Position numbers and translations under genes: made by a program. From a virus (taxonomy: Duplodnaviria > Caudoviricetes), in IMG/VR virus record IMGVR_UViG_3300025036_000012, positions 1 through 26,413 of that record: 26,413 nucleotides of DNA, one strand, 5' to 3'. Every line of letters starts with the position of its first letter. Within the stretch, counting starts at the first letter, position 1. The notes beneath the pieces were generated by a model that did no database searches, had not been told where the DNA came from, and was given only the letters and a program-made list of their open reading frames with translations. Below, in pieces: positions 1 through 26,413 of the stretch.

Positions 1-617
1 AATACCCCGCTCTTGTTTCCATAGTGGGCGAGAACCCAAAGTGCCCAAATCGGGCGGAACTGTGATACCATCTGTGTGCCTATCTGCCCTTGCACGCGAT
101 AGATATCACCCATTGACCGTATCCTGCCGCCCTCGGCCATCTGAATCGCCACCGTTGCGCAGCGCAAGCACCATTCGGGACGCCGGCGCTCCTCAGGAAC
201 AGTCCGGGGTTTCTTAACAACGGGAATATGGGGGAATCGAGGAAAGAACGCGGTTACGGGTCCTGGGTTGGGGCCCCAGGGCAGGATACACTCCGTGCTC
301 GGCGCCCACGCACTCTCGCCAAAGAGGTTGATCCCAATCTGGGATTGCCAAGACACCCTCGCGGCCTTGAGCTGCTCGATATAGGCGATCAACCGCATTG
401 GGTCTTCTGGGTGATAACTCATCCGACGCTCATAAAACAGATAGAGCCCAGCCGTAAGAATTTGATGCTGTTTCGCATCCAAGCTTAGCCCCCACATCAT
501 TTGGAGAGCTTGGTCAACAGACCCCGCATGCTCGGCGATTTCGTGCATGTGTTGCCGTAATGGGGCAATCGTCTCCTTCACCTGGTATTTGGATGGCGGC
601 TTATTCTCTGGCGACAT
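1..617 (-). CDS. Hypothetical protein, 3'-truncated by window edge (MSPENKPPSKYQVKETIAPLRQHMHE..., at least 205 aa, one CxxC)
   Basis: Read manually: ATG at 617 preceded by AAAGGAG, frame open to position 1. Absent from the ORF track because it has no stop in the window. Confidence 0.7.
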   Translation of the reverse strand, partial: MSPENKPPSKYQVKETIAPLRQHMHEIAEHAGSVDQALQMMWGLSLDAKQHQILTAGLYLFYERRMSYHPEDPMRLIAYIEQLKAARVSWQSQIGINLFGESAWAPSTECILPWGPNPGPVTAFFPRFPHIPVVKKPRTVPEERRRPEWCLRCATVAIQMAEGGRIRSMGDIYRVQGQIGTQMVSQFRPIWALWVLAHYGNKSGV

Positions 618-792
618 CGCAAGCTCCTTTTGTGTGCCAACGCCACACTTCCATGAAGTCTATGCCAAACACTTCCCGAATAATGAAGGCACCTACCTTG
701 CCGGTGCCCGCGCTGTCGCCGACGATAAGCGGAACATGCGCTTCTATCCAGATATCGGCTTCGCCACCATCAAAATAAACCACCGGGCTCAT
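601..792 (-). CDS. Small hypothetical protein (63 aa, MSPVVYFDGG...)
   Basis: ATG at 792 with GAGGAGG upstream; overlaps both neighbours as expected in an operon. The track start at 861 is probably too long. Confidence 0.6.
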   Translation of the reverse strand: MSPVVYFDGGEADIWIEAHVPLIVGDSAGTGKVGAFIIREVFGIDFMEVWRWHTKGACDVARE

Positions 793-1015
793 TCGGTTCC
801 TCCTCGTTGCCAACGGTATACATACCACGCTTCTTGTGAACGATAAGCCCCTGGGCGACAAGCCGCTGCAAGACCTGTTGCGCTCGCTGGCGGCTTACCT
901 TGCAATGCCTAACTACCTCGGCGAGGCAGATGTCCCGTGCAGGAAAACGCTTTGGGTTCTGTCTGTGTCGGGTAATAAGCCCCATTAGATATTCAAGGGG
1001 CGTCGGGCTAGCCAT
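770..1015 (-). CDS. Winged helix-turn-helix DNA-binding protein
   Basis: LAEVVRHCKVSRQRAQQVLQRLVAQGLIVHKKRGMYTV is a typical wHTH pattern. ATG 1015 follows GAGGAGGAG. Confidence 0.7.
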   Translation of the reverse strand: MASPTPLEYLMGLITRHRQNPKRFPARDICLAEVVRHCKVSRQRAQQVLQRLVAQGLIVHKKRGMYTVGNEEEPNEPGGLF

Positions 1016-2312
1016 AGCTCTCCTCCTCGGTTTCAGAATAACACACATAGCGGCGGTCGAACAAGAATGCAAGTGTGCCGGTTGCCCCATCCCGATGCTT
1101 CACAACCCGAAGCTCTACTGGGAGATACCGTTCCGTGACGGGCGTCTCGCGACTTGGAACAAGGATGTATATGCGGTCGGGGTCGTTGTCAAGCGAAGCC
1201 CCATAGAGCTCGCTTGCCGAGAATAAGCCGCGCTTCCCCTCCTTAGTAAGCTGGGAAGCTGTTACAACCACCATGCCGCATTCAGTGGCGAGTGTCTTGA
1301 GTGCTTTCGAGACAGCCATCAGTTCCTCATTGTTCTGGCCAAGCAACTGGATATAATCCACAAAGATAACCTCGACGCCTTTCCCCGCGACCCTGCGGAT
1401 TTCTGATTTAAGACTAGGAATCGTGGCACTGGGCGTCAGCAGTTCTATCTGGTTCCACAGGGCATCCGACCGCGAAAGTCGACCGATGTCAAACTCGCCA
1501 TGCAATAGTTTCCACAGCGGAATCTCATTGCACTGGGCAAAGAGGCGTGCCGCGAGACGCGAGGGGGACATTTCGAACGATAGAAATGCAACCCGCTTGT
1601 CTTGCTTCGCTAGGTTGAGCGTCAGGGTTAGAAGCCAAGCTGTTTTGCCGGCGCCGGGGTTCCCGCTAAGCAAGATGTATTCGCTCGGCTCGAACCCGCC
1701 AAAGGTGGCGTCGTGCCGTCCCCAGCCAGTCAGAATAGCCCGCTTGCGCCCATGCGGTTGCCCGTCCTCGCCAATAACAAGAGACTCGCTTATCCACTTA
1801 TTGATAGCTTCTACGGGTGTTTCCTGCACGGTTCGCTGGAGCCGAGCAGAGACCCGCTGGACGCCGTCCTCCATCTCGCCAAGAACGGTGAGCACGTTCG
1901 CGCCGTCCGCAAAGGCTTCTCTTGTGGTGCGCCGGCAATGGTCGATTAGCTGCCGAAGCCCCGCCTTCTGCTTTAGAACACGACAGTGCGACTCGAAAGC
2001 AGAGGCGTCTGGCGTGACGCAGACCAGTGCCGTAAGGTAGCTTTCACCATTCACTTGGTCGAGCAGACCCCGGCTTCTCAGGTCATCGGCGAGCGAGAGA
2101 ATGTCGGGCGTTATCTCCTTGAAGTCAAGCTGCAACAGGGCGTCGTAGATGATTTGATGCGACGGATAATAGAAGTCGTCAAGCAGGAGCAAGTCCTTCG
2201 CCAGTGGGATTGTGCTCAAGGGGCTTACAATCATCGATCCAAGCACCGCCTGTTCTGTCTCTTGAGAGTGCGGCATCACAAGAGCATCAAGCTTGTCGCG
2301 TCGCCTATCCAT
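1008..2312 (-). CDS. dnaB: Replicative DNA helicase, DnaB family
   Basis: N-terminal PHSQETEQAVLGSM...DFYYPSHQIIY; Walker A GNPGAGKT; FLSFEMS; Walker B IFVDYIQL; ASQL; KHRDG. Start moved to ATG 2312 (GGAGGG upstream). Confidence 0.93.
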   Translation of the reverse strand: MDRRRDKLDALVMPHSQETEQAVLGSMIVSPLSTIPLAKDLLLLDDFYYPSHQIIYDALLQLDFKEITPDILSLADDLRSRGLLDQVNGESYLTALVCVTPDASAFESHCRVLKQKAGLRQLIDHCRRTTREAFADGANVLTVLGEMEDGVQRVSARLQRTVQETPVEAINKWISESLVIGEDGQPHGRKRAILTGWGRHDATFGGFEPSEYILLSGNPGAGKTAWLLTLTLNLAKQDKRVAFLSFEMSPSRLAARLFAQCNEIPLWKLLHGEFDIGRLSRSDALWNQIELLTPSATIPSLKSEIRRVAGKGVEVIFVDYIQLLGQNNEELMAVSKALKTLATECGMVVVTASQLTKEGKRGLFSASELYGASLDNDPDRIYILVPSRETPVTERYLPVELRVVKHRDGATGTLAFLFDRRYVCYSETEEESYG

Positions 2313-2835
2313 CAAATAGTTGCGGCCCCTCCGCTCCAAGCGCTGCGTAAAGTGCAATGCCCGCCGCGTCGATTTCGTGTGGGGTTGCCAACGCCCCATC
2401 GGGGATAACAACGCCCCGATGCTCAATCGAAAGCCTTATCAGCTCCTTCCGTTCTGAGGTTGGCAGTCGGTCCCTACCAAGAACGACTACCTGCCAACGG
2501 CGGGGCGTTACCAAAACCACCAACCCCGCCCACCTGCTTGCGAACATCCCAACCTGGATGTTTATCGCTTCCGCCGCAGGAACACTCTCGGCACCCCAGA
2601 CCAGATAACGCTCAATGGCTGCACGGGCTAGCTGACAATGCATATCTTCTATCCACTTCACCGCCTGGCGATGGAGCTCGAGCGCCCGTAGGATCGCGGC
2701 GTCCTCATGAGGGGTCTTGTCGGGAGCGGTCTTGAATGTCTTCATCAGTAGCTTGGAAGCCGTTAGCGCCGCAACCGCCATCCCCGCATAGCCGGGGTCA
2801 ACACCTACATACATCGTGTCGTTATCGGTTATCAT
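2305..2835 (-). CDS. RuvC-like Holliday junction resolvase
   Basis: YVGVDPG, AAIER, TPRRWQ..LG and HEIDAAGIA match the RuvC catalytic D/E/D arrangement. Confidence 0.8.
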   Translation of the reverse strand: MITDNDTMYVGVDPGYAGMAVAALTASKLLMKTFKTAPDKTPHEDAAILRALELHRQAVKWIEDMHCQLARAAIERYLVWGAESVPAAEAINIQVGMFASRWAGLVVLVTPRRWQVVVLGRDRLPTSERKELIRLSIEHRGVVIPDGALATPHEIDAAGIALYAALGAEGPQLFDG

Positions 2836-3259
2836 CGCGCTTCTTGCCCTTTACAAGAGCACCGACCTGCCGGCTGTAGGTAACTCCTTTGGTTAGTGTA
2901 AAATCCACCACCATCAACCGGTAGGCTTCGCCTTCAAAGACCCCCTGCACGCCAACCAGTTTCTCGAAACGCTGCTGCCATTCATCTATGGAGAGAATCG
3001 GATAACCCTCCCGCTGGCAGTGGGGTGCCCGTTGGGCATATTGCTGAAACTCCTTGCCCGTCCCGCGCCAGACCTCATCCACCATAAGTTCTGCCACATA
3101 AACGCGCTTTGTCCACGGCCTGCCGGCTGCATAGGCTCTAATCGTGCTTCCCTTGTGCAAGCAGAGCCAATAATCGCTACGCATTAACCGTGTCGTGCGC
3201 GTCTTGCCCCCAACCAGTATCAGCTTACAATTAAGGCGTGTGAATCCCATATCAGGCAT
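2822..3259 (-). CDS. ASCH/PUA-like domain protein
   Basis: ILVGGKTRTTR (GxKTxTxR) at the N-terminus and a later REGY..IDEW segment. Confidence 0.6.
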   Translation of the reverse strand: MPDMGFTRLNCKLILVGGKTRTTRLMRSDYWLCLHKGSTIRAYAAGRPWTKRVYVAELMVDEVWRGTGKEFQQYAQRAPHCQREGYPILSIDEWQQRFEKLVGVQGVFEGEAYRLMVVDFTLTKGVTYSRQVGALVKGKKRDDNR

Positions 3260-3264
3260 CGTCC

Positions 3265-3501
3265 TTACCTCCGGCAGTAGTGTCGTCGCTGGATGAGTAG
3301 ATCATTGTTCCCTCCTGCCCCCTCGGTCTTCTTACGCAAGCGAGCTATCTCTGCCTTGAGAACTTGAATCGCTCGCTCGTGTTCATGAATCACAGCAAGC
3401 TTGCGCTTGATCGCCTCCATCGCTTTCTCCACTTCAAGGCGTTTCATATTCTTAGGAGAATATCCCATCGTGCTATTGTTCCCTCGATGTCCATAGGACA
3501 A
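3265..3501 (-). CDS. Small coiled-coil hypothetical protein (true start may be ATG 3447)
   Basis: Heptad-like EKAMEAIKRKLAVIHEHERAIQVLKAEIARLRKK; fills the gap in the operon. Confidence 0.5.
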   Translation of the reverse strand: MSYGHRGNNSTMGYSPKNMKRLEVEKAMEAIKRKLAVIHEHERAIQVLKAEIARLRKKTEGAGGNNDLLIQRRHYCRR

Positions 3502-4129
3502 GCAGTCTGTGATATCGGTTCTCCACGCTGCGGGCGTAACGACTCAGCCGATGGTCTCCGTGATACCGAGCGACGGCTAGCCACATATTGTCTTTGGGAT
3601 GATAGCGGTTGAGAATGGCAGCCCCAACATCGACATTGTTGTGCGGGTTGAAGAAATCAGCGCACCCAAGCCCAGGAGCGTAAATCCTGCCCCAGGTGCG
3701 ATAATGCCACTGCATCAGCCCGATCGCGCGGCCATTGTCTCCAACGCAATCAACCCTAAAATCCGATTCCTGTTCCACCATCGCCGCGAGCAGTAAAGCC
3801 GCCTGTTCGAGTGGTAGTGAAAGTTCATCAGTGGCGGAAACAATCGCATCGGCAATAACAAGCGAGTTCTTCTTGTCGATGTACCCGTCAAGAAATAGGG
3901 TGAGCTCCTTGACGGGAGAAAACTCAGCCGTCGCGGGTACCGGGCGCACCAAGATGTTCAGCATCACGGCTCCGCCGATAACCTCAAGGCCGACAACAAC
4001 AACGAGACCCCAGACCCAACACCATAGCCGCCGCGCCTCGGCTTTCCAAGAACGCGGAGCCACCCAGTAGTTAAGGCGCTCGTAGCCCTGACCGGTTGTC
4101 GCTTCCTTGTATATCAATAGCGTTTTCAC
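3473..4129 (-). CDS. Membrane-anchored lytic transglycosylase (SLT domain)
   Basis: LAAMVEQESDF (catalytic Glu), AIGLMQ, NVDVGAAIL, AVARYHG; N-terminal hydrophobic helix VWGLVVVVGLEVIGGAVMLNILV. Confidence 0.88.
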   Translation of the reverse strand: MKTLLIYKEATTGQGYERLNYWVAPRSWKAEARRLWCWVWGLVVVVGLEVIGGAVMLNILVRPVPATAEFSPVKELTLFLDGYIDKKNSLVIADAIVSATDELSLPLEQAALLLAAMVEQESDFRVDCVGDNGRAIGLMQWHYRTWGRIYAPGLGCADFFNPHNNVDVGAAILNRYHPKDNMWLAVARYHGDHRLSRYARSVENRYHRLLVLWTSREQ

Positions 4130-4188
4130 CTCCTAAAGTGTTAGTATCGTAACTCGCGATGCCTTTGTTCCGCTGGTCAATACAGAAC

Positions 4189-4238
4189 GCCGGGGTGCTG
4201 ACCGATAGGAGGAACGGCCAGAGAACCAGCACCCCGGC
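4189..4238. repeat. 12-bp perfect inverted repeat with 26-nt loop in the intergenic gap
   Basis: GCCGGGGTGCTG (4189-4200) and CAGCACCCCGGC (4227-4238). Confidence 0.85.
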
Positions 4239-4247
4239 TCTATCACT

Positions 4248-5276
4248 TTAACCATCAGCCGCCACTTCCGACGGCTTGACGGGAGTAATAGCAATCCTCG
4301 TTCGCTCAGCCTGTTGCTTGTATTGCTCCTTGATATCATCAGGCACGGAATAGACGCTAGATGAATACCGGCTGACCTTGATGGTGCCGCCCTCGTAAAG
4401 ATAGGTCCCGACATTCTTGGCACGATGAGCATTCTTAAGAAGCTCATCAACGACCTCAAACCGCTCGGCTCCTTCCTTTAGAGACGCCCGCTCCACGAGA
4501 AGCTTCTCGATTTCCTCGTCGTTAGCCAAGAATACATCGGCGGCAAAGGTTACGGGTGGCTTGCATATCCCCTTGTAGCCGCATCTGTCGCACCAGATCC
4601 CCGGCGTCTTGTCAGCTATGGCGTTCTGCGCGATGTGCTCGTTGACCACCTCAAGCCGGTCAAGGATCTTCTCTACATAATCATAGTCAAGATAGACAGG
4701 GAAGAACTTGAGAATCGCGGTGTTCCGAATGCTGATAATATACACCCCCTGTTCTAACTTCGTTCGGGAACGCTCCAGCTCGTAGAGAAACAAGTAGAGC
4801 TGAAACTGGCCGTGCCATAACCGCCAATACCACTGGTCGGGCGGCGGGTCGGCAAGAGCTTCGACACAGAACTTCTCGAAGTTCCACCTGCTTAAGCCCT
4901 TGACCTCGGCAGGAACGGGTTTCGATTTCTCATCGAGCGCCACCGTGCAGTCAATCCTTCCACCAATCTGCCAGGTGTTCGGCGGAAACGGAACTTCTTC
5001 CTGTGCAATGCGCACGCCGGCTTCCCGAAGAAGCTTCAAGACAATATCGCCATTGAGACGCCCCTCCCAGAAGATTCGAGCAAGCCCCGGGTCAATAGCC
5101 TCCCCCTTGTCCCAGTGCAGCCGCTGGAAACACAGATACGCAAGGCATGGGTGGGCGGCCTCCGAGGCGCGGTTGGAACGAACGGGCATTATGCTGCCAC
5201 TCTCCTTAGCCCAATGTTGCTCCAGCATATTACCGAGCCCCTCAGCCACCTTGATTGCATAAGACGGCTCGCTCAT
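4248..5276 (-). CDS. Cas4-like PD-(D/E)xK exonuclease with predicted 4Fe-4S cysteines
   Basis: ASEAAHPCL (Cys1), GRID, EVKG, QFQLY, WCDRCGYKGIC (Cys2-4); adjacent to a putative annealing protein. Confidence 0.82.
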   Translation of the reverse strand: MSEPSYAIKVAEGLGNMLEQHWAKESGSIMPVRSNRASEAAHPCLAYLCFQRLHWDKGEAIDPGLARIFWEGRLNGDIVLKLLREAGVRIAQEEVPFPPNTWQIGGRIDCTVALDEKSKPVPAEVKGLSRWNFEKFCVEALADPPPDQWYWRLWHGQFQLYLFLYELERSRTKLEQGVYIISIRNTAILKFFPVYLDYDYVEKILDRLEVVNEHIAQNAIADKTPGIWCDRCGYKGICKPPVTFAADVFLANDEEIEKLLVERASLKEGAERFEVVDELLKNAHRAKNVGTYLYEGGTIKVSRYSSSVYSVPDDIKEQYKQQAERTRIAITPVKPSEVAADG

Positions 5277-6235
5277 CAGAAGTCCTCCTTATCGTTATCA
5301 AGCTTAGGAAGCAAGAGATCACCTTGCTGAGTCGCCCGGCCCGCCTCTAGACTTGATTTCTTATCAGCAAGTTGCTTCGCCGTATAAGCCACCCACTGTT
5401 TGCTTGCCTTACCACTTCGAAGCCGCTGGATTGTTAGGTTCTGACCGCTGTAAGCGGACGCCTCGAAGATTTCCGTTTCAACGGACTTGCCGCTGATTTG
5501 GGAAATCTCTGTTGCAAGCAGCATAAGCTTGTCAACAGCCTCGACGCTTGCGGCCTCGGTCTGAATACGCCGCTTCGCGGGGGGCTGGGTGGGCTCGCCC
5601 CGGGGTTGGGCTCCCTCCTCCTTAAAGTCAACGCGAGGAACCTCGCCTGTTTTCAGACCTTGTGCCTTTAAATCCTCCAGCTTAACATTTCGCAGCCCCA
5701 AGAGTCTTGAGACGGCAGACGCTACATAGTTGCTGTAAGCCGCCTTCTCCACCGTCAGCTCATCGGGCTCCTTGAATTCAAGCTGCCGCGTCTTCTTGTC
5801 CCACCGAAAGAAGAACTTGTCCGTTGAACTTCGCCCGGCGACGATCCACATCTTGCGGCGGAAGTAGTGCGAGAAAACCATGCCCGACAGCGTAAACCTT
5901 ATGTGGCTCTCGCCCTCCTTCTGGAACCTCTCCTTCTCGACCTTCGGTTCTGAAATCTCTATCTGGAACGGATTGCCGAACTTCTCGGCACCGCTCGCCT
6001 GTAGATAGAGATTGTCACCGAACAGAACCCAGTCGTCGGGTTGTGTGAAGCGGATGCACCGCCCGATAACCGCTTGATAGAGCTCGAGCTGCTTCATCAC
6101 CAGCTCCAGATCTACAGGCGGCTCGCCTTGCTGGGCTACAATTTCTTCCCTGACAACCTCTCCTGTCAGCGGAGCCAAAGTGTCGGCATCACCATCGGCT
6201 GTTCGGTCAGCGTTGTTCTTTCTCTCCTTATCCAT
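5276..6235 (-). CDS. Putative single-strand annealing/recombination protein
   Basis: Position next to the exonuclease; LYLQASGAEKF...F and EKAAYSNYVASAVSRLLGL resemble the core of phage annealing proteins. ATG 6235 follows AAGGAGG. Confidence 0.5.
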   Translation of the reverse strand: MDKERKNNADRTADGDADTLAPLTGEVVREEIVAQQGEPPVDLELVMKQLELYQAVIGRCIRFTQPDDWVLFGDNLYLQASGAEKFGNPFQIEISEPKVEKERFQKEGESHIRFTLSGMVFSHYFRRKMWIVAGRSSTDKFFFRWDKKTRQLEFKEPDELTVEKAAYSNYVASAVSRLLGLRNVKLEDLKAQGLKTGEVPRVDFKEEGAQPRGEPTQPPAKRRIQTEAASVEAVDKLMLLATEISQISGKSVETEIFEASAYSGQNLTIQRLRSGKASKQWVAYTAKQLADKKSSLEAGRATQQGDLLLPKLDNDKEDF

Positions 6236-6251
6236 AATATAGTCCTCCTTC

Positions 6252-7121
6252 TTAATCGTTCCCTCGATATACCCCACCCTCCGGCAGGTACCCGCCGATG
6301 TTCCAGAATAGTATCGGCTCAGGAAAGCGGGTTCCGCGTTCTATTTCCATCTGGAGCCAATGCCAGGACTTCATATCATAATGAGGGTGTGCCGGAAAGG
6401 GCACCGGGATGTCAAGCGGGTCATAATAGCCAAGCTTTGGATAAGCTTGGATGCTTACATACGGAGCAATACGCCCGATATTCTGTGCTATGCGTCTAGC
6501 AACGGCACTCGGCGGCCTGCCAATAGTAATCAAGCAGACCTTCTTAAAGTCGTCCATGTGGGCTGCTAGCACACCAGATGAGATGATGCCCGACCCAGCC
6601 ACCATCACCAGCGTGCCGCCCAGCACATACTCTGGTAGCTCGCGCCCGGCTTGCCTCGCCGCGCTGAAACCCTCTGGACATGCGAGTCCCGCAGGGACAA
6701 TCTGAAAGCCGCGAGCACAACCAGCCCGCGAGAGGAATGCCTGTGATATTGTTAGTCGGGTGGCTGGACATTGGACAATCTCGGCGCCGAGTGCTTGGGC
6801 GTATGCTGCCGGCTCCGGGATGCGCCCTTCCTTAATCATCTTCGCAGTAAACGGATAGCCAATCATAGCCTTGATCCCCGTGGCTCGGCAAAGCGCAGCA
6901 ACCCCAATCCCAAGGGTGCTGACGCGGGTGTCCCAGCATGCCATGCCCTGAATGCCTGCGTTGCCCTCTATAAGCGCACACAACCCACGACATTTCGCCT
7001 GGGGCGGTGCTGGGGGGCGTCCGAACTTATCATCACGCTTCACCCAAACGCAGTGACCGCCGATATCGTGTTCCTCTACTGGCGTCTTTGCGGCAAACAG
7101 GTCTTCTATCTTAAGAGCCAT
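6252..7121 (-). CDS. PLP-dependent enzyme, fold type II (ACC deaminase/D-cysteine desulfhydrase-like)
   Basis: KTPVE...VWVKRDD...AKCR (PLP lysine), ALGAEIV, VAGSGIISSGV phosphate-binding loop, YDMK, ILFWNIGG. Confidence 0.8.
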   Translation of the reverse strand: MALKIEDLFAAKTPVEEHDIGGHCVWVKRDDKFGRPPAPPQAKCRGLCALIEGNAGIQGMACWDTRVSTLGIGVAALCRATGIKAMIGYPFTAKMIKEGRIPEPAAYAQALGAEIVQCPATRLTISQAFLSRAGCARGFQIVPAGLACPEGFSAARQAGRELPEYVLGGTLVMVAGSGIISSGVLAAHMDDFKKVCLITIGRPPSAVARRIAQNIGRIAPYVSIQAYPKLGYYDPLDIPVPFPAHPHYDMKSWHWLQMEIERGTRFPEPILFWNIGGYLPEGGVYRGND

Positions 7122-7620
7122 TTGCAAGCCCCTCAATGAGTCGGCGTAGGTGGGATTCCGCCGTGAGACGGTAAGCTGTTCTCTCGCGTTCTATCACTTC
7201 CCTCCGGGGGTGTCCGAAGGCGCGGAACGGTGAACAGAACAAGTCTTTCGGGACGCCATCGGCGATGGGGCCGTCGCGAGCAACAACACAAAGACGACAG
7301 TTCCCATCGATGTCCAGCCACATTAGCACGACCGCATCCGAGAACTGCAAACCTCCTGGGTTTGTCACCTTCGTGCTCGCCGCCCGGCAGGGGGAGGCAA
7401 AGAGAACCTCGTCGACTCCCGCCAGAACGAGAAGCCGCTCGAGCACCCCCAGTTCCTTACGCCATTCTGCTTTCGATCGGGCTTCCCCCACGAAGAAATG
7501 AAGCACCCGGCGGTCGAACTCCAGGATGACAACCCCGCCAACGGGAACGAAGTCAAGAAGTTTCGACCCCGGTGTGCCGTAAAGCGTTTCCCAAGGTTCC
7601 TGAAGAGAAGATAGCCTCAT
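7111..7620 (-). CDS. Hypothetical protein (169 aa)
   Basis: CAGGAGG SD; TAATG overlap with the upstream small ORF; overlaps the start of the PLP gene. Confidence 0.65.
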   Translation of the reverse strand: MRLSSLQEPWETLYGTPGSKLLDFVPVGGVVILEFDRRVLHFFVGEARSKAEWRKELGVLERLLVLAGVDEVLFASPCRAASTKVTNPGGLQFSDAVVLMWLDIDGNCRLCVVARDGPIADGVPKDLFCSPFRAFGHPRREVIERERTAYRLTAESHLRRLIEGLANGS

Positions 7621-7742
7621 TATGCATCGTCCTCCTGGGATTGCCAGAGCCAGAGCGGGCGGCGTGGCTCTCCAAGGTAGCAGCAGATATCCACAGCATA
7701 GACCTCACGCCATTCTGAAGTGTCTTGTGGTCGCTTCGTCAT
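7620..7742 (-). CDS. Small protein, 40 aa (MTKRPQDTSEWREVYAVDICCYLGEPRRPLWLWQSQEDDA)
   Basis: Read manually: AGGAGG-AAACG-ATG, first ORF after promoter P2; its TAA overlaps the next ATG. Confidence 0.6.
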   Translation of the reverse strand: MTKRPQDTSEWREVYAVDICCYLGEPRRPLWLWQSQEDDA

Positions 7743-7782
7743 CGTTTCCTCCTATCGTTTGTTTTCAACGAGGCGAGCCTCA

Positions 7783-8259
7783 TCAATGCAGGGTATAATG
7801 CTTCCCACGGCGCGTGTCAAGTCCTTTGGCGCTTTTATCTTCTTTTTCTTTCTTGCCTCGGTTTGCCTCAGTCTCTATGCATATATACGGGAACCCATTC
7901 TGGGGGCCCGTAAGTAGCAGCGGGGACGGAGCGCGAATCCCCGCCTTAAACCATCCACGAGTCGCAAAGGGGTCGTCTGCATTAATATCTGCCGCGACTT
8001 GCGCTCCATAGCCGCGAGACAGTCGAAAAATAACGGGGAGGGCGGACTGTGTAGCAGGTTGTATCCACGCTACGATCAAGGAGGAATCGCCCGCCTCATC
8101 CCCGTCCTTCAAGGAGAAGGTTAGGTAAATCAGCACAATGTAAATCAATATGCTAAGCAATATAACGATTATGCATATAAGGCACGCGATGATTCGCCAC
8201 GCTTGTATTTGCTCTTGACACTGAGGACGATATACCAGCCATCTCACGGGTGGCTTCAT
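7783..8259 (-). CDS. Single-pass membrane protein, hypothetical
   Basis: GAGGTG SD and ATGA overlap with the upstream gene; hydrophobic IIACLICIIVILLSILIYIVLIYLTFSL; 3' end runs through P2. Confidence 0.55.
   Translation of the reverse strand: MKPPVRWLVYRPQCQEQIQAWRIIACLICIIVILLSILIYIVLIYLTFSLKDGDEAGDSSLIVAWIQPATQSALPVIFRLSRGYGAQVAADINADDPFATRGWFKAGIRAPSPLLLTGPQNGFPYICIETEANRGKKEKEDKSAKGLDTRRGKHYTLH
7792..7860 (-). promoter_or_regulatory. Sigma70-type promoter P2 with A-rich upstream element
   Basis: TTGACA (7820-7815), 17-nt spacer, TATACC (7797-7792); upstream A-tract shared with P1. Confidence 0.75.
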
Positions 8260-8498
8260 ATCTCACCTCGCTCATACGCGGCGAGCAGTTCCGTTCGCAC
8301 ATCATTGCGGGCGTCATCAGGCACCATCTCATCCTCAAGCGCGGCTTCGATTGCGTCCGCCTTGTTCAAACGGATATGGTCACTGCAGCGCTTGACCCAT
8401 TCGTAGAGTTGGCGCTCTGTGAATTCAGGGTCGGGCAAGTCGCAATCCTTGCCCGTCACGCCAGGCGGGTACCCGCCAGCCCAGTTATTCAACATCAC
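8256..8498 (-). CDS. Small acidic hypothetical protein (YPPG motif)
   Basis: AGGAGG upstream of the GTG/ATG start; overlaps both neighbours. Confidence 0.7.
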   Translation of the reverse strand: MMLNNWAGGYPPGVTGKDCDLPDPEFTERQLYEWVKRCSDHIRLNKADAIEAALEDEMVPDDARNDVRTELLAAYERGEI

Positions 8499-8934
8499 GC
8501 AACCTCCTGTCTAATAGGAACGCGTAACTATCAATTAGAACCCTTATTTCACTCACGAGTTCATCTACCATCGTATAATCCCCCCATGTCCAGGTCTGAT
8601 GCTTTCCCGCCGCCGTTCGCGCTCGTTTCAGTGCTTGCTTGAGGCGATCCTCCTTCTCCGCTAGTCGAGTCCTTTTACCTGTCGTCATCGTTTCTGTCAT
8701 GGCGCCTCCTGCGCCGAAGTCTTCAGCCCAGGCAACGGCTTCCGCCTGTGAATCGAGATACTCACTGTCGAGCGGGTCTGCCTCACCCAAGTCGAAGTCC
8801 TCTTGCGAGGCGAAGACTGAAGCTTCCCATTCTGAGCGGTCATCGCTTTCGCGGACATTAAATACCTTCCCGTCACCAGAGGTTGCCACCCCTCCGCGAG
8901 TGCCAAACATTGAGGTTGACCAACTCCATTTCAT
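8485..8934 (-). CDS. Early hypothetical protein: acidic N-terminal half plus helical C-terminal half with its own internal start (ATG 8700)
   Basis: AAGGAG 6 nt before ATG 8934; in-frame AGGAGG-CGCC-ATG at 8700. Confidence 0.75.
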   Translation of the reverse strand: MKWSWSTSMFGTRGGVATSGDGKVFNVRESDDRSEWEASVFASQEDFDLGEADPLDSEYLDSQAEAVAWAEDFGAGGAMTETMTTGKRTRLAEKEDRLKQALKRARTAAGKHQTWTWGDYTMVDELVSEIRVLIDSYAFLLDRRLRDVE

Positions 8935-8951
8935 TGTTCTCTCCTTGATTT

Positions 8952-9006
8952 AGGTTAGGACGGGGCAGATGCCCCGTTTCGCCCTGCCAGGCTCATCGGC
9001 TAACCT
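8952..9006 (-). ncRNA. Type I hammerhead ribozyme (variant core CCGAUGA), predicted cleavage after GUC, between 8959 and 8958
   Basis: Minus-strand RNA reads AGGUUAG-CCGAUGA-GCCU(GGCA)GGGC-GAAA-CGGGGC(AUCU)GCCCCG-UC-CUAACCU. Stem I has 7 bp, stem II 4 bp with a GNRA loop, and stem III is complete. All core residues are present except U4>C. Confidence 0.88.
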
Positions 9007-9048
9007 TCATTTCCTCCTTGTTTGGTAATAGTTCAGCATCACATACAG

Positions 9049-9118
9049 AGTATAATGCTCCTCCGCAGCCGTGTCAAGTCCTTTTGGGTTCTTTTCTGGG
9101 TTTTTCTTTCTTGCCTCG
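9049..9118 (-). promoter_or_regulatory. Strong sigma70-type early promoter P1 with A-rich upstream element
   Basis: TTGACA (9077-9072), 17-nt spacer, TATACT (9054-9049); A-tracts upstream. Confidence 0.85.
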
Positions 9119-9194
9119 AAGTCAGGCAGAATCGCGGGAGCCCGCATGAACACTAGAAGAACGGGGTTGCCTTTAGACGCGCTTTCCCATGCCC

Positions 9195-9240
9195 CAAAGA
9201 AAAAGAAAGAAAATGCTCAAAGGGCTTGAAAAGCCGCTGT
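9195..9240 (+). repeat. Inverted degenerate copy of the P1/P2 upstream and -35 block; may double as the late-operon terminator on the minus strand
   Basis: AAAGAAAAAGAAAGAAAATGCTCAAAGGGCTTGAAAAGCCG versus P2 AAAGAAAAAGAAGATAAAAGCGCCAAAGGACTTGACACGCG; no recognisable -10. Confidence 0.55.
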
Positions 9241-9244
9241 GCTC

Positions 9245-9904
9245 TTACCGAGGCGGTTCGGGCTGCCATTCTTCGTTGATGTAGGGGCGGATGAGATTCA
9301 GCGTCCGAAGATACCGTGCCCGGTCGGGCAGAGGAATGAACCGAATAAAGTCTTTGTAGAGAGTTCGGTAAAGAGCTATCTGCGGCGGCTCGATCGCCGC
9401 AATCGCACTGACCGTGAGTTCATCGGCTGCTGGATACCACTCTCCACTCAGAATACGCCGATAGAGCTTGAGGTCGACCGGGATAGCCTGAAGATGGGGA
9501 TAGTCAACGATGCTCTTCCACCTGCCCCCCCAAATCAAGCCGTAACTCTCAACAATCTCGCCGAGCTTTCGCCAAGGGTATTTCTGGTGGCTCCAAGAGG
9601 CAGAATCAAAGATCCCGCTCAGTGGCTTGCCGTTTGCGGTGCCCACAATATCGATGGCAAGCCCGAAGGCGTGCGGCCCCGGGGTCTTGATGCGCGAATA
9701 GCCTTTCTCATACACTTCCGCTTGTCGAGCGGGACTACGGAAGGTCTCGAAAGCGGCAAACGGAAGCCCCAGCTCTGAAATCTGCCTGAGGATTTCCTCG
9801 ACAACTTGCCCGAACGGCTGAAATAGATACTGGGTGTCCCGGACGATTCTCGTGCTCTTCCATTCGGGCTGCGTCTTAAGCCACTCTAGGTGCGTCTGTG
9901 CCAT
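9245..9904 (-). CDS. Endolysin, M15 family metallopeptidase (L-Ala-D-Glu peptidase-like)
   Basis: ETFRSPARQAEVY, PHAFGLAIDIV, WGGRWKSIVDYPHLQ. Start moved to ATG 9904, 7 nt after AAAGGAG. Confidence 0.88.
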   Translation of the reverse strand: MAQTHLEWLKTQPEWKSTRIVRDTQYLFQPFGQVVEEILRQISELGLPFAAFETFRSPARQAEVYEKGYSRIKTPGPHAFGLAIDIVGTANGKPLSGIFDSASWSHQKYPWRKLGEIVESYGLIWGGRWKSIVDYPHLQAIPVDLKLYRRILSGEWYPAADELTVSAIAAIEPPQIALYRTLYKDFIRFIPLPDRARYLRTLNLIRPYINEEWQPEPPR

Positions 9905-9983
9905 AGCCATTCTCCTTTGCTTTATGCTGCAAGGCGCCGTAGTTTCACGCAAACAACGCGCACAGATTGCGTCACATTGCAGT

Positions 9984-10280
9984 CTAGCTGGTCTTGCACT
10001 TGAGCAAGTTCTCGATAGGCTTCGTAAGCACGGTGCGGCTCGCATTCTGTGCTGCCCAGGCGGCGACGGCTCCAGCGAATAAGTCGGTCGCCGTTCCCGT
10101 GGTTGGTAGGAGAAGTGCGCTGGCATAGAAACCCGCGAAGCCGCCGATGATGGTATCGAGCAGATACTTTGGGTTGAACTCGTTCCGCTCTTTCGATGAC
10201 CACCAGCCGAGAAGCGTCTTGGCAGTAACAGCTAAAAGCACACCGCCCAGAAGCCACAGGTTGTTATTGGGTGTTTGCAT
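9984..10280 (-). CDS. Putative holin
   Basis: 98 aa with 2-3 hydrophobic segments, directly upstream of the endolysin; GGAGGTG SD. Confidence 0.6.
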   Translation of the reverse strand: MQTPNNNLWLLGGVLLAVTAKTLLGWWSSKERNEFNPKYLLDTIIGGFAGFYASALLLPTTGTATDLFAGAVAAWAAQNASRTVLTKPIENLLKCKTS

Positions 10281-10291
10281 CGTTCACCTCC

Positions 10292-10615
10292 CTAAATAAA
10301 GTGTAGAACCACATTAACGCCAGCCATAAACAGGCCCACTCCAATCACCGTAAGGATGGTCTTGATTAGCAGCGTCTTCACTTCACATACCTGTTTCGTG
10401 AAGTTGTCCATCTGTTCGTCCACGCCCTCCTTGTAGGTTTGAAAGCTCTTTTGGAGTCCCGAGTGTTCCGCCTTGTGCACCGCCCTCCATTCGGCAAGCC
10501 CATCAATGCGGTTTCTCTCTTGATCCAGCGATTTGCCGACCCCGTTGATTGCCGCGGTCGCCTCGGCGATCTTGTAATCACGAAGCCGCCTATCGTTCTC
10601 TGTTTGCTCCATCAT
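10292..10615 (-). CDS. Coiled-coil protein with C-terminal TM helix (XhlA-like lysis-cassette protein)
   Basis: Helical N-terminus; C-terminal LLIKTILTVIGVGLFMAGVNVVLHFI; position in the lysis cassette. Confidence 0.55.
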   Translation of the reverse strand: MMEQTENDRRLRDYKIAEATAAINGVGKSLDQERNRIDGLAEWRAVHKAEHSGLQKSFQTYKEGVDEQMDNFTKQVCEVKTLLIKTILTVIGVGLFMAGVNVVLHFI

Positions 10616-10884
10616 TGCCTTGCCAACTCCCTTATCTTTCGCACCGCAAGCTCAATGCCAAGGTTACGCAAGCTCAGCCGCAGGTGCCCCTTGTTCGCAC
10701 AAAGCTCATCTGAAACCGACTCCCATTTCTGGTGCGATGGAATGGCGCGTCCCTGCTGCTCGCTTACCAAGCCTTGAATTCGCCGCCAGTCGCGGTCGCC
10801 AATCAGGTTTCGGGCGAGGAGGTCAATAAGCATACGGCGCCCTTCCCGCTGAACGGTCTTCTTAAGGTTTCCGAATATGTTCAT
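10612..10884 (-). CDS. Hypothetical protein
   Basis: ATGA overlaps at both ends; GAGGTG upstream of ATG 10884. Confidence 0.6.
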   Translation of the reverse strand: MNIFGNLKKTVQREGRRMLIDLLARNLIGDRDWRRIQGLVSEQQGRAIPSHQKWESVSDELCANKGHLRLSLRNLGIELAVRKIRELARQ

Positions 10885-12221
10885 CTCGTGCACCTCGTTA
10901 GGAAATAATCAAGCGTCATGCCTTTTGGCGCCTTCTCTAGGGTGATAATATGTGCGCCCAGAAGGAGCGCCCCCGCTGGAATATTGGTCGTTATCGGCAC
11001 GCCAGCCACCGCATCATCGTGATAGAAGCGCACCGATGCACCTGTCTTTTTGAAGCCGAAATGATGCACTGCCGTATCCGCCATAACGCCAAGGTCGGTT
11101 GTGGTTTGCACCCCGCCATCTCGGCACACGCCTTGCCAATTGCCACCTAGGTTGTCATCAACCCGTTCCACATAGATGCCATCAGTAGGTTGGGAGCTTA
11201 TCCAATCGGCTGCTAGCCCCGCCCGCATCGCGACATATCCAACCTGGTGAGCCCCAAGGCTAAAGCGCACCAGCGGGTCACCCAGCGGGTCGTAAGCACC
11301 GAAGGCGAGATAGAGGTATGCGATCGCATCTACGGTTGCGGGGGACATTAGCCCCACCAGCCCATTGATGCACGGGACGCTGCTCATCCCGTGCATCAGC
11401 TCCCACGAGGCAGGAACCCCCTCGTAAAAGTCCTGAGCAAAGTCCGCATAGCTCGCCGGGCTAGAGAGGTGGGCTAGCTCATCCCAGGTCACCCCGTTAT
11501 CTCGGTAGACCGTGCCCAGGTCTAGAGCGACATAGATGCGGCCGCTGGTACCCGCCGCCGGGCGGTCGCCCAGGTCACCTCGCATGATGACTGCGCTTCC
11601 AAGCGGGAGTTCGCCACTTAGTATCGCCGAAGCAGCGCCGATCACAAACGGAATCGCCTTGAATGCCGGCGTCAGGTTTAGCGTAAGAAATTGATCGAGG
11701 GTTTCTGGGTTCTCATAGGACGCAACCGCAATCGTGCCGTCCTCATTTAGGGTGCCCCCGAGAAGCGACGAAGGTGTGGGGTCGGTGTCGGTGGCTTTCA
11801 CCAGATGATCATTTGTCCCCCCCCCGCCCACGTGGTCATCCACATACTTCTTCGTTGCGGCATCCTGGTCGAGAGTGGGGTCTACCACCGCCTTGATCTT
11901 ATTCGTGCCCATATCCAGCTCGCCGAGCATCGGTTGCGTGCCATCGCGAGCAAGCTTCTCGGCATCAAGCTCGTTTAGAGCCGCTTGAACCTCAACCGCT
12001 GCCAGGTTGCCCTGAGGTGTGTTTGTGATGGCAGCGGCGGGGTGAGCGTCAGCATCGCTCCTGCCTTCGAGGTCATTATGCTGCATTTCCATTGCGGGGC
12101 CGCCGGCACCGTAAGAAGGATTCGGCTGGGCAGCCCCAGAGGTTATTGGTGTCTGGACTTCTGCCACTGCTTCTTCAGCGATTTCCTTGATTTTCCGGCG
12201 CAAGGTATCTTTCGTTGTCAT
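10881..12221 (-). CDS. Tail fibre / receptor-binding protein
   Basis: Fibre repeat LDMGTNKIKAVVDPTLDQDAATKKYVDD; RPAAGTSGRIYVALDLGTVYRDNGVTW; beta-rich ConA/LamG-like C-terminus; last tail gene. Confidence 0.8.
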   Translation of the reverse strand: MTTKDTLRRKIKEIAEEAVAEVQTPITSGAAQPNPSYGAGGPAMEMQHNDLEGRSDADAHPAAAITNTPQGNLAAVEVQAALNELDAEKLARDGTQPMLGELDMGTNKIKAVVDPTLDQDAATKKYVDDHVGGGGTNDHLVKATDTDPTPSSLLGGTLNEDGTIAVASYENPETLDQFLTLNLTPAFKAIPFVIGAASAILSGELPLGSAVIMRGDLGDRPAAGTSGRIYVALDLGTVYRDNGVTWDELAHLSSPASYADFAQDFYEGVPASWELMHGMSSVPCINGLVGLMSPATVDAIAYLYLAFGAYDPLGDPLVRFSLGAHQVGYVAMRAGLAADWISSQPTDGIYVERVDDNLGGNWQGVCRDGGVQTTTDLGVMADTAVHHFGFKKTGASVRFYHDDAVAGVPITTNIPAGALLLGAHIITLEKAPKGMTLDYFLTRCTR

Positions 12222-14461
12222 TCGCCCAAGACCCCCGCAAGATAATGCGTCCCCTCGAATTCCACCTTGTCTGGCGTCATGGTAAGCGATTCAATCAGAA
12301 TGTCCAACCTGTTATTGGGTGCATGGATATTCCACGGGTCGGTAATCCGCGCCACATCGAATAGCATAGCATCTGGACGGAACGGTGCCGCCCCCCTGAC
12401 CCTCTGGTAGACGCGGATTAGCTCATTCAGCTCAAGGTTAGCGAACTTCCGCGCCCGCGCTGCGCTCACAACCCTTAAACCCTCCTCGAGCTTACCGACA
12501 TAACCCACGGTATAATAAGTCTTATCGTATAGCTGGGGAGCTTGAATGTCGGGGTAGGTCGCTACTCCGGGGGTGATTTTGGCCTCCGTCTGGTAAGTGC
12601 TTGAGCCATATATACGAAGCTCGGCGAGCGAGCACGACCGCTCGCCGCCAGAGCGCACATCTTTGCAAGGCTGCATTTTCACCTTCAGATACCGACAGGG
12701 CGTAGGGGCGAGCAGTTCAAAGTCCGTTCCCTTCCCCCATTCGGCTGGATTCAGCCGCACATCTCGTGCCCTTGCGCCGAGGTCTATCCAGCTCGTGGGT
12801 CCCGGTGGGTCAGCCACATCGTCAGGACTGCCCTGGAGCCACAGATACCAACTGAAGTGATTCTTGGAGAAGCCTGGAAATGCGGTGGCACGCTCGAGGT
12901 TCTGCGGGGTGCCGAGGTCGATCTGGACAAAGTCCTTATAGGGCAAGCCTTCTGGATCGGCGCCCGAAGTGTAATCATACCAATACCGATAGCGGTCTTT
13001 GGTATTGCCGTTGATGAGGTTAAGCGGGTTCTCGTCGCCAGCGTCAGCGTCCCAGAACGGGGGCGGTGGCACCGTGGGTGTCAGCAGGAGTTTGAACGCC
13101 CCCGCTGCCAGTCCATCAAGCAGGCTCTTCTCTTGACGGACTTCCGCTTTCACAACCAGCGCCGTAACAAGCTCTTCACCAGAGCGTGGACTTTGCGCTT
13201 CGATGATTCGCCGAGCAGTTACCTCGAAATCTGGCAACGGGACCTCTGGCTCGACCCCCTGCTTCCCCATGTGAACAAGCTTGCCGACTATATTCCCCGT
13301 TGTTGGCTCGTGCCAGATGTAATAGTTCGGCGGAAGCAGTTCATTCTGCTTCATTGATTGGATAAGGCTCGCCACAGTGCCCGAACTCTTGAGCCACGCA
13401 AGGGAACTTACGGTAAGCGTAGAAGCGCACAGCGTGGATTTCACAGCCGCGCCGTTCCCCGTTGCCCCGGGGTAAGGATATAGAAGTATGATTGTATCTG
13501 GGGGGGTAACCGTTGCCACGACACCATATTTGTCGTAGGTCTCGGTTGTCAAGCGGATTCGGTCATAGGGGCTTAGTTCCTCCGCTATCGCCCCGCCAGC
13601 AACCGTAACCGTTGTCGAACCATTGGTAAATGCGAAGGTACCCGTGAGCGCCGACTGTAGTTCCGCATCCCCAAAGCCAGGGCCGAAACTCGCCTTTGGA
13701 TACCGAAGCGCCTGCTCGATGATTCGCTCTGCTTCAAGGGTGCCCTCTTGGTAAACGCTCAGCGTTTCGAGCGTATAAGTTGCAGCAGGTTCATACGCGA
13801 CTTGAAGTGTTACCCGCCCCCAGTCGGGCTCCGCGAGGTAGTGAGAACTATCCATAGTGGTGCCATTCTTAAGGAGACGGCTAGCAACCGTTGGCACCCA
13901 CGAACGCCGCCGGGTACCCCACCAAGCTTCTGGGTGAGCTGCCGGATTGACCTCAAGGCATTGTGGGTCGACCTCTCCATCGGCAGAGCTCGCTCGAAGA
14001 GTTACCGCGCCGCCCCCTCCCACCGTAATGCGGGTGGCTTCCAGCGAGAAGACGGCGAACTGAAAAGTCAGCTTCCACAGAATATCGTAGGCAATCACAC
14101 TGAAAGCTTCATCTTCGGGTTCGGGGTCGCTAATGAACCCCTGGAACAGGGTAAAGTCTTCGTAGCCACCGGTATCGAGATAGAATCGGCAAATAAGGAC
14201 GACTTCAGCATACATCTGGAGGGGGTTCCCGGTATCGGTTTCGTCGGAATAAAGAAGCAACGCCGACTCATCGGGGTCTTTCACCTGTTGAATCGCCGCC
14301 CGCAGCTCACCCGCCAGCGTGTCGCGGTGATGCTGGCGGGTGAAATTCACCAGTTCAACTTCCGTCCACTCGCCGCCGACCTTGGCCATCGCCCCGTTCC
14401 GTGCTTTAAGGATGAACTTCCGCTGGTAACGGTCAAGTTCGATTGTAGAGCCGATTGTCAT
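12218..14461 (-). CDS. Tail tip/baseplate hub protein with a discoidin (F5/8 type C)-like insert
   Basis: Second gene after the tape measure; NLINGN...FVQIDLGTPQNL...LQGS...CRYLKVKM...SLAELRIYG. Confidence 0.7.
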   Translation of the reverse strand: MTIGSTIELDRYQRKFILKARNGAMAKVGGEWTEVELVNFTRQHHRDTLAGELRAAIQQVKDPDESALLLYSDETDTGNPLQMYAEVVLICRFYLDTGGYEDFTLFQGFISDPEPEDEAFSVIAYDILWKLTFQFAVFSLEATRITVGGGGAVTLRASSADGEVDPQCLEVNPAAHPEAWWGTRRRSWVPTVASRLLKNGTTMDSSHYLAEPDWGRVTLQVAYEPAATYTLETLSVYQEGTLEAERIIEQALRYPKASFGPGFGDAELQSALTGTFAFTNGSTTVTVAGGAIAEELSPYDRIRLTTETYDKYGVVATVTPPDTIILLYPYPGATGNGAAVKSTLCASTLTVSSLAWLKSSGTVASLIQSMKQNELLPPNYYIWHEPTTGNIVGKLVHMGKQGVEPEVPLPDFEVTARRIIEAQSPRSGEELVTALVVKAEVRQEKSLLDGLAAGAFKLLLTPTVPPPPFWDADAGDENPLNLINGNTKDRYRYWYDYTSGADPEGLPYKDFVQIDLGTPQNLERATAFPGFSKNHFSWYLWLQGSPDDVADPPGPTSWIDLGARARDVRLNPAEWGKGTDFELLAPTPCRYLKVKMQPCKDVRSGGERSCSLAELRIYGSSTYQTEAKITPGVATYPDIQAPQLYDKTYYTVGYVGKLEEGLRVVSAARARKFANLELNELIRVYQRVRGAAPFRPDAMLFDVARITDPWNIHAPNNRLDILIESLTMTPDKVEFEGTHYLAGVLGE

Positions 14462-15303
14462 CTCGTGCTATCCCAAGTAACACCTGCCACGGCGGGGTCT
14501 TCGGTGCCCCATCCAAGCGGCACCAGTGCCGGCGGCAACATTGTCGTGACGACCCCGGAGCCATTATTGCCCCACTTGTGATTAACTTCCACTAGCGCGC
14601 GGGCTGCTGGGTCAGGGGCGTTCTCGATAAGCTGCTTGATGTCCGCCGAGGTTGTGAGTATCGCCCCCCCCGGAGCCGTCGCCAGATATATCGTTATCGC
14701 GTGCTCAACGACGGTGAAATAGAGCGGCTGACTTGGCCCAGGATCGTCATAGGCTATTGTGATGTCCGCGTATTTCTTAGCCGTATAGCGCAGGTCGTTG
14801 TTATCCCCTGCCAGTGCTGTTTCCAAGTCGGCAACCCAGGCGCCATCCAGGTCGAGCAGAAACTCATAGCGAGCGGGGCCGCCGTCAATCAGAGCTATAT
14901 TTGCGGTGGCGTTGCGATAGAATAGTGCACGGCATCCTTCTTCTGCCTCTGTTAGCCAGCCCCTATATGCGGGACCGCCGCAACCTACCAAGCGGGCGGC
15001 ATCCCGCAGCAGCACATAGACGAGCATCTTGTTATGGTCGGCATAGAGATCAAGGGAGGCGCCAAGCCGCCGCTTCGGCTCCCCTGGGTCGTTCAATGCT
15101 TCCACGGTCAGGTCCCGGCGGGGGATAAGCAGCTCAAGGCGGATCGGGTATCGTTCCTTGGAATCTGCTATCAGAACGGGAAGCCCAACGCGTGGCACGA
15201 CTTCTCTGTCGGGGATACTCACCTCGATAGCCGCCCCCACGAAGGGGCGTGTGGCAAAGACCCAGAGGTTAGAATTGTCCTTGAGAAAGAGCCGCGCTTG
15301 CAT
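14458..15303 (-). CDS. Putative distal tail protein
   Basis: Immediately downstream of the tape measure, TAATG coupling, beta-rich 281 aa. Confidence 0.55.
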   Translation of the reverse strand: MQARLFLKDNSNLWVFATRPFVGAAIEVSIPDREVVPRVGLPVLIADSKERYPIRLELLIPRRDLTVEALNDPGEPKRRLGASLDLYADHNKMLVYVLLRDAARLVGCGGPAYRGWLTEAEEGCRALFYRNATANIALIDGGPARYEFLLDLDGAWVADLETALAGDNNDLRYTAKKYADITIAYDDPGPSQPLYFTVVEHAITIYLATAPGGAILTTSADIKQLIENAPDPAARALVEVNHKWGNNGSGVVTTMLPPALVPLGWGTEDPAVAGVTWDSTR

Positions 15304-18131
15304 TACGGATAGCTCCTTCCGCGCTTCTGTTCACGGGTAAGCAGGCGGGTAGTCTGTTTCTCGAACTGTCGACCGAGGTCGCCTCTCACCCAGGTCGGCT
15401 CCTGTATGGTTACCGTCCCGACGCCAAGTTGCGGCACCCCGCGACCTGAAAGCAGATAGCTCTGGGCAAGCGCGAAGGCGAGGTTCCGCTGTTCAAGCTG
15501 CACATTCCAGGTATCTATCTGCTCGACTGCCAGCCCGCCTTTGGGCCCTTTCTTGAACGCGCTGCCAAGTGCTTCTGCGCCCAACGCAATAACGCCACCG
15601 ACAATGCCGCCAAAGAATCCGCCAAACAGTTTGCCGCCAAGCCCGCCGCCGAATGCCCCGCTCTCTGCGAGCTTCGAAAACATCTTGGCTACCTGTGCTT
15701 GGAGCACGCTGAACGCTATATCGATAGCCCTCGCTATCGCCCCGGAAGAGATGCTGGCTCCAAAAGCCGTTGCGAGGTCAACCCAGGTCTGCTCCGTGCT
15801 GAGCTTGGCGTCCAGCAGTGCCCGGTCATAGACCGCCCACGCTCGCTTGTAGTCGGCCGCGAGTTCTTCTATGGCCGCTGGATCTAGCCGTGCGTTTTTT
15901 GCCTCATTCAGCAATGAGTAAGCCAACTCAATGTCTGCCCACGCTGTTTCGATGGCGGTTCGCGGCTTCTCTAGCCTCCACAATTCGCGCTCACGCCTGA
16001 GCCGAGTCGCGGCGATACCGTATCGTTCTTGAGATTGCACCTTCGCGAGTGCGATCCTCTCATCCACTTGTCGTTTAATTTCGGCGGCTATCTCCCGGTT
16101 CTTAGCGACCCGATCCTCCTCAAGAGAGAGCAGTTGCTCCTGCCATTCGAAGTCCTCGGCATGTGCTTCAACTTCTGGTCGCATCAGGGCTAGGCGGGCG
16201 TCCAGAAACTGCAGCTCAAGATCAAGGCGGTCGAGTCCTTGTTTACCGAGAAGGTTTTGCCGGCCTTCTAGTTTCCCTTCTTGCTCCAGGCGTCTCTGTC
16301 TGAGGGTCTCGAGGTCAAGCCGCCGTCTTTCGAGTTCGTATTCCGCTTCGCCGACTTCAAGTGTGGTCGTAGCCGTCCCGACATAACTCTTCGCCAGTTC
16401 CACTCGCCTATCCTGAAAGTCCACCGCAAGGAGCGCCTGCTGGAGTTCACCCTTGCCAAGAGTGGCTCTCTTCTCAGCGAGATTGAGTTCCGCACCCGCG
16501 AGGCTATACGCTTCTTTCGCTGCCCACAGGGGATCACCCCCGCCGCCCCCGCCGCCCCCGCCGCCCCCCGGGGGCGGGGGCGGGGGCGGGGGTGGCGCTG
16601 GCCGGGGCAGACCTGGTTCTTGTGAGCTGTAATACCCCAGCTCCTCCAACTTCTTACGCCAGAATGCCCCTCGTTGACGGACTGGTATTGCCAGAGATTC
16701 CGCCTGAGCCTTTTCGGACGCTTTCCGGTCTTTCTCAATAAGCTTCCGTTTTGCTCTCCTAACCGCTTGTTCCTCTGCAGCGGCTCTGGCAAGAATAGCC
16801 GTGCCTCTTTCGTATTCCGCCTCGGTATCCCGATAAAGAGCGTGAATCTGACTCTTCAGTTGCCAAAGGTAGGCACCTAGAACTGCGGCAGCAGCAAGAA
16901 TAGCCCCGAATGCTGCTACCCCAGACACTTGCATCGCATAGAATGCACTGACAGAGCCTGTCCCCGCTGCCACATTAACGGCGATTATTATTGCCCGCAG
17001 GTCAGCAAGAAGCTTAGTCCAAGTGGCTGTCCTGGCGATAACCATTTGGAATCCCATTGCAACAATCGCCAATTGTGCAGCCCAGACTGTAAACTGCATT
17101 AGCGCCCAAGCGGCCACGAGTATCTTAACGGCATTCGCAACTTTTCGGAATGCCGCCGCCAGCTTCTCAGGGTGCTGGGTGAACTCTTTGATTTGTGAAG
17201 TGAGCCATCCGAAGAACCGCGCGGCGGAGTCAGCCATATCCCGAAAGACCTTTTGGAAGGCTGCCAATGCTTCGGGGTCGGCGTAGAGCCGCCGGAAAGC
17301 ATCGCGAACCGAGGATATTAGCTCAAGGATTTTCTCAATCGCCGGTCTTACCGCGGGGGCGATAGCTTCCCCCAGCTCTCTCAGGATCACATTGATTCTC
17401 CCCTTCAGCTTCAGCCAGCGGGACGCCAGCAGGTTATCCATTTCTTCAGCGTAGTCGCCCCACATCTGCTTAAGGATAGCTATCGCTGCCCGTTCAGCTT
17501 TGACACCTTCCTCTGGGGACGCCAGCCCGCCGGCTTTCGTGAACTTGACGCCTTGTTCAGCTAGCTTCTCGCGCGTGATGGCAAAAGGCATCAGTTCCGG
17601 GCCTAGAAATCTCCCCGACCGCAGAATACCGAGAACCCGTGCGACATCCGCCATCGGGCGGCCAGCAGCCCTGGCTGCGATTCCCATCAGCATCAGGTCT
17701 TCCCGCAACTGCCCTGCCGCCTCGCCGCCTCCCAGGGTGGCTATCCTGAATGCCAGCATAACCTTTGTCGTCTCGATAATGTCCTCAAGAAAGAAGGGAG
17801 TCTCGGCGGCAAAGTCAAGCAGCATATTGAGGGTCTTTTCGCCAGCTTCCTTGCTGCCAGTCATCCCTGCAGCGAGAGAAATGAACGACAAGCGGAGATT
17901 CTCAAGGTTTGCCCAAGCGCGGAGTGCGGCGATTGTGATTCCCCCGAAAGCAACCACCCCGGCCGCCGCGAGCATGCCGACCTTATTCGTCATTGACTGG
18001 AGCTCGCCCGTCGCGAGGCGGAGGCGGTTACGCATCGTCGCCAACCCTTGGTTCATCCCCTCTACGCCGCCGATAAAGCCTCGCCGGTCAAGATCAATCG
18101 TTATCTTGATTTTCTCTTGGCGAAGTGCCAT
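15303..18131 (-). CDS. Tail tape measure protein
   Basis: 942 aa, Ala-rich helical; LLDFAAETPFFLEDII tape-measure motif; hydrophobic central segment; follows the chaperone pair. Confidence 0.92.
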   Translation of the reverse strand: MALRQEKIKITIDLDRRGFIGGVEGMNQGLATMRNRLRLATGELQSMTNKVGMLAAAGVVAFGGITIAALRAWANLENLRLSFISLAAGMTGSKEAGEKTLNMLLDFAAETPFFLEDIIETTKVMLAFRIATLGGGEAAGQLREDLMLMGIAARAAGRPMADVARVLGILRSGRFLGPELMPFAITREKLAEQGVKFTKAGGLASPEEGVKAERAAIAILKQMWGDYAEEMDNLLASRWLKLKGRINVILRELGEAIAPAVRPAIEKILELISSVRDAFRRLYADPEALAAFQKVFRDMADSAARFFGWLTSQIKEFTQHPEKLAAAFRKVANAVKILVAAWALMQFTVWAAQLAIVAMGFQMVIARTATWTKLLADLRAIIIAVNVAAGTGSVSAFYAMQVSGVAAFGAILAAAAVLGAYLWQLKSQIHALYRDTEAEYERGTAILARAAAEEQAVRRAKRKLIEKDRKASEKAQAESLAIPVRQRGAFWRKKLEELGYYSSQEPGLPRPAPPPPPPPPPGGGGGGGGGGGDPLWAAKEAYSLAGAELNLAEKRATLGKGELQQALLAVDFQDRRVELAKSYVGTATTTLEVGEAEYELERRRLDLETLRQRRLEQEGKLEGRQNLLGKQGLDRLDLELQFLDARLALMRPEVEAHAEDFEWQEQLLSLEEDRVAKNREIAAEIKRQVDERIALAKVQSQERYGIAATRLRRERELWRLEKPRTAIETAWADIELAYSLLNEAKNARLDPAAIEELAADYKRAWAVYDRALLDAKLSTEQTWVDLATAFGASISSGAIARAIDIAFSVLQAQVAKMFSKLAESGAFGGGLGGKLFGGFFGGIVGGVIALGAEALGSAFKKGPKGGLAVEQIDTWNVQLEQRNLAFALAQSYLLSGRGVPQLGVGTVTIQEPTWVRGDLGRQFEKQTTRLLTREQKRGRSYP
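16537..16592. repeat. 56-nt pure G/C tract encoding a poly-Pro/poly-Gly linker
   Basis: (CCCCCGCCG)n followed by (GGGGGC)n; four G-runs of at least 5 nt on each strand. Confidence 0.9.
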
Positions 18132-18483
18132 CTTCTTTTATCCGCTCATCCCCGTAATACCACGCACACAAGGCTTGTTTGCGGCGTTCCAATTCACGCA
18201 ACTGTGCCGAAGCCTTGTCGGCGTCTTTCTTATCCCAATAAGAACGCCTGAGAATCTCCTTACTGTGCTCATTCAGCTCGTCCTGCAACCTCGCAAGCCG
18301 GTATCTGGTAATCCAATGCCAGTATTCTGGCTCGGTTAGCGCCGCCAGCTCACCAGTCGTCCATCCTTCGCGCCGAAACAAGTGCAGCTCATCTACGGAG
18401 AGGGTGCCGACTCGCCCTTCCCATCGTTCTCTGCTAGCAGTTTCGTCTTCCGCAGGGCGCGGGCACCGCCTGTAAAGACGGAG
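18094..18483 (-). CDS. Tail assembly chaperone, frameshifted C-terminal part (lambda gpT analogue)
   Basis: The -1 frame is open from the slippery site (18489-18483) to the stop at 18094; no SD at the track start TTG 18381. Confidence 0.75.
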   Translation of the reverse strand, partial: LRLYRRCPRPAEDETASRERWEGRVGTLSVDELHLFRREGWTTGELAALTEPEYWHWITRYRLARLQDELNEHSKEILRRSYWDKKDADKASAQLRELERRKQALCAWYYGDERIKEDGTSPRENQDND

Positions 18484-18929
18484 AAAAAACGGCCAATCAG
18501 CTCGCTTTGGATGAGGTTCACCTCAAGGGCGATTCCTGCCAGCCCCCAGAGCTCGTCAAACATTATATCCTTGCGAACTTCGGGGTCGCGCAGTTCGGGC
18601 ACGCACTCCTCAACGAGGGCATCAACGAAGTCGGGTACCTCATGGAGTGCGTTCCTTAGGAGTTCGCCAATATTCTGGAGGTCAACCTCCATCCCCAGCC
18701 TTAGAGCGTCATCCCCGCCCCCTGGGGCGGGTTTCAACCCAGGCAGCAGGTCAAGAAGCCGGCTGATGAAGCTATCGTAGACCTCGAGAAACTGCTTCCG
18801 CACGCGGTCTGCGCTTCCCTTTCGAAGCCGCTCGACATGAACTTCTTGCCCTGATGCAAGCTGAACGGGCACGCGCATGGTCGAGAAGATGACCTTCTCG
18901 GCCTCAACAATGTTCTTCAGTTCTCTCAC
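18393..18929 (-). CDS. Tail assembly chaperone (lambda gpG analogue)
   Basis: Between tail tube and tape measure; contains in-frame T TTT TTC. Confidence 0.78.
   Translation of the reverse strand: MRELKNIVEAEKVIFSTMRVPVQLASGQEVHVERLRKGSADRVRKQFLEVYDSFISRLLDLLPGLKPAPGGGDDALRLGMEVDLQNIGELLRNALHEVPDFVDALVEECVPELRDPEVRKDIMFDELWGLAGIALEVNLIQSELIGRFFSVFTGGARALRKTKLLAENDGKGESAPSP
18483..18489 (-). promoter_or_regulatory. Programmed -1 ribosomal frameshift heptamer T TTT TTC
   Basis: X XXY YYZ pattern in the correct phase (CGT TTT TTC); a -1 shift enters the downstream ORF frame. Confidence 0.78.
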
Positions 18930-18950
18930 TGTGTGGTTCCTTCGTTAGGG

Positions 18951-20189
18951 TTAGGGTTCAAGCACCTGGCGTCCAGCGTATCCTTCACCGTGGACGGCAA
19001 CCTTATAGATGGCTCGTTCCCCGCCATCATAGAGGCAAGAGAAAGCATATTCCTGACCGACGCCATCCCATGTATCGTCCTGAAAAGCCAGAGATGCGGA
19101 CTCAGTGTCAGGGGTTGCCTTGAAAATAGTAACCTCGCGTCCTACGGCGTAAGCGCCGCCGCCTGGGTCGGATCGAAGCTGAAGTAGCCGCAGCTTGCGG
19201 AAAGTTGGCGGCCCGACAAGCGGCCCCGCCTTGCTCTCAATACCTTCAGCCCGCGTGACGGCGTATGTAAGCATATACACGACATTCCGCCTCAGGTCGT
19301 TCGGTCCACCGGCAACACCGATGATTTCACCGCTGTCGGTGTCGAATGTGTAGTCGATACCGCCGGGGGTAAAGGTCGTTATCCCATCGAGCGTTTTCAG
19401 CGTAATGATGGATATCGGTTCTGCAGCCCAGGTCGTTACCGGTCCCGTCTTGGCTAGAATCAAGAGGGCGTGAACCGAGCCATCAACTTCTTGGATGAGC
19501 GTGCGGTTCTTACCCGCTGCGGGTACCCCGGCGGCGTCATCTCCCATATAGATTCGCCACTTCTTCGGTTGCCCTTCTGTGGGGTCTGTCCATTCGGCGA
19601 GAATCTTGTTAACCGCACCCGCGCCCACCGTGGTAACCATATCGTAACTCTCGTGCTCTGTCGCCGGCCAGCTTTCCTCGGCGCCCGCATCGTCATAGAC
19701 GCCGATGATGCTCACGGCATAGGTGCCAGGAAGAATCGACCCACCGGTATTTAACGGCGTGCCGAGGCAGCTATCGGGTTCTGGGTAGAGACCTGGCAGG
19801 ATGGCGTAAGGAAGCCGCACCTTCTTGTTGCGATCGAACTCCAGCGTAATGAGTTCCTTCGCCGTGTAGATGGTCTTGGGTAGGTTCACCTGCGTCGCCC
19901 CTGCTCCAAATACGAGTTTCAGCAAGTCGGGGTTCATAGGCTCCTTGCTTGTGAACCTGAGGCGAGCCTCTTGCGTCGTCCGCTCCACCTCGAGCGGGAT
20001 GGTAGCGCCTTCTACGACCTCGGTCAGGGTGTCTTTATCCCGCGTTTCCTCAATGACAACATCATCGACTCTGCCTAGTCGCATCCAGCCGTTAACGATC
20101 TGGCCGCCAAGAGTGCTAAGATAGACATCGAGGTTAGCGGGACCCTTGATTGGATAGAATGCTTGTTCAAACTGTGCATTTCCGGGCAT
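18951..20189 (-). CDS. Major tail (tube) protein with internal accessory domains
   Basis: WMRLGRVDDVVIE...EARLRFTSKE...LLKLVFG at the N-terminus and REVTIFKATP...YAFSCL at the C-terminus; position before the chaperones. Confidence 0.75.
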   Translation of the reverse strand: MPGNAQFEQAFYPIKGPANLDVYLSTLGGQIVNGWMRLGRVDDVVIEETRDKDTLTEVVEGATIPLEVERTTQEARLRFTSKEPMNPDLLKLVFGAGATQVNLPKTIYTAKELITLEFDRNKKVRLPYAILPGLYPEPDSCLGTPLNTGGSILPGTYAVSIIGVYDDAGAEESWPATEHESYDMVTTVGAGAVNKILAEWTDPTEGQPKKWRIYMGDDAAGVPAAGKNRTLIQEVDGSVHALLILAKTGPVTTWAAEPISIITLKTLDGITTFTPGGIDYTFDTDSGEIIGVAGGPNDLRRNVVYMLTYAVTRAEGIESKAGPLVGPPTFRKLRLLQLRSDPGGGAYAVGREVTIFKATPDTESASLAFQDDTWDGVGQEYAFSCLYDGGERAIYKVAVHGEGYAGRQVLEP

Positions 20190-20428
20190 TACTTATCACC
20201 TCCTTCTTTGTAAAATTCTGCTATACCAGCGTTTACCAAGTCGGCTTCCCACTCAGTCGGCTGGTCGATGACAAGCCCAGCTTTGTAAGAACCTTGGATG
20301 TCGGCATGGCGCACCAAGAGCCTGTCGGTATTCCGCTGGATAGTGAAAGACTTAACGATGATGATTGGCTTACGTCGCTTAGACGCCAGCAGTTTCTCCG
20401 GTTTCAGTTCCGCATTGTCCTTCGGCAT
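20189..20428 (-). CDS. Small hypothetical virion-module protein
   Basis: AAGGAGGT SD; TAATG coupling to the tail tube gene. Confidence 0.7.
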   Translation of the reverse strand: MPKDNAELKPEKLLASKRRKPIIIVKSFTIQRNTDRLLVRHADIQGSYKAGLVIDQPTEWEADLVNAGIAEFYKEGGDK

Positions 20429-20438
20429 ATTTACCTCC

Positions 20439-20867
20439 TTAATCCCGAAGAATCAACAGTTCAATCGTGACGACTCCCGCGTGGAACATTCCCACCTTTT
20501 CGACCTCAAGGTGTCCATATTCCACTCCTGTTACGCGAACCCCCTGAATCTCCAGTCCCCCAGCCTTACGCAATTGTGCTATCAGTGTGCCACAAATCGC
20601 CCGCATATATGCCTCGCCCTCTTCGGGGTCGGGATAGAGGAACGCTGGCTTGACCTCCGCCGTGACCGTTGCCTCCGGGCCGGGGGCTTCTATTCGTTCC
20701 GAGATCGCGGCGATAGTGCAAGCGATTCCTTCCGGGGGCACAACCCACGCATCCAGAAGCTGCCAAATGCTGATGTCCGCTAAGCTTGGCTCCGCCGCCA
20801 GATAACTGCGTAGCGAAGCCAGCGCCTTGTTCAGGCGGTCGGTTGTCGGATCAATCGTTAACGCCAT
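20439..20867 (-). CDS. Putative tail terminator/completion protein
   Basis: Size and position between the morphogenesis gene and tail tube; TGATG overlap at 20867. Confidence 0.55.
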   Translation of the reverse strand: MALTIDPTTDRLNKALASLRSYLAAEPSLADISIWQLLDAWVVPPEGIACTIAAISERIEAPGPEATVTAEVKPAFLYPDPEEGEAYMRAICGTLIAQLRKAGGLEIQGVRVTGVEYGHLEVEKVGMFHAGVVTIELLILRD

Positions 20868-21550
20868 CAGACTGCTCCCAGCGGCGGTAGTTTGTTCCAC
20901 GCCAGAAAATAGGTGAGCACCTGCTTGTCCAGTTCGATATCCTGTGATAAGACGACAATCATGGGGCGAGCCGGGATACTCACGGTATGCGCCGCCACGC
21001 TCTTCCTGAACATTATCGCCCCGGGAATACTGGGGTGCGGGAATGCAAGCGATCGCCCGGTCTTAGCAGTGATGGCGGGGATATGAACCGTGCCGCCGGT
21101 CTGATGGATCGCTGCGTATGGAAGCGGCGACCCGACAACCACACCGGTATCCCAAACGCGTTTACCGAAGCTGCGCCTGAGGCGGCCGCTTACGATAAGA
21201 ATCCGCCCCCCCTTGGGGTGCAGAAATTCCTGCACCATTCCTCGTCCGAATTCACGCCGCATAGCACTTCGACGAGACATTGATGACGACAACCGTGCGA
21301 ACGCCATAGTCTCCCGGTAGCGAGACACTTTGCCGAGCGCTCGCGAAACCAGCGTGCTTTGGGCAAGTGGCTTCCACTTAGCGGGGCGCCCCTGGACATC
21401 GAAGTTCTTATCTATCGACCGGCGATGAATCTCTCCGATTCGCTGCAAGGGCACCCGCGTGTTCTTGCCAGAGTCCCGAAGGTCTTTGAGAAGCCGTCGA
21501 ACGCCTGCATCATCGACCCGAACAATGGCGCCGCCTCTTAGGGTTGCCAT
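20867..21550 (-). CDS. Phage virion morphogenesis protein (Mu gpG / P2 gpS-like)
   Basis: NFDVQGRPAKWKPLAQST, ILIVSGRLRRS, VGSPLPYAAIHQTGG, IPARPM. ATG 21550 follows GGAGGTGG. Confidence 0.85.
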   Translation of the reverse strand: MATLRGGAIVRVDDAGVRRLLKDLRDSGKNTRVPLQRIGEIHRRSIDKNFDVQGRPAKWKPLAQSTLVSRALGKVSRYRETMAFARLSSSMSRRSAMRREFGRGMVQEFLHPKGGRILIVSGRLRRSFGKRVWDTGVVVGSPLPYAAIHQTGGTVHIPAITAKTGRSLAFPHPSIPGAIMFRKSVAAHTVSIPARPMIVVLSQDIELDKQVLTYFLAWNKLPPLGAV

Positions 21551-22065
21551 TGCTCCACCTCCTCTTGCACCCACGGTGTTTTATCGGGGGACTCAGCTTT
21601 CTCCGCTTGCGTCATCTGGCTACCCGCGCTGGGGCCGTAGGCAGGCACCAGCGGTGAGTGAACAAGACTCAAGGTTGGGCGATCGACCTTGATATTCTGG
21701 AGCCAACTGTAAGCGGTCTGGATGTCGCCCGTCCCCATATCGGTAGCCTTTTCAACGGCATACGGTGAGATGAGCCGCTCCTGTAAGAGACCGCTTGCAA
21801 GATAGCGGGCAATGAGTTCTATGCGAACTGGCAGGTTGCCGCTATCTAGGACGGCTTGCAGCGCCGCTTCGTTGCCCGTCGGGCTAAGGTCGGTATCCGT
21901 TAGGAAAGGCAGCGAGTAGAGGTCTGCGAGCGCGGCGTTGATTTGCGTCTGCGCATCCCGAATTACGGCCGTAACTTGCGCAGTTGAGAACTGTGCCATC
22001 CCGTCCGGGGCGTTCGCCGTAACCCGCGACCGCTCGCGAACCCTTGTTTCGATGGTATATGCCAG
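21538..22065 (-). CDS. Head-tail adaptor, Mu gp36/DUF1320-like; probable CTG start
   Basis: IRDAQTQINAALADLYSLPF, IARYLA, AYSWLQNI. Frame extends upstream to CTG-GCA-TAT (M-A-Y), 6 nt after GAGGAG. Confidence 0.72.
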   Translation of the reverse strand: MAYTIETRVRERSRVTANAPDGMAQFSTAQVTAVIRDAQTQINAALADLYSLPFLTDTDLSPTGNEAALQAVLDSGNLPVRIELIARYLASGLLQERLISPYAVEKATDMGTGDIQTAYSWLQNIKVDRPTLSLVHSPLVPAYGPSAGSQMTQAEKAESPDKTPWVQEEVEQWQP

Positions 22066-22068
22066 TGG

Positions 22069-22428
22069 CTACTCCTCTGAGGTCGTTAAGAGCCGCCTCT
22101 TGTATGCCTCAATGCTATCGAAGTCCACACTCCAGGGCTCGCCTTCCGCGGCACGTGCCGCTACAATCTCGCCCGCATCGATGAGCGCTCGGAGTTTCTG
22201 GTTTGAGACATCGAGCAACTCAGCCGCATCGTTAAAGGAAATCCCGTGTGCGGGGGGCACCGGTGCGGGCGCCGGGAAGGCAGCCCTATCGATGACCTCA
22301 TACCACTTTGGCATACCTTCTACTTGCACGACCTCGGCATCGGTTGGGTCTTTGATAACCGTTCCTTTCTTGAACACACCGTTCCTGAAAGCCACATCGG
22401 CCTTAATCAGAATCTCATACTTAGCCAT
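22069..22428 (-). CDS. Two-domain protein: short N-terminal beta domain plus MerR/excisionase-type HTH
   Basis: ISFNDAAELLDVSNQKLRALIDAGEIVAAR...WSVDFDSIEAY; Pro/Ala linker; AGGAGGAG SD. Confidence 0.72.
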   Translation of the reverse strand: MAKYEILIKADVAFRNGVFKKGTVIKDPTDAEVVQVEGMPKWYEVIDRAAFPAPAPVPPAHGISFNDAAELLDVSNQKLRALIDAGEIVAARAAEGEPWSVDFDSIEAYKRRLLTTSEE

Positions 22429-22444
22429 CGTCTCCTCCTATGGC

Positions 22445-23464
22445 TTAGGGTTTAACATCGACAACGGTGACCCACTCAGGGTGGTAAAGCACGGGGATAC
22501 CCGCCATGCCGTGGATAATCTTCACATGCGGCGGGTCTTCGTCGGTCTTATCAATCGTGCGGGTGAACTTGCCAGCGGCGGGTGTCCTAATATCCCCGTG
22601 GCGCAGCGTAACGGTCGAAACGAATTCGCCAAGACGCTCGCCCCCATCGGCTATGCAGACGATATAGTCGTCTGGCACGATGAGTGAGCCATCGATTACA
22701 CCATCGTAGACGATGAAATCAATATACGGGAATATCGCCTTAAGGATGTCGGGACCGCGTGTGACCGAGAGACGGGTTGCCCACTCTGATTGCTTGAACA
22801 TGTCCTTGACTTCCACTGTGTTGCGCACGATATACGCCATTACATTGGAATTCAGGATGACCCACTTCATCTTGCCACCGCTACCCACAAAGCTGTTGGC
22901 GATGGTATCGAGGTTAGTCAGTGGGGTGCCGGTGCCAAGGTTACTCCAGTCGCTCCCAGCAGCGAGAGGATTATCAATGTCGTATGTCAGACCATACTTG
23001 ATCGTCCGCTTGATGCCGTTCTCGTCCAGACTAACCTTACCAAGCAAGGCATTGAGCCGCACCCACGCCAGGGCTTTCTCAAGCCGTTCGTCGAGTTGCA
23101 GCACCTTGCGAGCGAACAGTTTGTCAATCGCCGCTGAATACGAGGGAGACCCCGTGCGATATTTCTGCAACTCTAGCAGTTCCTTCTCTCCCAGCCGCAC
23201 CATCCCGCCCCAGATCAGGCTTTCCGCGATGTAAGCTGTGATGCTCTCGCGGGGAATGGCCCGAAGGTCACCATCGTAATCCACAACAGTAGCTCGACCG
23301 CCGACCTTGCCAAGGACTTCCCACATCACATGAGTAGTGATGTCGTCCACGACGGGGAGGAAGTTATTGAGCCATACCGACTCGCCAAGTGCCCACTCGC
23401 GTTGCTGTGCGATTAGCCTCAACTCGTCATCAGGCGGCAGGTATTCTAGTCCAAATGCTCCCAA
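22445..23464 (-). CDS. Major capsid protein (HK97 fold, lambda gpE-like)
   Basis: 339 aa after the decoration gene; ALLGKV...IKYG, DWSNLGTGTPLTNL, VILNSNV, GIPVLYHPE; AAGGAGGTG SD with TTG start. Confidence 0.85.
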   Translation of the reverse strand: MGAFGLEYLPPDDELRLIAQQREWALGESVWLNNFLPVVDDITTHVMWEVLGKVGGRATVVDYDGDLRAIPRESITAYIAESLIWGGMVRLGEKELLELQKYRTGSPSYSAAIDKLFARKVLQLDERLEKALAWVRLNALLGKVSLDENGIKRTIKYGLTYDIDNPLAAGSDWSNLGTGTPLTNLDTIANSFVGSGGKMKWVILNSNVMAYIVRNTVEVKDMFKQSEWATRLSVTRGPDILKAIFPYIDFIVYDGVIDGSLIVPDDYIVCIADGGERLGEFVSTVTLRHGDIRTPAAGKFTRTIDKTDEDPPHVKIIHGMAGIPVLYHPEWVTVVDVKP

Positions 23465-23482
23465 TTCATATCACCTCCTTCT

Positions 23483-24115
23483 TTAGAGAATAGTAAAGTC
23501 TTCCACGACCTGCTTGGCCGGGAAGCCGCTGCTCCAAATGAAGCTCGTGGTGCCATTCGAGTAGCAACGGAGCAAGTCCGTCGTCTTGAATACACCTTTC
23601 ACAAAGAGCTTCACAACCTCATCCTTCTCGGCGAGGTCAATTGTGTGCCCCAGGATACCGACAGCATTCTCAGAGCCGTCCAGCGCGGTTAGGTGCAGGA
23701 TTGCCGCCGCGGTATAGCCACCGACTTTCGCAATCCCATTGGTCACCCAAATCTCTACTGGGTCTAGCGTCCAGTCAATAACGACGATGGCGCCAAGGTC
23801 TTCGGTATCCGCGCCTTCGGTAATCGCGATCGCCACTCCGACGCGGAAAGCGGTCGGGACTTCTCCCGTGGCGACCTTTACAACGGCAGCACCCTGCGCT
23901 ACCGGGGCGGCCAGCTTCGTCACCGGGCGCTGCTGATATTTACCCGACGCCGTAATCTTACCCAGCAGCTCGCCCGGCAGCACCTCATGGACATCGGCGT
24001 TAGCGACGCCCTTTTGGGTTGCCACCGTAACCTGGGTGGCGAGTGCGAAATCCCGAAACAGATAAGGTTCCAGGAATTTCACGCCAGCAATTGTAGTGAT
24101 ACCTTCAATGGCCAA
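23483..24115 (-). CDS. Head decoration protein (lambda gpD-like) with an inserted domain
   Basis: PGELLGKITASGKY ... AVGILGHTID ... LFVKGVF; between scaffold and capsid genes. Confidence 0.75.
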   Translation of the reverse strand: MAIEGITTIAGVKFLEPYLFRDFALATQVTVATQKGVANADVHEVLPGELLGKITASGKYQQRPVTKLAAPVAQGAAVVKVATGEVPTAFRVGVAIAITEGADTEDLGAIVVIDWTLDPVEIWVTNGIAKVGGYTAAAILHLTALDGSENAVGILGHTIDLAEKDEVVKLFVKGVFKTTDLLRCYSNGTTSFIWSSGFPAKQVVEDFTIL

Positions 24116-24117
24116 CT

Positions 24118-24678
24118 TTAATCACCTCCTTTGGCCTTGTAGCCTAGTTCCTCGACTAGTTCACGCGCCTTCTTCTTGGCATCCGCAAGCGATTTCTCGT
24201 CTGGCGCATGCGGTTGTCCGAGCACCCGCAGGTCAACCTTCGGAGCCGCTTCGCAGATGGCGAGGATTCCTTCTGCGACTGTAGTCTCCTTGGGAGACCC
24301 CTTTGCATCCGAGAGTTGGATTCTCTCCCTGGGCGCATCCAGCGCCGCCAGAAGCCGTTCGGCTGCATTTAGGATCGCCGGGAATCTCCCCTCTTCGCGG
24401 AGCCGCGATACTTTATCGCGGACTTCCGACAGAAAGAGTCGCTTCTCTAGCACCTGCTGCTGCTGCCGCGCTTCGGAGAGCCGCTTCTCGATATCTTCCT
24501 TGACGGCCACCAGCTTGGCGTCCGCGAGCTCCGGGGGCTCGTTGGCGGGCTTGCCAGTAAGCTTCGCAAACGCAGCCTGCACGATGTCGCCAAGCTTCTT
24601 AAGGACACCGCCCTGCGTCTCGATAGCAGTCTTCTGCTCTTTCAACTGCTCCATCACATCGGTCTGAAATTCGTCCAT
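24118..24678 (-). CDS. Nested in-frame scaffold protein (Mu gpZ analogue, 186 aa)
   Basis: AAGGAGGTG-CCT-ATG inside the protease gene, in frame, at the domain boundary. Confidence 0.7.
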   Translation of the reverse strand: MDEFQTDVMEQLKEQKTAIETQGGVLKKLGDIVQAAFAKLTGKPANEPPELADAKLVAVKEDIEKRLSEARQQQQVLEKRLFLSEVRDKVSRLREEGRFPAILNAAERLLAALDAPRERIQLSDAKGSPKETTVAEGILAICEAAPKVDLRVLGQPHAPDEKSLADAKKKARELVEELGYKAKGGD

Positions 24679-25395
24679 AGGCACCTCCTTCGGTAATGAT
24701 AGTATATCAGCCCGCAACGATGGGTCTGCAAGATGAAGGATATACCCATCATCGCTTAAGACTGCAACATCGGGCAAACCGGGCAGAAACGGCTGGTTCG
24801 TTAACGCGATTGCTTTCACCGCCGCCCCGTATGTTTTCCCGGTTGCTTTATCCATATACGGGTCTTCGTATTCAAGGCTTGCATACCGATACTTCTTCTC
24901 TTTCACAAGTTTCTCGGTTCCTGCGTCGGTGGGATCTGCTGCCGCGTAAAGGACATCTCCCTTCTGCATGAAGGCGGTCACCCACGCTAGTGCCGGCTCG
25001 CCCGCAAAGACATCGGCATCCTTGCGGGTGTGCCCGATGCGCACGAAGGGGGTATAGCCGACCCTATCTGCCTCAAAGTTAGCGATGATTTGGTCGAAAT
25101 CCTTCTGGGTGAACGTGACTTCCCCATAGGTTGGATGCAGCCACTTGCCCAGACGCGCAACGGGAATCTGCAACTCGCCAAGCATAAAGACCCCGCCGGG
25201 CAGCGCGGCTGCTTTCGGAGCAGGTGTTATGATATAGCCTTTCCCCCGCGCGTGCCCCATATTCAGGGCAATAGCGTAAGCCGCTGCCTGCTGTTCGGGG
25301 GTTTTGCCGTCCTTCTCCTTGGTATAGGTCTTGATGACGACCCATAAGCCGCCTTTCTTCTCGTAAACCTTGTCTCCTTTTGCTCGATACGGCAT
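24118..25395 (-). CDS. Prohead protease/scaffold, Mu gpI-like
   Basis: IPVARLGKW, IGHT, ALAWV, YRYASLEY, AIALTNQPFL; helical C-terminal scaffold. Confidence 0.85.
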   Translation of the reverse strand: MPYRAKGDKVYEKKGGLWVVIKTYTKEKDGKTPEQQAAAYAIALNMGHARGKGYIITPAPKAAALPGGVFMLGELQIPVARLGKWLHPTYGEVTFTQKDFDQIIANFEADRVGYTPFVRIGHTRKDADVFAGEPALAWVTAFMQKGDVLYAAADPTDAGTEKLVKEKKYRYASLEYEDPYMDKATGKTYGAAVKAIALTNQPFLPGLPDVAVLSDDGYILHLADPSLRADILSLPKEVPMDEFQTDVMEQLKEQKTAIETQGGVLKKLGDIVQAAFAKLTGKPANEPPELADAKLVAVKEDIEKRLSEARQQQQVLEKRLFLSEVRDKVSRLREEGRFPAILNAAERLLAALDAPRERIQLSDAKGSPKETTVAEGILAICEAAPKVDLRVLGQPHAPDEKSLADAKKKARELVEELGYKAKGGD

Positions 25396-25415
25396 AAGAA
25401 TTGGCTCCCTATGTA

Positions 25416-25444
25416 ATGTTAACGCCCCCGCGACCCTAAATCAA
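25416..25444 (-). promoter_or_regulatory. Possible weak promoter upstream of the protease gene
   Basis: TTGATT, 17-nt spacer, TAACAT in a short intergenic gap. Confidence 0.3.
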
Positions 25445-25774
25445 GCCCTCATAGGGGGATGGGGGCAACTTTAAGCCTCGTTTCTGCCAGAATTCTTCCG
25501 CTATACGGAAGAAATCGGCGTTTGTGGCGGCTGCTTTTATCGCGGCGCTAAAAGCGTAGGCGTCTTCAAAGTCTTTGCCAACGAACACTGGCATTGGCTG
25601 TTTAGCAAGCTGCTCCAGTGCTTTCTTGGCATCCTCTAGGCTCTGGGCGTCAAGAACAGGTGAAAAGAAGCGCATGAGGCGGTCTTGTGGTAGACCCTTT
25701 GGCGGTCGCTTCTTTTGATTAAGAAAGCGATAGAGCTCGGTGTCGTCTATGATTATGAACGGTTCCTCTTTCAT
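25436..25774 (-). CDS. Hypothetical protein coupled to the JAB-like gene (candidate immunity/partner)
   Basis: AAGGAGGT SD; ATGA overlap with the upstream stop. Confidence 0.65.
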   Translation of the reverse strand: MKEEPFIIIDDTELYRFLNQKKRPPKGLPQDRLMRFFSPVLDAQSLEDAKKALEQLAKQPMPVFVGKDFEDAYAFSAAIKAAATNADFFRIAEEFWQKRGLKLPPSPYEGLI

Positions 25775-26413
25775 AGTCCAAATACCTCCTTCGGTATTCT
25801 GTGGTATTCATATCCATATCTGTCGCAAAGGCGAGCCGTGGCTTGGAAACAAGCTTCGCTGAATGGTCTCCCTGCTGCCATATACCCGTCTATCAGTTCG
25901 TTCCATTGGGCATACAGGAATCCCGACGACCTCACTCTTATAGCGTTCTTGCCCGGTATTATAATGTTAACATAGTCCCGGTTCAGCATAATACTTTGCT
26001 TGTAGCGGGGATCAGACATCACGCTCCACAGGTCGCCGGGCCCGAAGAAGTGGTTCTGGCCGCTCCTATGCACTGGGTGGGTATGCACGGTGTAATAGCT
26101 TTCCCCGTGTTCCGGGTTCGGTATCTGAACCCTGGTCTTGGTTCCTATCTTGTAGGGCTCAAAGGGACGCGCCGTCTTTCCGGAAGGGTCAATCACGAAC
26201 GAGACACCGGTCTCCTTACCCGTTTTCACGGTTGTCTCCCACATCTCGGCGAACTGGTTTCTCGTAGCTTCGTTGAACCCCGGCACCAGCTTCGTTGGGT
26301 CTTTGGGAAGTGGTTTCACGGGGGGCGGTTTCACAATAGGTGGGGGCACGGGCTTCATGGGACGCGGTTTCACAATAGGGGGCAGTGGACGCGGGGCTGG
26401 TGTTGGAAAGACC
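25771..26413 (-). CDS. C-terminal part of a larger protein (probably MuF/minor head) with a Pro-rich linker and JAB/MPN-like domain; 5'-truncated
   Basis: Frame is open to the window edge; Pro/Lys-rich linker; KETG...YTVHTHP...FGPGDL; lies just before the protease, where MuF normally sits. Confidence 0.6.
   Translation of the reverse strand, partial: VFPTPAPRPLPPIVKPRPMKPVPPPIVKPPPVKPLPKDPTKLVPGFNEATRNQFAEMWETTVKTGKETGVSFVIDPSGKTARPFEPYKIGTKTRVQIPNPEHGESYYTVHTHPVHRSGQNHFFGPGDLWSVMSDPRYKQSIMLNRDYVNIIIPGKNAIRVRSSGFLYAQWNELIDGYMAAGRPFSEACFQATARLCDRYGYEYHRIPKEVFGL

Follow-up and report, generated by a model that had tools for sequence, protein, structure and literature searches.

In 2011, Perreault and colleagues reported in the text of PMC3088659 that tandem hammerheads of a prophage cleave within polycistronic RNA, both in vitro and in Escherichia coli, and put forward the proposal that long transcripts are processed into gene-sized mRNAs. 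Passages in two reviews describe the role of self-cleaving ribozymes in phages as still open (PMC6765202, PMC6155905), and the text of a further paper places type I hammerheads in a different setting, that is, in the 5' untranslated regions of fungal RNA viruses (PMC13725137). The conserved core of the ribozyme is reported to tolerate change poorly at the position that concerns us here: replacement of U4 by C 'considerably decreases activity in vitro' according to the text of PMC3088659, and a mutational scan of another hammerhead found, in the sections dealing with the CUGA region, that every single mutant of that region was low in activity (PMC9901934). The supplements to the 2011 study apparently place an Aedes construct labelled cCgauga among the inactive examples, with further defects present in that construct, and its text also cites a viroid variant carrying U4C (Ambros and Flores 1998) which still supported infectivity, its activity, although lowered in vitro, being sufficient in vivo.

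The locus described here lies on the minus strand of a 26,413-nucleotide contig (the whole stretch of DNA that was analysed, hereafter 'the window') from an uncultivated groundwater phage; all 24 sequencing runs listed with the contig are aquifer or groundwater DNA. The contig is that of a tailed phage, with head, tail and lysis genes upstream and nuclease, helicase and resolvase-like genes downstream, all of them on the minus strand, and its 26 kb probably amount to less than the whole genome. Elsewhere in the window, the early region contains a PLP-enzyme-like gene (6252-7136, minus strand; PHROG 7093, 'threonine dehydratase'), a search with which gave one locus at 32% identity; genes of this type occur in phage DNA-modification clusters. 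A 200-aa ORF without a PHROG match (25771-26373, minus strand) stands ahead of the head protease gene, and contains an HTHP motif which we take to be reminiscent of JAB-type metalloproteins.

The hammerhead motif in the window

Read directly from the letters, minus-strand positions 9006 to 8952 form a type I hammerhead motif, in which three helices surround the core and stem I is open-ended (Table 1). All of the consensus core (C3 U4 G5 A6 N7 G8 A9, G12 A13 A14, A15.1-U16.1 and H17) is present apart from U4, and owing to C4 the motif is, by its letters, a variant rather than a consensus type I hammerhead. Hammerhead cleavage yields an upstream product ending in a 2',3'-cyclic phosphate and a downstream product beginning with a 5'-OH, and the predicted cut falls 24 nt ahead of the ATG at 8934. 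The original prediction had claimed a type I hammerhead with all three helices and the core, a C at U4, and a cut at this distance from the ATG that leaves a 5'-OH end; the first of these claims was upheld by sequence, folding and shuffled controls, the second by the C at 8998 and its recurrence in phages with different stems, and the third in its geometry, for a site that is itself predicted.

Table 1. Positions of the hammerhead and neighbouring features in the window
Feature	Position	Strand	Remarks
P1, sigma-70-type promoter match	9077-9049	-	TTGACA-17-TATACT; 11/12 consensus; putative
Shine-Dalgarno serving ORF a (25 aa) in the long allele	9013..9019	-	
AGGAA microhomology	9011..9015	-	long-allele junction: 429 more bases (424 + second AGGAA)
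Last five codons and stop of ORF b	8993..9010	-	stop = core U7-G8-A9
Type I hammerhead motif	8952..9006	-	stems I-III, core CCGAUGA, GAAA, GUC site
Stem I	9006-9000 with 8958-8952	-	6 bp and a possible 7th
Core CCGAUGA	8999-8993	-	position 4 = C at 8998
C replacing conserved U4	8998	-	sequence; same C in contigs L179 and L198
Stem II, loop GGCA	8992-8981	-	4 bp
Last loop II base A	8985	-	predicted partner of U1.7; family covariation
GAAA	8980-8977	-	core segment after stem II
Stem III	8976-8961	-	pairing in sequence
GUC site	8961-8959	-	sequence
Predicted cleavage site, after C17	8959/8958	-	3' product begins 8958; sequence and established chemistry
U1.7	8952	-	predicted tertiary partner of A8985; family covariation
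Shine-Dalgarno of downstream gene	8941..8946	-	12 nt past predicted cut
Downstream 149-aa gene	8485..8934	-	no PHROG/Pfam match; near-identical relatives only
P2, paralogue of P1	about 7820-7792	-	about 1257 nt downstream of P1

A descriptor of our own found a single type I match in the 26-kb window, and 200 dinucleotide shuffles of the window gave six loose matches and none equally strong. Type II and type III hammerheads were sought in the window and none was found, nor was any other ribozyme, either there or in the additional DNA of the long allele described below. An Rfam scan of the whole window reported nothing at the ribozyme locus, while a scan of a 221-nt piece returned RF03152 (RAGATH-1-hammerhead) at 31.2 bits, against a gathering cut-off of 56.3, and RF00163 (Hammerhead_1) at 17.9 bits, against 34. 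In the comparison with Rfam by which the motif was to be checked, both hammerhead models therefore match below their cut-offs. The best C4 relative scanned (L110) also falls below 34, at 30.5 bits with Hammerhead_1, and across the family data the Rfam cut-offs miss C4 type I copies.

When folded in isolation, a strand of 55-61 nt adopts the hammerhead in both its minimum-free-energy (MFE) and centroid structures (z -2.16 and -2.64); for a 116-nt strand the hammerhead is the MFE structure, but not the centroid (z -1.07). As the short-allele transcript grows, the modelled probability of stem I drops from 0.9 to 0.15, and it lies near 0 in longer folds of the long allele, in a model that leaves tertiary contacts and ribosomes out of account and that also gives stem I a probability below 0.1 in 9 of 26 C4 and 48 of 143 U4 relatives. 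A candidate anti-ribozyme helix of the long allele was set aside as uninformative (stem I at 0.43, against a shuffled median of 0.57).

Two alleles of an early gene junction

Relatives of the locus were gathered by aligning contigs from 4 of the 24 runs to window positions 8700-9300. In all four runs contigs leave the window at 9015 for a different sequence (the long allele), with branching at 9011-9015. One contig each in X1 and X3 runs across the junction seen in the window (the short allele), with 30 letters only on the short side, an overhang under the bar for counting a contig as bridging; in the other two runs, X13 and X19, no contig was found over the short junction. A metagenome scan (92 loci) returned three copies of the ribozyme, namely L203, which is identical to the window, L179, which has the short allele, and L198, which has the long allele and is 99-100% identical to the window on both flanks. 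The first two bridge the short junction.

The extra 429 bases of L198 encode ORF a (25 aa) and ORF b (77 aa), both with well spaced Shine-Dalgarno sequences, and ORF b extends through stem I of the ribozyme to terminate at the core UGA. Its remnant in the window is a five-codon ORF, MKVSR, with a Shine-Dalgarno sequence merely 2 nt upstream. ORF b occurs in seven sequence variants on 16 contigs and the downstream gene in 13 variants on 25 contigs; judged from these sequences the long allele is common in the population, allele frequencies being drawn solely from protein-cluster counts and from four runs out of the 24. All seven variants of ORF b end in EMKVSR, and because its terminal Arg requires C4 (a U4 would leave the protein one residue shorter), C4 appears to be fixed in this phage population; no other letter was listed within the ribozyme in the four runs examined.

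The GC content of the extra DNA is 55.7%, as against 56.2% for the phage. An insertion sequence was considered as its origin and rejected, there being neither a transposase nor a terminal inverted repeat, and these absences, together with the phage-like GC content, make a deletion via the 5-base microhomology the likelier direction of change. The short allele is thus probably a deletion between two AGGAA repeats, and the long allele ancestral. The two alleles also differ by one base (window 9033, L198 2537) in a weak hairpin just after the predicted P1 start, and the intergenic stretch of L198 that separates ORF a from ORF b (2690-2770) contains two GC-rich hairpins (no Rfam match, z -1.18). 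Distant relatives, sought by way of the 149-aa protein, were found in 0 of 31 candidate viral contigs, and protein searches with it and with ORF b recovered in each case only the query's own cluster.

Transcription from the putative promoter P1 would start near 9042. P1 and P2 lie in paralogous promoter cassettes (window 9043-9118 and 7786-7860, minus strand; 62 nt at 71%), which share an identical 18-nt A-rich upstream tract and are each followed by a similar Shine-Dalgarno leader. In L179 (1-438) the match to the window ends at 7696, inside the first ORF after P2, with unrelated sequence beyond, which marks another variable cassette among the early genes.

The reading that we favour, and consider somewhat better than evenly probable, is that the C4 hammerhead works, more slowly than a consensus ribozyme, and cuts at a gene junction of the early transcript, its leader position in the window being due to the 429-base deletion. 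Transcription of the long allele from P1 would take in ORF a, ORF b and the 149-aa gene, and the RNA would fold as it is made, with U1.7 docking on A8985 of loop II, and would be cut between 8959 and 8958, at a lower rate than by a U4 ribozyme. The upstream piece bearing ORF a and ORF b would then end in a 2',3'-cyclic phosphate, and the downstream mRNA would begin with a 5'-OH and a leader of 24 nt that contains a Shine-Dalgarno sequence of its own, after which each unit would be translated, and would decay, separately from the other. Cleavage of the short allele at this site would do no more than trim away 84 nt of leader. The release of an RNA of about 85 nt, as originally envisaged, would therefore be peculiar to that allele; the 5' product predicted from the long-allele sequence is about 513 nt and contains the two small genes. 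RNA with a 5'-OH end is described in the text of PMC7967978 as stable in E. coli and as degraded by RNase J1 in Gram-positive bacteria, so that a 'stabilised' end, and indeed the sign of any effect, would depend upon the host. Against the favoured reading stand the scores below both Rfam cut-offs, the folds of longer transcripts, which disfavour stem I, and the slowness of U4C.

The C4 core and the stem I-loop II pair across phages

Viral contigs were scanned by pattern and the matches filtered for pairing; since pairing was itself the selection criterion, weight was placed on unselected features (that is, context and the tertiary pair). The distinct type I hammerheads retained comprise 26 with C4, this copy included, which fall into 21 flank clusters, and 149 with U4. 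In the class whose first pair is A-U, a complete scan gave 46 C4 loci, of which 29 fold; so do 123 of 130 U4 loci out of an estimated 1100, and the C4 share of the class is about 3%. Variants at G5 (A, C or U) behave differently, none of 13 pattern matches folding (p 5e-5 against C4). In prokaryote genomes, folded C4 copies were found in 4 of 30 loci. Taken from the sequences, U4C is tolerated in phages where changes of G5 are not. A literature search of openly available text found no description of U4C or CCGAUGA in a phage. Several contigs (L228, L230, L237, L271, L279, L295) have multiple type I hammerheads at successive gene junctions, and on some (L228, L230, L237, L248) C4 and U4 copies lie side by side; in L067 a tRNA match (232-292, minus strand) lies just downstream of a C4 hammerhead.

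These counts bear upon whether U4C might instead have disabled, wholly or nearly so, a once functional junction ribozyme, leaving a relic that persists on account of its recent origin and of its overlap with the end of a coding sequence and with a ribosome-binding region. Such a history would accord with the slowness of U4C and other CUGA mutants in the relevant parts of PMC3088659 and PMC9901934, with the occurrence of C4 and U4 copies mixed in four flank clusters or on the same contigs (a mixture that repeated origin of C4 from U4 would produce), and with the 97-100% likeness of the relatives, which leaves no covariation visible at the locus. We nevertheless consider it unlikely, although with a chance that deserves some weight, in view of several observations: (i) none of the 13 G5 variants folds, as against 29 C4 loci and about 1000 U4 loci of that class that do; (ii) C4 and the pairing have been kept in a five-member cluster whose stems II and III have changed; (iii) the present copy has lost neither its stems nor the 1.7/loop II pair; and (iv) the viroid U4C variant was still infectious, according to the text of PMC3088659. 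Against a working ribozyme, it may also be that the C persists at this locus owing to the Arg codon that overlaps it, or to drift while the population is still young.

The tertiary pair offers a feature on which the copies had not been selected. Stem I is 6 bp long in 149 of 175 copies, and the bases at 1.7 and at the end of loop II vary together: U1.7 is accompanied by A in 29 of 30 copies, and A1.7 by U in 118 of 139 and by A in four. By flank cluster, loop A is found in 20/20 with U1.7 as against 3/97 with A1.7. The reciprocal U-A and A-U covariation is seen among viral loci L217-L415 with a 6-bp stem I. The present copy retains the covarying pair, in U8952 and A8985, and a contact between stem I and loop II is thus predicted by covariation. 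Covariation had been named as a check on the ribozyme; it is visible across the family at this pair, but not among the relatives of the locus, because they are 97-100% alike. The contact with loop II had originally been assigned to a distal extension of stem I (UGA/UCA), which can indeed form here, but a comparable extension in 25 of 171 relatives is at chance level (23.5 +/- 3.6 when permuted, with 193 of 500 permutations as high), and the extension was rejected as a family feature. The covariation points to U1.7 and the last loop II base as the better explanation of the contact.

A Hoogsteen contact between U1.7 and a loop II A is known from fast minimal hammerheads (O'Rourke et al., as related in the text of PMC11875169), where it is also stated that A2.7 can pair with U1.7, rivalling the tertiary contact and halving turnover; A2.7 is present in this copy. 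A U...A motif appears in Fig. S5 of Perreault (PMC3088659, supplement 5), and a literature search of openly available text found no description of the flipped pair. The family data indicate that the contact between 1.7 and loop II can be flipped.

Genomic context and comparison with known hammerheads

Stop codons were counted for ORFs of at least 40 aa that stop within -15 to +4 of C3, with 11 U4 copies having less than 300 nt upstream excluded. In 119 of 164 phage copies (21/26 with C4, 98/138 with U4) an upstream gene ends this close to the ribozyme; shifted and antisense control windows gave 0-2 of 25-26 for C4 and 2-8 of 128-138 for U4, these controls being biased low, as upstream windows lie inside the same ORF and compact phage genomes put intergenic elements near stops. 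A Shine-Dalgarno-led start within 35 nt after the cut accompanies 12/26 C4 and 63/149 U4 copies, in a count made without a control. Promoter matches of at least 10/12 within 110 nt are found for 3 of 164 family copies; an apparent promoter ahead of L001 was discarded for its wrong spacing and went unscored by the promoter scan. In these sequences the long-allele arrangement is the family norm and the geometry of the window the exception. A literature search of openly available text found no description of stop-codon overlap, and the words 'stop codon' do not occur in the main text of PMC3088659.

The overlap raises the question of whether translation gates the ribozyme, with ribosomes terminating on ORF b covering stem I and the core and so blocking folding. 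The cut would then occur only without upstream translation, the slowing by C4 would be sufficient to give this competition weight, and the deletion would have removed the gate. A terminating ribosome has a footprint large enough to cover stem I and the core, the stop of ORF b is the core UGA, and at 58 of the 119 flank clusters a stop overlaps or adjoins stem I or the core, while at 87 it lies within 15 nt. In the folding model a blocking footprint abolishes stem I (by construction), and stem I of the short allele folds with a probability of 0.9 once transcribed. These points are opposed by the distribution of the stops, which scatter from -15 to +4 in all frames, as space economy would give; by the frequency of the core UGA as a stop, which is no higher with C4 (6/26) than with U4 (25/138; p 0.59); and by the upstream helix masking the core in some folds of the long allele, which is no stronger than in shuffled sequence (85 of 200 shuffles being as inhibitory). 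Gating at this locus is, on balance, quite unlikely, and the broader proposition that phage type I hammerheads are stop-codon-gated switches, with U4C a selected slow timer and a gated/ungated allele pair here, is likewise one to which we give a low probability. Read-through to a second UGA was also considered as a reason for C4, and is not enriched.

Least probable is a version of the account first proposed, in which the ribozyme evolved as a leader element, stabilises the first early mRNA through its 5'-OH end and sets free a functional RNA of about 85 nt. In its favour, the geometry is true of the window and L179, the short allele is bridged by L179 and L203, and the text of PMC3088659 puts the HHphage of haloviruses HF1/HF2 at 13 nt upstream of the first early gene and close to a mapped 5' end. 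Against it, that geometry is confined to the short allele, whereas the long one is common (ORF b on 16 contigs, the downstream gene on 25) and looks ancestral, promoter-proximal copies number 3/164, a strong promoter match lies within 110 nt in only 1 of 45 members without an upstream ORF, and the piece of about 84 nt has no Rfam match besides the ribozyme itself.

The closest described system to the gene-junction hammerhead favoured here is that of Perreault 2011 (PMC3088659), the text of which shares with this locus a three-helix core, a position at a phage operon junction and small unannotated neighbours. Gene content and L198 place the present copy between co-oriented small phage genes; it differs in occurring once in the window rather than as several copies flanking genes (one copy each in the contig, L198 and L179), in its C4 core, in the stop codon inside that core, and in having a deletion allele beside a promoter. 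The gene-junction arrangement is already in print in that study, and the general picture is unchanged by our findings.

Both Rfam families, RF00163 and RF03152, have the type I topology, core and GUC site of this copy, and RF03152 also matches the purine-rich stretch upstream of it; in contrast to the one-pair stem II of RF03152, which is accompanied by an upstream hairpin, the present stem II has its full 4 bp. Hammerheads with the U1.7-A Hoogsteen contact share with it U1.7 and an A that ends a four-base loop II, but its loop is GGCA rather than GNRA, its U1.7 has A2.7 as a possible alternative partner, and the flipped A1.7-U pair prevails among phage type I copies (118/139). The viroid variant bears the same U4C substitution, which in our case has apparently become fixed in the population of a DNA phage; among phages C4 recurs in 21 unrelated flank clusters. 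Set beside these, the locus is a phage ribozyme of a known kind with a genuine change in its core, and its natural allele pair makes it a compact test system, in which one ribozyme can be compared in the presence and in the absence of an upstream gene that stops in its core.
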